Origin: Nitrospirota bacterium
GTDB taxonomy: Bacteria; Nitrospirota; UBA9217
Assembly (NCBI GenBank): GCA_963663225.1
Contig: OY760142.1
Coordinates: forward strand, 128,001-192,000
Length of the DNA: 64,000 bases
Reading direction: 5' to 3'
Positions 1 through 64,000 of the stretch are shown here, piece by piece (within the stretch, counting starts at the first letter, position 1; each line of letters begins with the position of its first letter). A program made the translations under genes and the position numbers. The notes beneath the pieces were generated by a model. That model did no database searches. It was not told where the DNA came from and worked only from the letters and a program-made list of their open reading frames with translations.

Positions 1-1724
1 TTCAGCAGTTTTTCTTCTTCAGGATTGCTGATGAAACCGACCTCGGCAAGAATGCTCGGCATTTTTGTGTTTACCAGCACGTAAAAAAAAGCCCGTTTAA
101 CGCCCAGATTTACGTGTTTCGGCTGTCCAGGTTTTGCGTTTTCCACAAGCGACGTCTGGACAGCATAGGCAAGTTGATTTGATTCTTCATCTTTCGCCGC
201 ATCCGTCAGATCCTTCAAGATCATCTCAAGTTCAGACTTCAGTTCGCTCAGCTTTTTCGTCGTCATGGCGTTTTCCCTCGCTGCCGTTGCCATGGCGTCT
301 GCGTCTGATGCGTTCAATCCCTGGATATAGGTCTCGATTCCCCGGGCTTTGCGTTTTTTATTGGCATTCACATGAATCGAAACAAAGAGGTCGGCCCCCT
401 TTGTTCTTGCTATCGCGGGCCTCTGTTCCAAAGGAATAAACACGTCCTTATTGCGGGTCATGACCACATTACAGCCCAACCGGTCTTTAACGAGAGCCGC
501 AAGCCTTTTGGCAATATCAAGGGTGACATTTTTTTCCCTCAGCCCGTTTTTCCCGATGGCTCCCGGATCATGCCCGCCATGCCCGGCGTCTATTGCGATC
601 GTTTTTACCTTCAGGCCCATCTGGTTCGATAAGGAAAGTTTGTTTCCATCGCCTGTCTTCGGCTCGGGCGCTTTGGCCGCCGGCTGCTTTCGGTGGTGTT
701 TTTCCGGCTTCGGCGGAGCCTGGGTCCCGGTCTGGGCGCTTTCCGGTTTCTGCGGCGCGTCTGTTTCAGTGTTTTCCGCCTGCGCGAACGATTTTTTTTC
801 GCTTTCTCCGGTCACGTCGATGACAAGCCGTTCCGGTTCGTGCAGGGGAAATGCGACATAGCTCTGGATGTTTGCGAGATCAAGAACAATGCGGACGACA
901 TCAGGAGCGTACTGGCTGGCGCGAACCTGCTGAAGAATGCCGTCGTTTACCGGCAAAGGGTCCTTGTTGACGGAAGGGTCCAGCTGCGTATTCAGAAGAT
1001 CAAAAACCAGACGGTCCGGTTTTCTCAGTTCGGTCGCTTTAAATTTTATCGGTTTGTCCTGGTCGATGACGATGCGGGTATACGCACCACCGGACCAGTA
1101 GCGGATATTCTTTACAATCCCTTCCGGTTTCCCTTTGTCAGTTGAAGCGATCACCGGCGCAGCAGGCGGTTTTTTTATTGAGGGTTCCTGCTTCTTCGGC
1201 TTGGTGATAACCGGGCCGAGTCTCGATCCGGCCTTCTTGGTCCATGCATTGTTCGGGTATGTCTCTGCCAGCTTTGAGTAAACTATTGACGCCCCCGTCC
1301 GGTCTTTTTTGTGGTCCAGCAATATTTCAATTTCGCGGTACAACGCCTCGGGTGCTCTGGCATGTTTTGCATAAGCCGCCTGGCATTTGCCGAATACTTG
1401 AAGAGAATCATTCAAATCTTTTGAAGATTTATTGTGACGGTACAGTTCAAGATAGATGCCCGCACGGTCAAAACAGGCGTCAGCAGCGCTTGGACTTTTC
1501 GGGTATTGCTTTTCCACAAGCTCAAACGTCCGGATGCAGTCGATCCAGTAGGAACGGTATTTTTTCTTTTTAGGTGATTTCTTGAGTTCAGCGAGACGTT
1601 GGGAGGCGACAGTATACTTATGCCCGGCTTCACTATTGTAAGACGGGTATGCGGAAGCAGCAGCAAAAAACAGGATGGCGCAAGCCGTGAAGGCCGCGAT
1701 ACAGTGACGGCCGCGTATCAGCAT
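1..1724 (-). CDS. N-acetylmuramoyl-L-alanine amidase (Amidase_3 with AMIN-like domain), 3' end runs off the window
   Basis: Manual translation: MLIRGRHCIAAFTACAILFFAAASA signal peptide, IAIDAGHGGHDPGAIG zinc-binding motif, PSILAEVGFISNPEEE motif. Absent from the ORF track because the stop lies outside the window. Confidence 0.9.
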   Translation of the reverse strand, partial: MLIRGRHCIAAFTACAILFFAAASAYPSYNSEAGHKYTVASQRLAELKKSPKKKKYRSYWIDCIRTFELVEKQYPKSPSAADACFDRAGIYLELYRHNKSSKDLNDSLQVFGKCQAAYAKHARAPEALYREIEILLDHKKDRTGASIVYSKLAETYPNNAWTKKAGSRLGPVITKPKKQEPSIKKPPAAPVIASTDKGKPEGIVKNIRYWSGGAYTRIVIDQDKPIKFKATELRKPDRLVFDLLNTQLDPSVNKDPLPVNDGILQQVRASQYAPDVVRIVLDLANIQSYVAFPLHEPERLVIDVTGESEKKSFAQAENTETDAPQKPESAQTGTQAPPKPEKHHRKQPAAKAPEPKTGDGNKLSLSNQMGLKVKTIAIDAGHGGHDPGAIGKNGLREKNVTLDIAKRLAALVKDRLGCNVVMTRNKDVFIPLEQRPAIARTKGADLFVSIHVNANKKRKARGIETYIQGLNASDADAMATAARENAMTTKKLSELKSELEMILKDLTDAAKDEESNQLAYAVQTSLVENAKPGQPKHVNLGVKRAFFYVLVNTKMPSILAEVGFISNPEEEKLL

Positions 1725-1768
1725 AATAATCTTTTCATTTTTTAACCGAATTACGGGGAGATGTCAAC

Positions 1769-1800
1769 AAAAAAAGCCCCGGATGCACCGGGGCTTTTTT
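1769..1800. terminator. Intrinsic (bidirectional-type) terminator after rplT
   Basis: AAAAAAAGCCCCGG-ATGCA-CCGGGGCTTTTTT perfect hairpin flanked by A and T tracts. Confidence 0.85.
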
Positions 1801-1831
1801 GTTTTTGCTGGAAAAGCGCAAACCAAAACCG

Positions 1832-2185
1832 CTACGAGGCTGTTTTGGCCGTCTCTGCAAGCTTTGTAAAACCTGCAGGATCGGATACGGCAAGCTCTGC
1901 AAGTATCTTCCGGTCAATTGCCACGCCATTTTTGGCAAGGCCAGCGATAAGTCTGCTGTAGGTCAGACCGTTCAATCGTGCAGCTGCGTTGATACGGGCA
2001 ATCCAAAGTCTGCGGAAATCCCGCTTCCGGGCCTTGCGGTCCCGGTATGCATACTTGAGGGCCCGATCCACCGCTTCGGTAGCGGAACGGAATAGTTTTG
2101 ATTTTGCACCCCAGTAACCTTCAGCCAGGTTAAGCACACGTTTTCTTCTGGCCCGCGTCTTGGGGCCGCCTTTAGCTCTCGGCAT
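1832..2185 (-). CDS. rplT: 50S ribosomal protein L20
   Basis: MPRAKGG...[23 protein letters not shown]; position after rpmI. Confidence 0.98.
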
Positions 2186-2278
2186 GTTAGAACCTCCTTA
2201 AATCATCAAGCGTGATCCACGATACAAATCTTTCTCTGTGAGGCAGCGTTGTACAAAGTGATCGTGTTCTTCAAACTA

Positions 2279-2488
2279 CTATTTGCTTCCGTACGGCAAC
2301 ATTTGTTGAATGTTCTTAGTATTATCTTTATCTACTGCAAAAGAACCCGACAAACGCCGCTTGCGGGTGGCATTTTTGCCTGACAGCAGATGCCTTTTCC
2401 ATCCCTTGCGCCTCATGATTTTTCCACTGCCGGTCACTTTCAACCGTTTGGCGGCGCTCCGATTGGTTTTTAATTTCATTTTTGCCAT
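2279..2488 (-). CDS. rpmI: 50S ribosomal protein L35
   Basis: KLKTNRSAAKRLKVTGSGKI; lies between infC and rplT. Confidence 0.97.
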   Translation of the reverse strand: MAKMKLKTNRSAAKRLKVTGSGKIMRRKGWKRHLLSGKNATRKRRLSGSFAVDKDNTKNIQQMLPYGSK

Positions 2489-2542
2489 TTCTTTTCCCCT
2501 TCCGGTAATTTCAACTTCATATATGTCAGCAGCAGTACAAGT

Positions 2543-3112
2543 TCATCCCGCTGGAGTAGTCTTGGTTTTTTCTTCCTGCTGTTTTTTGGTCGCTATGTCC
2601 TTTGTTTTAGCTCCCAGCAGCAGCATCATGTTCCGGCCTTCCATACGCGGCGACTGCTCCACAACGGCTTCATTTTGAAGATCGGTTACAATCCGGTCAA
2701 GCACTGCTTTGCCCATTTCAATATGAGCCATTTCTCTTCCCCGGAACATCACACTCACCTTCACCTTGTATCCGTCGGCAAGGAAGCGCTTAATATTGTT
2801 CGTTTTAAACTGTACGTCGTGTTCATCAGTTCTCGGCCTGAGTTTGATTTCCTTGACCACAATGACCGTCTGATGTTTTCGTGCCTCGTTTGCCTTCTTG
2901 GCAAGCTCGTACTTGTATTTTCCAAAATCCATGATGCGGCACACCGGAGGTTTTGCCGTAGGCGCCACTTCTACAAGGTCGAGTCCGCTTTCTTCCGCCC
3001 TTCTGATCGCCTCACGGGTGTCCAGAATCCCCAGTTGTTCGCCATCTGCAGAAATGACCCGGACTTCTCTTACCTTGATGCCGTAATTGACTCTTGTCGT
3101 AATTTTACTGAT
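2543..3112 (-). CDS. infC: Translation initiation factor IF-3, non-AUG (ATC) start
   Basis: PPVCRIMDFGKYKYE and KEIKLRP motifs. The frame stays open upstream (RVNYGIKVREVRVI) to ATC at 3112, which follows SD GGGGGTGA; in-frame ATT at 3103 is an alternative. Confidence 0.95.
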   Translation of the reverse strand: MSKITTRVNYGIKVREVRVISADGEQLGILDTREAIRRAEESGLDLVEVAPTAKPPVCRIMDFGKYKYELAKKANEARKHQTVIVVKEIKLRPRTDEHDVQFKTNNIKRFLADGYKVKVSVMFRGREMAHIEMGKAVLDRIVTDLQNEAVVEQSPRMEGRNMMLLLGAKTKDIATKKQQEEKTKTTPAG

Positions 3113-3126
3113 AAACGATCACCCCC

Positions 3127-5058
3127 TTAACTATGAAGAGTACATTTTTTTTCATGAATGGCGTTCAGCACATTCTGAGTAAATTCTTCCAGCCGCATGA
3201 CGCCCAAATCTTTTCCGCCCCGGACGCGCACCGCAACAGCATTCTGCTGCACTTCCTTGTCACCGACCACGAGAATATAGGGTGTTTTTTCCAGTTCGGC
3301 CTCCCTGATTTTAAACCCTACCTTCTCTGAGCGGGCGTCAAGCTCTGCTCTGATACCCGCTGCTCGCAGCTTGTCCCTCACCCCTTTTGCATATTCAAGC
3401 TGCTTGTCGGTAATTGACAGCACCTTTGCCTGCACCGGGGCGAGCCAGACCGGGAATGCGCCTGCGTAGTGTTCAATCAGCATGCCGAAAAAACGCTCCA
3501 TAGATCCCAGCAGCGCACGGTGAACCACATACGGTCGATGGGCCTGGTTGTCAATGCCGACATACGTCATATCAAAGCGATCGGGCAGGTTGAAATCAAA
3601 CTGAACCGTCGAACACTGCCACAGTCTGCCCAAAGCATCCTTGATTTTGATGTCGATTTTGGGGCCATAGAAAGCACCGCCGCCTTCGTCCATCTCATAC
3701 GCAAGGTCCACTTTGTCTGCCGCGATTTTAAGCGCTTGTGTTGCCTGCTCCCATCGGGCATTGTCGCCGACAGCGTCTTCCGGCCTTGTCGCGATATACG
3801 CCTTAAACTCCTGGAACCCGAAGGTTCTGAGCATCGTGACCACAAAATCGATAACCCGGATAATTTCCTGCTCCATATCTTCCGGAGCCACAAAGATATG
3901 GGCATCGTCCTGGGTAAACCCCCGTACGCGCAAAAGTCCATGCAATACGCCGGAGCGCTCAAAACGATAGACTGTTCCTAATTCCGCAAACCGGAGCGGC
4001 AAATCACGGTATGACCGAAGTTTGTTCTTGTAGATCATGATATGGAAGGGGCAGTTCATGGGTTTTACGTAATACTCCTGCCCTTCCACATCCATGGAAG
4101 AATACATGTTCTCCCGATAAAAACTCAGATGGCCGGACGTTTCCCACAGATTGGCGCGGCCCACGTGAGGTGAATACACAAAATCGTAGCCGTTCTTCTG
4201 GTGTTCGTCGCGCCAGAAGTCCTCGATGGTTTTGCGGATCAATGCACCCCGCGGATGCCATAGGGCAAGGCCGCCGCCTACTTCTTCCGACAAGGAAAAA
4301 AGATCCAGCTCCTTGCCGAGTTTCCGGTGATCGCGCCGTTTAATCTCTTCGAGGCGGACAAGATACTCGTCCAGTGCTTCTTTCGTCGGGAACGAGATGC
4401 CGTAAATCCGCTGCAGCATCTTGTTTTTTTCATCCCCGCGCCAATACGCACCCGCCACCGACACAAGTTTGAACGATTTTATCTTTGCAGTGGAGGCAAC
4501 ATGCGGCCCCCGGCAGAGATCCGTAAAATCCTCTTGTTCGTAGATTGAAATTACATCATCAGGGAGCTCTTGAATGAGCTCAACTTTATACGGCTCTGCT
4601 GATTTTTGAAAGAGCGCGATTGCTTCCGCCTTGGATATTGTCTTTCTTCTTATCGGTACGGACGCTTTTGACAATTCCGCCATTTTTGCTTCTATGCGCG
4701 TGAGGTCTTCCGGTGTAAACGGACGCTCAAAGTCAAAATCGTAATAAAATCCTTCGTCAATAGCCGGACCGATTGCTAGTTTTGCCTGGGGGAAAATCCG
4801 TTTGACCGCGTGCGCCATCAAATGCGAAGTACTGTGCCAATATACTTCACGCCCTTCCGGGGCACCAAAAGTCACGATCTCAATTGCAGCATTGTGCTCA
4901 AGAGAGACGTTGAGATCCTGAAGTCTGCCGTCAACTTTTATGGCAAGCGCGTCTTTAGCGAGGCGAGAGCCGATTTTCTCGGCGACTTCCTGACCGGTGA
5001 TGCCAGCGGCATACTTCTTTTCCGAACCGTCAAGCAGCCTGAGTTGTATTTCACTCAT
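3127..5058 (-). CDS. thrS: Threonine--tRNA ligase
   Basis: TGS domain, DLCRGPH, KPMNCP, GLLRVRGFTQDDAH, AFYGPKID. Confidence 0.99.
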   Translation of the reverse strand: MSEIQLRLLDGSEKKYAAGITGQEVAEKIGSRLAKDALAIKVDGRLQDLNVSLEHNAAIEIVTFGAPEGREVYWHSTSHLMAHAVKRIFPQAKLAIGPAIDEGFYYDFDFERPFTPEDLTRIEAKMAELSKASVPIRRKTISKAEAIALFQKSAEPYKVELIQELPDDVISIYEQEDFTDLCRGPHVASTAKIKSFKLVSVAGAYWRGDEKNKMLQRIYGISFPTKEALDEYLVRLEEIKRRDHRKLGKELDLFSLSEEVGGGLALWHPRGALIRKTIEDFWRDEHQKNGYDFVYSPHVGRANLWETSGHLSFYRENMYSSMDVEGQEYYVKPMNCPFHIMIYKNKLRSYRDLPLRFAELGTVYRFERSGVLHGLLRVRGFTQDDAHIFVAPEDMEQEIIRVIDFVVTMLRTFGFQEFKAYIATRPEDAVGDNARWEQATQALKIAADKVDLAYEMDEGGGAFYGPKIDIKIKDALGRLWQCSTVQFDFNLPDRFDMTYVGIDNQAHRPYVVHRALLGSMERFFGMLIEHYAGAFPVWLAPVQAKVLSITDKQLEYAKGVRDKLRAAGIRAELDARSEKVGFKIREAELEKTPYILVVGDKEVQQNAVAVRVRGGKDLGVMRLEEFTQNVLNAIHEKKCTLHS

Positions 5059-5100
5059 AATAGATAACAGATAGATGGATGACTTTACGTAAGTAAGTCA

Positions 5101-5175
5101 TGGTAGGCCCGGGCGGTTTCGAACCGCCGACCTCTACCGTGTCAAGGTAGCGCTCTCCCCCTGAGCTACGAGCCT
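5101..5175 (-). tRNA. tRNA-Val(GAC)
   Basis: Reverse complement AGGCTCGTAGCTCAGGGGGAGAGCGCTACCTTGACACGGTAGAGGTCGGCGGTTCGAAACCGCCCGGGCCTACCA folds as a cloverleaf with anticodon GAC and encoded CCA. Confidence 0.97.
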
Positions 5176-5200
5176 GTGCTTTCTATTTATGTAAAAGCGG

Positions 5201-5229
5201 ATTTTATTAAATTTCATATAGTTTGTCAA
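5201..5229 (-). promoter_or_regulatory. Sigma70 promoter for the tRNA-Val/thrS operon
   Basis: TTGACA-N17-TAAAAT on the minus strand just upstream of the tRNA. Confidence 0.7.
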
Positions 5230-5441
5230 GCGTAAAAAAACCCTGCTAAAAAATAATTCGATGTATTCTATTGTTTTTTAGTTTTATCTTCTGATATAAT
5301 AGTATTACTTGTACATAATTCTTTCACCGCCCAGCTCACATCACAGTCTCTATTGCGTTTCGTCCATGAAACAGGTTATATTTTTTAAACAGACCATTCT
5401 CATCCGGCTATACTATATTTTGAGGCACTACCTTATCCTGC

Positions 5442-5852
5442 ATGGTCCTGAATGTGAATAAGAAACACTCTGCATACAAGGAAGTCCAGCGCTACACTCT
5501 GGCCAATCCAAGAAGTTGTTCTCTTGGAGTCATTACGCATAAAAACCTTGAGTGGATCGAATACAGCGTCAGGATCGTGGACATGAGCATTCTTGGAATC
5601 GGGGTGGAATCGAACCAGCAGATCCCCTCAGGCCTCGTATGGTTCAAAAAACGCGTCGGGGGCCACAAATGCGGAGCCCTCCGCTGGAGCACTCAACGGG
5701 ACTTTCATTTTCGGGCAGGCATAGAGTTTATGGATTTGTCGCGCGATATGGAAGAATATCTGCAGCAACAGATAAAGCAGTCACAACCCCATCAACCTAT
5801 TACCGACCCGGAACAACTTATCACAACACTGCTGGATGCCGTCAACAAATGA
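5442..5852 (+). CDS. PilZ-like domain protein (degenerate)
   Basis: IVDMSILGIGV (DxSxxG), LRWS and RAGIEF resemble the PilZ barrel; RxxxR motif absent. Confidence 0.6.
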   Translation: MVLNVNKKHSAYKEVQRYTLANPRSCSLGVITHKNLEWIEYSVRIVDMSILGIGVESNQQIPSGLVWFKKRVGGHKCGALRWSTQRDFHFRAGIEFMDLSRDMEEYLQQQIKQSQPHQPITDPEQLITTLLDAVNK

Positions 5853-5870
5853 GCCTGTTATACTGCATGT

Positions 5871-8546
5871 TTAAATTCCACTCGATTTTTTTTTCAGCTC
5901 GTGCAATTTATTTAGGGCATCAAGCGGCGTCATCGCATTCAGATCCAGATCGGAAATTTCTTTAAAGAGCAAACCGGCTTCGCTTGCAAACAGACCGAGC
6001 TGGGGCTCTGATGTTCGCTCTTCTTTCTTGCTTGGATTGCCGTTCAGGCTGTCGCTCAGAGCGGCACTTTTTTTCCCGCGTTCCCGCTGCGACACGGTCA
6101 CCGGCTCGCCCAATTCATTAAATTCCGCCTGTTCGAGATTCGCAAGCACTTCTTTTGCCCGCTGAATCACGGCATGGGGCAGGCCGGCGAGACGCGCCAC
6201 CTGGATGCCGTAGGATTTGTCGGCTCCTCCCTCCACAACACGGCGGAGAAAAACGATCTGATCGTTCCATTCCTTTATCGCAACGGTATAGTTTTTCACA
6301 CGATCCATGGTGAGGGCAAGCTCCGTCAGTTCGTGGTAGTGCGTGGCAAACATTGTTCGGGCCCTGAGTTTTGTATGGATAAATTCCGCGACAGCCCACG
6401 CAATGCTGATCCCGTCAAACGTGCTCGTGCCCCTGCCGATTTCATCCAGAATGATAAGGCTGCGGTCCGTGGCATTATTCAAAATATTTGCCGTTTCATT
6501 CATCTCCACCATAAACGTGCTCTGGCCTCGCGAGAGAAAATCAGACGCTCCCACGCGGGTAAAGATTCTATCGACAAGACCGATCTGCGCTTCCCGTGCG
6601 GGGACAAAGCCGCCCATCTGCGCCATCAGCGTAATCAGCGCCACCTGGCGCATGTACGTGGACTTTCCAGCCATGTTCGGACCCGTTAAAATCATCAACT
6701 GATTCTCTTCGCAGTCAAGAAGCGTGTCGTTCGGTATAAATCGCTCCTCAAGGGAGAAGCGCTCTATCACCGGGTGACGGCCCTCGACAATCCGGAGAAT
6801 GTCGTTGTCCAGTATCGCAGGACGCACATAGTTGTTTTTTGCCGCCGACTCGGCCAATGAAATCAGACAGTCGATGTCGGCCAGTTTTCTGGCACTATCC
6901 TGGATCCGCACGGTTTCGGCTGATACGGCCTCACGAACCTCTAAAAACAGGCGGTATTCCAGTTCCAGAATCTTCTCTTCAGCGCCGAGCACCTTGTCTT
7001 CGTATTCTTTGAGTTCCGGAGTAATGAACCGCTCGGCATTTGCGAGCGTCTGCTTTCTGATAAAATCCTGGGGAACGTTCGCGAGATTTGCTTTTGTAAC
7101 CTCAAGGTAATAGCCGAACACCCTGTTATAGCTGACTTTGAGCGAGTTGATCCCGGTTCGCTCCCGCTCCCGGCGTTCAATGCCCGCAATCCACCCCTTG
7201 CCTTCCGAACTGATGGAACGGAGTTCATCCAGATCCCGATTGAACCCTTTTTTTATCAATTTCCCTTCGCGCAACGTATGGGGAGGGTCGTCGAAAACAG
7301 CGTTCTCTATGCATTGGAAGACGTCCTGCAAGTCGTCCCACTTCGAGAGGACGGAGAAAACAAACCGCGATGCACAGGGTGAAAGCAGCTCGCGGATTTT
7401 TGGCAGCATGACAAGCGACTGCTTCAACGCAAGCAGATCGCGTGCGTTTGCAACACCGAGTGAAACACGGCTGATAAGCCGCTCGAGATCATAAATAGAC
7501 CGGAATGCAGCCCGGAGGTCGGTGCGGAGCTGGTAGCTTTCTTTAAATTCATCTACTGCATCATGCCGAAGTTCGATCTCGCGTGCATCCATAAGCGGAT
7601 TCAAAAGCCATTCACGCAGCTTCCTGCCGCCCATGGGAGTGATCGTATCATCAAGCACCTCAAGAAGAGTCCCTTTTGCGGAGCCGTCGTAACTGTTTTT
7701 AACAAGTTCCAGAGTGCGCTGGCACGTTGAATCGAGTATCATATATGCCCGGGCAAGAAACGGCTTTATCTGGCGGATATTGGCAAGACTGGTCTTTTGC
7801 GTTTCCTCAATATACCGGAGCGCTGCGCCCGCCGCTGAAAGGCCGGCCTTCATCCCGCCGCATCCAAAACCGTCAAGGGACGCTGTTTTAAAGTGATCCA
7901 GCAGCGTGCGGAGGGCAGTTATCCTGTCGAACGTCCAATCGTCATACGTATTGACTGCCTGGGTGTATTGTCTCAGCAAGCCCGAAAGCCGCGCATCGAT
8001 AGCACTGCCTTTTGGCAGCACGATTTCCCGGGGAGTAAAACGCGAGAGCAGAGTATCAAGCTCGGCGAAATTATCCGCTCCATCCACCTCGGCCATAAAA
8101 AAATCCCCGGTTGTTATATCAAGAAAAGCCAGGCCAAAACCGTCCTTGGATACACAGAGGCTGGCCAGATAGTTATGATCCTTATCGTCGAGCAGATTAG
8201 CGTCCAGAACAGTGCCCGGTGTCACCACCCTGATCACTTCCCGTTTTACAATACCTTTTGCAAGCTTCGGGTCTTCCACCTGCTCGCAGATGGCGACCTT
8301 GAATCCCCGCCTGATCAGCTTTGCGATATAGCCTTCAGCCGCATGGTAAGGAAAACCGCACAACGGCGTCTCGATGCCTTTTGACTTATTCCGCGCCGTC
8401 AGCGTAATTTCAAGTATTTTTGATGCCGTCAGCGCGTCCTGGTCGAACATCTCGTAGAAATCGCCCATCCGGAACAGCAGAATTGCGTCTACATGCTGCC
8501 GTTTAATCTCGTAGTATTGCTTCATGAGGGGGGTCGAGTCGGTCAT
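5871..8546 (-). CDS. mutS: DNA mismatch repair protein MutS
   Basis: TPLMKQY, FRMGDFYE, TGPNMAGKST, STFMVEM, DEIGRGTST. Confidence 0.99.
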   Translation of the reverse strand: MTDSTPLMKQYYEIKRQHVDAILLFRMGDFYEMFDQDALTASKILEITLTARNKSKGIETPLCGFPYHAAEGYIAKLIRRGFKVAICEQVEDPKLAKGIVKREVIRVVTPGTVLDANLLDDKDHNYLASLCVSKDGFGLAFLDITTGDFFMAEVDGADNFAELDTLLSRFTPREIVLPKGSAIDARLSGLLRQYTQAVNTYDDWTFDRITALRTLLDHFKTASLDGFGCGGMKAGLSAAGAALRYIEETQKTSLANIRQIKPFLARAYMILDSTCQRTLELVKNSYDGSAKGTLLEVLDDTITPMGGRKLREWLLNPLMDAREIELRHDAVDEFKESYQLRTDLRAAFRSIYDLERLISRVSLGVANARDLLALKQSLVMLPKIRELLSPCASRFVFSVLSKWDDLQDVFQCIENAVFDDPPHTLREGKLIKKGFNRDLDELRSISSEGKGWIAGIERRERERTGINSLKVSYNRVFGYYLEVTKANLANVPQDFIRKQTLANAERFITPELKEYEDKVLGAEEKILELEYRLFLEVREAVSAETVRIQDSARKLADIDCLISLAESAAKNNYVRPAILDNDILRIVEGRHPVIERFSLEERFIPNDTLLDCEENQLMILTGPNMAGKSTYMRQVALITLMAQMGGFVPAREAQIGLVDRIFTRVGASDFLSRGQSTFMVEMNETANILNNATDRSLIILDEIGRGTSTFDGISIAWAVAEFIHTKLRARTMFATHYHELTELALTMDRVKNYTVAIKEWNDQIVFLRRVVEGGADKSYGIQVARLAGLPHAVIQRAKEVLANLEQAEFNELGEPVTVSQRERGKKSAALSDSLNGNPSKKEERTSEPQLGLFASEAGLLFKEISDLDLNAMTPLDALNKLHELKKKSSGI

Positions 8547-8692
8547 AAGGAATGTACGTCACTCCGGACGAAGCACCTGTGGTTCCGGATTCAGTGAAAA
8601 AACAGTCGCGTAAACATTGCACGAGTCGTTAACAGCATATGTCGCGCTTCTGCTGCCTGATTCTTCCACGAGGTGCTATCCGTTCATGTGCT

Positions 8693-9178
8693 CTATTTTT
8701 CAAAATACGGCTTCAGCCGTTTATACGTGTCTTCAAGAAGTTCAGGCATTACGCGCGCGCCGTCAAAGACCGTTATGAAATTCGTGTCTCCGTTCCAGCG
8801 CGGAACAATCTGAATATGGAGATGTTCCGGCAATCCGGCGCCGGCAGCCTTCCCGATGTTGATGCCCACGTTGAAACCGCCGGGATGCATATCCTGTTTC
8901 AAAATATGCACCGCTTTTTGCGTCATGGCCATCAATTCGCATAAACCGTCCGGGGTCAGCTGTTCAGGATCCGCAACATGCATATTGGGAACCACCATGA
9001 GATGTCCGCTGTTGTACGGATACCGGTTCATGATAACATAGCAATGCTCGGCCCGATGCAGTATGAATGCTTTTTTGTCGTCTTTCAGTGCGAATGCTTC
9101 ACACAGAAAACAGCCGGATTGATTCTGCGCATTGCTCACAATATAATCCATTCTCCACGGCGCCCAGAGCCGGTCCAT
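8693..9178 (-). CDS. HIT family hydrolase (FHIT-like)
   Basis: LWAPWRMDYI, NRYPYNSGHLMVVP, HLHIQIVPRW. Confidence 0.92.
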   Translation of the reverse strand: MDRLWAPWRMDYIVSNAQNQSGCFLCEAFALKDDKKAFILHRAEHCYVIMNRYPYNSGHLMVVPNMHVADPEQLTPDGLCELMAMTQKAVHILKQDMHPGGFNVGINIGKAAGAGLPEHLHIQIVPRWNGDTNFITVFDGARVMPELLEDTYKRLKPYFEK

Positions 9179-9241
9179 AGGTTCGATGAGCCTTGAGCCG
9201 AACGCGGAATCCGGAGGCTTCCGGTTTCCTGCTTCCGCTCC

Positions 9242-10033
9242 CTATCCTTTCTCCAACTTTTTCACTTCAGCCATTACCAGCTGTATATCTTTCCATACCA
9301 GAGCTTTGTCCTTCGGATTCCTGAGCAGATACGCAGGATGAAACGTCGGCATAAGCGGGATACCCTGGCAGGTTTGCCAGGCTCCCCGAAGTGCGGTAAT
9401 TCCCCGGCTTGTTTTCAATAATGTCTTCGCAGCGATATTTCCGAGTGCTACGATGACCTTCGGTTTAATCTCCTGAAGCTGTCTGAGCAGAAACGGCTCG
9501 CACGATTCGATTTCATCCGGTTCGGGATTTCGGTTGTCCGGCGGGCGGCACTTGACGATATTGCAGATATAGACATCCTCGCGTTTGAGCTTCATGCCTT
9601 TCACGATGATGTCCGTCAGGAGCTGACCTGCCGCTCCGACAAATGGTCTGCCTTGCTGGTCCTCTTCGAAGCCGGGCCCTTCGCCGACGAACACCAGCGC
9701 GGCCCTTGGGTTCCCTTCTCCGAAAACAATGTTTGTTCTCCCTGTATGCAACTTGCACCTGGTGCAACCGGCCAGTTCCTCCCGGAGGCTGTCGAGGCCT
9801 GTTTTGTTCTGCCCTGCAGGAATCTGTCCTGCATGATCAGAGAAGGGCACCGGTGTCGACGCTGCCGACGTCATGCTGCGTTCCGGATTTACGCGTACCG
9901 GTACATCGGTACGTACCGGTATTGAACCGACACCAAGCATCTGCTGATATTCGAGATGCATCCGCACTTGGGTGAGAATATCCGCAAATGCGGCCTGCAA
10001 TTCATCTGTTTTTTGAAGGGAAGTTTCGGCCAT
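9242..10033 (-). CDS. Uracil-DNA glycosylase family 4 (Fe-S)
   Basis: CTRCKL, VGEGPG, NIVKCRPPDNR, TFHPAYLLR. Confidence 0.95.
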   Translation of the reverse strand: MAETSLQKTDELQAAFADILTQVRMHLEYQQMLGVGSIPVRTDVPVRVNPERSMTSAASTPVPFSDHAGQIPAGQNKTGLDSLREELAGCTRCKLHTGRTNIVFGEGNPRAALVFVGEGPGFEEDQQGRPFVGAAGQLLTDIIVKGMKLKREDVYICNIVKCRPPDNRNPEPDEIESCEPFLLRQLQEIKPKVIVALGNIAAKTLLKTSRGITALRGAWQTCQGIPLMPTFHPAYLLRNPKDKALVWKDIQLVMAEVKKLEKG

Positions 10034-10051
10034 ACGCTCGTCGGAATAATT

Positions 10052-10903
10052 TCAATTTCCCCATTTCAATTTCGTCCGAAGTATCTCGTAATAGGTCTTC
10101 GTCGGATGCTTAATCAACCGTAGTTTATAGCGGGATTTTCTGATTTCGATAATATTCAAAGGTTCCAGCGAAAATCCGATCTGGCCGTCCAGCGTAAGCG
10201 TTACGTCCTCGCTCTCTGAAGTAAGGCAGACAGTGATGGCTACATCATCAGGCAGGCAAATCGGCCTGTTCGTCAGGGTCTGGGGGCAAATCGGCGTCAC
10301 AATCAGCCCATGAACGGTCGGCTGGAGAATCGGTCCGCCCGCGGCAAGAGAGTATGCCGTGGATCCTGTCGGTGTTGCCACAATCAGTCCGTCCGCACGG
10401 AGCGTCGTCAGGAAAATGCCGTTCACCGAAACGGTCAAATCCATCATTCTGGCAAGCGCGCCCTTGTTGATCACTGCATCATTCAGAGCCCGGTAGCGTT
10501 CCACGTATTTGTCATTGCGGATCACGCTCACGGAAAGCATGATCCTGTCTTCGGTTTCCAGTTTTCCCGCGATCGCCTGCTCAAGGTTCTCATACAGTTC
10601 CCCAACGGAAACTTCAGTCATGAATCCGAGGCTGCCGAGATTAACACCAAAAATGGGAACGTTTGCCCGTGATTCCGCAACACTTCGGGCGGCCGACAGC
10701 AGCGTTCCATCCCCTCCCAGCACTATGATCATTTCCGCAAGCGCTGCTATTTTTGCCCGGTCATAACCCGGCCGCTTGATCGCAATGGCGGTTTCCCTGT
10801 CGATAAAGACCTTCTTGCCTCGTTTTTCAAGCCAGGCGGTCAGGTTCTTCACCGTCTTTTGGGCTGTCGGGGTGTTTTTAGCAATAATGCCTATTTTTTT
10901 CAT
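10052..10903 (-). CDS. nadK: NAD kinase
   Basis: LGGDGTLL, NLGSLGF, ALNDAVI, DGLIVATPTGSTAYSLAAGG. Confidence 0.96.
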   Translation of the reverse strand: MKKIGIIAKNTPTAQKTVKNLTAWLEKRGKKVFIDRETAIAIKRPGYDRAKIAALAEMIIVLGGDGTLLSAARSVAESRANVPIFGVNLGSLGFMTEVSVGELYENLEQAIAGKLETEDRIMLSVSVIRNDKYVERYRALNDAVINKGALARMMDLTVSVNGIFLTTLRADGLIVATPTGSTAYSLAAGGPILQPTVHGLIVTPICPQTLTNRPICLPDDVAITVCLTSESEDVTLTLDGQIGFSLEPLNIIEIRKSRYKLRLIKHPTKTYYEILRTKLKWGN

Positions 10904-10979
10904 ACGACATTATAATCCTGTCACTGGTAGTATGGTTGTTCGATTATAAACTTGTTTTAAACGTTATATGCAGGGGAGA

Positions 10980-11450
10980 CTACATCTGGAGATCCCGCCT
11001 CAGTTCCTCCAGCAGCGCTTCATACCGCTTCCCTTCTGCAAGAAATCCGATTTCGCGGCTCCGGTCATCGACATAGGCAAGATAGACGCTCAAGGATTCC
11101 TCGGGAAGCTCATCTTCCGCCCTTTCGGCCCATTCTATTACCGTTACGCCGTCGGAATCAATATACTCGTCAAAACCGATATTCACCAGTTCTCCGGGCT
11201 CCTGAAGGCGGTACAGATCAATATGATAGAAGGGAACGCGGCCCTGATACTCGTTCACAAAGGTAAACGTCGGACTGGTAATATACTGCGTTTGTACACG
11301 AAGCCCCTGTGCGATGCCGTAGGCAAAATTCGTCTTGCCTGACCCGAGATCACCGTATAGACAGACCGTATCGCCGGGACCAAGACGGGAACCGAGCATC
11401 TCTCCGATCTGCCAGGTCCGTTCCGGGCTTGAAGTAATTACTGTGAACAT
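10980..11450 (-). CDS. tsaE: tRNA threonylcarbamoyladenosine biosynthesis ATPase TsaE
   Basis: GDLGSGKT, ITSPTF, HIDLYRL, IEWAE. Confidence 0.95.
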   Translation of the reverse strand: MFTVITSSPERTWQIGEMLGSRLGPGDTVCLYGDLGSGKTNFAYGIAQGLRVQTQYITSPTFTFVNEYQGRVPFYHIDLYRLQEPGELVNIGFDEYIDSDGVTVIEWAERAEDELPEESLSVYLAYVDDRSREIGFLAEGKRYEALLEELRRDLQM

Positions 11451-11908
11451 TAGTCGGTTTGAAGCGTGACCGCTTTTACCACGTCGCGTTTACCGACTAT
11501 CCCGGCAATCGCTCCCGCTTTAACGACAGGAAGAAGATGCACTTTTTTTTCAGACATGATCGTGGCGATATCGACGATTGTCGTATCTTCCGTAATGGTG
11601 ATAACATTCCGAGTGCATATTTCTTCAACCAATGTCGCGGTCATGCGTTTCACTTCCTGCTGAAATTTTTTTGAACTTTCCAGATAAATTGCCGCATCGA
11701 GAAAACTCACCACGGTCGGGATGTGGAGCCGCTTGTTTTGACTGATAAGGTCATTTTCCGTTACGATTCCGAAGAGAGCACCCGACTTGTCCACCACGGG
11801 AACACCGCTGATTTCGTGCTCCACAAGGATGGATGCGAGCATGGTTAGAGATGTTGCTGGTCCAACGGTAATCACGTCTTTTGTCATGATGTCTTTCGCG
11901 GTAAGCAT
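11450..11908 (-). CDS. CBS-pair domain protein
   Basis: AKDIMTKDVITV, ISGVPVVD, LLPVV; TAATG overlap with tsaE. Confidence 0.9.
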   Translation of the reverse strand: MLTAKDIMTKDVITVGPATSLTMLASILVEHEISGVPVVDKSGALFGIVTENDLISQNKRLHIPTVVSFLDAAIYLESSKKFQQEVKRMTATLVEEICTRNVITITEDTTIVDIATIMSEKKVHLLPVVKAGAIAGIVGKRDVVKAVTLQTD

Positions 11909-11936
11909 GAGCCACCTCCCTGAAAAGCAGCAGTGA

Positions 11937-13478
11937 TTATTTAACTGTTTTCAATATCGCCTCCGGAATCCTTTCAATCAAGTCGCCCGCTGTAAGGCCC
12001 ATCTCTCCCTTTTCTTTTGCAGCAAGATCCCCCGCAAGACCGTGCAGATAGACCCCAAGACATGCTGCCTGCATCGCAGGATATCCTTGTGCGAGCAGAC
12101 CGCCGATCATGCCGGTAAGCGCATCGCCTGTCCCGCCGGTGGCCATGCCCGGATTTCCCGTCGAGTTGACAAACACTTTCCCGTCAGGACACGCCACCAC
12201 AGTGCCCGCTCCCTTGAGGACAAGCACGACCTTATAGGCCGCAGCAAAACCGGAAGCGATGCCGACTCTGTCCTTCTGGACGTCGGCAGAGGAAAGACCG
12301 GTAAGCCGCGCCATTTCGCCGGGATGGGGAGTCAGAACGACCGGTGCTTTTATTTTTTTCAGGACATCAACGGTGCGGGCCACGGCATTGAGCCCGTCTG
12401 CGTCAATCACCAGCGGAATTTTCAGACGTTGAACAAGGTTGCGTACAACAGCGGCGGTTTCGTGATGGGTGGAAAGCCCCGGACCGATTGCGCAGGCGGC
12501 CATCCCCGACGCGAATTTGAGCAGTTCTTCCTCTGATCCGATCCCCAGGGTTCCTTCCATGCTTTCTCCGGAAGGGATGCACATGGCTTCCGCAATGTGC
12601 GATTGAATAATCGGCACCAGAGTATGCGGTGTCGCGACACTCACAAGGCCGGTACCTATTCTCAGTGCTGACCGGGCCGACATGACGGCGGCACCTGCCT
12701 TGCCCGGAGATCCGGCGATAATCATCAGATGGCCAAAATCTCCTTTATGTGCATCCCGTTTTCGGGGTGCGAGAACTCCCCATGCGGCTCCTTGCTCCAG
12801 AAGAGAGACGGTCAGCTTCTCTTTTTCGATCACTTCAGAAGGGATGCCGATGTCCGCGACGCGCACCATACCGGCACATTGTGATCCCGGCTGAAGAACA
12901 AGGCCCCTCTTTAAAAGCGCCATGGTCACGGTCAGGTCGGCGTTGACGGCAGTACCCATGACCGCGCCGGAATCCGCATTGATCCCCGTGGGGATATCAA
13001 CGGCGACCACAGGCTTTCCTGAAGCATTGATCAGTTCAACGGTCTGAGCAAATCGGCCTTTCAGCGGGGAAGAAAGCCCCACTCCGAGCAGAGCATCCAC
13101 AACGATATCCGACCATTGGAGAATATCGTTGATCGAAGATGCCGAGGCATTCGGAATAATCTGGACATCCGTTTTGCGCAAAACAGCAAGGTTGGTTTTT
13201 GCCTCTCCCTGCAGCGCCGCAAACGGAGCAAGCAGGACCGCGCGCACTGCCACACCGCGGATACGCAGCCGTCTTGCAAGGGCAAGACCGTCTCCTCCAT
13301 TATTTCCCTTGCCGCAGATGATGGCGACCCGGAGCCCCTCCAATCCGTCAAAAAACCGCTCCATCTCCTCCATGACGGCAATTGCCGCGCTCTCCATCAG
13401 CACCAGGCCCGGTACTCCAAAATAAACGATCGCCCTCCGGTCTATGTTTTTCATCTGCTGTGCAGTAACAATCTTCAT
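11937..13478 (-). CDS. nnr: Bifunctional NAD(P)H-hydrate epimerase/dehydratase
   Basis: CGKGNNGGDG, AVDIPTG, HKGDFG, VLTPHPGEM, MATGGTGDAL. Start set at MKIVTAQQM. Confidence 0.95.
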   Translation of the reverse strand: MKIVTAQQMKNIDRRAIVYFGVPGLVLMESAAIAVMEEMERFFDGLEGLRVAIICGKGNNGGDGLALARRLRIRGVAVRAVLLAPFAALQGEAKTNLAVLRKTDVQIIPNASASSINDILQWSDIVVDALLGVGLSSPLKGRFAQTVELINASGKPVVAVDIPTGINADSGAVMGTAVNADLTVTMALLKRGLVLQPGSQCAGMVRVADIGIPSEVIEKEKLTVSLLEQGAAWGVLAPRKRDAHKGDFGHLMIIAGSPGKAGAAVMSARSALRIGTGLVSVATPHTLVPIIQSHIAEAMCIPSGESMEGTLGIGSEEELLKFASGMAACAIGPGLSTHHETAAVVRNLVQRLKIPLVIDADGLNAVARTVDVLKKIKAPVVLTPHPGEMARLTGLSSADVQKDRVGIASGFAAAYKVVLVLKGAGTVVACPDGKVFVNSTGNPGMATGGTGDALTGMIGGLLAQGYPAMQAACLGVYLHGLAGDLAAKEKGEMGLTAGDLIERIPEAILKTVK

Positions 13479-13552
13479 AAGTATAAACAGACCAGCCTTT
13501 CTCCAGCACGAGGAATAAAAAAACAGCAAAAAACTTTGGAAAGGATGTTGCC

Positions 13553-13957
13553 TTACGGCTCCTCGCGCATTACCGGCACCGCACCGCCCGCAAGCACGAC
13601 CTGTGCGACGGCATAGTCTCCGTCATGCGAATAGCTGAGCAAAATCTGGCGCACGCCCTTGAGATCCATGAGATCTTTTACCCGCCCCGAAATATTCACG
13701 ACGGGACCGCCCCCTTCGCCGTGAAGGACTTCCATATCGGTCCACTTTACTCCCGCGCTCCATCCCGTTCCGATGGCCTTCAACAACGCCTCCTTGGCTG
13801 CGAAACGGGCGGCGTAATGTTGTGATGGAAATTTCTGTTTAGAACAGTACTCACGTTCCGATTCAGTGAATACCCGCTCGAGAAAACCGGAATGGCTGGT
13901 CCTCGCTTTATGAATGCGTTCGATCATTACCAGATCAATCCCAATACCGATAATCAT
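13553..13957 (-). CDS. acpS: Holo-[acyl-carrier-protein] synthase
   Basis: IIGIGIDLV, AARFAAKEA, SYSHD; follows pdxJ. Confidence 0.95.
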   Translation of the reverse strand: MIIGIGIDLVMIERIHKARTSHSGFLERVFTESEREYCSKQKFPSQHYAARFAAKEALLKAIGTGWSAGVKWTDMEVLHGEGGGPVVNISGRVKDLMDLKGVRQILLSYSHDGDYAVAQVVLAGGAVPVMREEP

Positions 13958-13986
13958 CCATCCCCCCATCATTGTCTGACCGGCAA

Positions 13987-14706
13987 TTATTCTGTCTCAA
14001 CTAACGATTTCATTTCCTTCACTGCCCGCTCCAGCCCTACCAGGGCGGCCCGGGAAATGATGCTGTGACCGATATTGAGTTCCTCTATCTCTGGGATACG
14101 CGCGATGGCCTGCACGTTTCTATAATCAAGGCCGTGCCCGGCCCCCACGTGAAGCCCGAGGCTCGCAGCCAGTTTTGCCGCATCAATAATTTTCTGAAGC
14201 TGTTCTGCGATGTCCTTCTCCTGTTTCGCGTTGGCGTATGCTCCGGTGTGGAGTTCCACCCACTCCGCAGTTGTTTTTTTGGCGGCCATAATCTGTCGTT
14301 CATCGGGGTCGACAAAAAGGCTGACGATAATTCCGCCCCGATGAAGCCGCTCCGTATATGATTTCAAAAAATCAATGCGGGAGGCCGTTTCCAGGCCCCC
14401 TTCCGTGGTAAGTTCTTCCCTTTTTTCCGGCACCAGGGTCGACAAATCAGGTTTTACTTCCAGAGCTATGCGCTGCATCTCCTCGGTTGCGGCCATCTCG
14501 AAATTCAATTTTGTATGCACAATTTCTCGAAGCAGCCGCAGGTCCCGGTCCTGAATATGCCGCCGGTCCTCACGCAGATGCGCTATGATGCCGGCCGCAC
14601 CCGCGGTTTCGGCAATCACCGCTGCCGCAATCGGATCCGGTTCATTGCCTTTTCGCGCCTGCCGGAGTGTCGCGATATGATCAATATTGACAGATAACTG
14701 TGGCAC
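13987..14706 (-). CDS. pdxJ: Pyridoxine 5'-phosphate synthase
   Basis: [38 protein letters not shown]. Confidence 0.98.
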
Positions 14707-14956
14707 AACGAATCCTCCTGCAAAATAAGCGATATTGATTCGATTCTATCATCTCTCTGTTAAAATATCCACAAAATTTGATCCGCAGCGTTCTTACAAG
14801 AGCTGCATACTCTCATCTTTTTTCCCTGCACCTCTCTCGCACGGTCAAGGTACTTTTTACGCTGTTGAAGAGGTGAAAATTACCGTCGATTCGGCATTGA
14901 CCCCAATCCCCTCCTTTGGTATAGTTATTTTACGTTCTGTATCCGGAGGTGGAGTA

Positions 14957-16135
14957 ATGATTCGTCTTCTTAATCTATGGCTCTTCGTGTTTTCATTTCT
15001 TGCGGCATCGGCATTTCCACTCTTCGCCCAAGAGACAAAAACCGTAACTGCGGAAGGAGTGGCAGTCATCCAGGGCACTGCCAAAGACATCGCACGCGAT
15101 GCTGCTGTCGAGGACGCCCAAAAACGGGCCGTGGAACAGGCCATCGGCATTCTGATCGACTCTCAGACGCAGGTTGAAAACTATCAGCTCATCAGCGACA
15201 ACATTCTTGCGCAGACCAAGGGGTATATCAAACAATACTCAGTTGTATCCGAGACTGTTGACGGGAACCTGCTACGCGTCCGGATAAACGCCGAAGTCGC
15301 GCTCGATCAGTTGACGGAAGATCTTACCGGCATCGGCATCCTGTTGGGGCGCATGAACAAACCCCGCACTATGGTCATGATCGCGGAGCAGAACGTCGGC
15401 CAGGGCGTCTATGCCTGGTGGGCGGATCCTCATGGACAAGAGGCTGATCTGAGCGCCGTAGAGAACGCGTTCATGGATAAATTCACGGGAAAGGGTTTTG
15501 AGTTCATCGACCATGAGGTCGCCGCAAAAGACATTAAAGTTGCCAAGCCATACCGGGTTGCAAACCTTTCCGCCGCCCAGGCCAAGACGCTGGCCGGCCA
15601 GGCGGACGCGGAAGTCGTTATCATCGGCAAGGCCGTTGCAAAACTCTATGGTGAAATCGGCGGCGGAATAAAATCCGTACAAGCGGACCTGACCGCGCGG
15701 GCAGTGCGCGTCGACACCGGACAGGTCATCGCCACTGCCAGTACGCATGCAGCCGCCGTGCATATTTCCGAAGTCACTGCTGGGACTGAAGCACTCAGAA
15801 AAGCCGCCAATGAAGCGGCAGACGATATGATCGGGAAAATTCTTGCAGTGTATGCGAAGGAAACCGGCAGCACCCGCTCGATCAATATTACCATCACCGG
15901 CCTGAATAAGTCCCAGTTCGTAAAATTCAAGGATGTGCTCAAAAACCAGGTCCGCGGGATCAAGGACCTGCATGAACGGAGCTTCACCGGGACCGCGGCG
16001 AAAATCTCAGTGGACTCCAAGAACAGTGCGCAGACGCTCTCGGATGAACTCGTGCTCAAAGACTTCGGCACGTTTACAGTCGAAGTCGTTGCTTCCACAC
16101 CAAACGCTCTCACGCTGAAGGTGACGCCCAAATAA
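14957..16135 (+). CDS. Exported protein with FlgT N-terminal-like and CsgG/TolB_N-like domains
   Basis: SD GGAGGTGG, signal peptide, TAEGVAVI...ARDAAVEDAQKRAVEQAIG...SQTQVENYQL. Confidence 0.7.
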   Translation: MIRLLNLWLFVFSFLAASAFPLFAQETKTVTAEGVAVIQGTAKDIARDAAVEDAQKRAVEQAIGILIDSQTQVENYQLISDNILAQTKGYIKQYSVVSETVDGNLLRVRINAEVALDQLTEDLTGIGILLGRMNKPRTMVMIAEQNVGQGVYAWWADPHGQEADLSAVENAFMDKFTGKGFEFIDHEVAAKDIKVAKPYRVANLSAAQAKTLAGQADAEVVIIGKAVAKLYGEIGGGIKSVQADLTARAVRVDTGQVIATASTHAAAVHISEVTAGTEALRKAANEAADDMIGKILAVYAKETGSTRSINITITGLNKSQFVKFKDVLKNQVRGIKDLHERSFTGTAAKISVDSKNSAQTLSDELVLKDFGTFTVEVVASTPNALTLKVTPK

Positions 16136-16160
16136 GACGACACGGGTGGACATTCGCAAT

Positions 16161-16201
16161 AAAACTCCCTGTGCAGGCGACTCGTTGAACAGGGATTTTT
16201 T
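16161..16201 (+). terminator. Intrinsic terminator
   Basis: TCCCTGT...ACAGGGA stem followed by a T tract. Confidence 0.55.
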
Positions 16202-16731
16202 ATGTGCAATAAACAACCGGGATGTTTCCGGCTCGCTTCTGCTCAAAAATATTGATATTACAATTACTTTTATGCACAGTATTTTCTTGAAGACAAAAAC
16301 AAACATTTATCATTACAAATCAAGCAGATAACATCAAATGCTGCCTTGTAGGCACGTATCCTTCGTGATGAATTCAACCATTCAGAGCCGAAAACATACC
16401 ATTTAAACCCCGCATAGTGCTTTTCATACCTTTTACATTGTTTCTCTGCCGCAGTCCCTTTACAGTATAGTCAAACGTAAGCTGTATGACGCCGTTTTTA
16501 CATCTTGTCTTTTTCTGCCGCTTTCCCGAATTGCAGGGACTGGTGGAATAGGAAGTCTCTGACATATTTGGGCCTCCGAAAGAGCTTGTGTCAATTGCAT
16601 CAATATCAGCCAATAGGAAAATGAAATAACGCATAAAACGGCATCGGGCTATTTCTGATGCAAAAAGTGATGCTGTTATTTGTGCGTAGCTTCAGTTTTG
16701 AAAAAATCTATTGAAAGAGAGGTAATAAGCC

Positions 16732-18408
16732 ATGCAATGGTTCCATAACTATTCAGCTTTCGGCGGAAGTCTCGGGCTTACCGCTATTGCTGTATCAATC
16801 CCGATTTTTTATCTTTTCTGGGCCCTGGCCATAAAACGAATGAAGGGCCACATAGCAGGCATAACGACATTGCTGCTGACGATTGTTATCGTAGTGATAG
16901 CCTACGGTATGCCGATCACCGTCGCAATATCAGCAGCGGCACTCGGAATGGTCACCGGCCTTTTTCCGATAGGCTGGATCATTCTTACCGCGGTTTTCCT
17001 TTATAATCTGACTGTTGAATCCGGGCAATTCGAAGTTATAAAGAACTCCATTTCCTCGTTGTCGACCGACCGGAGGTTGCAAGCGCTTCTGATTGCATTC
17101 TGCTTTTCCGCATTCATGGAAGGAGTGTCAGGACAGGGTGCGCCGGTGGCTGTTGCTGCGGCCATGCTGATCGGCCTGGGCTTCCCGGCCCTGCCGGCGG
17201 CCGTTATCTGCCTGGTCGCCAATACACCGCCTGTTCCCTTCGGCCCTGTTGGAACACCGACCATCATGATGTCCACGGTAACCGAACTGAACAGTCTGGT
17301 CGTATCAAAAGCCATCGGTCTGGACATGACCATACTGGCGCTTATCATTCCGTTCTTCATGCTGGTGGTTGTGGCCGGATGGAAACATCTCGGCGAAGTA
17401 GTACCGGCGGCTTTGGTGGCCGGCATCAGCTATGCCACCACCAACTGGGTCGTCAGCCAGTATATGGGCCCGGAATTACCGGCTATCTTGTCGTCATTTG
17501 TGTCAATGCTTTGCCTTGGCGTATTCCTGAAATTCTGGAAACCCGCCACTATTTGGCGGTTCCCGAATGACACGGACGCCGCACAAGACAAAGGAACCCG
17601 TCACACATTCGGTGAAATTATAAAAGCCTGGTCTCCGTTTATCATCCTCATGATCGTTATGGGCATCTGGGGGATGCCGGTTTTTAAGAAATGGGTTGCT
17701 ACCGAACTTAAATGGTTTGTGATGATTCCTTCCTGGCCGGGTCTGGATGGAATCGTATACCGCACTGCACCCATTGTAGCCACACCTGCCAAATACGCGG
17801 CAAGCTACCGATGGGATTATTTTTCCGCTCCCGGCACCGCGATGTTGCTTTCGGCATTTATTTCGATGGCGGTTCTGAAAATTAGTCCTGCCACGGGCGT
17901 AAAAGTCATGGGAAAGACCTGCAAGCAACTGATGTATTCTCTCATTACCCTGGCTTCCGTTCTCGGCATCGGATTCCTGGCGAACTATTCCGGCATGTCC
18001 TACACTCTGGGCCTGGCCGCTGCCGCATATACCGGGATGCTCTTCCCGATCTTCTCGCCCATGATCGGATACCTTGGCGTATTCTTGACCGGATCGGTCA
18101 CTTCTTCAGCCGCACTATTCGGGAAACTGCAACAAGTGACCGCTACTACCTTAGGGTTTAATCCTATGCTGACTATTTCGGCGAATTTGTTCGGCGCCGA
18201 CATCGGCAAACTGATTTCACCGCAGTCAATCGCCGTCGCGTGCGCCGCCGTCGGTCTCGTCGGACATGAAACTGATATTTTCCGCCAGACGCTTAAATAT
18301 TCGATCTATCTCCTGCTGTTCGTTATCGCCATTATTCTGCTGCAGGCATGGATATTCCCGGATATGCTGCCGAAAATTGCAGAGTTCGTCGTTCAACGCA
18401 CCGTCTGA
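16732..18408 (+). CDS. L-lactate permease (LctP family)
   Basis: DRRLQALLIAFCFSAFMEG, GVFLTGSVTSSAALFG, GKLISPQSIAVA; SD GAGGT. Confidence 0.93.
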   Translation: MQWFHNYSAFGGSLGLTAIAVSIPIFYLFWALAIKRMKGHIAGITTLLLTIVIVVIAYGMPITVAISAAALGMVTGLFPIGWIILTAVFLYNLTVESGQFEVIKNSISSLSTDRRLQALLIAFCFSAFMEGVSGQGAPVAVAAAMLIGLGFPALPAAVICLVANTPPVPFGPVGTPTIMMSTVTELNSLVVSKAIGLDMTILALIIPFFMLVVVAGWKHLGEVVPAALVAGISYATTNWVVSQYMGPELPAILSSFVSMLCLGVFLKFWKPATIWRFPNDTDAAQDKGTRHTFGEIIKAWSPFIILMIVMGIWGMPVFKKWVATELKWFVMIPSWPGLDGIVYRTAPIVATPAKYAASYRWDYFSAPGTAMLLSAFISMAVLKISPATGVKVMGKTCKQLMYSLITLASVLGIGFLANYSGMSYTLGLAAAAYTGMLFPIFSPMIGYLGVFLTGSVTSSAALFGKLQQVTATTLGFNPMLTISANLFGADIGKLISPQSIAVACAAVGLVGHETDIFRQTLKYSIYLLLFVIAIILLQAWIFPDMLPKIAEFVVQRTV

Positions 18409-18414
18409 TAACCA

Positions 18415-18456
18415 AAACCCCATGACTTGCTGTGAAAACAAGTCATGGGGTTTCTT
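18415..18456. terminator. Hairpin terminator between the convergent lactate permease and glpD genes
   Basis: 15-bp perfect inverted repeat AAACCCCATGACTTG / CAAGTCATGGGGTTT. Confidence 0.75.
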
Positions 18457-18574
18457 AATGACACCAGCGGTTGCCAGCCATGCCATAAAGCATGGTGTCG
18501 CTTCTTGTTTCGCCTACCCCATATAATCCGATTCAAAATTATCAACTCAAAGAAAAAAATCTATGCCATGTTGT

Positions 18575-20206
18575 TCATGTAGGCTGACGTCGTGAGGGGT
18601 GTTTCAGACACTCGGTTTCTTTCTGCAGGTCAGATCTGAACTGTTCAATCTGTCGGAGTGTTTCCTCTTCGTCCCACAGAAGCTCTTTTCCGGCCATGTC
18701 CGCAATTTTTTGGACCTGGTGCATACCGCGCGATGCGGTTATGCCGAGATATATTCTGCGCAGAATGATGTCCGACAGCGTTTTCGACTCTTCCTCCCTT
18801 ATGCTGTACAGCACCTGAGCATAGATGTCGCTGCTCTCTGGCGAGATTGCGCCGGAAAAATCCGGCCTCTTCTGCGTTAGGTGAAGCACATCTCCTGCCC
18901 TGGCTCCATACAGACTGATAAGATGCCGCACGGTTTCCGGAGAGACCTTGTAACGGATGGACAGTTCCGGCACAGCTTCTTTTACATATTCGTTATACTC
19001 TGTCGGGAGCCCGCCGGGAAGCGGTTTTTTGTCCGTAACGCAGCGTGCAGGCGTTCCAAGTACGGTGCATGCCGCGTCCACCGTGTCCTTTGCCATGTTG
19101 CGGTAGGTTGTAAGTTTCCCACCTGCAATGCTGATTATCCTGTCGGAACGCCCCTCCCTAATCACCCGATGTTTGCGTGATATTTTGGATTCCTTTGCTC
19201 CGGAAAAGGCAAGAGGTCGTATCCCTCCATAGGTATATAAAATAGCTTCCCGCTGGAGTCCTATACCCGGCAGTACACGACTGCTCTCGCTCAGCAGATA
19301 CTGAACGTCGCTCGAATCAGCATGGACCTCATCGAGATCTCCGTCATATTTCGTGTCTGTTGTGCCGATGAGGGAATATTCGCCCAGTGGAGTGATAAAA
19401 AACATCCGGCCATCTCTTGATGCGATAAACAGGGCCTGGTCATTCAATCTGGGAAGCACCAGATGTATCCCTTTGGTGGGATGGATGATCTGCGGGCTGT
19501 TGATTCCGCCTGCACGCCGCACTTGATCGATCCAGGGGCCGGCTGCATTGATCAGGACTTTGGAGCGAAATACGCACCGGTTACCATGAAGTATGTCTTT
19601 TGCGGTGACCGTGACTGCGGAATCTGATTCTTCGATTTTTTCCGCCCGTGTATAGTTCAAGACAACTGTTCCCGCGTCCCGCGCGGAAATGATATTTTCA
19701 ATCACCAGCCGTTCAGGCATGATAATCTGGTGGTCATAAAACAGCGCGCTGCCTTTGAGGCTTTCCTGGTTCAGCCGGGGTTCCAATCCAAGGGTCTTTT
19801 CCTTGTTGGAGGTGAAATAATGCGGAATGTCTTTTTCATGCGAAAGCATGTCATACAGATGAATGCCGAGGGAAATCACTGCCCTGCCGTGTGCATCTCC
19901 CTGGTAGATGGGGATAAGGATCGGCAGAGGATGGATAAGATAGGGGGCCTGCTGCCTGAGGACCGCGCGCTCGGTAAGGGACTCGGCCACGAGGTCTATT
20001 TCAAAATTCGCGAGGTACCGAAGACCACCGTGGATTAGGCGTGTTGATTTTGAGGAAATGCCTGAAGCAAAATCCCCTTTCTCGATCAGAAGGCAGGAAA
20101 GACCGCGCAGCGCAGCGTCCCGCGCCACGCCCGCACCCGTGATGCCGCCCCCGATAACAATGACATCGAACAATTGATCATGCTGCACCGGTGTAATTGT
20201 GCTCAA
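18575..20206 (-). CDS. glpD: FAD-dependent glycerol-3-phosphate dehydrogenase
   Basis: IGGGITGAG, SSKSTRLIHGGLRYL, INAAGPW, GGKLTTYR. Confidence 0.93.
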   Translation of the reverse strand: MSTITPVQHDQLFDVIVIGGGITGAGVARDAALRGLSCLLIEKGDFASGISSKSTRLIHGGLRYLANFEIDLVAESLTERAVLRQQAPYLIHPLPILIPIYQGDAHGRAVISLGIHLYDMLSHEKDIPHYFTSNKEKTLGLEPRLNQESLKGSALFYDHQIIMPERLVIENIISARDAGTVVLNYTRAEKIEESDSAVTVTAKDILHGNRCVFRSKVLINAAGPWIDQVRRAGGINSPQIIHPTKGIHLVLPRLNDQALFIASRDGRMFFITPLGEYSLIGTTDTKYDGDLDEVHADSSDVQYLLSESSRVLPGIGLQREAILYTYGGIRPLAFSGAKESKISRKHRVIREGRSDRIISIAGGKLTTYRNMAKDTVDAACTVLGTPARCVTDKKPLPGGLPTEYNEYVKEAVPELSIRYKVSPETVRHLISLYGARAGDVLHLTQKRPDFSGAISPESSDIYAQVLYSIREEESKTLSDIILRRIYLGITASRGMHQVQKIADMAGKELLWDEEETLRQIEQFRSDLQKETECLKHPSRRQPT

Positions 20207-20221
20207 TCGTCCCTCCCGATC

Positions 20222-20941
20222 TCAGCGTGCTGTGTTCTGCTCACAGGATTCGGCGTTCCGCACCACTTCCTTCAAGAGTTCCGGTTTATTGGAATAAATA
20301 CCGTCCGCGCCCCATAACAGGAGTTTTTTCATTTCCCGCTCATCGTCCACGGTCCAGACATACACCCGTATTCCCTGGTCATGGCATTTGTTGATCAGTG
20401 CTTTATCAACCGTTTTTTTTCGCAGACTGACAATATCATAGCCCCGCTCCCTGTATCCGGAAACGTCGCGTATGGTGAAGGTATCAAAAACGACCGACGT
20501 CGCCAACGCTGGTGCGACGCGGCGTGCGGCAAGGACTTCCTCTTCATCGAACGATGAAAGCAGGATGTATCCCAGATACGGAGACGAGCGCAGATATTTC
20601 GCCGTCAGCGCCCCGGCGCCCCTGCTTTTGATTTCCAGATTCAGGCCGCACGCGCCGGAAAGAGCCGTGAGCATGGCGGCAAGCGTGGGGACAGGCTCCC
20701 CGTTTTTCAGCTGAATCCGGTTGATTTCTGCGGCGGTCGCGTTTTCAAGATCGATATTTTCTTCCGCGGTCCGGCCGGTTGTCTTATCGTGCATCACGTA
20801 AAGCTGCCGGTCCCGGCTGATGCGGATATCAACTTCAATCATGTCCACGGAAAGCGATACGGCGCTCCGGATGGACTCCAGTGAATTTTCAAGGATACGG
20901 GATGAATTACCGCGATGGGCAATAACAAGAGGATGGCGCAT
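20222..20941 (-). CDS. Glycerophosphodiester phosphodiesterase (cytoplasmic)
   Basis: IAHRG, ENS, EVD, NLEIK, VWTVD; no signal peptide. Confidence 0.93.
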   Translation of the reverse strand: MRHPLVIAHRGNSSRILENSLESIRSAVSLSVDMIEVDIRISRDRQLYVMHDKTTGRTAEENIDLENATAAEINRIQLKNGEPVPTLAAMLTALSGACGLNLEIKSRGAGALTAKYLRSSPYLGYILLSSFDEEEVLAARRVAPALATSVVFDTFTIRDVSGYRERGYDIVSLRKKTVDKALINKCHDQGIRVYVWTVDDEREMKKLLLWGADGIYSNKPELLKEVVRNAESCEQNTAR

Positions 20942-21006
20942 GCCGACATTATAGCAAAAATGGATTTTGGATTCACTCCTAAACAGGATGTTTTCTGAAC
21001 GGCTGA

Positions 21007-21963
21007 TTATTGTTTCATGCCTGTCACTGTCTCCATGATTTTTTCTTTGATTCTCCTGATGTGTTCAGTGAATTTTCTCTGCGGTACCGCTGCCTCATGG
21101 ATTATAGCGCGGATCGTATCAAGTTGCGCGGTTGCGGCAACCTCTCCATGCCTGTATAACTCCCTGACATTGCTGAAATCCGCCCAGTGAACTCTGCCGA
21201 CATCCGGATGCAAGAGCACATCCGCGTCCTTGCCCACCAGTTCATTCAGATATACTCGGGTAACCGCGTCCGCCCGCAGAACGACATCGAGTCCCGATTT
21301 GTTTCCAAATGGTTCCATAACGCTCGAAACGTCCACCGCAATAACGATGTCAGCCCCCATTTCCCTCCCGCAGAGAACGGGAACCCTCTCCACCCATCCG
21401 CCGTCCACCAGCAGCATGCCCCGATCACTCACCGGGGGGAATATGCCCGGCAGGGAGCAACTCGCGCTGATAGCGGTGCGCAGCGATCCACTCGTGTAGA
21501 GAACCCGTTTTCCGTTCTGGATGTCCGTGGCCACGCAGCCGAAAGGGATTTTTGTCTGTTCAATGGAAATGTCGGGAATAATCGGATAGATGAAATCCCG
21601 GTATTCCTGTTCGCCGACAAAAGCCGATTTGGTCACGGTAACGCCCCAGAAGTACCCCTTACGGATCATCTGGGCCATATCACCGAAAAAACCCTGCTGG
21701 TTGTTGCCGGGCTGGTCGAGCCGCCTCAGAAATTCGAGGCGCGTTTTGCGCGAGTGAAAACTGCGGACAAACTGTTCCGCCCTTCCCATCCAGTAGACAG
21801 CATCCGGATGCGAGGCATAGAGCCCCCCGATCAAAGCGCCGAGACTCGTCCCGGTAATCATGTGGATGGGAATTTCAGCATTCTCCAGAATCTTCAGGAC
21901 ACCGAGATGGGCCAGCCCTCTCGCCGCACCTCCTCCCAACGCCAGGCAAATTTTCGGTTCCAT
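21007..21963 (-). CDS. Patatin-like phospholipase
   Basis: LGGGAARGLAHLG, GTSLG nucleophile motif, DGG. Confidence 0.93.
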   Translation of the reverse strand: MEPKICLALGGGAARGLAHLGVLKILENAEIPIHMITGTSLGALIGGLYASHPDAVYWMGRAEQFVRSFHSRKTRLEFLRRLDQPGNNQQGFFGDMAQMIRKGYFWGVTVTKSAFVGEQEYRDFIYPIIPDISIEQTKIPFGCVATDIQNGKRVLYTSGSLRTAISASCSLPGIFPPVSDRGMLLVDGGWVERVPVLCGREMGADIVIAVDVSSVMEPFGNKSGLDVVLRADAVTRVYLNELVGKDADVLLHPDVGRVHWADFSNVRELYRHGEVAATAQLDTIRAIIHEAAVPQRKFTEHIRRIKEKIMETVTGMKQ

Positions 21964-22063
21964 TTGAAATCCTCCTGCATCTGCGCCAAGCGCCTTTCAG
22001 CATGAATGTATCAATGATAGCATCGCAGTAAATCGGTGTAAAGATTTTTTGAAAATACCGTAC

Positions 22064-22092
22064 TTGACATACCGTAGAGCCCATGGTATGTT
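22064..22092 (+). promoter_or_regulatory. Sigma70 promoter predicting a leaderless transcript for the MarR-type gene
   Basis: TTGACA-N17-TATGTT with TGn extension; predicted +1 is the A of ATG 22099. Confidence 0.7.
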
Positions 22093-22098
22093 CAATAT

Positions 22099-22758
22099 AT
22101 GAACATCAATCGGACCCCGGCTGCCATCGATCATTTTAAGTCTTTGCAGATCCTCGATGAACTTTCGAGCAACGACTCGCTTACCCAGCGGGACCTCAGC
22201 AGCCGGCTCGGCATCGCCCTCGGGCTGGTCAACTCGTATATCAAAAACCTTGTTGCAAAAGGGTACATAACGGTAAAATCGATTCCGCCGAAACGATATG
22301 CGTATTACCTGACGCCGAAGGGTTTTGCAGAAAAAACCCGCCTGACGTACGACCTGCTGCACGATTATACCCGCATATATCGGGAGGCACGCAGCAATCT
22401 CAAGCAGCTGTTCCGGGAGCTAAAAGACAGCGGCGTCCGCAAGGTCGCTTTTGCGGGAGTGGATGAAATCGCGGAAATCGCATATATCACCCTGCACGAA
22501 ATGAACATGAAACTTGCCGCCGTGGTCGATGACGAAAAAGCAGGACAGACTTTTTTCGGAAGAACAATCCAGCCCGTAAAAATGCTTGCCACCGCTCCGT
22601 ACGACCGCGTTGTAGTGACGTCCTACCGGAAATCCGAAGAAATCTGCAAAAGCCTTCTCCAACTGGGTGTAGAGAGAAAAAACATCCTTCTGCATTTTGT
22701 GCAGCGGTCAAAAACCGCCGGCTGCCAGCAGAATGGAAATCAGCGTGACAATCCATGA
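22099..22758 (+). CDS. EPS-associated MarR-type winged-helix regulator with C-terminal Rossmann-like domain
   Basis: TQRDLSSRLGIALGLVNSYIK...YYLTPKGFAEK; heads the glycan cluster. Confidence 0.88.
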   Translation: MNINRTPAAIDHFKSLQILDELSSNDSLTQRDLSSRLGIALGLVNSYIKNLVAKGYITVKSIPPKRYAYYLTPKGFAEKTRLTYDLLHDYTRIYREARSNLKQLFRELKDSGVRKVAFAGVDEIAEIAYITLHEMNMKLAAVVDDEKAGQTFFGRTIQPVKMLATAPYDRVVVTSYRKSEEICKSLLQLGVERKNILLHFVQRSKTAGCQQNGNQRDNP

Positions 22759-24272
22759 CGGCCCCCTCCCCGCCCACAAAACATGAATTGACTTCCAGCA
22801 AGGTCCTTGTAAAGAATACCCTTTGGAATCTGATCGGCCAGGCATTACCGCTTGCCGTCGCCCTGCTCACCATTCCCCTCCTGATACGCGGCCTCGGCAT
22901 AGAACGATTCGGCATTTTGACCCTTGCCTGGACATTGATCAGCTATTTCAGCCTGTTCGATTTCGGCATCAGCCGCGCCTTGACGCAGTTCATCGCAGAG
23001 AAGCTTGCGGCCGGAAGCCGGGAAGATACATCATCCATAGTACGAACATCGCTCTGCCTTCTCTTTCTGCTCGGAGCAGTGGGGGGACTGGTCATGCTCA
23101 TGGCCGCTCCCTGGCTTGTCAATCACGTCCTGACCGCCCAGAACACGCCGCAGCGGGAGGTGCTCATTTCACTGGCACTGCTGTCGATCTCCGTCCCTTT
23201 CATTATATCAACCGCAGGTCTGTGCGGTGTTCTTTCGGCATACCAGCGGTTCGACCTTATTAACGCGGTGCGGATTCCGGCAAGCATAATAACGTTTTGC
23301 GGTCCCGCGCTTGTTCTGCTTTTTTCCGGGAGCCTGATTTTTATCATCACCTTCCTCGTATTCGAGCAAATCATCGTGTGCCTTGTCTATTGTATTCTCG
23401 GCCTGCGCGTGATGCCTGCGCTGAGAAAAGGAGGATGGTTGCCAGGACGGGGCATCATACCGCTGCTCAAATTCGGCACCTGGATGACCATATCCAATAT
23501 CGTCGGTCCCATCATGGTCTATATGGACCGTTTTTTTATCGGCGCCATCATATCATTGTCCGCAGTGGCATATTATGTGACCCCCTACGAAGTCGTCACC
23601 AAATTGTGGATCATCCCAGGCTCTCTGGTCAGCGTCATTTTTCCGGCCTTCGCATCGCACTTCCTGCACGACCGGGAAACGGTAAAGCTCTACTATGCCA
23701 GAAGCATCAAATACATATTTCTCGTTTTGTTTCCGGTCACCCTGCTGGTGATCTGCGTCGCTCATGAGGGGCTGTCACTTTGGCTCGGGACTGAGTTTGC
23801 CGATAATTCCACCCGGGTGCTACAATGGTTGAGTCTTGGGATATTTATCAATAGCCTTGCCCAGGTGCCTCTTACGCTTATTCAGGGAATCGGCCGGCCT
23901 GATGTTACAACCAAAGTACATCTTCTGGAGCTGCCCTGCTATCTCGCAGTTTTGCTGCTGCTTCTTTCCCGATACGGGATTGAAGGAGCTGCGATTGCCT
24001 GGTGTCTCAGAGTGACGATGGACGCAACTATCCTATTTATGCTTGCGCATCGCTTTCTGCCGGTTCCGTGCAAAGATATGCATCGCGCCCTGTGGATACA
24101 GTCAGCGGCAGCCTTCCTGTTCGCAATGGCCGCGCTGCCTCTGTCCCTGCTGCATAAAACATTCTTTCTGATAACCGTGCTTTTCTGTTTTATTATTTTT
24201 GCCAAATCAGCTATGATAACCAGCGAAGAAAAAGCCTGGATCAAAAGTACCTATGCAAATCTATTCCGGTAA
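22755..24272 (+). CDS. Wzx-type polysaccharide flippase
   Basis: KNTLWNLIGQ, LGIERFG, DFGISRA, YMDRFFIG; many TM helices. Confidence 0.9.
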   Translation: MTAPSPPTKHELTSSKVLVKNTLWNLIGQALPLAVALLTIPLLIRGLGIERFGILTLAWTLISYFSLFDFGISRALTQFIAEKLAAGSREDTSSIVRTSLCLLFLLGAVGGLVMLMAAPWLVNHVLTAQNTPQREVLISLALLSISVPFIISTAGLCGVLSAYQRFDLINAVRIPASIITFCGPALVLLFSGSLIFIITFLVFEQIIVCLVYCILGLRVMPALRKGGWLPGRGIIPLLKFGTWMTISNIVGPIMVYMDRFFIGAIISLSAVAYYVTPYEVVTKLWIIPGSLVSVIFPAFASHFLHDRETVKLYYARSIKYIFLVLFPVTLLVICVAHEGLSLWLGTEFADNSTRVLQWLSLGIFINSLAQVPLTLIQGIGRPDVTTKVHLLELPCYLAVLLLLLSRYGIEGAAIAWCLRVTMDATILFMLAHRFLPVPCKDMHRALWIQSAAAFLFAMAALPLSLLHKTFFLITVLFCFIIFAKSAMITSEEKAWIKSTYANLFR

Positions 24273-24276
24273 AGAT

Positions 24277-25338
24277 ATGTCAGAACAAGATTCTTCCATG
24301 ATGATTCGATCAACTCCCTGCCCCGCCTGCTCCCTGTGCGGTTCTCCGGGAACAGATTTGTACCGCAACCTAAAAGATCGGCTGTTCTCTGCATGGGGGA
24401 TCTGGAACCTTAAAAAGTGCTCCAACCCGCAGTGCGGGATCGTCTGGCTCGACCCGATGCCGTCGGAGCAGGACATCGGCAAAGCGTATCAGACCTATTA
24501 CACCCATACTGACACACCGGCTCACGCTCCCAGGAAGGGTGGCATCATGCCGTATTTGATGCGCTCGATCAAAAACAGCTATCTGGCGCGGACGTATGGT
24601 TACAATAAAAGGACCCTGAACTTTTTTCAGCGATCTCTCTGGCCTTTGGCGTACCTCAGCCTGAACGGACGAGTTTGGCTTGATTCAAAAGTCATGTACC
24701 TCCGGGCACCGTATAAAGGGCGGCTGCTTGAAATCGGTGCCGGCAGCGGGGAGCAGCTTGAAGAACTGATTGCGTTCGGATGGGACGGCGAAGGCATAGA
24801 CAATGACCACAATGCGGTCGAAAACGCCCTGAAAAAGCGGCTGCGGGTCCGCTGTGGAACCGTGGAAGCACAACGGTATCCGGACAATTCCTTTGATGTC
24901 ATCATCATGAACCATGTTATAGAACATGTGCACGATCCGCTCTCTCTTGTTGCAGAATGTTTCCGGATACTGCGTCCGGCAGGACGACTGGTGATCGTGA
25001 CCCCGAATATTTTGTCGCTGGGGCACCGTCTTTTCAAAGATGCCTGGTTTCCACTGGACCCTCCTCGGCATTTGCGGGTTTATACCCCCTCATCGTTGCG
25101 GAGCCTGCTCGGAAAAGCGGAGTTTGGGATCGAAACCGCACGCACATCGGCCAGAAATGCGAACGGCATCTTCTGGACAAGCAGGTCCATCAGACAATCC
25201 GGCAGGGGCACGATGAGCGCCGTCCCCGGCGTTCCACTCCGCACGGCAGCATGGTTCATGCTTTTTCTTGAATTGCTGCTGATGAAATTTGACTCGAATC
25301 TCGGCGAGGAAATCACACTCATTGCGAGAAAACAATAA
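24277..25338 (+). CDS. Class I SAM-dependent methyltransferase with N-terminal Cys cluster
   Basis: CSLCG...CSNPQCG, LLEIGAGSG, HVIEHVHDP, DPPRHL. Confidence 0.88.
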   Translation: MSEQDSSMMIRSTPCPACSLCGSPGTDLYRNLKDRLFSAWGIWNLKKCSNPQCGIVWLDPMPSEQDIGKAYQTYYTHTDTPAHAPRKGGIMPYLMRSIKNSYLARTYGYNKRTLNFFQRSLWPLAYLSLNGRVWLDSKVMYLRAPYKGRLLEIGAGSGEQLEELIAFGWDGEGIDNDHNAVENALKKRLRVRCGTVEAQRYPDNSFDVIIMNHVIEHVHDPLSLVAECFRILRPAGRLVIVTPNILSLGHRLFKDAWFPLDPPRHLRVYTPSSLRSLLGKAEFGIETARTSARNANGIFWTSRSIRQSGRGTMSAVPGVPLRTAAWFMLFLELLLMKFDSNLGEEITLIARKQ

Positions 25339-25361
25339 ACCATCCGCACAGGATTGCACGC

Positions 25362-26228
25362 ATGCCCGTTCAAAATAGCGTTAAAATCGCCGGTGTAACC
25401 GTTTTGTATCATCCCGATGAGTCGTTCAGGAAGAACATAGACTCCTACATTGACGACATCGATATATTATTCGTTATCGATAATACCGAGTCGCCGTTGC
25501 CGCAGGTACAGGAACAACTCCCGAAGAACAAAAGCATTTACATTCCTTACCATGAGAATCTCGGCATCGCTAAGGCTTTGAATGACGCAGCCTTGCTTGC
25601 CATGCAGCAGGGGTGCAGTTTCCTGCTGACCATGGACCAGGACAGCAGGGCGACTCCGGGGATGATTCCGCACATGCTTGCCTGTCTTCAACATGAAGAT
25701 ATAAACCGCATCGGCCTCATCTCGCCCTACCACCTCATGAGCCATCTGAAGGAAAAAGATCCTGCGCCCCGGACGTGCACCGAAGTGCTCACGGTCATGA
25801 CATCGGGAAATCTGCTGAACTTGTCCGCCTTCCGGGCAGTCGGAGGATTTACCGAAATGCTTTTTATCGATGCCGTAGATTTTGATTATTGTCTGAGATT
25901 GAACCAGAATGGGTTTCGAGTGCTTCTAGACAGCGATGCCCGCCTTATCCACCACCTGGGAAACGTCACTACCCACAATTTTTTCGGCCGCAGAGTCTAC
26001 GCAAGCCATCACTCCGCGGTAAGAAGATACTATATCACGCGAAATTATCTTTACATGATCAGAACGTTTAAATCCCAGTTTCCCGCCTTTTGCAGGTCGC
26101 TGTTAATTACAGTTCTGCTCACGCCCGTTGTCATTATCTTGTATGAGGAAGATAAATTCAGGAAGCTGCAAATGATACTTGCCGGTGCTTTTGACTATAT
26201 CAGGAAAAGATTCGGCCGCTTTCGATAG
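25362..26228 (+). CDS. GT2 rhamnosyltransferase (RfbF-like)
   Basis: NLGIAKALN, TMDQDS, TSGNL, LFIDAVDFDYCLR, RRYYITRN. Confidence 0.88.
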   Translation: MPVQNSVKIAGVTVLYHPDESFRKNIDSYIDDIDILFVIDNTESPLPQVQEQLPKNKSIYIPYHENLGIAKALNDAALLAMQQGCSFLLTMDQDSRATPGMIPHMLACLQHEDINRIGLISPYHLMSHLKEKDPAPRTCTEVLTVMTSGNLLNLSAFRAVGGFTEMLFIDAVDFDYCLRLNQNGFRVLLDSDARLIHHLGNVTTHNFFGRRVYASHHSAVRRYYITRNYLYMIRTFKSQFPAFCRSLLITVLLTPVVIILYEEDKFRKLQMILAGAFDYIRKRFGRFR

Positions 26229-26286
26229 TTCTCTGTGGAATAGTTCCCGGCACGGTCACGGACGGGCGGGAAGGGAAATGCTCCGT

Positions 26287-27231
26287 CTACACAATCAGCA
26301 GCAATGCAAAGCTCCTGAGCGCGCCGCTCCACCAGAAGCCATGCTTTACAACGCAATATCTCCGTTTCAGCCAGTTCAACGAGTTCAGATTCGCATACAC
26401 GCATACTGTTTCCCGTTTTCCAGCCGACAGCATGTGGCCGTACCGTTCCAGGAAAGACGTCGCCTGCCGCTGTGATTGGATCAGGAAGTTCCGATGGTTC
26501 CGCAGCCGCATCACGTTTCGGGTAATGTTTTTCAGATTCGTTCCCCATGTGGCACCCACGGCGTTGTGAGCATGCTGTCGGTATAAAACGGTCGGTTCAC
26601 TAAGGTATTGGCACCTTCCAAAACAGGCCGCCACCAAACCCAACCACCAGTCATGCATAAGGGCATCCTCGGGCATCGGCAAAGACAGTTCCAGCAGTTT
26701 CCTGTTCATCATAACCGTGCATCCGACTATAACGTTGCTCACCAGTTGGCGGGACAGCCGGGCGCCGTTCTTCGGACAAAACGACTGATGCTTCCAGTAT
26801 GAATACGTGATATTATTCAGCCTGTCATCCACGACCTTCATGTCCGTATAAACCAGCAACGGCAGCGTGCGGCCGTAGGCTTTTTCCATTGCCTTCATTT
26901 TTTGGAATGTTGTTTCGATTTTATGAGGCAGCCACACGTCGTCCTGGTCGCAAAACATGACATAATCGGAGGTCGCGTGTCCGAGAAGAACTCCGAAATT
27001 TCCACACGCACCTCTTCTGCGCTGGTCATCGGCAAGAAGGACGATTTTATTTGGATACTTTTGAGCATATGCTCTGATTACATCAGGCGTTCCATCGGTA
27101 GACCCGTCATCCCGGACAAGCAGCCGCCAATGGACATACGTCTGGTCCAGAATCGATTGAATCTGTTCCGGCAGGTATTTTTCTCCATTATACGTCGCAA
27201 GGAGGATATCAATAGTGGGGTAATTGCTCAT
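26287..27231 (-). CDS. GT2 glycosyltransferase (RgpB/WfgS-like rhamnosyltransferase)
   Basis: LLATYNGEKY, FCDQDDVW, HDWW, YRQH. Confidence 0.9.
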   Translation of the reverse strand: MSNYPTIDILLATYNGEKYLPEQIQSILDQTYVHWRLLVRDDGSTDGTPDVIRAYAQKYPNKIVLLADDQRRRGACGNFGVLLGHATSDYVMFCDQDDVWLPHKIETTFQKMKAMEKAYGRTLPLLVYTDMKVVDDRLNNITYSYWKHQSFCPKNGARLSRQLVSNVIVGCTVMMNRKLLELSLPMPEDALMHDWWLGLVAACFGRCQYLSEPTVLYRQHAHNAVGATWGTNLKNITRNVMRLRNHRNFLIQSQRQATSFLERYGHMLSAGKRETVCVYANLNSLNWLKRRYCVVKHGFWWSGALRSFALLLIV

Positions 27232-27340
27232 AATATGCGATTTGCCTTTGTACTGTCACTGTTCTGCATACAGCATGATTGCAAATAACCGACCAGGGAC
27301 TGATATTGCTAGCAGCATGCATCTGCATTACGAAAACAAT

Positions 27341-28537
27341 TCACTTTTTTTCCGCCGCACCGGAAGCACTCCTGAGCACCGTTCTTTTTTCAATCCACTC
27401 GAACAGGCCCTCAACAGCAGTAACAAATACGAGAAAAAAGCCGATCGAGGGCAGATACACCCGGTGTTCAAAGATGACATCGAGAATCGGTACGAAGCTC
27501 TGGGTCGGTGAGAGCGTGATGTAGAACCACGCGATGCCGAATGGAATCAATGTCCATTTTTTCTTCAGGTACAGCCAGAGTGCAACAGCTGCCATCAACA
27601 GATGGCCGATAAAGGAAAGGAGCGTCGGAAATTCGAACAGCGTTTTCGCGATGGGATAGCTGTAATCCAGGTTCTGGTTAATCGGGAATATCAGCAGCCG
27701 GATATACGTCCAGAGAACATTGAATGAGGTAAGCAGATAGGTCCAGCCGGTAATGCTTCTTTCGCCGCTGATGCCGAAGCCCGCACCGGACAGTTTTGTG
27801 GTCATTAACACATAGGCAATGAGCCCCCAGGGAAGTGCCACCAGCACGTATGCCTTCCAGCGGGAAAGAACAGGCCTGAATGATCCGTTCGAGATGAACA
27901 GGAAATCATACAGGAACAGCATCGCGGGCAGCGTTACTGCCCATTCCTTCGATTCCACGGCCAGCAGCGATGTAAAAAAACCGGCGATATACCAGGAAAA
28001 TTTATTGTTCTTTGCACCTTTGATGAACAGCAAAAAAGTGGCTAGGTAGAAAAATGCGGCCAGCAGTTCCGTGCGGCTGATAATGTACGTCACTGATTCC
28101 GTCTGCAGAGGATGCAGGCCGAACAGCAAGGCTCCGATCAATGCCATTCTTTTTGCCCTCTCGCCGTACCGACCATAGAGTGCAGGCAGGGTCAGGGTTT
28201 TCAAAACAAGCAAGTATACAAAATACGTGTTCAGTATATGCACGGTAATATTGAAGATGTGCCATCCCACCGGATTCAAACCGCTTATTTGATAATTAAA
28301 AAACAGAGACAGGTTTACAATCGGCCGGGTGCCGGAGAACATGCTGATGAAATTGCTCCAGGTGCAGCGTTTCAGCGCGGGATTATCTACGATCGCGGGA
28401 TTGTCGTCAAAATGAAAACTGGCGGTAAAGGTGTTCGAATAGGCAAGCAGGATAAAACCGGCGATACAGGCAAAAGCAATACGGTCGAAGTGCTTATACG
28501 CGAAAAAACGGTGTATTCTTTCTTCAAAAGCTTGCAT
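27341..28537 (-). CDS. GT-C fold membrane protein, TMTC-like protein glycosyltransferase lacking TPRs
   Basis: FHFDDNPAI, RPI, HPLQTESVTYI, SKE and EHRVYLPS motifs; the ORF ends soon after the last motif. Alternative GTG start at 28561. Confidence 0.75.
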   Translation of the reverse strand: MQAFEERIHRFFAYKHFDRIAFACIAGFILLAYSNTFTASFHFDDNPAIVDNPALKRCTWSNFISMFSGTRPIVNLSLFFNYQISGLNPVGWHIFNITVHILNTYFVYLLVLKTLTLPALYGRYGERAKRMALIGALLFGLHPLQTESVTYIISRTELLAAFFYLATFLLFIKGAKNNKFSWYIAGFFTSLLAVESKEWAVTLPAMLFLYDFLFISNGSFRPVLSRWKAYVLVALPWGLIAYVLMTTKLSGAGFGISGERSITGWTYLLTSFNVLWTYIRLLIFPINQNLDYSYPIAKTLFEFPTLLSFIGHLLMAAVALWLYLKKKWTLIPFGIAWFYITLSPTQSFVPILDVIFEHRVYLPSIGFFLVFVTAVEGLFEWIEKRTVLRSASGAAEKK

Positions 28538-28639
28538 CCTCGCCGAAAAACCTCCTGTCACAAAAAAAGTGTGTATAAAACTTTACCACGGTTCAAAAGC
28601 AAAGTAAAGAAAATGTATAAAAAAACGCCGGAAAAACTA

Positions 28640-29002
28640 TTATTCCTCTTTTGAACGTTGACGCAACGATTCTTGCAATTCCTGCCGCATGAGCGCTATC
28701 TCCTGGGCAAGTTGCTTGTTCTTTTCTGTTAATCCCGAAATGACCACTGAAAAATGCAGGGTGATCAGCAAAAGGAACAGAAAGGCAAGCAAAAAAAGCA
28801 GCGACGGAGGATAATAAATTCCCGCAAGCCGCGACAGGTATTCAAGCAGGTCCCGTGATACCGAAAGCAGCAGAAGTATGCCTCCTGCAAGGAGCCAGAG
28901 AATCGAGTACTTTTCCTTCAGCCGGCCTCTTCGGATAAGCTCAACAACGGTAAACAGAACAGCCCCGCTGCATGCAATCGCGGCAATCTTGAGCAGGTCC
29001 AT
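28640..29002 (-). CDS. DUF2304 family membrane protein
   Basis: IRRGRLKEKYSILWL, GIYYPPSLLF, C-terminal coiled coil LAQEIAL; follows a DPM1-like GT2. Confidence 0.88.
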   Translation of the reverse strand: MDLLKIAAIACSGAVLFTVVELIRRGRLKEKYSILWLLAGGILLLLSVSRDLLEYLSRLAGIYYPPSLLFLLAFLFLLLITLHFSVVISGLTEKNKQLAQEIALMRQELQESLRQRSKEE

Positions 29003-29005
29003 ACG

Positions 29006-29734
29006 CTACCTCACTTTTTTCATAAGGTCAATGAAAATGGCCAAAAGTACCTTTGTCATATAATATACGGAACGCACCGGAGTTATCGACGATTTGCCCC
29101 CGGTCCGCTCCCGCATCGTGACTGCCGTTTCTCTTATGCGAAAGTTCATTTTGTGCAGCAGAACAAGCGCTTCCACTTCAGGATAGTCATCGGGATACGT
29201 TCGTGCAAAGAAATTGATAATCTGCCTGTTTGCCGCGCGGAACCCGGATGTACTGTCCGTCACAGAAGTATCGAGAATCCGCGAGAGAATAAACGAAAAT
29301 ATCCAGATTCCGATGCCGCGGAAGGCGGAAGCCTTGTAGCCCTGCGGGGCGAGGAACCTCGACCCGATCACGATATCCGCCGTCCCCTCCTCTAGAGGCT
29401 GGAGAAGTTTCTTTATTTCTCCGGCAATGTGCTGTCCGTCGCCGTCGAACTGGATTGCAACGTCGTAGAAATTCCGCTGCGCATAGCGGTATCCCGCCTG
29501 CACCGCGCCGCCGATCCCCAGGTTGAACGGCAGATTCAGCACGTTGACGCCCATCTCGGCAGCAATCCGGCCGGTGGCGTCCCGGGAGCCGTCATTCACC
29601 ACAAGAATATCCGCGGCAGAGATGTTTTCGAGAAGGTCCCGGATCACCCCGGGAAGGCTTTCCTCCTCATTGTATGCGGGAATAATGACCAGTATTTTCA
29701 CCAATGGGCCTCGTACTATTTCGGTTTTTACCAC
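29006..29734 (-). CDS. DPM1-like GT2 (polyprenol-phosphate glycosyltransferase)
   Basis: IIPAYNEE, NDGSRD, NLGIGGA, FDGDGQH, DSTSGFRA; true start may be about 30 nt downstream. Confidence 0.9.
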   Translation of the reverse strand: MVKTEIVRGPLVKILVIIPAYNEEESLPGVIRDLLENISAADILVVNDGSRDATGRIAAEMGVNVLNLPFNLGIGGAVQAGYRYAQRNFYDVAIQFDGDGQHIAGEIKKLLQPLEEGTADIVIGSRFLAPQGYKASAFRGIGIWIFSFILSRILDTSVTDSTSGFRAANRQIINFFARTYPDDYPEVEALVLLHKMNFRIRETAVTMRERTGGKSSITPVRSVYYMTKVLLAIFIDLMKKVR

Positions 29735-29763
29735 AATCAGGGAACCGTTTCCGGCAAGGCTGG

Positions 29764-30789
29764 TTACTCTTTGAGCGCTATTTCTCGGGCGGATATACGG
29801 TATGCCCGGAACAGGCTGTACAGCTCCGAACGACTGATCCGCCTCAGCAGTGAGAAAGCCCGACGCTGCCGAATGACTCTGGGCAATGCTCTGAATGCGG
29901 AAAACCAGGCTTTGAGCAGGATGCCGAAAGCGCTGAGCACGGAATACTGTTCAGCAAATTTCCCACTTGCACCTTTGCCCGCAACCGCACCGAACAGGTG
30001 CAGCAACAAACGCTTTAGCGTGAAAAAAGGACTGACTGCAATAAGATCACAGGGATAATACTTCAACAGCACCCAGATTCTGTTCCGCTCGACCAGAAAC
30101 GCCTTGAACGGTGAATATGCGGACGAAGATGAGGAGTATTTATGAAAAACCTTTGCAGACGGTACATAGATGCACCCCCACCCGGCAAGTCTGGCGCGAA
30201 GGCCGATATCCACGTCATCAGCATAGGCAAAAAACTCTTCATCAAACAAACCGACGACATTCAACATCTCTCTGCGGTACAGCCCGGCACATCCGCTGGG
30301 AAAAAACGCTTCTTCGCGTCGGTCATACTGTCCTTGGTCCGGTTCCAGCCTTCCCTTTCCCCTCGCCAATCCATCCGGATATAAGAGGAGCCCCACGTTG
30401 TCAATTACTGACGGATTGTCATATGAAACTATCTTCGAAGCCCACATGCCGATATTTGGCGGGCCTTCTTCCGCTTCTTTCACCAGGTGCTCCAGCCATC
30501 CGGAATCTGCTTTTGTGTCGTTGTTCAAAAAAGCCAGGTACTTTCCCCGGGCGAATTCAGCGCCCGCGTTGTTTCCACCTGCGTATCCGCAATTTGTAGA
30601 AAGCGGCACGGTCCTGACTGCCGGATACTGACTGCGAAGATATTCCGCTGAACCATCCTGAGATCCGTTGTCCACCACGATCACTTCGAAGTTTTTAAAG
30701 CGCTGCGCTGCGAGAGAATCAAGACATTCCCCGAGAAGGTGTTTGCCGTTCCAATTCACGATAATTACCGAAACAAGGGGATACGTCAA
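29764..30789 (-). CDS. GT2 glycosyltransferase
   Basis: VSVIIVNWNG, VDNGS, GYAGGNN, FLNND, FFAYADDVD. TTG start chosen because ATG 30852 lies inside a -10 box. Confidence 0.88.
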   Translation of the reverse strand: MTYPLVSVIIVNWNGKHLLGECLDSLAAQRFKNFEVIVVDNGSQDGSAEYLRSQYPAVRTVPLSTNCGYAGGNNAGAEFARGKYLAFLNNDTKADSGWLEHLVKEAEEGPPNIGMWASKIVSYDNPSVIDNVGLLLYPDGLARGKGRLEPDQGQYDRREEAFFPSGCAGLYRREMLNVVGLFDEEFFAYADDVDIGLRARLAGWGCIYVPSAKVFHKYSSSSSAYSPFKAFLVERNRIWVLLKYYPCDLIAVSPFFTLKRLLLHLFGAVAGKGASGKFAEQYSVLSAFGILLKAWFSAFRALPRVIRQRRAFSLLRRISRSELYSLFRAYRISAREIALKE

Positions 30790-30847
30790 TGAGCAGCTCT
30801 TTTCTGATGTTTTCTTCAATTTTTGGCCGCACATATGCCTGCAGGCA

Positions 30848-30876
30848 ATCATAATCCATTGCTAAAAAAGAGTCAA
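30848..30876 (-). promoter_or_regulatory. Sigma70 promoter of the GT2-DPM1-DUF2304 operon
   Basis: TTGACT-N17-TATGAT on the minus strand. Confidence 0.6.
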
Positions 30877-30914
30877 CAAGTTCGCGCAATCTGAGAAGGA
30901 TGCATCTTCCATAT

Positions 30915-31090
30915 TCATCCAGCGAACACCACCACCACGAACCCCGCCAGCATCAAAATTGCCCCGAGCAGGCGTTCACGCATGTTCAGCTGGCGAAAGA
31001 GCAAAAAGCCATAAACTGTTCCAATCAGCAGGCTCGTGCGCTTTACCGCAACGGTGTACGCGACATTTCCCATGCTGACGTCGTACAGGT
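30915..31090 (-). pseudogene. C-terminal remnant of an EamA/DMT transporter
   Basis: VAYTVAVKRTSLLIGTVYGFLLFRQLNMRERLLGAILMLAGFVVV matches the last two helices of EamA proteins; no N-terminal part present. Confidence 0.65.
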
Positions 31091-31176
31091 TATGACACCG
31101 TGGCAATAATATCGAATATGGCAGGCGGTACGGCAGCCTGGAAGGCATGTTTCAAAGGAAAAACAGTATCAAACTA

Positions 31177-31749
31177 CTACGGTTCAGCTGTGTGACCTGC
31201 GCCTGGAAACAATTGAAGCCTGCGGAAGGGATAGGCGTGCTCTGATTTTTTGCTGCACTTGCCGAAATAGGAATGTCTTCGTATCAGGGAGCCTGGGAAG
31301 TTAAAGACGAGATTCATGGTATGAGAGCAAACAGGGCATTCGCTGGTATATGAGGTAATGACCAGATACGGCTCCTTCAGCCGCAAAAAAAATTTCAAAA
31401 AGCCGAAGCATGCAAATTTTTCCTTCGGCAATCTGTTTACTGCCACGACCATAGGCCAGCCCAGTGTCATTGCAATACACGCCAAGAAAGCGATCCAAAA
31501 GGAGACGCTGCCGTGCACTGTACCCAATAAATAATAATACATGGTGAGAGCGCCGAAGAGAAGAACAATCGGCATGAGCACCATCAGGATCGATGAAAAG
31601 GCTTTTATCAGAACGGGCCGGTATATAATTTTAAAATGTTCATGTTCAGTAAAAGGAATGGGGAACTTCTTTTTTCGTGCCTGATCAGAACCGGCCGCAT
31701 CCGGCCGTCGTTTCTCAGGTCTTTTATGCATGATTTTCTTTTTTTTCAC
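31177..31749 (-). CDS. Hypothetical membrane protein with C-terminal Zn-ribbon-like motif
   Basis: SD AGGTGAG; two TM segments; CPVC...C...H. Confidence 0.6.
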   Translation of the reverse strand: MKKKKIMHKRPEKRRPDAAGSDQARKKKFPIPFTEHEHFKIIYRPVLIKAFSSILMVLMPIVLLFGALTMYYYLLGTVHGSVSFWIAFLACIAMTLGWPMVVAVNRLPKEKFACFGFLKFFLRLKEPYLVITSYTSECPVCSHTMNLVFNFPGSLIRRHSYFGKCSKKSEHAYPFRRLQLFPGAGHTAEP

Positions 31750-31946
31750 TGGAATCTCACCTATTTATTTTTTCTGGTCTGCCCATATGCGTTCACCGAT
31801 TGAATCGACAAAAGAATTATAACGGCAACCGGTTCTTATTTCAAGAACAAGATTATGCCCGGCGATGCGTATCTGAGGAGCCCCAAGATGTGTTCGATTT
31901 CCACGATAACGAGAACAATACGCCGCCGGTTTGTTGCCGGATACGA

Positions 31947-32618
31947 TTACCGCCGCGTGAACAACAGCGTTCGGCGATCTCCTTTCTGCGCCGCCTGCTC
32001 CACCTGGCTCCCGCAGCCCTCGCCGTACACCAGATCTATCGCCTCGATAAAACCGGGGCTCAGGCTGCGGGAGCCCGGCTCTTTCCGTGCATTGCAGCTG
32101 AATTGGAAAGCATCGCCGATCGCGGCCAGCACTTCGTTTCCATCCGAGAAGTGCAAGGGCCAGAGCAGGCAGACCTTCGGCTTCACAAGCTGCAACGGCA
32201 GGTTGAGCGTCATTGCAACAGTATGCAGCGAGCAGTGCGTCCGGTTATTGGACCAGTACGCAAAGACGCACAGACCATCCTCATTCGTATCAAGGGAATA
32301 CAGTCCGGGCTCTTCTTCTTCAAAGACATTGTCATATCCGCCGACGGTCAGAAGATGCGGGCACAGCTTCGCGGCTTCGGGCAAGACCTTGATGATCCGT
32401 TTCATTTCCGCGGCGGTAACGCAAACCTCATAGGACGCGCAGCAGCACTTCTCGCCCCTGACACAGCCGTTGCAGCGGTTTTCAAGCTGCAGAATCGATT
32501 CCACGTCAACATCAATACTGCTGCGCTGATACCGGGGCGTTTGTTTAGTACTGCGGTTTTTATGATTGTTCGGTTTCACGAATGAATAATTTTTCTGCTT
32601 CGTACTTTTTCCCTGCAT
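31947..32618 (-). CDS. DUF3109 / YkgJ-like Cys-cluster protein
   Basis: CNGC...CCC, GLCVFA, CSLH, KPKVCLLWPL; starts just after the mug stop. Confidence 0.75.
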   Translation of the reverse strand: MQGKSTKQKNYSFVKPNNHKNRSTKQTPRYQRSSIDVDVESILQLENRCNGCVRGEKCCCASYEVCVTAAEMKRIIKVLPEAAKLCPHLLTVGGYDNVFEEEEPGLYSLDTNEDGLCVFAYWSNNRTHCSLHTVAMTLNLPLQLVKPKVCLLWPLHFSDGNEVLAAIGDAFQFSCNARKEPGSRSLSPGFIEAIDLVYGEGCGSQVEQAAQKGDRRTLLFTRR

Positions 32619-32625
32619 GCAATTG

Positions 32626-33246
32626 CTATTGGCATCTTTCTTCGGCAGCAATGCGGACTTCCCGAAACATCCTGCTGAGTTCAGGAAGTTGATAACTCGC
32701 ATTCAAACCGCTGGGATTCGGCAGAATCCAGAGCCGCGACGTGCCGATGTATTCTTCTCGGATGCCGAAACCAGCTTTCGGCTGTCCAAAGGCGACGCGA
32801 AAAGCTGTGAGGCCGAGCACTGCCACAATGCGCGGACGATGTCGCTTTATTTTTGCCGCAAGCCGCCGTCCACCCGCTTTCAGCTCTTTGGTGTCAAGTT
32901 CCGCAGCGGATGCGGTCGACCTGTTCACAATATTTGTAATACCATACCCGCTCTTCAGCAGTTCACGCTCCTCTGCAGGGAGAAGCAGCCGTTCAGTGAA
33001 CCCAGCCTTGTATAGTACAGGCCAAAACCGGTTTCCCGGCCTGGCAAAATGGTGTCCGACAGCTCCGGAATACAGGCCCGGATTGATGCCTACAAACAAG
33101 ATCTTCAGCCGGGGCGCAATGACATCCGGCACTGTCTTGCCGTATGCCGCTAGCAGGTCGGATTTTGTCGGTTTCCGGATTATATCTTCCGCAGGGACTC
33201 GACTCTTTTCGTACCATTGGTGTTTTTTTAATTTTTTTCTGTTCAC
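32626..33246 (-). CDS. mug: G/U mismatch-specific DNA glycosylase
   Basis: VGINPGLYS, HHFARPGNRFW, LPNPSGLNA. Confidence 0.93.
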   Translation of the reverse strand: MNRKKLKKHQWYEKSRVPAEDIIRKPTKSDLLAAYGKTVPDVIAPRLKILFVGINPGLYSGAVGHHFARPGNRFWPVLYKAGFTERLLLPAEERELLKSGYGITNIVNRSTASAAELDTKELKAGGRRLAAKIKRHRPRIVAVLGLTAFRVAFGQPKAGFGIREEYIGTSRLWILPNPSGLNASYQLPELSRMFREVRIAAEERCQ

Positions 33247-33312
33247 GATTTTGAAAAATTACGAAAACCTCAGGCGGATTCGAAGGGAGAATCATGGTGC
33301 TTTGAACTGACA

Positions 33313-36120
33313 TTAGCGCCAATTCGCATCAAGATTTTCCCGGACTTTTTTCAGCAGCACAGACGGAGCAAGGGGCTTCATAAGAAAACTGACTCCCGGT
33401 TCAAGCATTCCTTCCCAGTTGATGATGTTTTCCGCGTAGCCGCTTATAAATATTACCTTGATACCGGGATTCATTTTTCGTATTTCCAAATACGCCTCTT
33501 TTCCGTTTTTCCTCGGCATGATGCCGTCGAGCAAAAGCAGCTGCACCAGATCGCGGTTGGCAACGAATTGAGCCACGGCGTCTTCTCCGTCTCCTGCCTC
33601 AATCACGGTGTAGCCGTGGCTGCGCAGTATCGTCGCGGTGAGTGTTCTGACGGTCGAGTCGTCTTCCGCAACCAGTATTGTTTCCAGCCCTCCCTGCGGC
33701 TGCACAGGCTCCACTTCCCAACGCTCCTCGGCAACTCCCTCTTTCGAAAGCGGCAGATAGACCGAGAAAGTAGACCCCCTGCCCGGCTCGCTCCTGACGT
33801 CGATATAACCGTTGTGCTGCTTCACAATGCCATACACCATCGAAAGTCCGAGGCCGGTTCCCTTCCCTTGCTCCTTGGTCGTGAAAAACGGGGCGAAAAT
33901 CCTTGCCTGCGTGGCCGCGTCCATGCCCGCCCCGGTGTCGGAAACAGCGATGCGCGCGTACTCGCCCGTTGCTCCATATCCATGCGACTTGACGAAATCC
34001 ATGTCCATGAACACCGTCCCAGTCCGGATCGTTATGGCTCCGCCGTCCGGCATCGCGTCCCGTGCGTTCGTGATCAGGTTCATCAGCACCTGCTCGAGCT
34101 GCGCAGCGTCAGCAAGGACGGTCAATGCATGGTCCGTGCAGACAGTCTTGAGTTCGATGTCTTCCCTGATCAGTCTGAACAGAAGATTTTCAGCTCTCCG
34201 CACAATGTCGTTCAAATCGCAGAAATTCAGGGCGATGACCTGCTTTCGACTGAAGGACAGGAGCCTCCGGATGAGTGTGGCTGCCCGTTCCGAGGCATGC
34301 AGTATCTGCTCGATGTTTCTGCTGTTAGGATCGCCGTCCGCCAACTGCATCTGCATCAGCGTCGCGTATCCGATAATCGCCGAGAGGATATTGTTGAAAT
34401 CATGGGCAACCCCTCCGGCCAGCTTGCCGATCGCTTCCAGTTTCTGAGACTGCTGGAGCTGCTCATCTATTTTCTTCCGTTCCGTGATGTCGCGGCAAAG
34501 CGTCAGAATCTGGCGGCCATTTTTCGTGTCCACGACCTTTGCGTTTATTTCAACGGACGTTATTCTTCCTTGTTTATCAACATAGTCTACCTCGTAGTCT
34601 CTGATCCCTCCGCGCGCGAAGCATTTGAGGACCGCGTCAGCATTTCTTTCCTTCATGGAATCCGCAGTCCAGTCCGCCACCGGCCTGTTGACGATCTCCG
34701 ACAGACGACCATGGCCGGTCAAACGAACATATTCCGCATTCGCATCAAAAACCAATCCATCCTTGTCAAGAATGACGAAGCCGGTGTGCGTTGTTTCTAT
34801 CAGGGCGCGGTATTTCCTCATACTCTCGCGGAAAGCATCTTCGATGTATCTCTGGTCGGTCAGATCGAAATTAACACCGAGTATACCGAGCATCTGCTGG
34901 TCAGCGCTCCAAATTGGCATGACCATTTCCAAAAAATGGTGGTTTTCACCGCGGATGACATATTCTGTCTCCTGTTTGATCATTTCGCCGTTAAAAGCCC
35001 TTCGGTTGTTTTCCAGCCATTGCGTCTGATCGGGAAAATGCAGGATGATTTCATCGGGACGTTTGCCGATAACATTGCCCCAGCGCCGTACCGACGCATT
35101 GTTCTGCATGAAATATCGGCCTTCCATGTCGATCGCATAGAAGTCATACGGAAGACTCTCGATGATTGCTTTCAGAAGGGCTTCATTCGCACCAAGTTTC
35201 ACCAGCGCCGTCCGCAGTTCTGATGTCTGCGCCGACACCCGTTTTCTGAGCATTGTATTCCACAGCACCAGCAACGCCATGATAAGAACGACGCCTAAAG
35301 CCGAATACAAACCATACCGGACAAGAGAGGAAGAAGAGTGCAGTGCCAATCCCATCCATTTCCGTTCTATCATCCTGCGCTCATCATCACTGATCAGGGA
35401 GAACCCCTGTTCGACTTTGTCCAGAAGCTCCGTGCGCCCCTTCAAAACAGCGCGGTGAAATTGTCCAGTGAACAGCGGTTGCGTATGCCGGAACCTGGCT
35501 TCAAGATCTTTTTTATACAGGTAATAAAGCGCCGGAGGTTTGTCCATGCAATACACCTTGATCGTCCCGTCAGCCGCCGCCTGTATGATTTCCTCATAAT
35601 TCTGATATTCCAGAAGGGTTGTGACGCCGCTTTTTTTCAAAACATCGACGCAGGTGTCCCCCGTCTTGACACCGATGGTAAAACCGCGCAGAGATGCAAG
35701 GCCGCTGATACCGCTGATGTCCTTGTTGAAAAAAATGGGCACTTCCAGTGTGGCATACGGTTTTGAAAAATCAAGGACCGCAGCCCGCTCTGCAGTAAAA
35801 AAAATGGTATCGATAACATCCGCTTTGCCGTCTGTCAGAAATTCTTTTGCTTTCCACCAGTCCATGCCGAACAGTTGGACAGGGATGCCTGTTTTTTTCT
35901 CCCAAAGGCTCCATTCGTCAACAAGAATACCCTGTAATTTTCCGTCCGCACTACGGAATATATAGGGTGGATAATTGTCGTCAGCTACTACCGTGATTGA
36001 TTTGATTTTATGGGTGGAAGATGTCGGCAGCGCGAAGCAGTTTGCCGGGTCACAAAAAACGACATAGAGAAGGAAGGGAAAAAAGAACAACCTAGAAAAA
36101 ATCAATATCCATTTATTCAT
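33313..36120 (-). CDS. Hybrid sensor histidine kinase (SBP family-3 sensor, 2 PAS, HisKA/HATPase, REC)
   Basis: DDNYPPY, AHDFNNIL, NARDAM, DTGAGM, GTGLGL, LLLLDGIMP. Confidence 0.93.
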   Translation of the reverse strand: MNKWILIFSRLFFFPFLLYVVFCDPANCFALPTSSTHKIKSITVVADDNYPPYIFRSADGKLQGILVDEWSLWEKKTGIPVQLFGMDWWKAKEFLTDGKADVIDTIFFTAERAAVLDFSKPYATLEVPIFFNKDISGISGLASLRGFTIGVKTGDTCVDVLKKSGVTTLLEYQNYEEIIQAAADGTIKVYCMDKPPALYYLYKKDLEARFRHTQPLFTGQFHRAVLKGRTELLDKVEQGFSLISDDERRMIERKWMGLALHSSSSLVRYGLYSALGVVLIMALLVLWNTMLRKRVSAQTSELRTALVKLGANEALLKAIIESLPYDFYAIDMEGRYFMQNNASVRRWGNVIGKRPDEIILHFPDQTQWLENNRRAFNGEMIKQETEYVIRGENHHFLEMVMPIWSADQQMLGILGVNFDLTDQRYIEDAFRESMRKYRALIETTHTGFVILDKDGLVFDANAEYVRLTGHGRLSEIVNRPVADWTADSMKERNADAVLKCFARGGIRDYEVDYVDKQGRITSVEINAKVVDTKNGRQILTLCRDITERKKIDEQLQQSQKLEAIGKLAGGVAHDFNNILSAIIGYATLMQMQLADGDPNSRNIEQILHASERAATLIRRLLSFSRKQVIALNFCDLNDIVRRAENLLFRLIREDIELKTVCTDHALTVLADAAQLEQVLMNLITNARDAMPDGGAITIRTGTVFMDMDFVKSHGYGATGEYARIAVSDTGAGMDAATQARIFAPFFTTKEQGKGTGLGLSMVYGIVKQHNGYIDVRSEPGRGSTFSVYLPLSKEGVAEERWEVEPVQPQGGLETILVAEDDSTVRTLTATILRSHGYTVIEAGDGEDAVAQFVANRDLVQLLLLDGIMPRKNGKEAYLEIRKMNPGIKVIFISGYAENIINWEGMLEPGVSFLMKPLAPSVLLKKVRENLDANWR

Positions 36121-36418
36121 AGTATCCCCAAAAAGACACGGTCCCTCCAAAAGCAGCAACAGAATTATCCTATACTTCGGTGCGGGGAAAACAGGCAGAC
36201 AAAACAACAGCAATACATCTTAACACTTTGAGAATACTATAGTTTTAAGTAATTGGCAAGTTTTTTTTGTTTGCGAACAAGAATCAAAAGCTAAAAAAGA
36301 ACAACCTCTTAAAACAATACCTTATTGCCGCCCTGATTCATGATATAATGCAAACGCTTCACCAGCAAACATATATTAAGTCAGGGCATCTCAATCTTGA
36401 ACAGGAAAGGACATTACA

Positions 36419-37483
36419 ATGCAAAGAAGAAATATGTACTGTTTAGGGTTTATCATTGTTACGGTGCTCTTCATCTCAGGATTATATTTTAGCGCTCAGG
36501 CATGCTCCCGCGCTTTATGGGATTGTGATGGAAAAGCGATTGTCGTCGGAAGGAACATGGACTGGAGCGATCCCATGCCGGTCAATCTCTGGCTTCTGCC
36601 AAGAGGGATTAAGAGAGACGGCATGACGGGAGATAACACTCTGCGGTGGACCGCGAAATACGGCAGCCTGGTGGCAGCTGATACGGCCGCGTCGGACGGG
36701 ATGAATGAAAAGGGGTTCGCAGCGCACGTCCTTTGGTTGTCCGAATCGAACTATGGAACCCGGGATGCAAAACTGCCCGGACTGAGCGTAGGATTGTGGT
36801 TACAGTATTATCTCGATAACTTCGCCACGGTTAAGGAAGCTGTCGCGTTTACACTCAAAACGCCATTTCAAATCATCTCAGGAAGTATGCCGCAGGGACA
36901 GAAAATCACCCTTCACCTGATCTTTGAGGACGCCACCGGAGACTCCGCCGTCATCGAATATACCAATGGCAAACCCAAGGTTTTTCATAGCAAAGAATAC
37001 CGGGTAGCAACCAACTCCCCGACATTCGATTTGCAACTGAGTCAGCTTCATCAGTATACGGGTTTTGGCGGTAACAGACCCCTTCCGGGAACAACCCAGG
37101 CTGCAGATCGTTTTGTCCGCGCTGCCTATTATCTGAAAAATCTGCCGTCGCCAGCTGATTACCGGCAATGCGTTGCCGGAATATTGAGCGTGATGAGGAA
37201 CGTTGCCCAACCGTTCGGTATTGCCGATCCTGCGCGGCCATACATCAGTGCAACCCGATGGCGCACTGTCGCCGATTTGACGAATCTGGTTTACTATTTC
37301 GAGTCAACCACGAGCCCAAATATCGTCTGGGTCACGATGCAGTCGTCGGACTTTACGGAGGGCGCCCCGGTTAAAAAACTGGACCTGATAAAAAATCCTG
37401 ACCGGGTAGGAGATTGTTCCAAAGAGTTCGAACCTGCGGAGCCATTCGTCATTCCGCCGCCGTCCGACCGAATGGGAGTATAA
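36419..37483 (+). CDS. Linear amide C-N hydrolase (choloylglycine hydrolase / penicillin V acylase family), exported
   Basis: Signal peptide ending AQA-C (catalytic N-terminal Cys), GRNMDW, DGMNEKG, TNSP, DRFVRA. Confidence 0.9.
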   Translation: MQRRNMYCLGFIIVTVLFISGLYFSAQACSRALWDCDGKAIVVGRNMDWSDPMPVNLWLLPRGIKRDGMTGDNTLRWTAKYGSLVAADTAASDGMNEKGFAAHVLWLSESNYGTRDAKLPGLSVGLWLQYYLDNFATVKEAVAFTLKTPFQIISGSMPQGQKITLHLIFEDATGDSAVIEYTNGKPKVFHSKEYRVATNSPTFDLQLSQLHQYTGFGGNRPLPGTTQAADRFVRAAYYLKNLPSPADYRQCVAGILSVMRNVAQPFGIADPARPYISATRWRTVADLTNLVYYFESTTSPNIVWVTMQSSDFTEGAPVKKLDLIKNPDRVGDCSKEFEPAEPFVIPPPSDRMGV

Positions 37484-37528
37484 TCGTTACTGTTAATAAC
37501 GCATGCCGGACAACCGATAAAAATAAAC

Positions 37529-37586
37529 AAGGCCACTTCTGAGATTACCGATGCTGTTGAAGGTATGAGAAGTGGCCTTTGCTTTT
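37529..37586. terminator. Hairpin terminator
   Basis: 12-bp perfect inverted repeat AAGGCCACTTCT / AGAAGTGGCCTT followed by a T-rich tail. Confidence 0.6.
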
Positions 37587-37757
37587 ACTGAAATTTATTT
37601 ATCGAGTAATCTGAATAGTACGCCCACGGTGAAAGCGCGACCGCAAAAAAAATTCAGCATGAGTTTTTTGACATGATCGATACTTATAGAAGCAAAAACA
37701 TTGTTCTATATAACGAAAAACAATACGATGTTCGTTCAACAGCTACCTCGAAAACGC

Positions 37758-37982
37758 CTATCGCATTTTCCAGTCCATTTTAGCAATCTCGCCATTCTTA
37801 AAATGAAACTTCTTGCTCCAGTCCGACTGGCTGCCGCCGACAATGACCGTGCAGTCCACGGAAAGTATGCCGTTGCCGCTTTCTCCAACGGAATTGTCCG
37901 TCACATCCATGCTGACAGTATCCTCACCGTAATTGCTTTTCAAATATAGCTTTGCTTTCGAAATCATCTGTTTTTCATCCAT
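37758..37982 (-). CDS. Small hypothetical protein (74 aa)
   Basis: SD GAGGTG 8 nt before ATG; globular-looking helix plus beta-strand sequence. Confidence 0.65.
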   Translation of the reverse strand: MDEKQMISKAKLYLKSNYGEDTVSMDVTDNSVGESGNGILSVDCTVIVGGSQSDWSKKFHFKNGEIAKMDWKMR

Positions 37983-38220
37983 GCCAAACACACCTCACTT
38001 GCAGTGCAGGGTTATGCGACATAAACCATTGATAAGATATTATAAAACTACTTAAAAGTAAAGTGTCACAGTCACAATAAAGACGAAACAGTGATAATTT
38101 GCAGCTGCTGCAACGTGACCCAAAATTTTGCATAACGTCAGACAAGTATTAAAGTTTTCTAAAATTCTGCCGAAAAGTTTATTGGCAGATGCCTTGATAC
38201 CGTTTCATTAAATAGCCCGT

Positions 38221-41200
38221 GTGAGTATACTTTCTATGCGCTCTTTATTGTCCCTAGCGATCCGCACACAGATACTCCTCATTGCCATGATCATGGCTGT
38301 CCCCACGGCCGGCACCATCATCTATTCCAGCAACCATATACAAAAAGAAGAAATAAACAAAGCCGTTATCGATACGCAAAGGCTTACGACTGCCATTGCC
38401 GCAGAGCAGCAGAACATAATCGCCGTCGCACAACAGGTCATCAGCATGCTTGCCATGCTGCCCGATGTTAAGAATCAGAATGCGAAAAAAGTTCAGCCGA
38501 TCCTTCGCGACGCTTTGAAACTGGAGCCCCATTTTTCGAACATATTTATAGCCTCACGAAAAGGCATTGTCTGGGCAACCGCGGTTCCCGGTGTTACAAA
38601 CGTAGCAGACCGCCGTTATTTCAAAAGCGCCCTGGAAAACGACAGATTGGCTTCCGGCGAATATGTCATCAGCAGAGCAATCTCCATGCCTGTCATCAAT
38701 ATCGCGGCCCCGATAAAAAACGCCGGTGGCGCTACAATTGGTGTCATTAGTGTGGGATTGAAAATCGACGTATATCAGCAGGTGCTTGAACGCGCCATGC
38801 TTCCGTCGGGCGCGCACATTACCTTGCTCGATCACAAAGGAGTAATTCTGTATCGTTCCCTTGACACCGCCGAACTCATCGGGAAAAAATTCGATGAAAC
38901 GCTGTTTAAAACCATGCAAAAAGGTCCTGACACGGCAACATTCGACAACATGAGAGCCATGCAGGGAGATAATCGCGTTCTGACCTATCGCAAGCTTTGG
39001 CTTCCCGGCGAACAGTCGCCGTATATGTACATCCGGGCGGGGATTCCGGTTTCAACGGTGCTCGAGAACGCAAGAAAGGCGTTGATTCAAAATCTTCTCA
39101 TTCTGATCCTGTTTCTCGTCGCAGCGATCCTGCTGGCTCTATATATCGGAAAACGCTCGATTATAGACCGTGTCACCCTGCTGGAAAAAGCAACGCGGGC
39201 CGTAACAGACGGTAATTTGAAAGTCAGGGTCACCGACCTTGTTGCAGGAGGCGAACTCGGCAGGCTTGGCCAAACTTTTGATGAGATGGCCTCCCAACTC
39301 GCGCTGCGTGAACAGGCGCTTGTCAAAAGCGAAAAGAACTATCGAGAAATTTTTAACGCGACAAAGGACGGCATTTTCGTGCACGATGCTGAATCCGGAG
39401 GCATCCTCGACGTCAATAATGCCGTGGAGACCATGTACGGATATTCGCGCACGGAAATGCTGCACCAGGAAGGACGCCCGCTCGGGTTTGCGCCGCCGCC
39501 CTATTCCCTGAAGGAAGCAATTCAATGGATCCAAAAAACCGTGCAGGAAGGCCCCCAGTCCTTCGAATGGCTGGCCCGGAGGAAAAACGGTGAACTGTTC
39601 TGGACCGAAATAGTCCTGTCTGCAACGAACATCGGCGGTTCCGGACGGGTGCTTGCGGTCGTGCGGGACATTGCAGCACGCAAAAAAGCTGAAGAGGACC
39701 GGCAGAAACTAGTCTCGGTGATAGAGATGAGCCGCGATTTCATCGGAATAGCGGATTTGAACGGCCGGGTCCTTTACCTTAACGCGGCTGCCCTCAATCT
39801 CGTCGGTCTCGATGACATTGAAAAAGTACGGGGGAAATTTATCAACACCCTCCACATGAAAGCCGACCATCAGCAACTCGAAACGGAAATTCTGCCGGCC
39901 GCCTTCCGCATGGGAAGCTGGGTCGGGGAACTGAGCTTGAGACACTTTGAAACCGGGTTGCCGATTCCCGTTGATATGAATGTGTTCAGCATCAGTGACT
40001 CAAAAACCGAAAGGCCGATCGCGCTTGCCTGCATTGGACGCGATATCACCGAACGCAAACATGCCGAGGAGGAAAAAGCAAAGCTTCAGTCCCAGGTAAT
40101 GCACATTCAGAAAATGGAGTCCATCGGCCAGCTTTCCGGCGGCATTGCGCATGATTTCAACAATATCCTCACGGCAATCATCGGATATGGCAATCTCATG
40201 CGGATGACGCTGGGCAAAACCGACCCGGGACAAACACATTTAGACCATATTCTCACTTCGGCGGAGCGTGCGACCAAACTTACCGGCAGCCTGCTCGCCT
40301 TCAGCCGCAAGCAGACAATAAATCCCAGGATCGTTAATCTAAACGATGTCATCCATGAAATCGAGCGGTTTCTCTCGCGCATCATCAGTGAAGACATCAC
40401 CCTGTGCACGACATTGAGCTCGACAGCATTATCTGTATTCGTCGATCCCATGCAGGTGGAACAAATACTGATGAACCTGTCCACAAACGCAAGGGACGCG
40501 ATGCCAAACGGAGGGAGGCTCCTCATTCAGACATCCAGAATGAAAATCAAAGAAGATAATGCAGCCGCACCGGCTTTCATCAAAAGAGGCACATACGCCG
40601 TTCTGACGGTGACGGACAACGGCACCGGCATCGATGCAGCATTAAAAGAAAAAATATTTGACCCGTTCTACACCACCAAAGCGGTCGGCAAAGGAACCGG
40701 ACTCGGACTTTCCATTGTTTACGGCATCGTGAAGCAGAACAACGGTTATATCACGGTTCAGAGCGAGCTGAATGCAGGCGCTCAGTTCACGATCTATCTT
40801 CCCCTAATCAATGCGTGTCAGGATACTACTTCCCTCGGCACCAGCGTGCTCGCTGAAACTCCTTCCCGAGGTGGTTGTGAAACCATTCTTCTGGCGGAAG
40901 ACAATGACCCGGTTAGGAAGCTCACTCAGACAATTCTCCACCAGCACGGATACGATGTGGTCGAGGCTGTCGATGGGGTAGATGCGCTTACAAAATTCAG
41001 AGAGAATAAAGACCGGATTCATTTAATGATGATTGACGTCATTATGCCCGGTAAGAACGGCAGACAGGTTTATGATGAAGTTCGGGCGATGAAGCCCGAC
41101 ATGAAAGTAATATTCACCAGCGGGTATCCGGCAGACTTGATTCAGAAGGAAGGCGTGCTTGAAAAAGGGTTCCAGTTTCTCCCGAAACCGTCAAAACCGC

Positions 41201-41241
41201 GCGATATTATAAATAAAGTCCGATCCGTGCTTGATGCATAA
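38221..41241 (+). CDS. Hybrid sensor histidine kinase (dCache, HAMP, 2 PAS, HisKA/HATPase, REC)
   Basis: ADRRYFK, GELGRLGQTFDEM, AHDFNNIL, DNGTGI, GTGLGL, MIDVIMP. Confidence 0.93.
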   Translation: MSILSMRSLLSLAIRTQILLIAMIMAVPTAGTIIYSSNHIQKEEINKAVIDTQRLTTAIAAEQQNIIAVAQQVISMLAMLPDVKNQNAKKVQPILRDALKLEPHFSNIFIASRKGIVWATAVPGVTNVADRRYFKSALENDRLASGEYVISRAISMPVINIAAPIKNAGGATIGVISVGLKIDVYQQVLERAMLPSGAHITLLDHKGVILYRSLDTAELIGKKFDETLFKTMQKGPDTATFDNMRAMQGDNRVLTYRKLWLPGEQSPYMYIRAGIPVSTVLENARKALIQNLLILILFLVAAILLALYIGKRSIIDRVTLLEKATRAVTDGNLKVRVTDLVAGGELGRLGQTFDEMASQLALREQALVKSEKNYREIFNATKDGIFVHDAESGGILDVNNAVETMYGYSRTEMLHQEGRPLGFAPPPYSLKEAIQWIQKTVQEGPQSFEWLARRKNGELFWTEIVLSATNIGGSGRVLAVVRDIAARKKAEEDRQKLVSVIEMSRDFIGIADLNGRVLYLNAAALNLVGLDDIEKVRGKFINTLHMKADHQQLETEILPAAFRMGSWVGELSLRHFETGLPIPVDMNVFSISDSKTERPIALACIGRDITERKHAEEEKAKLQSQVMHIQKMESIGQLSGGIAHDFNNILTAIIGYGNLMRMTLGKTDPGQTHLDHILTSAERATKLTGSLLAFSRKQTINPRIVNLNDVIHEIERFLSRIISEDITLCTTLSSTALSVFVDPMQVEQILMNLSTNARDAMPNGGRLLIQTSRMKIKEDNAAAPAFIKRGTYAVLTVTDNGTGIDAALKEKIFDPFYTTKAVGKGTGLGLSIVYGIVKQNNGYITVQSELNAGAQFTIYLPLINACQDTTSLGTSVLAETPSRGGCETILLAEDNDPVRKLTQTILHQHGYDVVEAVDGVDALTKFRENKDRIHLMMIDVIMPGKNGRQVYDEVRAMKPDMKVIFTSGYPADLIQKEGVLEKGFQFLPKPSKPRDIINKVRSVLDA

Positions 41242-41279
41242 GTAGAGGTGTGCTGGTTGCATGTTACAGCAGCAACTTC

Positions 41280-41777
41280 TCACGATTCTTCCGTCATCAG
41301 TTGATGGAAAAGGCTCGATTCCCGTTTATAGAACCCCTCGGTATGGTAGGAATCCGGCAGTCGGTACAGATGATAATCCAGATGATGGCAGAACTCATGC
41401 AGGAGCGTGCGCAGAAAAGAACGAAAAGCTACGACACGCTTGTGTTTTGCCGTGCGCATCCAGAGGGTGACGACTGCGGCCCGCCCTTCCTCCAGTTCAT
41501 ACAACCCGTGCAGTTCTCCTCCTGCGGTGCTCGGCCGTACTGCAAGCACCCGGAGTCTGATTCGCGGAACACTGAGACGTTCCACCAAGCCCGTTAACAA
41601 TGCCTTGCAGATTTCCTCGACCTTAATTCTATCTTCCTGCTCCAATGCCGACGCCAGACAAGGGATGAGCGGGTGCAATATCGCGACATCGGACAGCAGC
41701 ACGGTATGGATCCCATCGCTTTTCTGATACACGCGTTTCCGGGCTGCAGACAGTTTGCTATAGTATGAGAAAACCAT
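41280..41777 (-). CDS. SprT-like zinc metallopeptidase domain protein
   Basis: TLLHEFCHH...HTEGFYKR zincin motif. Confidence 0.75.
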   Translation of the reverse strand: MVFSYYSKLSAARKRVYQKSDGIHTVLLSDVAILHPLIPCLASALEQEDRIKVEEICKALLTGLVERLSVPRIRLRVLAVRPSTAGGELHGLYELEEGRAAVVTLWMRTAKHKRVVAFRSFLRTLLHEFCHHLDYHLYRLPDSYHTEGFYKRESSLFHQLMTEES

Positions 41778-41802
41778 ATTCGAAAAAAAGAAGCGACACC
41801 GT

Positions 41803-42249
41803 CTATGTGCGTTCCGATTTCCGGTACCGGAGAACAATCCAGTAAAATGCAAAATAAGAGAGGATACCGGCGGCAGTGCTCACCGCAAGTGTGCCCGCCA
41901 GATAGGACCAGAGATAGGGTTTCAAAACGGCATACGCTGACGTCAGTGTAAGGTCATTCCATGCGATATCGGGAACTGTACCGTGAGTGCCGGTAATCTT
42001 GAGGCCGATCCAGATACAGAATGCGTACATGGGCACAATGGTCCAGGGGTTATTCACGAACGACGCAGTAAGAACGACGAATTTGCTCACGCGAAAAAGC
42101 CAGGCAAAAAAGAAACAGGAAATGATGTGAAGACCGAGCCAGGGGCTGAAAGCAATAAAGATGCCGACTGCAAAAGCAAGAGCGAGCTTGTGCGGGGGGT
42201 CGTCGAGTTTCATGATGGAACGGAATCGTTCGCGAATATATTTTTTCAT
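41803..42249 (-). CDS. DUF2062 family membrane protein
   Basis: PHKLALAFAVGIFIAFSPWLGLH, NNPWT. Confidence 0.88.
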   Translation of the reverse strand: MKKYIRERFRSIMKLDDPPHKLALAFAVGIFIAFSPWLGLHIISCFFFAWLFRVSKFVVLTASFVNNPWTIVPMYAFCIWIGLKITGTHGTVPDIAWNDLTLTSAYAVLKPYLWSYLAGTLAVSTAAGILSYFAFYWIVLRYRKSERT

Positions 42250-42285
42250 ATCAGACCGGTGGACAACCTGACGAGACAGTGAAGA

Positions 42286-43317
42286 TTATGAAGCGGCATG
42301 GATAAAATGATTATACCCTGTGGGCTTGAGCTGTTTTTTTCTGCTGTCGGCATCGATAAGAGTCATTCCCTTGCTGCGGGTGATTTCTCCGATTTCAACG
42401 GCCGGAATTTTGAGGGCACGCAGCCTCGGTATTTTTGCAGGCGGGACAGTGAACAGGAGTTCATAGTCCTCTCCTCCGGACAGGGCATAATGAAGAAGCG
42501 GTTTGTTTAACGCCGCTGCCGCGTTCCGGAGTCCGTCAGACAAAGGGATTTTGTCTGCGTAGAGGGCCGCTCCCACCCTGCTCTGCTCACAGATATGCCC
42601 CAGATCTGACGAAATGCCGTCGCTTACGTCGATCATGGCGCTCGCGCAACCGGCGCTGGCGATTTTCCTGCCCCATTCCGCGCGTGGAACAGGACGGAGA
42701 TGACGCTCGATCAGGCGCGAACGAGCAGGTCCTGGAACATGCAGTCTCCGTTTTTCATTCCGATTCCCGTGCTTAGCATCCAGCAGAATTTCCAGTCCTG
42801 CGGCCGAATCTCCCAGTGTTCCGGTGACAAAAATTTTATCTCCGGCATTTGCCCCCGCCCTGGTCAGAGCACGTTTTTTTTCCACCTCGCCGAGAAGCGT
42901 TACGCTGATGATCAGGTCGTCCCGGGAAGAACAGGTGTCCCCGCCGACAAGAGCCGTTTTATATGCAGCAAGAACAGCATTGAACCCCCGGTAGAACTCA
43001 GAGATATGCTCCACAGAGATGCCGGAAGTGATGCCGAGGGAGGTAAGACAAAAACGGGAAACACCACCCATGGCGGCGATGTCGCTCACATTCACCGCGG
43101 CTGACTTCCACCCGAGAGAGTAAAAATCGGTGCATAACAGATCGAAATGCACCCGTTCGATCAGCATATCGGTTGTGGTGAGCAGGAGCATGCCGGGCGA
43201 AACAGCAAGGGCGGCTGCATCGTCGCCGATGCCCAAATGAACGGCGGGCGACGTGCGGGAAGATTGTTTTTGAATTTTTTTGATCAGACCAAATTCGCCC
43301 AGCGTTGACAATTTCAT
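42286..43317 (-). CDS. thiL: Thiamine-monophosphate kinase
   Basis: GEFGLI, GIGDDAA, NVSDIAAMGG, GGDT, DVSDG, GGEDYELL. Confidence 0.97.
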   Translation of the reverse strand: MKLSTLGEFGLIKKIQKQSSRTSPAVHLGIGDDAAALAVSPGMLLLTTTDMLIERVHFDLLCTDFYSLGWKSAAVNVSDIAAMGGVSRFCLTSLGITSGISVEHISEFYRGFNAVLAAYKTALVGGDTCSSRDDLIISVTLLGEVEKKRALTRAGANAGDKIFVTGTLGDSAAGLEILLDAKHGNRNEKRRLHVPGPARSRLIERHLRPVPRAEWGRKIASAGCASAMIDVSDGISSDLGHICEQSRVGAALYADKIPLSDGLRNAAAALNKPLLHYALSGGEDYELLFTVPPAKIPRLRALKIPAVEIGEITRSKGMTLIDADSRKKQLKPTGYNHFIHAAS

Positions 43318-43352
43318 GCTTCTGAATTCCTTTGCTTTCGGGTGCCTTTCTC

Positions 43353-45764
43353 TCAATGTGTTGCCATGGACCTGCCGGGCGTTTTCTTTCGCGCGACACG
43401 CCGGACTTTTTTTCCGGTGAGCGCTGTGGATATCACATCATCCATGGTAGAGGCAAAAATGAACTTCATGTCCTTTCGGAGATATTTCGGAATATCGTCG
43501 AGGTCTTTTTCATTTTCCTTCGGAATAATCATGGTCTTGATTCCTGCCCTGCGCGCGGCCAACGTCTTTTCCTTCAGACCGCCGATGGGGAGCACCCTGC
43601 CTCTGAGAGTCACTTCGCCAGTCATGGCCAGGTCTTTTTTTACGGACGCGTTGGTGAACACCGATGCAAGGGCAGTTGCCATCGTAACGCCGGCAGAAGG
43701 ACCGTCTTTCGGAATGGCGCCGGCGGGAACATGGATATGAACGTCCGTTTTCCCGAAGACTTCAGGCTGGATGCCGAGCACGCCCGCGCGCGACCGCACA
43801 TACGTGAGCGCTGCATGGGCGGATTCTTTCATGACGTCCCCCAGGTGTCCGGTCAACGTAAGATTCCCCTTCCCCCGCATCGTTGTCGCTTCGATGTACA
43901 GAATATCGCCGCCTGTTTCGGTCCAGGCAAGTCCGGTTACGACTCCGACCTCGTCCTTTTCCCGTTCGACTTCAGGCAGAAATTTAGGGACCCCCAGATA
44001 GGTGTGAAGGTTCTGCGTGGTTATCGTGAAGAGGCCCGTTTCGCCTTCCGCCACCTTGCGCGCCACCTTGCGGCAAAGATGACCAATCTCCCGTTCAAGG
44101 TTTCTGACGCCCGCTTCGCGGGTATACTGCGCGATGACTTGCAATACAGTTTTGTCGGGAATGCTGATGTCCTTTTCCGAAATTCCGTGCTCAGTCATCT
44201 GGCGGGGGATCAGATAGCTCTTTGCAATCCCCAGCTTTTCCTGCTCCGTGTATCCTGAGAGATGGATGATCTCCATCCTGTCCTTGAGAGGTCCCGGAAT
44301 GGGATCGGTCATGTTCGCCGTAGTAATGAACATCACGTGCGACAGGTCAAAGGGCAGGCCGATATAATGGTCGCTGAATGAATTGTTCTGCTCCGGGTCG
44401 AGCACTTCAAGCAGAGCCGCGGACGGATCGCCCCGGAAATCGGCGCCGATCTTGTCAATTTCGTCCAGCATGAACACCGGATTGTTGTAGCCGGCGGTCT
44501 TGATCCCCTGGATGATCCTGCCGGGGAGGGCTCCGACATAGGTCCGGCGGTGTCCGCGGATTTCGGCCTCGTCCCGCACGCCACCAAGGGATATTCGGAC
44601 AAACTCGCGTCCCAGCGCGCGCGCGATGGACTTGCCGAGGGACGTTTTACCCACGCCGGGAGGACCTACAAAGCACAGTATCGGCCCTTTCATTTTCTCT
44701 TTCAGCTTGCGGACGGACAGATACTCGAGAATTCGTTCCTTCACTTTTTCCAGGTCATAATGGTCTTCTTCCAGGACCTTGTGCGCTGCTTTCAGATCGA
44801 GATTGTCTTTTGTGGATTTGCTCCAGGGAATCTCCACCAGCCATTCGATATAGGTACGGGTCATGGACGCCTCCGCCGCGTCCGGATGCATCCGCTCAAG
44901 ACGGCGCAGCTGTTTTTCAGCCTCCTTGGCCGCTTTCTCAGGCATGTTGGCTTCCTTGATTTTATCGCGAAGTTCCCGGATGTCCTCGGACCGGTCGTCC
45001 GTCTCCCCCAGTTCTCGCTGGATCGCCTTCAACTGTTCCCGAAGGAAATACTCGCGCTGCGTCTTGTCGATTTCACCGCGAACATCCGCCTGGATTTTCT
45101 GCTGCATGGAAAGAAGTTCTATTTCTTTGCCGAGCGCCTCGTTGATGCGCTTGATCCGCTGCACCGGGTCCGTAATTTCAAGGATCTCCTGGGCCTGCTC
45201 CACTTTCATGCCCATGTTGGCGACCGCGAGATCAGCGAGCTTTCCGGGGTCGTCCACGTTCTCGATGACAACCATGATGTCCGGAAGGATCACCTTGCCG
45301 AACGATACCAGCTTTTCGATTTGTTCCTTTACGTTTCTCATCAGCGCCTCGGTCTCGAGGTCTACCGACGCCGGAACATCAGGAAAGGTCTTTATCTCCA
45401 CTTGGTAAAACGGCTCTTTCTGCAGAAACTTTACGGTTTTTGCTCGGGAGACTCCCTGAACCAGGATTTTGATGCGCCCGTCTGGAAGCTTCAGCATCCG
45501 CATGATCAAGCCGACAGTACCGACGGAATAGAGATCAGACGGAGAAGGATTTTCGATATTGATGTCCTTCTGCGAAGTAAGAAAGATCATCCGGTTCCCT
45601 TCCAGGGCCACCTCAATAGCTTTGATGGACATCTCTCTGCCCACAAAAAGCGGAAGAACCATGTGTGGAAATACGACAATATCTCGAATCGGCAGCAGCG
45701 GTATTTTCTTGGGTATCTCGATGGCCTGCTGGAAATCCGTGTCTTTTGCTTCGCTTTTCGCCAA
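43353..45764 (-). CDS. lon: ATP-dependent Lon protease
   Basis: [33 protein letters not shown]; TTG start after SD AAGGAGG. Confidence 0.98.
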
Positions 45765-45823
45765 CCTGTCCTCCTTGGTCGTCAGAACCAATAACCGACC
45801 GTTCTCCCCGGCATCGCGGGGAT

Positions 45824-46693
45824 TTATAGTTTTAGTTTCTGCAAATACCGCCGGAATTCTTCGCCGAATTCCTTGTTTTTCAGGCCGAATTCAACCGTCG
45901 CCTTCAGAAAACCCAGTTTATCACCAGCGTCGTGACGCACTCCCCGAAACTCATAGGCATAAATCGGTTGTTCCCGCATGAGGATTTTAAGTCCGTCAGT
46001 CAGTTGGATTTCCCCGCCCTTGCCTGGTTTCGTATGCTCCAAGGCGGAAAAAATTTCCGGCATGAGAATATAGCGGCCGATAATCGCGAGATCGGAAGGC
46101 GCTTCGTCCGGTGAAGGCTTTTCAACCATATCTTTGACCAGGTAAACACCATCCTCGATTTTTTTGGCGTCAATGATCCCGTAGTGCTGCGTCTGCGACT
46201 TCGGCACTTTCTGAATTGCCAGAATGGTCGCAGGATATTTTTTATACACCTGTATCATCTGTTTTAAAACCGGCACGTCGGCATCGATTATGTCATCGCC
46301 CAGCAGAACGGCAAACGGGTCATTGCTTACGATGCGTTTTGTCGTCAGCACGGCGTGTCCGAGCCCCAGGGCCTTTTTCTGTCTGATATAGCAGAATGTC
46401 ACCAAATCTGCAATGCGCTGGACTTCCGACAACAGCTTGTGTTTGCCCTTCGCTTTCAGATCTTCTTCAAGCTCGAATGCCACATCGAAATGGTCCTCAA
46501 TGGACCGTTTTCCTCTGCCGGTGACCAGCACCACCTCTTCTATGCCTGATGACACCGCCTCCTCAACCACATACTGTATAAGCGGCTTGTCAACGAGTGG
46601 GAGCATTTCTTTGGGTGAGACCTTGGTCGCCGGCAAAAAGCGCGTTCCCAGACCGGCAGCCGGAAAAACTGCTTTTGTAATTGGCCTATGCAC
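45824..46693 (-). CDS. galU: UTP--glucose-1-phosphate uridylyltransferase
   Basis: [29 protein letters not shown]; GTG start after AAGGAG. Confidence 0.97.
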
Positions 46694-46775
46694 AGACAAC
46701 TCCTTGCTTCATATTAGGAAACACCTCCGCAAAAGTCAAGAACCGGCGGATGACCTGAGGCATGCAGGCATTCTG

Positions 46776-48179
46776 CTATCTGACCGGCACGCTCCCGAGC
46801 AGATATTTCAAATCATCATCGTCGAACCGAAGTCCGATGCCGATAAACGGCGCTTTCCTCTTGCTGTTCAGGAAATTATCATATCCGGCATTCACAAAAA
46901 GGTTTTTGAAAGGCTGATAAGTCGCCGTTGCCTTCAGATGTGCGTTTTTATTTCCCTCTTCCTTGCTGCTGAAGTTCCAGGCATCAAAACTGAATTTCAG
47001 ACGGTCATCAAAGGCAAAATAATCAACACCAGCGCCGCCTGATGACTCTATGAGTCCGAGTCGGGCGGCAAGGTTTCCCCATCGCTTTGCGAAAAGCAGG
47101 GTGAATTCGTAGCTGTCGGAATAGCTTTCGGACACAACCTCGCCCCCGGGCGTCAACTGCACGGTACGGTGGTATTTTCCGAAGGGATCGTTGGTGACTT
47201 CCAGAATATAATATTGATCAGGCCGCGGTTTGATTTCGAGCGTGGCGTAGCTTTTGGCTTCCGGGAACAGGTATTCCGACCTGAACGCCAGTGTCGTCTT
47301 GAGCCGTTCAGCGCGGGAAACATAGTCGCTCAACCCTTTGGCGGCAGTGTCGATGTTTTTATACATGCTGTCGTCGTTCACAAGCTTGCCGATGGTTCCT
47401 TCTCCGCGTTCGATTTTCTGGGTCACGTTCTCTATGGAGGTAAGCGCCTGCTCCGCTTTCTTCGAGGCGACGCGGACATTTTCCATCGTCACCTTGAGAT
47501 TATCGCGGTTTTCCGTCACAACACTATTGAGGCTTGCGACCAGTTCGTTCAGCCTCACGACCAGCTCCCCTCCGTCACTCCGGAGGGTGCGGGAGAAATC
47601 CTTGACGTTTGCCATGGTCTGGCGGAGGTCGCCGAGGATGTCCTCCATGGAGCGCGTTCCCTGCTCGGTCCCGAAAACCTTCCGGAGGGAAGCCGTCACC
47701 TGCTTGATATCGTCGGCTATGGCTGAAAGCTGATTGACAAGCTTGTCCACATCGCTCGGTGATATTGTCGCCTGCACACGGTCTCCTGCCTGATAATAGG
47801 GGGAGCGCTCTGCGGAAGCAGGCTGTTGAGCAACGCTTTTCTGGGGGACGAACTCTACATACTTCTCTCCCAGGAGGCCCATTGTTTTGATCATCGCTTC
47901 GGATCCACGCTGTATCTGCACATCAGGGTCGATCCGCATGATTACTTTTGCCCTGCTGTTTTCAAGCTCAATTTTTTCCACGACACCGATTTTAACACCC
48001 GCCATCCGCACCGCAGACTTTGCATCAAGACCGGCAACGGAATCAAAGGTCGCCTGCAAAAGATAGCCTTTTTTTGCTCCAAACTGGTATTTGCCAACAG
48101 CAAAGGTCATGACCAGAAGGATGACGGAACCGACAATGACCAGCAATCCCACTTTTGCTTCCGGACTTAGTTTCTGCAT
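46776..48179 (-). CDS. mlaD: Long MCE/MlaD protein (TM, MCE, helical region, beta-rich C-terminus)
   Basis: EAKVGLL, GLDAKSAVRMAGVKIGVV, GLLGEKYV. Confidence 0.9.
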   Translation of the reverse strand: MQKLSPEAKVGLLVIVGSVILLVMTFAVGKYQFGAKKGYLLQATFDSVAGLDAKSAVRMAGVKIGVVEKIELENSRAKVIMRIDPDVQIQRGSEAMIKTMGLLGEKYVEFVPQKSVAQQPASAERSPYYQAGDRVQATISPSDVDKLVNQLSAIADDIKQVTASLRKVFGTEQGTRSMEDILGDLRQTMANVKDFSRTLRSDGGELVVRLNELVASLNSVVTENRDNLKVTMENVRVASKKAEQALTSIENVTQKIERGEGTIGKLVNDDSMYKNIDTAAKGLSDYVSRAERLKTTLAFRSEYLFPEAKSYATLEIKPRPDQYYILEVTNDPFGKYHRTVQLTPGGEVVSESYSDSYEFTLLFAKRWGNLAARLGLIESSGGAGVDYFAFDDRLKFSFDAWNFSSKEEGNKNAHLKATATYQPFKNLFVNAGYDNFLNSKRKAPFIGIGLRFDDDDLKYLLGSVPVR

Positions 48180-48283
48180 GCAGGCTCCTGTTTTCTGATG
48201 GAATCCGGACGTGGAAACAAGCTGCCCGATTCAACAACATTCCAAAGCAGCCGCCTAATCCGCATTTCCGTGACGAAATGAAT

Positions 48284-49036
48284 TTATTCCGCCGTTATCG
48301 GTCCCACCGCGCTGCCGCTGATAAACTGGCGCACAATGGGATTGGTCGTATTCCTGATCTCCGCAGGGGTCCCGATTTCCTGAATCTCGCCCTTATACAA
48401 CATGGCGATTCGGTCGGATATCTTATACGCGCTCTGCATATCATGGGTAATGGCAACCGAAGTTACGCCGAGCTTTTTCCTGAGATCGATGATCAAATCG
48501 TTGATCGAATCCGCACTGATAGGATCAAGTCCCGTCGTAGGCTCGTCGTACAAAATAATCTCAGCATTCATGGCGATTGCTCGGGCAAGCCCCACCCTTT
48601 TTTTCATGCCGCCGGACAAGTCCGACGGCATTTTGTCTTCAATGTCCTTCAGCCCCACAAGTGCAAGCTTCTCCGTTGCTATTTTCCGTATCTCCGCATC
48701 GGACAGTTTGGTGTGCTGTTTTATGGAAAAACCGACGTTTTCCCATACAGTCAGGGAGTCAAACAGCGCCGCGCCCTGAAACAGCATGCCGAATTTTTTC
48801 CGCAGTTCATTCAGACCGTATTCATCAAGTTTGTTCAATTCCTGACCGGCAACAAGCACCCGCCCCCTGTCGGGAAACAACAGGCCGATGATATGCTTCA
48901 GCAACACACTCTTGCCGCTGCCGCTGCCGCCGATGACCGTCATGCTCTCGCCCTTCTCCACCGAAAGGCTCAGCCCCCGGAGCACCTGGAGATCGCCGAA
49001 GCGTTTATGCACGTCAATAATCTCAATCATCGGCAT
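48284..49036 (-). CDS. mlaF: MlaF/Mkl ABC ATPase
   Basis: GGSGSGKS, FQGAALFDSL, LSGGMKKRV, YDEPTTGLDP. Confidence 0.93.
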   Translation of the reverse strand: MPMIEIIDVHKRFGDLQVLRGLSLSVEKGESMTVIGGSGSGKSVLLKHIIGLLFPDRGRVLVAGQELNKLDEYGLNELRKKFGMLFQGAALFDSLTVWENVGFSIKQHTKLSDAEIRKIATEKLALVGLKDIEDKMPSDLSGGMKKRVGLARAIAMNAEIILYDEPTTGLDPISADSINDLIIDLRKKLGVTSVAITHDMQSAYKISDRIAMLYKGEIQEIGTPAEIRNTTNPIVRQFISGSAVGPITAE

Positions 49037-49040
49037 GGCA

Positions 49041-49841
49041 TCACCACAAGAGGGCGGACAGGAAGTAGTCCAGGATCAGGATAAGCATGCAGGAGACGAC
49101 CACGGCTCCCGTCGTTGCCTTGCCCACCCCTTCCGCTCCCCCCTGGGTCGTAAATCCTTTATAACAGCCGATGATCCCGACCACAGCGCCGAATACCAGC
49201 GACTTGACCAGACCGTACCAGATGTCGGAAACCATCGTATAGTCGATGCTGTTGTTGATATACGTGACCGGGTTTGTACCGAGCACCTTTACACCCACGA
49301 AATACCCTCCGGTAATGCCGATAACCATGCCGAGAACAGCCAGGAAGAACATCATGATCGTGCTCGCTATAAAGCGTGGCACTACCAGATATTTCATGGG
49401 GTTCGTGGCAAGCGTGGAAAGCGCATCGATCTGCTCCGTCACCCGCATGGTGCCCAGTTCCGCAGCCATGGCCGCGCCCGCCCTGCCTGCCACCATAAGA
49501 CCGGTGAGCACGGGGCCGAGTTCCCGGGTCATGGACAATGAAACAACCGTGCCGATCAGTGTTTCCGCGCCGAATCGTTTAAAGCCAGTATAGCTCTGCA
49601 AGGCAAGCACCATGCCCGTCGACAGCGCCGTGGTCAGAACCACGGGAATGGAATTGACGCCGATCTGCTCCATCTGCTTCAGGACGTTTTTGAAATAGAA
49701 CGGCCTGCTGAAGGTCCAGCGGAGCGTGTGCCAGAAGAAAATAAGAACTTTGCCGACATCCGCGACAAAGTGAGATGTCTTGCGGCCCACTGTCTCAAAC
49801 AGGTTAAGAATATATCCGGGGGACCCGGTCGCTGATGCCAC
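49041..49841 (-). CDS. mlaE: MlaE ABC permease
   Basis: RELGPVLTGL, AELGTMRVTEQIDAL, GAEGVGKATT. GTG start after GAGGTG, overlapping the alr 3' end; start uncertain. Confidence 0.93.
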   Translation of the reverse strand: MASATGSPGYILNLFETVGRKTSHFVADVGKVLIFFWHTLRWTFSRPFYFKNVLKQMEQIGVNSIPVVLTTALSTGMVLALQSYTGFKRFGAETLIGTVVSLSMTRELGPVLTGLMVAGRAGAAMAAELGTMRVTEQIDALSTLATNPMKYLVVPRFIASTIMMFFLAVLGMVIGITGGYFVGVKVLGTNPVTYINNSIDYTMVSDIWYGLVKSLVFGAVVGIIGCYKGFTTQGGAEGVGKATTGAVVVSCMLILILDYFLSALLW

Positions 49842-50976
49842 ACAGCACCTCATACGCAATAGTTCCGGTTTTGGCAGCAATATCGTCCGCCGTTATTCGT
49901 TCGTTGCCCTGACTTCCGATGAGCACCACATCGTCGCCTTCACGAACGCCGGGAACCTCGGTCACATCCAGCATGCACATGTCCATGCACACACGGCCCA
50001 CAAGGGGGACGCGGGTGCCCCGGACGATGGCCTCCCCTTTATTCGACAGAGCGCGGCTGTATCCGTCCGCATAGCCGATCGGTATCGTCGCAATGACGCT
50101 TTGCCTGCGCGTCACAAACGTTCTGCCGTAACTGATCGAAGTACCGGATGGAACGGTCTTAAGAAAGGCAATACGCGTCATCAGCGACAGAACAGGACGC
50201 AAATCCATGCCTGCCGCGTGCTTTTCCAGCGGATTATATCCGTACAGTATCAGACCCGGCCGTGCCATCGTCAAAAGCGACTGCCCGTAATCAAGCACTG
50301 CCGCGCTGTTTGCCGCGTGGCGGAGGGGGACATGCACTCCTTCCGCCAGGAGAGTTTTGATCAGCGTTTCAAAGCGAACCAGCTGCAGATCAGCATACCG
50401 TTTGTCGCACAGATCGGCGTCGGCAAAATGAGTCATCAGCCCTTCGACCTTCAGATTGCCGAGTGCTTTCAACTCCGCAATCAAGGCCGGTGCGTCCTCG
50501 GGCGGGATGCCTATTCTTCCCATGCCGGTGTCTATTTTTACATGAACCGGAACTGTCTTGCCATGCTTTTTTGCCGCGGTAGAAATCGCACGCGCAACCG
50601 AGCCCGTAAAAACAACCGGAGTAAGATCCGCCGCGACAACAGCGTCTGCCTGCTCCGGAAAAAGCACTCCCATCACCAAAATCGGGGCGGTAATTCCCCC
50701 TTCCCGCAAATCGTAGCCCTCTTCGACCAGCGCTACGCCGAGCATATCCGCACCAAGACTCAGAAGCCGCCGGGAAACCTCCACAGCTCCATGACCGTAG
50801 GCTTCTGCCTTGACCACTGCAAGTATTTTACTGCCGCCGGCACGGCGCACGATCTCCTGATAATTATGAGCGAGGGAGTTCAGATCAACGACCACCCGTG
50901 TCGGCCTGTGAAAAGCAGCCCGGAGCGGCGGCGATGAGGGGCAGTCTGTATGGACGTCAGTGTATGGTGCTCTCAT
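49804..50976 (-). CDS. alr: Alanine racemase
   Basis: AVVKAEAYGHG, KIDTGMGRIG, GYADG, GRVCMD, TIAYE. Confidence 0.97.
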   Translation of the reverse strand: MRAPYTDVHTDCPSSPPLRAAFHRPTRVVVDLNSLAHNYQEIVRRAGGSKILAVVKAEAYGHGAVEVSRRLLSLGADMLGVALVEEGYDLREGGITAPILVMGVLFPEQADAVVAADLTPVVFTGSVARAISTAAKKHGKTVPVHVKIDTGMGRIGIPPEDAPALIAELKALGNLKVEGLMTHFADADLCDKRYADLQLVRFETLIKTLLAEGVHVPLRHAANSAAVLDYGQSLLTMARPGLILYGYNPLEKHAAGMDLRPVLSLMTRIAFLKTVPSGTSISYGRTFVTRRQSVIATIPIGYADGYSRALSNKGEAIVRGTRVPLVGRVCMDMCMLDVTEVPGVREGDDVVLIGSQGNERITADDIAAKTGTIAYEVLCGISDRVPRIYS

Positions 50977-51151
50977 TGATTTTTTCGAACGAGTTCGATG
51001 TCGGCAGTATTTCTATTTTGTCAAACGACTGTGCACAGTCAAGGCATTCCCAGTGATGTATCGTCCAGTATTCGAAATCCATCTCAAGACTGTAGTCATC
51101 TTCCTGAAAAAGGTTCGTACCGCCGCAAAATGGGCACATGTTTGGTTCCAT
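50957..51151 (-). CDS. Small acidic Zn-ribbon protein (64 aa)
   Basis: SD GGAGGAG; CPFCG...WECLDC; overlaps the alr start. Confidence 0.7.
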   Translation of the reverse strand: MEPNMCPFCGGTNLFQEDDYSLEMDFEYWTIHHWECLDCAQSFDKIEILPTSNSFEKINESTIH

Positions 51152-51710
51152 TGCGACTCCTCCGAGATTCATTTCCGCTGCAATGCACTTCTTTTGACGC
51201 GAAAAAAAACCACTGCATCAGGCTATGTGCGCATCACAAAATAACCGGTCGTATGATCGAAAAACAACCGACGCACGGCATTACCTGTAAAAAAAGCTAT
51301 ATTTTCATATGGTTTAATTGTACTCTATCATAGAGATGGTTTTTTTGCAAAAGATTTTTTGTTTTTATGACACAGTTGCATCCTCCTTTTCATATCTGGG
51401 CAAAAAGGATCCAGACATTGAAACGATTCGATAAGGCAACCGGTACTATATAAGAAACTTCTTCGATTCCGTATGGCCCTCTGACAGCGGCAGACTTCTT
51501 GACTACAGCACGAAACAATGCTAGCATAAACAAACGGAATAAGAGACATCTTTCCTCCAATAGCGATGATTCAAATGCCTAAGGTATTACAGCTTTCATT
51601 TTATGGCTGATGAAAGCTGCCTTTTGGTTTTTTCAGCAACAAAAAAATTTAGCACTGCTCAATGCCGGCATCACCTAACAAGACGGAGTGTACATCCCGT
51701 GGTCGAACCG

Positions 51711-52460
51711 ATGACTCAGGATTCAGACAGCAAGACGCCTGACCAGAAAACAAAGTTTGCGCTTCTCGTCGATGGCTACGCAAAAGACCTCTTTACGACA
51801 GGCTTGATACTACAGCGTCTTGGTTATGATATCTATATTGCCAATACGGCTGAAGATGCGCTGAAAATCATTGACGTTGCCATGCCTGCGCTCATCATAA
51901 GCGAACTGGTCTTGCCAAACATGTCCGGCCTTGAACTGCTTGTGCGAATAAAACACAGCACTGAAAGCAAATCCATTCCTTTCATAATTCATACTGCTCT
52001 GGATGACCCAAAACGGGAGGAACTGTGCAGGGCATCGGGATGTTCGGCCATCTTGAAAAAGCCGGCAAACCCAAGCGCACTCTATAGTGCGATCCAGCAG
52101 GCAACAGAGCAGACGCCGCGAAGACATATACGGCTGCGGACGCTGCTCCCGGTCAGGATTGGCGGGACACCTGTAAACGAGACCGTTGGAACAGAATTCG
52201 TATCAGCACTCTCTGAAGATGGAATTTTTGTACGCACACTGAGTCCCCGCCCCGTCGGATCAATACTGCCGGTCACCATAATGATTCATTCTATCCCCGT
52301 CAAGCTGAAAGCAACCGTCCTGCGCAGCATCACCATAAATCCCGGAGTATTCAAAGAACCGGGAATGGCCATGAAATTCGCCGATATATCGGCCACCGAC
52401 AGAGAACTGCTCAGAAATTTTATCTTAGGACAGATCATGAAGGATGTCCCCTCACAATAA
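51711..52460 (+). CDS. Pseudo-receiver plus PilZ domain protein
   Basis: REC fold (LLVDG, LIISELVLPNMSG, KKP) followed by PRRHIR...ALSEDGIF...GMAMKF. Confidence 0.85.
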   Translation: MTQDSDSKTPDQKTKFALLVDGYAKDLFTTGLILQRLGYDIYIANTAEDALKIIDVAMPALIISELVLPNMSGLELLVRIKHSTESKSIPFIIHTALDDPKREELCRASGCSAILKKPANPSALYSAIQQATEQTPRRHIRLRTLLPVRIGGTPVNETVGTEFVSALSEDGIFVRTLSPRPVGSILPVTIMIHSIPVKLKATVLRSITINPGVFKEPGMAMKFADISATDRELLRNFILGQIMKDVPSQ

Positions 52461-52806
52461 AACATCCATACCCGATCACCGTTTTCCTGCTCCTCCTACA
52501 TTCCTTGACAAGCAATTACAATATAAATGCCGCAGAGAACCGAAAACTAAATTCTGTGGGAAGAATGCGTTTAACTATCCGATATATTAAGGCTTTTTCT
52601 TTAGTTTTTAAATAATTTCCACAACACACCGTTTTTTTTTCGCAAACCACCGTTTATCGGTATGGACAACAGTATACCGTTGCAGTATAATTAACTCTCC
52701 TGTATAATAAAAGTGTTTGTACCTGTTTTCAACGCGTTAAGAGGATATTTACTGCACGAGAACGTGATTTTCGGACTGCCGGCACAATGAATATGAATAA
52801 ACAGGT

Positions 52807-53835
52807 GTGATGCCCAGCATGGAAAAACTTTTTTTTTGTACTGATAAACAATTGCGCATTTGCACCTGGGAGCAGGAGATTGCCGAGTTCACCGGTCGGC
52901 CAGCGTCTTCTATTCTCGGCAATAAGTACTATGATGTTTTCCCACGGATTACCATCAAGAACAAAGACGCCCTTTCCCGGGTCATTCGAGAAGGAAAATC
53001 GCTCGCCCTCAAAAACTATTCTTTTCATTGTCTGTACGGCAACCTGAAATCCGACATAAGAATTAAACTGCTTACGGCCACCGCTGGAAAACCCACCCGT
53101 CTGAAAGTAACCATACAGCCTCATTCGACATGCGGAGTGGCGAAAAAGCTGCGCCAATCCAAAAAACTTATCGATATCGGAAAAATTGCCTCCACACTTG
53201 CTCACGGAGTGCGCAACCCGTTAAATGCCATAAAGGGTGCCGTCGTTTATCTGAGAGAAAAGTATTCAGGAGAGGACACTCTCGTTGAATTTACAAAAAT
53301 CATGGAAGAGGAGATTTCACGTCTCGAAATCTTTATTTCAAAATTTCTCAGTTCCTCCGTGTCTGAAACGGAAGTCATTGAAACAGACATTAATGCACTG
53401 CTGAAGAAAATTGAGGTATTTACCTCTCTGCAGATATACACGAGGAATATTCAGTCGAACTACGAGTTTGGCAGTGTCCCTCCCATAACCATCAACTCCT
53501 TTCATCTGGAGCAGGCTATCCTGAATGTCATTAACAATGCAATCGAAGCAATGAAGGGTGGAGGCCAGCTTTCCGTAAAAACGTTTACGGCAGAGCGCAG
53601 TAAAAAATACTATGTCGTGATATCCATAAGCGATACCGGCCCCGGGATATCCGACAAAAAGCTGGATGAGCTCAATTCAGAAGGCACCAATAACGGAAAA
53701 GGATTCGGCCTGTTCATTACGTACGAAATTCTCAGACACTATGGCGGCCACATAGAAATAGACAGCAAAAAGAATATCGGCACGACAATTACCCTCTTTG
53801 TTCCCTGTCAGCATGTGGCAAAGGAACTGCCGTGA
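52807..53835 (+). CDS. Cytoplasmic PAS-histidine kinase with atypical H-box (HG)
   Basis: LAHGVRNPLNAI, NNAIEAM, DTGPGI, GKGFGL; GTGA overlap with the next gene. Confidence 0.88.
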   Translation: MMPSMEKLFFCTDKQLRICTWEQEIAEFTGRPASSILGNKYYDVFPRITIKNKDALSRVIREGKSLALKNYSFHCLYGNLKSDIRIKLLTATAGKPTRLKVTIQPHSTCGVAKKLRQSKKLIDIGKIASTLAHGVRNPLNAIKGAVVYLREKYSGEDTLVEFTKIMEEEISRLEIFISKFLSSSVSETEVIETDINALLKKIEVFTSLQIYTRNIQSNYEFGSVPPITINSFHLEQAILNVINNAIEAMKGGGQLSVKTFTAERSKKYYVVISISDTGPGISDKKLDELNSEGTNNGKGFGLFITYEILRHYGGHIEIDSKKNIGTTITLFVPCQHVAKELP

Positions 53836-55172
53836 AAGACAGCAAAAAAGTGCTGATTGTTGATGACGAACCGAATGCCGTACGGGTCCTCTCCATGATT
53901 TTGAAAGAGGAAAACTATCAGGTCTTCGGCGCGTCAGACGTGGACAGCGCACTGGCCATTATCCGCAACCAGGACGTGGATGCGGTCATTACTGATTTGA
54001 AAATGCCTTCCAAGGATGGGTTCCAGCTTTTCGAGTACGTTTCCGCGCACTATCCCGATATGCCGGTGATGTTTCTAACGGCGTACGGCACCGTTGAATC
54101 AGCAGTGGATGCCATGCGAAGCGGCGCCTATCATTATTTCATCAAACCTCCCGATTATGCTCAGCTCAAAAGCGTTCTTGCGCGTGCCGTAGAGCAGCAC
54201 GCGGTAAAGAAAGAATTTGCGCTCCTGAAAAAAAATTCCGCGCAAAGCGATAAAATATACTCCATTATCGGGAAAACGCCCCCTATCATCGAGATCATTA
54301 AAACCATCGACACGGTCAAAGATACGGAAAGCAGCGTCCTCATCCAGGGTGAAACAGGAACGGGAAAAGAAGTGATTGCCGCTAATCTTCATTATCTCGG
54401 CAAACGCGCGCAGAAACCGTTTGTCGCGTTGAACTGCGCCGCAATACCCAAGGATCTCATGGAGTCAGAGCTTTTTGGATTTGAGAAGGGTGCGTTTACG
54501 GGGGCGTCCATGGCACGCGCCGGCAAATTTGAAGAGGCAGCGGAAGGGACGATTTTTCTCGACGAAATAGGCGAGTTGGAGCTCTCCGTCCAGGCGAAGC
54601 TGCTGCGGGTGTTGCAGGAACGGGAAGTGGAGCGGCTCGGCGCAAACAAGAAATTCAAAGTCAATTTCAGACTCATATCCTCCACGAACAGAGACCTGAA
54701 AAAAGAAGTCCGTGAAGGACGTTTCAGAGAAGATCTGTACTACCGGATCAACGTAATTCAGATAGAAGTACCGCCGCTTCGTGACCGAAAGCAGGATATT
54801 CCCCTGTTGGCGACCGAATTCCTGAACAGCTTCTCTCTGCGGGAAGACAGACCGTTCGTGCTCGATGATGATGTAAAAAAAGTTTTTCTGAATTATGATT
54901 GGCCGGGAAATGTTCGGCAACTCAAAAATGTTATTGAACGGGCAGTCGTTCTAGCACAAAGCGACCGCATAACGCTGCATGAACTGCCTGAGGAGTTCCT
55001 TATCCATTGCAACAAACCAAAGACTCCTGAAACGACAAAGACGCTCAAGGTTATCGAGCACCAGGCCATAAAAGACGCATTGCTTATGTGCAGCGGCAAT
55101 ATCTCTAAAGCGGCACGTCAACTCGGGATTTCTCGGAAGACGTTCTATAAAAGGCTGAAAGAAATCGAATAA
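53832..55172 (+). CDS. Sigma54-dependent NtrC-family response regulator
   Basis: VDDE, TDLKMP, GETGTGKE, GAFTGA, WPGNVRQL, Fis-type HTH. Confidence 0.96.
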   Translation: MKDSKKVLIVDDEPNAVRVLSMILKEENYQVFGASDVDSALAIIRNQDVDAVITDLKMPSKDGFQLFEYVSAHYPDMPVMFLTAYGTVESAVDAMRSGAYHYFIKPPDYAQLKSVLARAVEQHAVKKEFALLKKNSAQSDKIYSIIGKTPPIIEIIKTIDTVKDTESSVLIQGETGTGKEVIAANLHYLGKRAQKPFVALNCAAIPKDLMESELFGFEKGAFTGASMARAGKFEEAAEGTIFLDEIGELELSVQAKLLRVLQEREVERLGANKKFKVNFRLISSTNRDLKKEVREGRFREDLYYRINVIQIEVPPLRDRKQDIPLLATEFLNSFSLREDRPFVLDDDVKKVFLNYDWPGNVRQLKNVIERAVVLAQSDRITLHELPEEFLIHCNKPKTPETTKTLKVIEHQAIKDALLMCSGNISKAARQLGISRKTFYKRLKEIE

Positions 55173-55240
55173 GTACTTACCGAACCGCGCGTTCCCGTTC
55201 GGAACAAGTGCAAGTCAGGCTTGCAGCGGAGTAACCATAC

Positions 55241-57091
55241 GTGGAAAAAACCGATATATATAAGAAAAAATTTTCAATCCTCCAGGATCTTTCCAGCGCC
55301 ATTGTTATTTCAGATAATATCAACACGATAGCAAATCTCCTGCTTGATTTCGCCCTCAACTATACCAATGCAGAAAAAGGATCCCTTCTTCTGATAGCCG
55401 AACAGGACGAGCTGTCCATTCTTGCATCACGGGGAATGGATGACCGGATCGATACCAGCCGCAAAGTAAAAATCGGCACCGGAATCGCCGGCATGATAGC
55501 CAAAAACAAAACTCCTGTGCTGGTAGAGAACATCGAGAAAGAAAATAAATTTATACACTTTCGGCGCAATCGATACAAAACGAACTCCTTCATTTCCTGC
55601 CCTCTGGTCATCAACAACAAACTGCTCGGGCTGCTGAATATCAATGACAAGAAAGACGGGACCCCGTTCAACGTCGACGAATTCGAACTTTTGAAAACCC
55701 TTGCAAACCACGCTGCAATCGCCCTGGAAAACGTTTTTTTGCTGAATCAGCTGAAAGCAAAAGCGGCGGAGCTCGAAGAAGTAAACAAAAAACTTGTTGC
55801 AACCGATATTTTAAAAACCGAATTTCTCACACGAGTCTCTCACGAGCTGCGGACTCCTTTGAACTCCCTGAAAGGGGCAATTTATTTCCTGCAACACAGC
55901 GGAGCCATCGAAAAAAATGAGCAGCAGGAATTTCACGAAATCATCTCGGTGGAGACAAATAAACTTGTATCTATTGTGGAAAATCTCCTAAACTTCCTTC
56001 GTCTGGAAGATGAAACCAGAATAACCAAAAAAACGGTACTCGATCTCGGTGATATTTTCAAAGAGGTGCAGGAAACGAAATCGCTGACGACCCTCCTCTC
56101 GCGCAAGGATGTTCGGCTCACCATGGACGTGCACGGCAACCGCATCGATCTCATCGGCGACAGGATAAAAGTGATCCAATTCTTTACGAATTTAATCGCC
56201 GGAGTCTGTCCCTATCTCGAACGTGGCGACGCTGTTGAAATCATGGCGGCGGAAAACGGGCATATCACCATCTCTGTTTCTATTACCCGTCCGCTGCCGA
56301 AAGACGTCCTTTCCATTCTTGGAGACAGACGGTATGTTTTCCAGATTGAGCACCCCGAGGACCGCCTGAAGCTTTATCTTGCACGAAACATCATCGAAAC
56401 ACACCGATGGAATCTGTCCGCCGTCAACTCGGACTCGCTGTGCCAGATAACGCTTTCTATTCCGAAAAGCGTTCAACAGACAATCGATATTTATGTTGAT
56501 CAAAGTATGAATTCTTTTGTGGAGCTCATTTCCGAGCTGCTTGACATTAATATTTGCTCAGTTATGCTCAGCGATGATCTGACCAACGAATTGACGGTAA
56601 AAAGCGCGGTCGGCCTTGATGAAGACATCATTAAAAGCACACGAATAAAACTCGGTGACAAGATCGCCGGCTGGGTGGCTCTGGAAGGAAAGCCATTGTT
56701 TATTGAGAACATAGAAAATGACGCCCGTTTTGCGAAAACGAACGTCGCGCAATATACCACGAAGTCGCTGATGACGCTCCCGCTGAAAATAGGAGATCGC
56801 GTCATCGGTGTGTTGAACATGAACAATAAAAAGACGGCGGAAACGTTTTCAAAACATGATTATGACCTTGCTTCGCAACTGAGCCAGCAGATATCACGTT
56901 TCATTGAGTTGTTGCACTCGGACCGCCACAGCGAGGATGACTTTAAAAAATTCATATCCTCACTCGGAAGACTCCTTGATTCCGATCAATCCTATGCCGA
57001 AAAAAAGGCGCTTTTTACCGATTTTGCGGACAAAATTTTAAAAAGCTCCGCACCCATCATCAAACTTAAAAAATCCGGCCCGATTGCGTAA
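55241..57091 (+). CDS. GAF-HisKA-(degenerate HATPase)-GAF protein
   Basis: Two GAF domains (GIAGMIA...PVLVENI; KIAGWVA...PLFIENI) and SHELRTPLNSL; no N, G1 or G2 boxes. Confidence 0.85.
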   Translation: MEKTDIYKKKFSILQDLSSAIVISDNINTIANLLLDFALNYTNAEKGSLLLIAEQDELSILASRGMDDRIDTSRKVKIGTGIAGMIAKNKTPVLVENIEKENKFIHFRRNRYKTNSFISCPLVINNKLLGLLNINDKKDGTPFNVDEFELLKTLANHAAIALENVFLLNQLKAKAAELEEVNKKLVATDILKTEFLTRVSHELRTPLNSLKGAIYFLQHSGAIEKNEQQEFHEIISVETNKLVSIVENLLNFLRLEDETRITKKTVLDLGDIFKEVQETKSLTTLLSRKDVRLTMDVHGNRIDLIGDRIKVIQFFTNLIAGVCPYLERGDAVEIMAAENGHITISVSITRPLPKDVLSILGDRRYVFQIEHPEDRLKLYLARNIIETHRWNLSAVNSDSLCQITLSIPKSVQQTIDIYVDQSMNSFVELISELLDINICSVMLSDDLTNELTVKSAVGLDEDIIKSTRIKLGDKIAGWVALEGKPLFIENIENDARFAKTNVAQYTTKSLMTLPLKIGDRVIGVLNMNNKKTAETFSKHDYDLASQLSQQISRFIELLHSDRHSEDDFKKFISSLGRLLDSDQSYAEKKALFTDFADKILKSSAPIIKLKKSGPIA

Positions 57092-57201
57092 ACCACACTC
57101 TCTCTATCTTCTTCTTTACTCCATTGCAGAAAATCGGCAAAAAAAAGGAGCGTACATTGTACGCCCCTGACTATTTTTCTACCACTTATGAGCCGAATGT
57201 C

Positions 57202-58509
57202 TTATGCCCGCACTACATTGCCCTTATTCTTGATTTTGCTCGTCGCGTTTCTGGCATCTACAATCAGTGCGGAGTTTTGGACAAGGAATTCATAATCATA
57301 GGAAGAATGGTCTGTGGAAATCAGAACGCAGTCATATTGTTTTAGGGACTCCTTTGTCAAGGGAACTGAGTTCTTTTTAAGGTCATACATGCGCATCTTG
57401 TGCGTCTGCGGGACATAGGGGTCATTATAATCAACATCTGCTCCATGTTCCATAAGAAGCTCTATCAATTTCAAGGACGGCGATTCACGGACATCATCGA
57501 TATCTTTTTTGTATGCAAGCCCCAGAAGCAAAATCTTTGATGCTTTGATGCTTTTACCTCTTTCATTCAGCGCATGAATGACTTTTCCGATGACATAATA
57601 CGGCATGGACGTATTTATTTCACCGGCCAGTTCTATGAATTTCGTGTTGAAATCATATTCGCGCGCCTTCCAAGTGAGGTAAAATGGATCGATAGGAATA
57701 CAATGGCCGCCAAGCCCGGGTCCCGGGTAGAAAGCTTGAAAGCCGAATGGCTTGGTTTTTGCCGCTTCAATGACTTCACACACGTCGATCCCCATTCTGT
57801 CGAACAGGATTTTCAACTCGTTCACCAGCGCGATATTTACCGCCCGGTATATGTTTTCAAGCAGCTTTGCCGATTCCGCCACCTTGGTGGATGATACCGG
57901 CACGGTTTTTTCAACAATCGCACTGTATAATGCGTTCGCGTACTTCAGGCAATCTGCAGTATATCCACCGACCACCTTGGGTATCGTGCTGGTGGTAAAG
58001 TCCTTGTTATTCGGATCTTCACGCTCAGGTGAGAACGCTAGATAAAAGTCCTTTCCTGCTTTCATGCCTGTTTTTTCGAGTATGGCCCGCATGTCTTCAT
58101 CGGTTGTGCCGGGATATGTTGTCGATTCCAGGGAAATAAGCTGTCCTTTTTGCAAATATTGCGCTATGGTTGTTGTCGTATTGAATACATAGGAAAGATC
58201 CGGTTCACGCTGTTTGTTCAGCGGCGTAGGAACGCAGATGATAATGCAATCCACATCACGAAGCACGGAGAAATCCGTTGTTGCGTGAAAACGGTTGTTT
58301 TTTCTCAAAGCCGCCGTATGCTCGGAAGGAATGTGTTTTATATAAGACTTGCCTTCATTCAGCGACAATACTTTCTTTTCATCAAGATCAAATCCTATTA
58401 CATTGAACCCCTGCTTCTCGAACGCCATCACAAGAGGCAATCCTACATACCCCAGACCGATGACCCCCACCTTCGCTGTTTTTTCTTCAATTTTTTTTCC
58501 TAAATCCAT
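57202..58509 (-). CDS. Nucleotide-sugar (UDP-GlcNAc-type) 6-dehydrogenase, WbpA/WecC family
   Basis: GLGYVGLP, CVPTPL, ESTTYPGTT, SPERED, GGHCIPIDP, DVRESP. Confidence 0.93.
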   Translation of the reverse strand: MDLGKKIEEKTAKVGVIGLGYVGLPLVMAFEKQGFNVIGFDLDEKKVLSLNEGKSYIKHIPSEHTAALRKNNRFHATTDFSVLRDVDCIIICVPTPLNKQREPDLSYVFNTTTTIAQYLQKGQLISLESTTYPGTTDEDMRAILEKTGMKAGKDFYLAFSPEREDPNNKDFTTSTIPKVVGGYTADCLKYANALYSAIVEKTVPVSSTKVAESAKLLENIYRAVNIALVNELKILFDRMGIDVCEVIEAAKTKPFGFQAFYPGPGLGGHCIPIDPFYLTWKAREYDFNTKFIELAGEINTSMPYYVIGKVIHALNERGKSIKASKILLLGLAYKKDIDDVRESPSLKLIELLMEHGADVDYNDPYVPQTHKMRMYDLKKNSVPLTKESLKQYDCVLISTDHSSYDYEFLVQNSALIVDARNATSKIKNKGNVVRA

Positions 58510-58659
58510 GGATAGTACTCCTTTCCTTAATAACATCCGATTTGCCGGCATTCTGTTTGCCGAATGAATATCTATGATTCACGTACTCGCGCCTTGTCGG
58601 TAGTATGTGCAAAAGTTTTCAGTTTGATGACGCATTGTGTGAGGTATTTTGGTGAGTCG

Positions 58660-60120
58660 TTACCGTAAGCTGGATACAATGGAGCTTACCTGCTTCTCCA
58701 TCGAGCTTTTAATGGATTCCAAAGCTTCGGGGTCGCTTGCTTCGAAACGCATGACCAGAACCGGCTGCGTGTTTGAAGCCCGGATCAACCCCCATCCCTT
58801 GTCGAAAACGGCCCGCACGCCGTCGACCGTAATAACATCTTTGGGTTTCAGGGAAATATGCTGTCCATGGGAGAATATATCTTTTGCTTTTTCTACAACC
58901 TGGAATTTAATGGCATCAGAACAATCAAAGCGGATCTCCGGAGTATTATATGTCTTCGGCAAATCAGCTATCAAAGAACTGAGTGATGCCGTATCACCTC
59001 CAGCGGATTTCAGTTTCTTAACAATTTCCACCAGGCGGCAAGCAGCGTAAATTGCATCATCGTAGCCGAAATACCGGTCGGCGAAAAAGAGATGGCCGCT
59101 CATTTCACCGGCAAGCGCCGCATGCACTTCTTTCATTTTTGATTTGATCAGGGAGTGGCCCGTCTTCCACATGATGGCATTCCCGCCATGGGCGCGGATG
59201 TCATCATACATTGTCTGGGAGCATTTTACTTCGGACACAAAAACAGCACCCGGTCGGTCAAGCAGAATTGCGCGCGAAAAAATGACCATCAGTTGATCGC
59301 CCCACAGGATGCTTCCCGTTTCATCCACCACGCCGATTCTGTCGGAGTCACCGTCAAAGGCGATGCCCATATCAGCTTTCTCTCTGAGGACGGTGTCGAT
59401 CAACGTAGTGAGATTGTGTGGAATCGTGGGATCAGGATGATGGTTTGGAAATCTGCCGTCCGGTTCTGAAAATAACTCGATCACGTCACAGTTCATGCTG
59501 TGAATAAGTTCAGGAGCTGCAAGCCCGGCAGTTCCGTTCCCGGAATCAAGGACAATCTTCAGTCGTCTGCCCTGAATAGCGCTGAATTTATTTTTAAGAC
59601 AAGCGATATAATCCTGCAAAATAGGATGGTGCGATACCGTTCCCGCTTTTGGATTTCCATCGGTTGAACCGTTCGTCGACATTTGGCCGTCTTTTTTTGA
59701 GCGCCGAATATCGTCGGCATCTGTTTCCATAATCCTTCTCAGGTTCTGTATCTCTTCACCATAAATAGTATCCCTGCCAACACAGAGCTTGAACCCGTTG
59801 AATTCCGCTGGATTATGGCTTCCGGTAATCATGATGCCTGCGCCCGGGTTGAGATGATACAGTGAAAAATAAAGCGCAGGGGTTGGACAAAGGCCAAGAA
59901 CCGTGGCGTGCATTCCGGCCGCCGTGATTCCCCGGACAAGATCATCGCACAGCCTTGGAGAACTGGTACGGGCATCATATCCCACCGTAACCTCATTCAC
60001 GTTACGAGGTCTGAGATAAGCAGCAAACCCTCTTCCCAGAGATTCAATAACCGGAGAAGTCAGATCATGATCTGCAATCCCCCGGATGTCGTATTCCCTA
60101 AAAATATCGGTGTTAATCAT
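58660..60120 (-). CDS. Phosphomannomutase/phosphoglucomutase (AlgC/ManB)
   Basis: FREYDIRG, TGSHNP, FDGDSDR, GEMSGH, RASNTQP. Confidence 0.95.
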   Translation of the reverse strand: MINTDIFREYDIRGIADHDLTSPVIESLGRGFAAYLRPRNVNEVTVGYDARTSSPRLCDDLVRGITAAGMHATVLGLCPTPALYFSLYHLNPGAGIMITGSHNPAEFNGFKLCVGRDTIYGEEIQNLRRIMETDADDIRRSKKDGQMSTNGSTDGNPKAGTVSHHPILQDYIACLKNKFSAIQGRRLKIVLDSGNGTAGLAAPELIHSMNCDVIELFSEPDGRFPNHHPDPTIPHNLTTLIDTVLREKADMGIAFDGDSDRIGVVDETGSILWGDQLMVIFSRAILLDRPGAVFVSEVKCSQTMYDDIRAHGGNAIMWKTGHSLIKSKMKEVHAALAGEMSGHLFFADRYFGYDDAIYAACRLVEIVKKLKSAGGDTASLSSLIADLPKTYNTPEIRFDCSDAIKFQVVEKAKDIFSHGQHISLKPKDVITVDGVRAVFDKGWGLIRASNTQPVLVMRFEASDPEALESIKSSMEKQVSSIVSSLR

Positions 60121-60148
60121 CGTGCGTTTACGAATCCTTTAGTAAAAG

Positions 60149-61630
60149 TTATTCGGCGGCGGGAAGCTCGGGAAGGGAATTTCTCTTCTTGGCATCATGT
60201 CTGTTGTAGTCATCGTCAAAGCGGACAATATCGTCTTCTTCAAGATACTCTCCATTCTGGACTTCAATGATCTGGAGGGGTATTTTACCTTGGTTTTCGA
60301 GACGGTGTTTCGTGGAAATAGGAATATAGGTGCTTTCATTGGGGTGCACATCATAGACTTTATCCCCATTGGTGACCCGTGCCGTACCGGCGACAACAAC
60401 CCAATGCTCGCTCCGATGATGATGGAGCTGATAGGAAAGTTTCGCCCCCGGATAAATTTCTATGCGTTTTATTTTATACCGGTCGCCGCCTTCTAAAACC
60501 GTGTAGGAACCCCACGGCCGTTGAACAGTCCGGTGCACCAAGTGTTCATCCGCTTTGCGTTTTTTAAGTTCATCTACAACTTTTTTAACGTCCTGGGCCT
60601 TCTCCTTGCTGCACACGAGGGTCGCGTCCGGGGTGTCTACAACAACAGTATCCTTTAAACCAATGGTAGCAACCAGCCGTTTGTCAGCGTAGAGAATCGA
60701 ATTGCTGCTTCCGATATCGATGACATTGCCGGTCATAATATTTCCCGAGCGGTCTCTCTCGGAAACATCATCAAGGGCCGTCCAGCTACCCACGTCTGAC
60801 CAACCGATATCCGCTGGGATGACGGCCGCGTTATCTGTCTTTTCCATGACTGCGTAATCAATGGAAATAGCGTTTATTTTTTTGAACACTTCTGCTATAA
60901 CTTCCGACTCTTTGTCAGTGCCGATGTTTCTTTTGATTTCCATCAAGCCCTGGTAGAGATCCTTCTGGTACTTTTCGATTTCCTTAAGGAATGTTCTGAC
61001 TTTCCAAATAAAAATACCGCTGTTCCAGAAATAGCGTCCGCTTTTTAGATACTCCCGAGCAGTATCGATGTCCGGTTTCTCAACAAAGGCCTCAACCCTG
61101 TTGACATTAGCAGGCATCTGGTTTCCCGGCGATGCAGAAGACACACTGGTTCCCGCTTTAATATAACCGTACCCAGTCTCCGGCCGGTCAGGTTTGATGC
61201 CGAGCGTTACCAGAAAGTCCTGTTTAGCAGCCTCAGATGCTGTTTTGAGCAGATCCAGAAAAAGATCCGATTTGCTGATAATATGATCCGCAGCAAGAAC
61301 AACTATTATGGCGTTAGGATCTATGCGCTCCAGGTGAAGCGCTGCAAGACCCAGCGCTGGCGCCGTATTTTTTGCTTCCGGCTCAAGAATAAAATTGCCA
61401 TTCCAGGTACGGTTGAACTTTGTAGAAAGTTGCTGGTTAATGGAGTCCGCAAGTGAATGATTTGTTACTATAAAAACGTCCTCAATGCGAACCATCGGAA
61501 GAACGCGGCTTACTGTTTGGAGAATAAGGGAATCCTCACCACCGATCTTTAAAAGCTGCTTCGGCGTCTTCTCTCGTGAAAGAGGCCAGAAGCGTGTTCC
61601 AGAACCACCTGCCATAATGACAGCATACAT
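60149..61630 (-). CDS. manC: Mannose-1-phosphate guanylyltransferase / mannose-6-phosphate isomerase
   Basis: AGGSGTRFWPLSR, FVEKP, WNSGIF, SIDYAVME, cupin RPWG...HHRSEHW. Confidence 0.95.
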   Translation of the reverse strand: MYAVIMAGGSGTRFWPLSREKTPKQLLKIGGEDSLILQTVSRVLPMVRIEDVFIVTNHSLADSINQQLSTKFNRTWNGNFILEPEAKNTAPALGLAALHLERIDPNAIIVVLAADHIISKSDLFLDLLKTASEAAKQDFLVTLGIKPDRPETGYGYIKAGTSVSSASPGNQMPANVNRVEAFVEKPDIDTAREYLKSGRYFWNSGIFIWKVRTFLKEIEKYQKDLYQGLMEIKRNIGTDKESEVIAEVFKKINAISIDYAVMEKTDNAAVIPADIGWSDVGSWTALDDVSERDRSGNIMTGNVIDIGSSNSILYADKRLVATIGLKDTVVVDTPDATLVCSKEKAQDVKKVVDELKKRKADEHLVHRTVQRPWGSYTVLEGGDRYKIKRIEIYPGAKLSYQLHHHRSEHWVVVAGTARVTNGDKVYDVHPNESTYIPISTKHRLENQGKIPLQIIEVQNGEYLEEDDIVRFDDDYNRHDAKKRNSLPELPAAE

Positions 61631-61724
61631 TAACCGAACCATCCTTTTATTTTTTAATGAATTGCGAATTATCTCACAGGGGCATACGGCAGTCAATGCA
61701 ATTCAACAAACGAAGCCGCTGAGC

Positions 61725-62411
61725 TTAGAAGGAGATTGATTCAAATTCCGGTTTAAGCAAAATATGTTTATCTTTTAAAATCTGAATTTCACCGTTCCGC
61801 TGCCACTTATCAAGCACCCGGGTGACCGTTTCACGCGAAAGTCCGGTCATGTCCGCGATGTCCTGATGAATGAGTTTCACCTTCAAGACGACACCAATTG
61901 CATTCTTTTCCCCGTAGTTTTCAGACAGCATGAGAAAGAGCATCTTGATTCGTTGTGCGGCATTATTAAAGTTCAACATTTGTATTTTTTTGAGTGACTC
62001 ACGAAGCCGTGCACATAAAATATTCAGGAGATTATCGAGCACTCTGGACCTGCCATAGAGCAGCGAGTAGAAATCGCGCTTCGAAATAAGCGCAACAGCG
62101 GAGTTCTTTGTTGCATATATGGTCGCAGGAGCCGTTTTTCCATCAATCAGCGACAATTCTCCGAAAAAATCGCCCTGCTGATGCATTGTCACCAGTATTT
62201 CTTTTCCCTTTTCTGTCGTTTGAATCGCCTTTCCTTCGCCGTCAAGAATGATGTACATAAATTCATTGGTATTCTCTTCGCGTAAAATTATTTCATTCTT
62301 CCTGAAATTTTTAACAATAATCTTTTCCTGAACCAGGTGGAAATCCTCCGGAGTCAGCGAGTGAAAAAGCGGATTTTTTTTTAAAAAATCTATTCGATCG
62401 TATTTTCTCAA
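61725..62411 (-). CDS. Crp/Fnr family transcriptional regulator (CRP-type recognition helix)
   Basis: FFGELSLID cNMP-binding barrel; HQDIADMTGLSRETVTR HTH; no Fnr cysteines. Confidence 0.92.
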   Translation of the reverse strand: MRKYDRIDFLKKNPLFHSLTPEDFHLVQEKIIVKNFRKNEIILREENTNEFMYIILDGEGKAIQTTEKGKEILVTMHQQGDFFGELSLIDGKTAPATIYATKNSAVALISKRDFYSLLYGRSRVLDNLLNILCARLRESLKKIQMLNFNNAAQRIKMLFLMLSENYGEKNAIGVVLKVKLIHQDIADMTGLSRETVTRVLDKWQRNGEIQILKDKHILLKPEFESISF

Positions 62412-62633
62412 GTGGCACCCTACGGGAGAAAATTCATCAATCCAGCATAAGAAACCTCACTGGATTGCAGCTTTTTTAATTAACTGTAGCTTGTTGTTTT
62501 CTTAATTATATCGGGATTTTAATCTGATTGATACTTTTATTTTGCTTACTGCGAATATTAAAGCTTTACTTACTATACGTAGTTTGTATTAAGGCTGCTA
62601 CCACTTTTGAACGCTGAATAATATTTTCAAAGA

Positions 62634-62649
62634 CGTGATAAAAATCACA
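62634..62649. promoter_or_regulatory. CRP-type operator
   Basis: CGTGA-TAAAAA-TCACA (9/10 match to TGTGA-N6-TCACA), centred at -41.5 relative to a TATATT -10 box at 62671-62676. Confidence 0.7.
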
Positions 62650-62724
62650 GTTTTTTTTGTGCGTTTTGGGTATATTTAAGTTACTATATAATATATATTT
62701 AATTAAAATCTAGCGTCTTTTTCT

Positions 62725-62816
62725 TCTCTGCTCAGAGCAAACCAAGGGAAACCTTGGGACGCAAAGCAACGGGACTAATGATTTATAGACTTTCATGTCC
62801 GCCGAGCCGCCAGAGA
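62725..62816 (+). ncRNA. Cyclic dinucleotide riboswitch, c-di-GMP-I/GEMM-I family, A20 (cGAMP-type) variant
   Basis: P1 TCTCTG/CAGAGA; GCAAACC-AAGG-GAAA-CCTT-GGGACGCAAAGC core; CTAA...ATG tetraloop receptor in P3; A47 at 62763, C92 at 62810, position 20 is A at 62736. Confidence 0.9.
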
Positions 62817-62835
62817 TTTTTCTGGTGGCTTTTTC
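62805..62835 (+). terminator. Riboswitch expression-platform terminator overlapping the P1 3' strand
   Basis: AGCCGCCAGA-GATTTT-TCTGGTGGCT followed by TTTT. Confidence 0.8.
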
Positions 62836-62857
62836 TATGAAACAAGGAGGTTGTCGC

Positions 62858-63232
62858 ATGCTAAATAAAACAATACTCACTCTTCTGGCGCTGATACTGG
62901 TAGCGACCCTACAAGCTGGATGTGGCGGAAGCAGCGGACCGACCTATTCGACATCCAGCTATGGAGCTGCAACATTATCTTGGAGCCGCGCGACAACCTA
63001 TACTGATGGTTCTACGCTCACTCCTGCGGGTTACAAAATCTACTACGGCACTGCTTCAGGAACATATTCACAATATAAGCAAATTCCCCTTGGAAGTCTG
63101 GGCAATCCAAACTCACCGAGCTACACTCTCAGCCTCCCGAGGGGCGCTACTTACTACTTTGCAATTGCGGTATACGATGCGTCAAATGTTGAAAGTTCTT
63201 TATCTGCCGAAGTAAGCAAAACTGTTCGATAA
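62858..63232 (+). CDS. Lipoprotein with a fibronectin type III domain
   Basis: SD AGGAGG; lipobox-like LQAGC; ATLSWS...AGYKIYYGTASGTY...YYFAIAVYDASNVES.LS.EV. Confidence 0.85.
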   Translation: MLNKTILTLLALILVATLQAGCGGSSGPTYSTSSYGAATLSWSRATTYTDGSTLTPAGYKIYYGTASGTYSQYKQIPLGSLGNPNSPSYTLSLPRGATYYFAIAVYDASNVESSLSAEVSKTVR

Positions 63233-63303
63233 TCTGAAATCTGATAGCCGGTTTTTACACATGAATATAGGACACGCGGAATAATACTTGAGGAGACAGT
63301 ATT

Positions 63304-64000
63304 ATGAAAAAAATCACAAAAAATAAACTAATCTGCTACTTTTTATTAGCAGTAGTCCTCACCATCACTTCAATCATCGTTCTCTGCAACTCCGCCCAAG
63401 CTGATCCGGTTTTGCTTTTTTCCGACCTCAACTGGGGTCCAAAATCCGGTTGGGAAGGATCTACAACCAAAGGCGCGGCAGTCACCATCTGGGGAAAAAA
63501 TTTCAGCAGTTCCCGAGGCTCCAGCTATGTCACCATTAACGGAGCGCAGCTCACAAGCGCTTCTGACTATGCTGAATGGGGCGCTACCGGTCCTGCAAGG
63601 GGTCTTGAAAGAATAACGTTCTGGATCCCCAGTACCGCATCAAACGGCGACGGTCAAATTACCGTAACCGTGGGCGGCGTCACATCGAATTCACTCGCTT
63701 TCACCGTGATGACGGGATCAATCTACTTTATATCCGTGAATGATGGAAACAACAGTTACAATGGATTATACTCAACCCGTACCGGCCACACAGGTAGTGA
63801 TGGTCCATTCAAGGACATCGACATGTTTAATCCCAACTATAACCCGCAAGGGAGCACCGGTTCATATATTATCTATGTGCGAGGTGGGACCTATACCACA
63901 ACAGACCGTGTCAATGATCCAAATGCCTTTGTTGCCTTGAGAGGACCCTGCGGTTCATCGTCAAGCAGACACGCGCTGATCGGTTATCCGGCTGAGACTC
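63304..64000 (+). CDS. Secreted protein with IPT/TIG-like domain followed by a probable beta-helix; runs off the window
   Basis: Manual translation MKKITKNKLICYFLLAVV...AQADPVLLFSDLNWGPKSG...VTIWGKNF...ITVTVGGVTSNSLAFTV...IYFISVNDGNNSYNG...GPFKDI...IYVRGGTY...GYPAE; SD GAGGAG. Confidence 0.8.
   Translation, partial: MKKITKNKLICYFLLAVVLTITSIIVLCNSAQADPVLLFSDLNWGPKSGWEGSTTKGAAVTIWGKNFSSSRGSSYVTINGAQLTSASDYAEWGATGPARGLERITFWIPSTASNGDGQITVTVGGVTSNSLAFTVMTGSIYFISVNDGNNSYNGLYSTRTGHTGSDGPFKDIDMFNPNYNPQGSTGSYIIYVRGGTYTTTDRVNDPNAFVALRGPCGSSSSRHALIGYPAET

Follow-up and report, generated by a model that had tools for sequence, protein, structure and literature searches.

A CRP-type site at class II spacing and a GEMM-I riboswitch as a putative two-step control of a surface-protein operon in Nitrospirota

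At the end of a 64,000-nucleotide stretch of a Nitrospirota genome (the whole stretch that was analysed, referred to as the window), a gene for a Crp/Fnr-family regulator stands divergent from a promoter region that carries a CRP-type palindrome; a riboswitch follows, and then genes for secreted proteins. The question raised by this locus is whether a DNA-binding regulator and an RNA element act one after the other on a single transcript, and, if so, which regulator and which signals they would answer to. An initial annotation of this DNA had proposed such a module, and we analysed its elements, their conservation among relatives and the explanations that compete with it.

The regulator gene and its neighbours

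The regulator gene (61725-62411, minus strand) encodes 228 residues from a TTG start. It had been annotated as a Crp gene with a CRP-type RETV helix, and this description is borne out. Pfam finds the domains cNMP_binding (PF00027, 70.9 bits), HTH_Crp_2 (PF13545, 45 bits) and Crp (PF00325, 34.9 bits), so that the protein has the architecture of the CRP/FNR superfamily, with an N-terminal cNMP-binding-type beta-roll and a C-terminal Crp-type helix-turn-helix. The recognition helix reads SRETVTR in the translation and has the pattern Arg-Glu-x-x-x-Arg; the three corresponding residues of E. coli CRP recognise TGTGA. All aligned members of the subfamily (alignments A1 and A2) have RETV[TS]R, and the regulator is the only one of the Crp paralogs of this genome to have RETVxR.

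The phosphate-binding cassette of the regulator is FGELSLIDGKTAPATIYA (GKTAPAT) and is without the Arg-Ser pair, which in E. coli CRP is Arg82/Ser83. Alignments to PDB entries place its Ala-Pro on the Arg-Ser of the cAMP-binding relatives 7pza and 4ev0. Throughout the subfamily alignments and the tree set T-x-P-A is invariant or nearly so and Arg-Ser is absent; the Arg is retained in seven paralogous cNMP domains of the same genome. The regulator scores 81.3 bits against the CRP equivalog NF008732, for which the cut-off is 266. As the Arg and Ser that bind the phosphate of the cyclic nucleotide are missing across the subfamily, cAMP sensing by this protein is doubtful and its own signal is probably not cAMP. 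The cyclic-nucleotide input that the initial annotation had given to this Crp is therefore not supported by its pocket, which is conserved in the subfamily, is not cAMP-like and suggests a different effector.

Downstream of crp and on the same strand (57202-61642, minus) lie manC (60149-61642; 573.6 bits to the GMP_PMI equivalog, cut-off 372.95), a manB-type mutase (58660-60120; PGM/PMM family in Pfam and NCBIfam) and a nucleotide-sugar dehydrogenase (57202-58551; TIGR03026, 443.6 bits). The regulator gene had been said to head these three genes. Their order and strand agree with this, but manC has a predicted sigma-70-type promoter of its own in the gap that separates the crp stop from its start at 61642 (61668-61696, minus strand; TTGACT-17-GATAAT with a TG extension, found by scan), and this promoter is kept across three genomes of the genus, G004 and G001 included. 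The linkage of crp and manC is itself seen only in three genomes of the genus. A CRP-like site with nine of ten bases (TGTGAGATAATTCGCA on the minus strand, 61663-61678) has the manC -10 hexamer as its spacer. It was considered as a repressor site over that hexamer and rejected: the promoter is kept in G001 and the half-sites are not, so that the site is probably fortuitous and non-functional.

Promoter, riboswitch and products of the operon

The first gene of the operon (62858-63232, plus strand, with AAGGAGG upstream) encodes a small secreted protein of 124 residues, a probable lipoprotein (Cys22) whose translation has a signal peptide ending in LQAGC. It had been called an FN3 lipoprotein, and the signal peptide and LQAGC agree with the second half of that name. 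Pfam fn3 (PF00041) gives no match to the protein even at E <= 1, and we call it FN3-like because it is homologous to the fn3 domain of a relative: residues 39-124 are 45% identical (E 3e-16) to the Pfam fn3 domain in the relative's target protein, and the homologous fn3 domain scores 34.4 and 48.3 bits in the L115 and L088 proteins, respectively, against a cut-off of 25. Orthologs of the 124-residue protein sit beside crp or the riboswitch. The second gene (63304-64000, plus strand) is represented in the window by the first 232 of its 846 codons and ends 1844 bases beyond it. Its product matches TIG/IPT (24 bits) and choice-of-anchor Q (37.9 bits) and has beta-helix-like repeats and three C-terminal repeats of about 80 residues, which fits the earlier description as an IPT/beta-helix secreted protein. 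Its nearest Atlas clusters are right-handed beta-helix proteins (0.95-0.96), which we use as a lead only; a PDB sequence search with the 846-residue protein gave no match at E <= 0.01.

The palindrome upstream of these genes, CGTGA-N6-TCACA (CGTGATAAAAATCACA; 62634-62649, plus strand), has nine of the ten core bases and is the proposed activator site. The hexamer TATATT (62671-62676, plus strand) stands exactly 21 nt after it and predicts a transcription start near 62683, which puts the centre of the box (62641.5) at -41.5. The positions and arithmetic given in the initial annotation thus hold, for a start that is predicted only. A search for sequencing runs that could show the start yielded 15, none of them of RNA. 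In E. coli class II promoters of the galP1 type, a 16-bp TGTGA-N6-TCACA centred 41.5 bp upstream of the start replaces the -35 element. A TATAAT hexamer lies slightly further downstream (62687-62692, plus strand) and has no counterpart at that place in the relative G002; judged from the sequences of the relatives, TATATT is the conserved -10 hexamer.

The genome (3.255 Mb) holds only five perfect and 39 one-mismatch boxes, with 0.0054 expected per 400 nt; the five perfect ones all lie outside the ORFs of a crude map, in the 11% of the genome it does not cover. The box of the operon carries one mismatch. The spacer upstream of the operon is AT-rich and has several -10-like hexamers. A simple promoter scan did not flag the operon promoter because it has no -35 element. 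As the conserved neighbours include a sigma-54 activator, the motif TGGCAC-N5-TTGCW was also searched for; the sole match in the window, against 2.3 expected by chance, is at 32459, far from the locus, and a sigma-54 promoter for the operon was rejected.

The transcript would then contain a GEMM-I (c-di-GMP-I, RF01051) aptamer (62726-62814, plus strand), which cmscan aligns to model positions 1-87 of 87 with 62.4 bits (gathering score 35; E 5e-11). The cyclic-dinucleotide riboswitch of the initial annotation is thereby recovered, with a change in its likely ligand. Base 62736 is an A at the position equivalent to G20 of the Vibrio aptamer Vc2, which pairs with one guanine of c-di-GMP (Rfam alignment, with the subtype aligned by eye); this is model position 11 (consensus G), at which we take G20 of Vc2 to lie. 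The aptamer therefore has the adenine of the GEMM-Ib type, reportedly defined by papers in PNAS in 2015, and not the G of c-di-GMP aptamers. G20 is replaced by A in cGAMP riboswitches, and G20A RNAs can bind both ligands, as described in PMC6140456. Because the A stands where c-di-GMP aptamers have G20, the aptamer probably responds to 3',3'-cGAMP rather than c-di-GMP, or else is bispecific. Among the 17 GGDEF-domain matches in the genome there is no canonical Hypr GGDEF (GacA type, Ser with GGDEF). Two of the matches carry Ser, one with GGEEF and the other with GGDDF; the Ser-bearing GGEEF type is inactive according to the model of PMC6456294, and GGDDF with Ser resembles GSU1937 as described in PMC8835794.

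An intrinsic terminator follows (62804-62837, plus strand; found by scan and in folds), with a hairpin of 12 pairs (62804-62831) and then a T run. Its 5' arm is the closing 3' strand of the aptamer: in the aptamer-only fold 62725-62733 pairs with 62804-62816, the same bases as the 5' arm, and the two folds are mutually exclusive. Of 12 related leaders, 11 share this overlap of terminator and aptamer helix, and both pairings show compensatory changes. Since the terminator shares bases with the 3' strand of the aptamer, the riboswitch is probably a transcriptional ON switch.

Conservation of the spacing and of the linkage

The box is kept in G004, G002 and G021, and also in the unlinked copies of G019 and G001. 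In the relatives the flanks have diverged while the box and the 21-nt spacing have stayed. In all eight related riboswitch loci, which come from six genera, the distance from the proximal box to TAnnnT is exactly 21 nt. Eight of nine proximal boxes on the target side of crp orthologs have the same spacing, compared with none of the 11 on the crp side. For the wider subfamily we sampled 80 of 139 confirmed loci, which contain 43 boxes; TAnnnT is at 21 nt in 24 of the 43 and at 22 nt in six, and every spacing other than 21 in the histogram (8 to 39 nt) scores 0-6. A search of 31 family genomes with the pattern box-N21-TAnnnT gave 31 matches, compared with none for the reversed control. This conserved spacing supports the class II promoter that the initial annotation had read here, with TATATT as its -10 hexamer. 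The exact geometry adjoins the Crp gene in 23 of the 80 loci, and a box with at most one mismatch is missing in 42 of them.

A riboswitch of the GEMM-I clan lies within 2.5 kb in 19 of the 80 loci (Nitrospirota, Geobacteraceae and Desulfuromonadales), against an expectation of about 0.011 from the 187 riboswitches counted in 31 genomes. The linked loci are spread over several separate clades of a quick tree. In twelve of the 19, a box that deviates at no more than one base is followed by TAnnnT at 21 nt and points at the riboswitch. Divergent as well as tandem loci have the Crp gene adjoining the box-promoter. The riboswitch is downstream of the crp stop codon in 15 of the 19, as is the box in those where one was found; the constant partner of the box is therefore the target promoter and not the crp promoter. 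By sequence comparison, box, -10 hexamer at class II spacing, riboswitch and surface-protein operon stay together in other genera and also in a second phylum. The lack of conserved synteny that the initial annotation had named as refuting its module is therefore not observed.

The pairing of box and riboswitch covers a minority of both sets, since 61 of the 80 subfamily loci have no riboswitch within 2.5 kb and 24 of 31 riboswitch loci (sampled from the 187 of the family) have no box with at most one mismatch within 400 nt upstream. The second riboswitch of this genome (C1:816972-817106) has a perfect box 150 nt upstream, without TAnnnT at 21 nt. That box is kept only in the near-identical G004; in other genera it is absent at up to two mismatches from three of four orthologous leaders, and the best that the fourth offers is a match with two mismatches, 288 nt upstream. 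Being unconserved beyond G004, it was rejected as independent support and counts as weak, genus-level support.

Proposed control, competing explanations and known systems

We favour a two-step model, to which we give a probability of roughly 55%, in which Crp-type class II activation and an ON riboswitch control the lipoprotein/beta-helix operon. The first step, initiation, would depend on a CRP-type dimer bound to the palindrome at 62634-62649, and the non-canonical Crp encoded divergently is the most likely regulator. Because its centre lies about 41.5 bp before the predicted start, the site would replace the -35 element and recruit RNA polymerase (class II geometry). At elongation, about 43 nt into the transcript, the GEMM-I aptamer would decide between termination at 62804-62831 and read-through: with a cyclic dinucleotide bound, the closing helix would hold, the 5' arm of the terminator would be withheld and read-through would result. 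With control exerted at initiation and then at elongation, the operon would be expressed only when the regulator is active and the dinucleotide abundant. This amounts to the AND gate of the initial annotation, provided that the regulator is an activator, a step that we infer, and that the riboswitch works as an ON switch.

The box could instead be read by a true cAMP receptor, so that cAMP would act at initiation and the dinucleotide at elongation, while the neighbouring Crp would compete for the site or have another role. The candidate is the canonical CRP-type paralog (genome positions 1128211-1128972). It has both the Arg-Ser pair in its cassette (GKGRSAT) and Arg-Glu in the helix (SREAVSK), has conserved counterparts in G007, G011 and G044 and may bind the same box motif, although it has Lys at the third contact Arg of CRP. 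Perfect box-plus-hexamer sites of the class II kind are present in G006, G007 and G011, all of which are without the non-canonical Crp (the best match is 32% identical in G007 and 31% in G011, and G006 has none at E <= 1e-15); G007 and G011 have the canonical paralog. Two class III cyclase domains score above the cut-off in the genome, and the combination of cAMP-CRP with the Vc1 riboswitch on gbpA is a precedent documented in PMC4545359. We consider this explanation unlikely, though one to be taken seriously: it leaves unexplained why the non-canonical Crp adjoins the box-promoter in divergent and in tandem loci, with the exact geometry in 23 of 80.

It is a good deal less probable that the neighbouring Crp, once on the box, acts as a repressor or serves mainly to autoregulate its own divergent gene, and that the riboswitch is the only positive control of the operon. 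RNA polymerase can be blocked at a site that overlaps the -35 region, divergent loci have the box between their two genes, and some CRP-like proteins lose DNA binding on taking up their ligand, as Xanthomonas CLP does with c-di-GMP (cited in PMC4545359). Yet no -35-like hexamer is needed or conserved, and a distance to the -10 hexamer that stays at 21 nt from genus to genus is characteristic of activation from -41.5. The crp side shows no TAnnnT at this spacing (0 of 11), divergent loci have 150-330 nt between box and crp start, and where the riboswitch and any box found come after the crp stop codon (15 of 19 linked loci) the box cannot be a crp operator. That palindrome and hexamer are a chance product of an AT-rich spacer with several -10-like hexamers and a promoter missed by the scan for want of a -35 element, the riboswitch alone being functional, is already contradicted by the conservation data (box and spacing kept although the flanks diverged, 31 pattern matches against 0, 0.0054 boxes expected per 400 nt) and has a negligible probability.

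For the two-step model with the non-canonical Crp as activator, one extension deserves mention as a long shot, namely that proteins of this subfamily themselves bind a cyclic dinucleotide (for example 3',3'-cGAMP or c-di-GMP) as receptors. The cassette would then detect one messenger, or sister messengers, at both steps: by a protein at initiation and by an RNA at elongation. This would make a coherent two-checkpoint filter that has spread between Nitrospirota and Desulfuromonadota with its secreted FN3-type proteins; were the ligand cGAMP, it would add a transcription-factor receptor to Geobacter-type signalling, for which the effectors described in the sources consulted are riboswitches only.

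Riboswitches are usually studied singly, and little is therefore known of how often they stand behind dedicated activator-dependent promoters. The cassette described here combines a regulator gene, a site at fixed class II spacing, a probable ON riboswitch and a gene for a secreted protein, and it is found repeatedly among uncultured Nitrospirota and metal-reducing Desulfuromonadota. It lends itself directly to testing whether surface or matrix proteins of an exopolysaccharide locus are under two-checkpoint (AND) control, and it names a candidate regulator for part of the cyclic-dinucleotide regulon in both groups.

The promoter resembles E. coli class II promoters (galP1 type) in the geometry of the site and in the Arg-Glu-x-x-x-Arg helix of the regulator; it differs in that the start is predicted only and in that the regulator (81.3 against 266 bits for NF008732) is without the contacts to the cAMP phosphate. 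CLP of Xanthomonas and Bcam1349 of Burkholderia are CRP-fold proteins that regulate biofilm or exopolysaccharide genes and bind c-di-GMP in place of cAMP, as cited in PMC4545359. The likeness to these two is drawn from their descriptions, and dinucleotide binding by the present Crp is hypothetical.

The leader shares the GEMM-I fold and the adenine at the G20-equivalent position with the GEMM-Ib cGAMP riboswitches of Geobacter (for example Gs1761; PMC6140456), and mutually exclusive aptamer and terminator folds with the cGAMP ON switch of G. metallireducens pilM (PMC9262584). As with the Geobacter riboswitches, surface or pilus functions are the targets. The present aptamer differs in belonging to a subtype, CUCUGCUCAGA-GC-AAACC ... 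GCCGCCAGA, that is common to the Nitrospirota and Desulfuromonadales loci; its ligand is predicted, and the only candidates for synthesis in the Nitrospirota genome are atypical Ser-bearing GGDEF proteins.

The initial annotation did not recognize the arrangement as described. In the literature searched, we found no description of a Crp-family gene linked to GEMM-I riboswitches, though neighbouring genes may be listed in supplementary tables; a CRP site together with a riboswitch does have a precedent in V. cholerae gbpA. There, as described in PMC4545359, a CRP site lies upstream of a GEMM-I (Vc1 c-di-GMP-I) riboswitch, the target is a secreted surface or colonisation factor and two nucleotide signals act on one transcript. 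The regulator of gbpA is the global cAMP-binding CRP, encoded elsewhere, whereas the locus described here has a dedicated, linked gene of a Crp subfamily without the cNMP Arg-Ser, and combines strict class II spacing with an A20-type aptamer in a Nitrospirota operon.

Locus and promoter geometry

The window (G000:C1:128001–192000) lies in a single-contig genome of 3.255 Mb. The Crp/Fnr-family gene (61725–62411, minus strand; 228 aa) matches Pfam cNMP_binding at 70.9 bits, HTH_Crp_2 at 45 bits and Crp at 34.9 bits, and the 446 bp spacer beyond it holds a TGTGA-N6-TCACA-type box (CGTGATAAAAATCACA, 62634–62649) and the −10-like hexamers TATATT (62671–62676) and TATAAT (62687–62692). These are followed by a full-length c-di-GMP-I (GEMM-I) aptamer (62726–62814; cmscan 62.4 bits, gathering score 35), a hairpin of 12 pairs and its T run (62804–62831), a gene preceded by AAGGAGG for a 124-aa FN3-like, probable lipoprotein (62858–63232; signal peptide, …LQAGC) and the gene for an 846-aa secreted protein, which starts at 63304 and extends beyond the window end. 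The initial annotation had listed a crp gene, box, hexamers, riboswitch and two-gene surface operon, and each was recovered in its place; its arithmetic, with the box centred at −41.5 from the start predicted by TATATT, is right. A long exopolysaccharide gene block (glycosyltransferases, Wzx, Wzy, a sugar aminotransferase and deacetylases) faces the target operon convergently. Within this block, adjoining a Wzy-like gene ∼12.5 kb past the window end, is a gene for a second beta-helix/DUF5123 protein of 433 aa (L003 14556–15857, minus strand), which could be paralogous to the 846-aa protein under riboswitch control.

Crp orthologs (51–97% identity) were found in ten further genomes of 40 relatives searched. 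A TAnnnT hexamer lies exactly 21 nt from the proximal box on the divergent-target side in eight of nine cases, the ninth having TACTAT at 20 nt, and on the crp side of none of 11 boxes. All eight leaders compared that have a similar riboswitch (G000, G004, G002, G021, G019, G001, G042 and G044; six genera) keep the 21 nt spacing with differing spacer sequences, and the predicted start is 38–56 nt ahead of the aptamer. In G019 and G001 the sampled box–riboswitch unit and crp are on separate contigs; the unlinked unit of G001 drives orthologs of the same two target genes (55 and 28% identity). Box-N21-TAnnnT gave 31 matches in 31 family genomes versus none for the pattern read backwards, and in the wider subfamily (80 loci) the hexamer is at 21 nt for 24 of 43 boxes (≤1 mismatch) and at 22 nt for six, with 0–6 at each other spacing from 8 to 39. 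The conserved spacing is that predicted for a class II CRP-dependent promoter. The choice of TATATT as the −10 element holds up, as it sits at this spacing and the alternative TATAAT has no counterpart in G002. The perfect pattern finds no match in G019, G020 or G021, all of which have a Crp ortholog and a single mismatch in the proximal boxes. Tandem boxes occur in G021 (L022 8939–8987) and G020 (L026 1821–1869), where a perfect second box precedes the proximal class II one by exactly 33 nt (about −41.5 and −74.5); G021 has a riboswitch here and G020 does not.

A whole-genome pattern count gave five perfect boxes and 39 with one mismatch, and the expectation from genome counts is 0.0054 boxes per 400 nt. 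All five perfect boxes and nine of 23 GTGA-N6-TCAC sites fall within the 11% of the genome outside the ORF map. This map is crude, as are those from which the gene context was read. Of the six best genomic sites, four have TAnnnT exactly 21 nt 3′ of the box: the studied box and those before a TPR/VTT pair, a MerR-like gene with pilM and a DUF2846 gene. The third (G000:C1:2075941–2075983, outside the window) is perfect, has TAAAAT 21 nt further on and precedes the small MerR-like gene and pilM. According to PMC9262584, pilM of G. metallireducens is controlled by a cGAMP riboswitch; the box regulon here thus overlaps the riboswitch regulon there.

A Crp subfamily linked to GEMM-I-clan riboswitches

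Crp reaches no NCBIfam equivalog cut-off (CRP model 81.3 bits versus 266). Its Ala-Pro aligns to the Arg-Ser of the cAMP-binding relatives 7pza and 4ev0. Among the aligned subfamily members (11 and 13 in two alignments, A1 and A2), P95 and A96 of the motif FGE-x-S-L-I-D-x-K-T-x-P-A are invariant, no member down to 39% identity has Arg at the canonical position, and RETV[TS]R is likewise invariant; a regex for the cassette and helix motif pair found both in most of 79 loci. The recognition helix of Crp is SRETVTR, and Crp is the sole carrier of RETVxR among the genome's paralogs; by analogy with E. coli CRP, RETVxR fits a TGTGA half-site. The genome also encodes two class III cyclase domains and seven paralogous cNMP domains that retain the Arg, so the organism has cNMP signalling. 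The cyclic-nucleotide input proposed for Crp is not supported, given Ala-Pro in place of Arg-Ser: the protein looks built for something other than cNMP sensing. That Crp is itself a cyclic-dinucleotide receptor is a bolder reading, which we consider improbable.

The related-locus search confirmed 139 relatives, of which the best 80 (39–97% identity; Nitrospirota, Geobacteraceae, Desulfuromonadales, Syntrophales and a few others) were examined. By Rfam scans, 19 of these best 80 have a riboswitch of the GEMM-I clan no more than 2.5 kb away, i.e. 0.24 per locus versus ∼0.011 expected per 5.6 kb locus from the family average (187 riboswitches, 31 genomes). The riboswitch is divergent from crp, as in the window, in four of the 19 and lies on the crp strand, beyond the stop codon, in 15; four match only c-di-GMP-I-GGC (RF03167) and three have RF03167 and RF01051 in tandem. 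In 12 of the 19, a box (≤1 mismatch) with TAnnnT at 21 nt is aimed at the riboswitch. The remaining seven comprise one with the hexamer at 22 nt, one with a two-mismatch box and TATGAT at 21 nt, three from Geobacter with GGTGATCTGAATCACT overlapping the crp stop, one with a box 194 nt upstream and one without any box. With the riboswitch (and any box found) so often 3′ of crp, it is the target promoter, and not that of crp, that the box constantly accompanies. The linked loci are spread over several separate clades of a quick maximum-likelihood tree (built from 79 loci and the window's protein, without the partial L142), which requires at least five changes for the downstream arrangement and at least three for the divergent one.

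The products of the linked target genes are secreted in every case. An FN3-like domain homolog is present in 19 of the 80 loci; Pfam calls fn3 in the L115 and L088 proteins, and this domain aligns to the window's 124-aa protein (E = 3e-16). Tandem riboswitches directly follow the crp stop and a perfect class II box at L115 3281–3596, L117 2489–2796 and L120 3282–3595 (RF03167 at 64–65 bits, then RF01051 at 84–87 bits ∼140 nt on) and precede a gene for a secreted FN3/PKD protein; such an arrangement would amount to three checkpoints in series.

Against a linked unit, 61 of the best 80 loci have no riboswitch nearby and 24 of 31 sampled riboswitches (the best match per genome and the second own copy, from 187) have no box. 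Perfect box-plus-hexamer sites also occur without a Crp ortholog in G006, G007 and G011; G007 and G011 have a canonical paralog (GKGRSAT, SREAVSK), which may share the box motif. The genome's only other GEMM-I riboswitch (G000:C1:816972–817106, minus strand, outside the window; 48.5 bits, locus L005/L006) lies 150 nt downstream of one of the five perfect boxes (817249–817264), with a strong TTGACA-17-TAGATT promoter between them, and precedes genes for a lipoprotein, a PEGA/TPR protein, a PD40 propeller and a TPR protein. This box is kept only in the near-identical G004, not in four other genera.

Riboswitch fold and candidate ligand

In the aptamer-only fold 62725–62733 pair with 62804–62816, and in the full-leader fold the latter bases make the 5′ arm of the terminator. 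Because the two structures compete for 62804–62816, a ligand-stabilised aptamer should block termination and the riboswitch should be an ON switch, like the pilM cGAMP switch of G. metallireducens with its mutually exclusive folds (PMC9262584). The same overlap followed by a U run is present in 11 of 12 related leaders, with base changes that preserve both pairings. Position 11 of the aptamer model, consensus G, is A at 62736; we take this position to be G20 of Vc2. PMC6140456 describes G20 as recognising one guanine of c-di-GMP, A at this position in cGAMP riboswitches and G20A RNAs as able to bind both ligands. The second riboswitch of the genome also has A at the G20-equivalent position. 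The subtype to which the window's aptamer belongs, CUCUGCUCAGA-GC-AAACC … GCCGCCAGA, recurs in crp-linked leaders of Nitrospirota and of Desulfuromonadales/‘delta proteobacterium’ assemblies.

Two of the 17 GGDEF-domain matches in the genome have Ser at the specificity position (G000:C1:2398430–2398774, minus strand, and 1947302–1948507, plus strand; both outside the window) and are candidate non-canonical cyclases. One has GGDDF, as does GSU1937 (PMC8835794); the second, a GAF protein, has GGEEF and a spacer two residues longer, and Ser with GGEEF is called inactive in PMC6456294. With these two proteins, cGAMP synthesis by the organism is possible.

Neighbourhood and known systems

Crp had been described as heading manC, manB and a dehydrogenase gene. 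The genes do lie 3′ of it on the minus strand: manC (start 61642; GMP_PMI equivalog, 573.6 bits versus 372.95), a PGM/PMM-family mutase and a nucleotide-sugar dehydrogenase (TIGR03026). However, a TTGACT-17-GATAAT promoter with a TG extension, kept in G004 and G001, lies in the interval that separates the crp stop (61725) from the manC start. No terminator was found in this interval, so read-through from crp is possible; manC expression is predicted not to depend on it. The gene order was found only in G000, G004 and G001, so coordination with polysaccharide precursor supply would be at best a genus-level feature. A 9-of-10 CRP-like site at 61663–61678, the 6 bp spacer of which is the manC GATAAT, is probably fortuitous (kept in G004, not in G001).

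More widely conserved around crp are genes for a PilZ protein, a histidine kinase, a sigma-54 response regulator and a GAF kinase, which suggests a larger signalling neighbourhood. In the window, 52053–57091 encodes a PilZ-domain protein, a histidine kinase, a sigma-54 response regulator and a double-GAF HisKA protein. A search for a sigma-54 promoter in their vicinity gave none. Apart from the PilZ-domain protein, they have homologs near crp orthologs of other genera as well (G001, G010, G015, G019 and G042).

The closest documented parallel to this promoter–riboswitch pairing is V. cholerae gbpA, in which the Vc1 riboswitch lies downstream of a site bound by cAMP-CRP (PMC4545359). Control by both a transcription factor and a cyclic-dinucleotide riboswitch is thus already known. 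Our literature search, which ran without the 2015 GEMM-Ib-defining papers or supplements, found no published description of a Crp-subfamily/GEMM-I linkage. New here are the genetic linkage, across two phyla, between GEMM-I-clan riboswitches and a dedicated, non-canonical Crp subfamily; the strict class II spacing; and a distinct A20 aptamer subtype that travels with this subfamily.

Follow-up and report, generated by a model that had tools for sequence, protein, structure and literature searches.

A GEMM-I riboswitch with adenine at position 20 in a Nitrospirota exopolysaccharide locus: a putative 3',3'-cGAMP sensor with a transcriptional ON platform

Genes and features of the locus

The window, that is, the whole 64,000-nt stretch of DNA analysed here, comes from a genome of 3.26 Mb in a single contig (49.4% G+C). 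Near its right-hand end a structured leader precedes two genes on the plus strand. Gene 1 (62858-63232, +) encodes a 124-aa lipoprotein, recognised in translation by a signal peptide ending in LQAGC, for which the Pfam scan returned no family; its orthologues sit downstream of the orthologous riboswitch in two related genomes (G004 and G001). The start was placed at ATG 62858, preceded at a distance of 7 nt by the Shine-Dalgarno sequence AAGGAGG (62844-62850, +). An earlier ATG at 62795 (ORF 62795-63232) falls within the aptamer, and the one with the Shine-Dalgarno sequence was preferred to it as the start. Gene 2 (63304-64000, +) extends beyond the window; from its ORF, translation and Pfam matches, it encodes a secreted protein of 846 aa in its whole length, with a TIG domain (Pfam, 5.3e-07), a beta-helix-like middle part, three C-terminal repeats and weak matches to DUF5123 and DUF4369. 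A possible -10 box of the leader promoter, TATAAT (62687-62692, +), was read from the sequence with low confidence; a sigma-70 scan gave no plus-strand promoter upstream of the leader, and no clear -35 box accompanies the TATAAT.

The gene pair is embedded in a polysaccharide-synthesis (exopolysaccharide) island. Upstream, on the minus strand, lie genes for a Crp-family regulator, a GDP-mannose pyrophosphorylase/isomerase, a phosphomannomutase and a UDP-glucose/GDP-mannose dehydrogenase. Downstream, also on the minus strand, follow genes for a CapD-like protein, glycosyltransferases, deacetylases and a sugar transferase, and for a DegT aminotransferase, a formyltransferase, a beta-helix protein and a Wzy-like protein. 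A preliminary description of the locus had proposed that cGAMP signalling may here switch on surface proteins rather than cytochromes. The gene content bears this out, since the genes that follow it encode surface or secreted proteins and no cytochromes.

The leader contains a GEMM-I aptamer with A at position 20

Scanning the whole window with Rfam yielded two matches in total, one tRNA and the leader element. The latter matches RF01051 (c-di-GMP-I) at 62726-62814 (+) with 62.4 bits against a gathering cut-off of 35 (E 8.1e-10, cmscan) and covers the model end to end (positions 1-87 of 87), which upholds the identification of a GEMM-I aptamer first made by eye. With both strands of P1 included, the aptamer occupies 62726-62815 (+), as delimited by RF01051 and by covariation among 25 homologues. 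P1 consists of CUCUG (62726-62730) paired with CAGAG (62811-62815), and the P1a/P2 hairpin carries a GNRA loop, GAAA, at 62748-62751. The mismatches that had been noted in lower P3 are present: in the cmscan alignment A62765/C62808 and A62768/A62805 are marked as non-standard pairs. Because the RF01051 score is joined by 25 homologous copies with covarying helices, a chance match is excluded, and the window element is certainly a GEMM-I family riboswitch carrying A20.

In the cmscan alignment A62736 (+) falls on model position 11, an unpaired purine directly 5' of the P1a G-C pair. This is the equivalent of Vc2 G20 and Gs1761 A14, the residue through which the alpha base of the ligand is recognised. 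The A47 equivalent, the intercalating pocket adenine, is A62763 (+; model position 38), the first A after GACGC; the C92 equivalent is C62810 (+; model position 83), the first C of the 3' GCC, and lies within the terminator 5' arm as well. All three assignments agree with those of the preliminary description, and all three are invariant among the homologues (see below). For these three residues, Vc2 numbering equals model numbering plus a constant offset of 9; the Vc2 numbering itself is that of the literature (PMC6140456). A47 is described as intercalating in the pocket (PMC5888326) and C92 as pairing in Watson-Crick fashion with the ligand's G-beta base (PMC6140456 and PMC5888326, which cover the roles of G20, A47 and C92 in Vc2). 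The surroundings of the pocket in the window element are Vc2-like (CAG-A-GCAAACC ... GGGACGCAAAGC).

The expression platform is that of a transcriptional ON switch

A terminator scan and folding both place an intrinsic terminator at 62804-62836 (+), with a 12-bp stem (62804-62815/62820-62831), a loop at 62816-62819 and a T run after 62831. Folded alone, this hairpin reaches -19.5 kcal/mol (z -4.73), a value equalled by none of 200 shuffles. Its 5' arm (62804-62815) takes in C92, the P1 3' strand in full and three pairs at the base of P3, and for this reason aptamer and terminator are mutually exclusive, as had been claimed on the strength of the P1 3' strand. The minimum free energy fold of the full leader contains the terminator and lies at -41.1 kcal/mol, compared to -23.0 kcal/mol for the best aptamer-compatible fold. 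Since the terminator fold is far more stable, termination is the default state, and because its 5' arm is built from residues that the aptamer needs (the P1 3' strand with C92, and the base of P3), the element is a transcriptional ON switch.

Predicted switching in vivo would thus take the following form. In the ligand-free state, the nascent leader would adopt the much more stable terminator and transcription would end before the genes. A cyclic dinucleotide bound co-transcriptionally would lock P1, C92 and the base of P3 in the aptamer, occupying the 5' arm of the terminator, and RNA polymerase would read through into the lipoprotein gene and the TIG/beta-helix surface-protein gene.

The element belongs to a conserved lineage of A20 aptamers

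The comparison set comprised 61 related genomes (G000 included), 51 of which have an RF01051 match. From 33 of them 105 aptamers were gathered, with every match taken in 14 genomes and the best-scoring match in most others, and were grouped by eye into sequence classes. The window switch falls into a class that we name here class A (CUYUG-N-U-M-AG-A-GCA ... GCCGCCARAG), whose 25 copies are spread over 13 genomes from three families. In the alignment A20, A47 and C92 are invariant (25/25). The three-helix fold (P1, P1a/P2 hairpin, P3) is maintained by compensatory changes: 94.9% of the cells are paired and both sides have changed in 11 of 22 pairs (n = 25), a covariation score that none of 500 shuffles reached, while slid controls were 30-46% paired. 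Covariation is seen in P1, P2 and P3; P1 pair 3-136, for example, occurs as UA in 11 copies, CG in nine and UG in five. The column pair of the A44-A128-type mismatch is unpaired in 17 of the 25 copies, which makes it a shared feature of the lineage. A terminator hairpin on the GCCGCCARAG arm, with a T run at most 70 nt downstream, accompanies every one of the 25 copies, the folds having been judged by eye, and the orthologues in G004, G002 and G001 retain aptamer, terminator and downstream lipoprotein.

Proteins encoded downstream of class A had a Pfam match in nine of 12 cases scanned and none in three. The domains are Big_2, fn3, PKD and CarboxypepD_reg, with PilM in family f6, where class-A copies precede pilM in two genomes. 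Among the 12 operons scanned, none showed a cytochrome gene downstream. A 16-nt class-A motif was matched in 37 of the 61 genomes (62 matches, against 4 for the reversed-pattern control): in G000, in 29 of the 36 other genomes of its own family, in 3/3 genomes of f6, 3/3 of f8 and 1/2 of f10, and in none of 16 genomes from eight other families. The f10 match is atypical, and that genome has no RF01051 match at all.

Two same-genus genomes (G002 and G004) have class A alongside GEMM-I of the G20 type, and this coexistence suggests two specificities. Close paralogues within other local GEMM-I classes differ at position 20, some having A and others G, and for that reason A20 is not always a marker of specificity.

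In the host genome itself, the search for other A20 aptamers that had been proposed gave a positive result. A second GEMM-I copy, at genome positions 816972-817106 (-), scores 48.5 bits with RF01051 and again has A at model position 11; its P1 is CUUUG/CAAAG and its terminator uses the same 3' arm as in the window element. The operon that it precedes encodes lipoproteins with CarboxypepD_reg, PEGA, TPR and PD40 domains. A third copy was not found with RF01051 among the 150 of 279 first-look candidates that were scored, and a genome-wide regex scan for GEMM-I core motifs returned the same two copies plus one match judged spurious; neither search gave a G20 GEMM-I. GEMM-II (RF01786) was likewise not found among 150 of 224 candidates scored.

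Candidate synthases and a candidate phosphodiesterase for cGAMP

A census of GGDEF domains in the genome (PF00990) gave 17 matches. At the guanine-reading position (Asp344/Ser348), 14 have Asp, one has Asn and two have Ser. Of the two Ser proteins, the first (genome 1947338-1948507) has 389 aa and a GAF-GGDEF architecture; its best PDB match is 6D9M (E 3e-32; next best 5.8e-28), the Hypr domain of Geobacter metallireducens GacA (GmGacA; PMC6456294). Its GHLEGS aligns to GHLVGS (Ser348) and its LLNYRVL to LFNYRYL (Tyr304), the cross-dimer residue being Tyr, as in GmGacA, and not Arg. Where GacA has RYGGDEF, this protein has RYGGEEF, which falls outside the GGDE[F/Y] pattern. The Goldilocks model requires Asp at the third position of this motif together with Ser348; mutants that combine Ser348 with GGEEF are reported to be inactive, and enzymes with a natural Ser/Thr348 to be exclusively GGDE[F/Y] (PMC6456294). 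The Tyr/Ser/GGEEF combination is kept in 29 of 30 family orthologue loci (the remaining locus is truncated) and in 9/9 Nitrospirota MAG orthologues; the nine closest MAG homologues, 60-78% identical, are titled Nitrospirota, Nitrospirae or Nitrospiraceae. Remoter homologues with a readable motif have Asp, except for one with Asn (L052), and in one further locus (L034) the motif at the Ser position is unreadable. Orthologues of at least 60% identity occur in 35 of 36 family genomes, the exception being a genome 63% complete, and 24 genomes from other families gave no orthologue at that threshold. This conserved candidate Ser348/GGEEF cyclase, as it appears from its motifs, is the most unexpected by-product of the analysis.

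The second Ser protein, of 432 aa (genome 2398238-2399533), has the motifs GYANGS and GGDDF; its Pfam matches are HAMP and GGDEF only, with no EAL and no HD-GYP domain. Ser together with GGDD[F/Y] is found in 25 of 28 readable orthologues. Ser and GGDDF are also features of GSU1937, the second cGAMP-linked enzyme of Geobacter sulfurreducens, for which this type of activity is reported solely with an engineered fusion (PMC8835794). The proposed search of the genome for GacA-like Hypr GGDEF proteins turned up two Ser348-type candidates, but both depart from the validated Hypr signature, one with GGEEF and the other with GGDDF. A search for a DncV-type synthase gave no match to SMODS (PF18144), a family that covers part of the CD-NTases.

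On the degradation side, the genome has 11 HD-GYP domains, nine with Rxx[KR], one with RVYY and one with RSYQ. The RSYQ, in the protein encoded at genome 2896824-2898038, aligns to RPYK of PmGH (4MCW/4MDZ), at the R314/K317 site, where Rxx(K/R) is the guanine-reading motif. In Myxococcus xanthus PmxA, an RxxQ signature is reported to make the enzyme a cGAMP-specific phosphodiesterase (bioRxiv 10.1101/600031). The RxxQ/N signature of PmxA-type HD-GYP domains is present in this one of the 11 domains, which is therefore put forward as a candidate cGAMP phosphodiesterase.

Class A and Ser-type cyclases across the phylum

The class-A motif is present in 6/6 genomes of families f6 and f8. In five of these class-A genomes, 62 of 76 GGDEF matches were read, and each genome had exactly one protein combining GHLxGS with GGDEF; in the sixth (G058) such a protein was found among the best matches. 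These proteins have a GAF or Rec-like+GAF architecture, and for the one representative checked 6D9M is the top PDB match (E 4.9e-46). In 19 further genomes, for which the best one or two matches per genome were read, the Ser-type signature was present in 11 and not seen in eight. Among the eight genomes whose best matches are all Asp-type, the class-A motif is missing from seven; in G053, the remaining one, it has a single atypical match, unaccompanied by any RF01051 match.

A Ser-type GGDEF is present, however, in 10 sampled genomes without class A, so that strict co-occurrence of class A and Ser-type cyclases was rejected as a discriminating test. For the same reason the association is one-sided, and it is confounded by phylogeny. 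Judged by this signature, Ser-type GGDEF proteins occur widely in the phylum, in genomes with and without class A.

The ligand of the riboswitch

Taken together, these data point to 3',3'-cGAMP, as sole or preferred ligand, as the likeliest physiological signal for this ON riboswitch, a reading to which we assign a probability of about 0.6. The dinucleotide would be made by the Ser348-type GGDEF proteins (GAF-GGEEF and HAMP-GGDDF) and removed by the RxxQ HD-GYP protein; both the identity of the ligand and the activities of the enzymes are deduced from sequence signatures. This reading is favoured because A20 is invariant in class A, a lineage that coexists with G20 classes; because candidate writer and eraser signatures occur in the same genome; because architecture and regulon parallel those of Geobacter; and because class A was seen only together with a Ser-type cyclase, if the atypical match in G053 is set aside. 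We refrain from a firmer call since bispecificity of A20 aptamers is documented and one natural A20 aptamer prefers c-di-GMP (PMC6140456), and since the pocket is Vc2-like and both cyclase motifs are non-canonical.

An element of the same architecture could instead respond to c-di-GMP, or to c-di-GMP and cGAMP both, with A20 tolerated or rendered bispecific by adenine protonation. Binding data give substance to this alternative. Vc2 G20A binds c-di-GMP with a Kd of 53 nM and cGAMP with a Kd of 120 nM, and for Cbe 1-2 the values are 30 nM and 463 nM; both aptamers, and even Gs1761, accept c-di-GMP through a protonated adenine, bispecificity is described as widespread, and the determinants of selectivity beyond A20 are stated to be unresolved (PMC6140456). 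These results confirm that some A20 aptamers bind both ligands, as the preliminary description had noted. They also temper its statement that G20A defines the GEMM-Ib subclass: A20 does permit cGAMP binding, but the statement is too strong, A20 aptamers, natural as well as engineered, being often bispecific or c-di-GMP-preferring (PMC6140456). With 14 Asp-type GGDEF matches in the genome and no G20 GEMM-I or GEMM-II riboswitch found there, c-di-GMP could make use of these switches, and the A/G toggling at position 20 in other local classes lends itself to the same view, as does the prediction of the Goldilocks model that a Ser348/GGEEF enzyme is inactive (PMC6456294). Against it stand the constancy of A20 in all 25 copies of class A across three families, with G20 classes in related genomes, and the meeting of three cGAMP-type signatures in one genome (Ser348 twice, RxxQ once); an inactive enzyme, moreover, would hardly be expected to keep Ser/Tyr/GGEEF in 29 of 30 loci. 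On balance we regard c-di-GMP or dual recognition as less likely than cGAMP, while treating it as the most serious competitor.

Two further possibilities were given much less weight. One is that the ligand is another purine dinucleotide or a related nucleotide, such as c-di-AMP, linear pApG/pGpA or a product specific to the Ser/GGEEF enzyme. In vitro, Hypr GGDEF proteins yield each of the three cyclic dinucleotides and can also use other purine NTPs (PMC6456294), and class A is a distinct sequence lineage; the invariant C92 and A47 nevertheless imply that one guanine is still read by Watson-Crick pairing, as in characterised GEMM-I aptamers. We know of no precedent for a GEMM-I aptamer that binds c-di-AMP or ligands of the pApG/pGpA type, and we hold the proposal to be very improbable. 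The other would see in the element a riboswitch relic, decayed or without a regulatory role, as its two non-standard lower-P3 pairs and the mere 48.5 bits of the second genomic copy might suggest. This appears scarcely credible for an aptamer that scores well over the cut-off, belongs to a class with covariation in P1, P2 and P3, and has orthologues in G004, G002 and G001 with aptamer, terminator and lipoprotein intact, all the more as the A44-A128-type mismatch is shared by most of the lineage.

If 3',3'-cGAMP is indeed the ligand, the Hypr-cGAMP pathway would reach into a phylum of uncultured anaerobes and would there govern genes for surface polysaccharide, adhesins and pili, not cytochromes. 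A broader proposal, which we advance tentatively and with rather less confidence, is that many Nitrospirota may run a full Hypr-type 3',3'-cGAMP pathway. Its reader would be class A, ancient and dedicated to adhesin, pilus and exopolysaccharide-associated genes; its eraser would be the RxxQ HD-GYP protein; and, in the family of the window host, its writer would be a natural Ser348/GGEEF GAF protein, active despite the Goldilocks model. The family-conserved Ser348/Tyr304/GGEEF cyclase offers a natural test of that model of GGDEF substrate recognition, and class A provides a second, independent scaffold on which to look for determinants of A20-aptamer selectivity other than A20 itself. If the switch turned out to be bispecific or to prefer c-di-GMP, it would be an ordinary member of GEMM-I and a caution against taking A20 as a marker of cGAMP.

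Comparison with known systems

Riboswitches of the A20 GEMM-I type and Hypr signalling are both of an already known kind. To our knowledge, cGAMP riboswitch signalling has been shown experimentally in Geobacter only. A literature search for publications joining the stem Nitrospir with cGAMP and GEMM returned nothing within its scope; the supplements of Kellenberger 2015, Nelson 2015 and Hallberg 2016 lie outside that scope and may list Nitrospirae A20 aptamers or Hypr GGDEF proteins. Judged by title and abstract, the literature naming both Nitrospir and Hypr appears unrelated, PMC13375341 mentioning the terms separately, and the preprints found with Nitrospir, c-di-GMP-I and riboswitch appear to concern PilZ domains.

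The Vc2 aptamer of Vibrio cholerae belongs to the same Rfam family and is close in P1a, P2 and J2/3, A20 being the sole difference in the pocket. Vc2 itself has G20 and is specific for c-di-GMP, whereas its G20A mutant is bispecific (PMC6140456); compared to that mutant, the window element is a natural, lineage-wide A20 form equipped with an ON terminator platform. Cbe 1-2 of Clostridium beijerinckii is likewise a natural A20 GEMM-I aptamer from outside the Deltaproteobacteria. It prefers c-di-GMP in ITC (PMC6140456), whereas the window host has candidate writers and a candidate eraser for cGAMP.

Among the enzymes, the GAF-GGDEF architecture of the window-host cyclase is that of GacB from M. 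xanthus (10.1101/600031). The same protein resembles GacA, a Rec-GGDEF enzyme, in Ser348, Tyr304 and its best PDB match (6D9M), and differs from it in having GGEEF. The second candidate shares HAMP, Ser and GGDDF with GSU1937, a likeness drawn from the described features of the latter (PMC8835794).

The closest parallel as a whole is with the GEMM-Ib riboswitches of Geobacter, represented by Gs1761 before pgcA and by the pilM switch of G. metallireducens. The surroundings of the pocket appear nearer to Vc2 than to Gs1761. The phylum is another one (probably Nitrospirota), there are two GEMM-I copies here as against 17 in G. sulfurreducens, class A has no downstream cytochromes in 12 operons, and the local cyclase has GGEEF in place of GGDEF. 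Common to both are the GEMM-I fold, A20 and the equivalents of C92 and A47, as well as a host that encodes GacA-like Ser348 GGDEF proteins, here as candidates. An ON terminator is also found in the G. metallireducens pilM switch, where it sequesters the ligand-pairing C75 (PMC9262584), and the Geobacter regulon, like the genes downstream of class A, includes surface, pilus and polysaccharide genes (PMC6456294).

Candidate cyclases and phosphodiesterase

A GAF-GGDEF protein is encoded outside the window in the same genome (G000; contig C1, 1947338-1948507, + strand; positions 7338-8504 of the fetched locus L022). In sequence alignment, it shows two Hypr residues, Ser348 and Tyr304 (GmGacA numbering), together with a GGEEF motif. 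PMC6456294 describes Ser348/Tyr304 with GGEEF as inactive and as not occurring among natural enzymes; the combination is kept in 29 of 30 family orthologues of the GAF-GGDEF protein and in all nine MAG orthologues. The HAMP-GGDDF protein, the second Ser-type GGDEF candidate of the genome, has a paralogue of 57% identity (C1, 2082277-2083578, + strand) in which Asn stands in place of Ser348 and the motif has degenerated to DGDDF. Among the 11 HD-GYP domains of the genome, only one (C1, 2896824-2898038, - strand; L277, 1441-2625) has RSYQ, a form of RxxQ, in place of the guanine-reading Rxx(K/R). RxxQ is given in 10.1101/600031 as the signature of PmxA-type cGAMP phosphodiesterases, making this a candidate function here.

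Surroundings of the riboswitch operon

The operon (a lipoprotein gene followed by a TIG/beta-helix protein gene) is surrounded by a large island for the synthesis of sugar nucleotides and polysaccharides (window 57202-62411 and genome 193898-205986, both - strand). The island encodes ManC, a phosphomannomutase, a UDP-glucose/GDP-mannose dehydrogenase, a CapD-like protein, glycosyltransferases, deacetylases, a DegT aminotransferase, a formyltransferase and a Wzy-like protein. A Crp-family regulator (cNMP-binding and HTH_Crp domains; window 61725-62411, - strand) is divergent from the aptamer, about 310 nt upstream. 10.1101/600031 reports that the GAF-type Hypr cyclase GacB of M. xanthus is activated by cAMP; one might speculate about a cAMP link through this regulator. 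Elsewhere in the window, the Rfam scan found a tRNA gene (5104-5175, - strand; 63.9 bits).

GEMM-I riboswitches in related genomes

A20 is no fixed marker outside class A, the lineage of the window's riboswitch, since closely similar copies of other GEMM-I classes carry either A or G at position 20 (G009:C53:24056-24148 versus G025:C79:8911-9003; G059:C31 at 1401, 7573 and 11572). One G20 class is greatly expanded in genomes G015 (27 RF01051 matches), G031 and G007 (e.g., loci L114 and L108). Its P1a pair is flipped (AAAG-CC-AAAC ... GACGG) and each copy has its own terminator, formed on the P3 3' strand; genome G019 has three tandem copies on C53, spaced by about 290-300 nt (17498, 17786 and 18087).

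Two family-f6 genomes (L131, G050:C184; L172, G041:C112) have a class-A A20 riboswitch some 270 nt before an ORF of 353 aa whose N-terminus is PilM-like; the ORF of G050, the one submitted to the Pfam scan, matches PilM_2 at 8.3e-86. These arrangements echo the cGAMP switch of Geobacter pilM.
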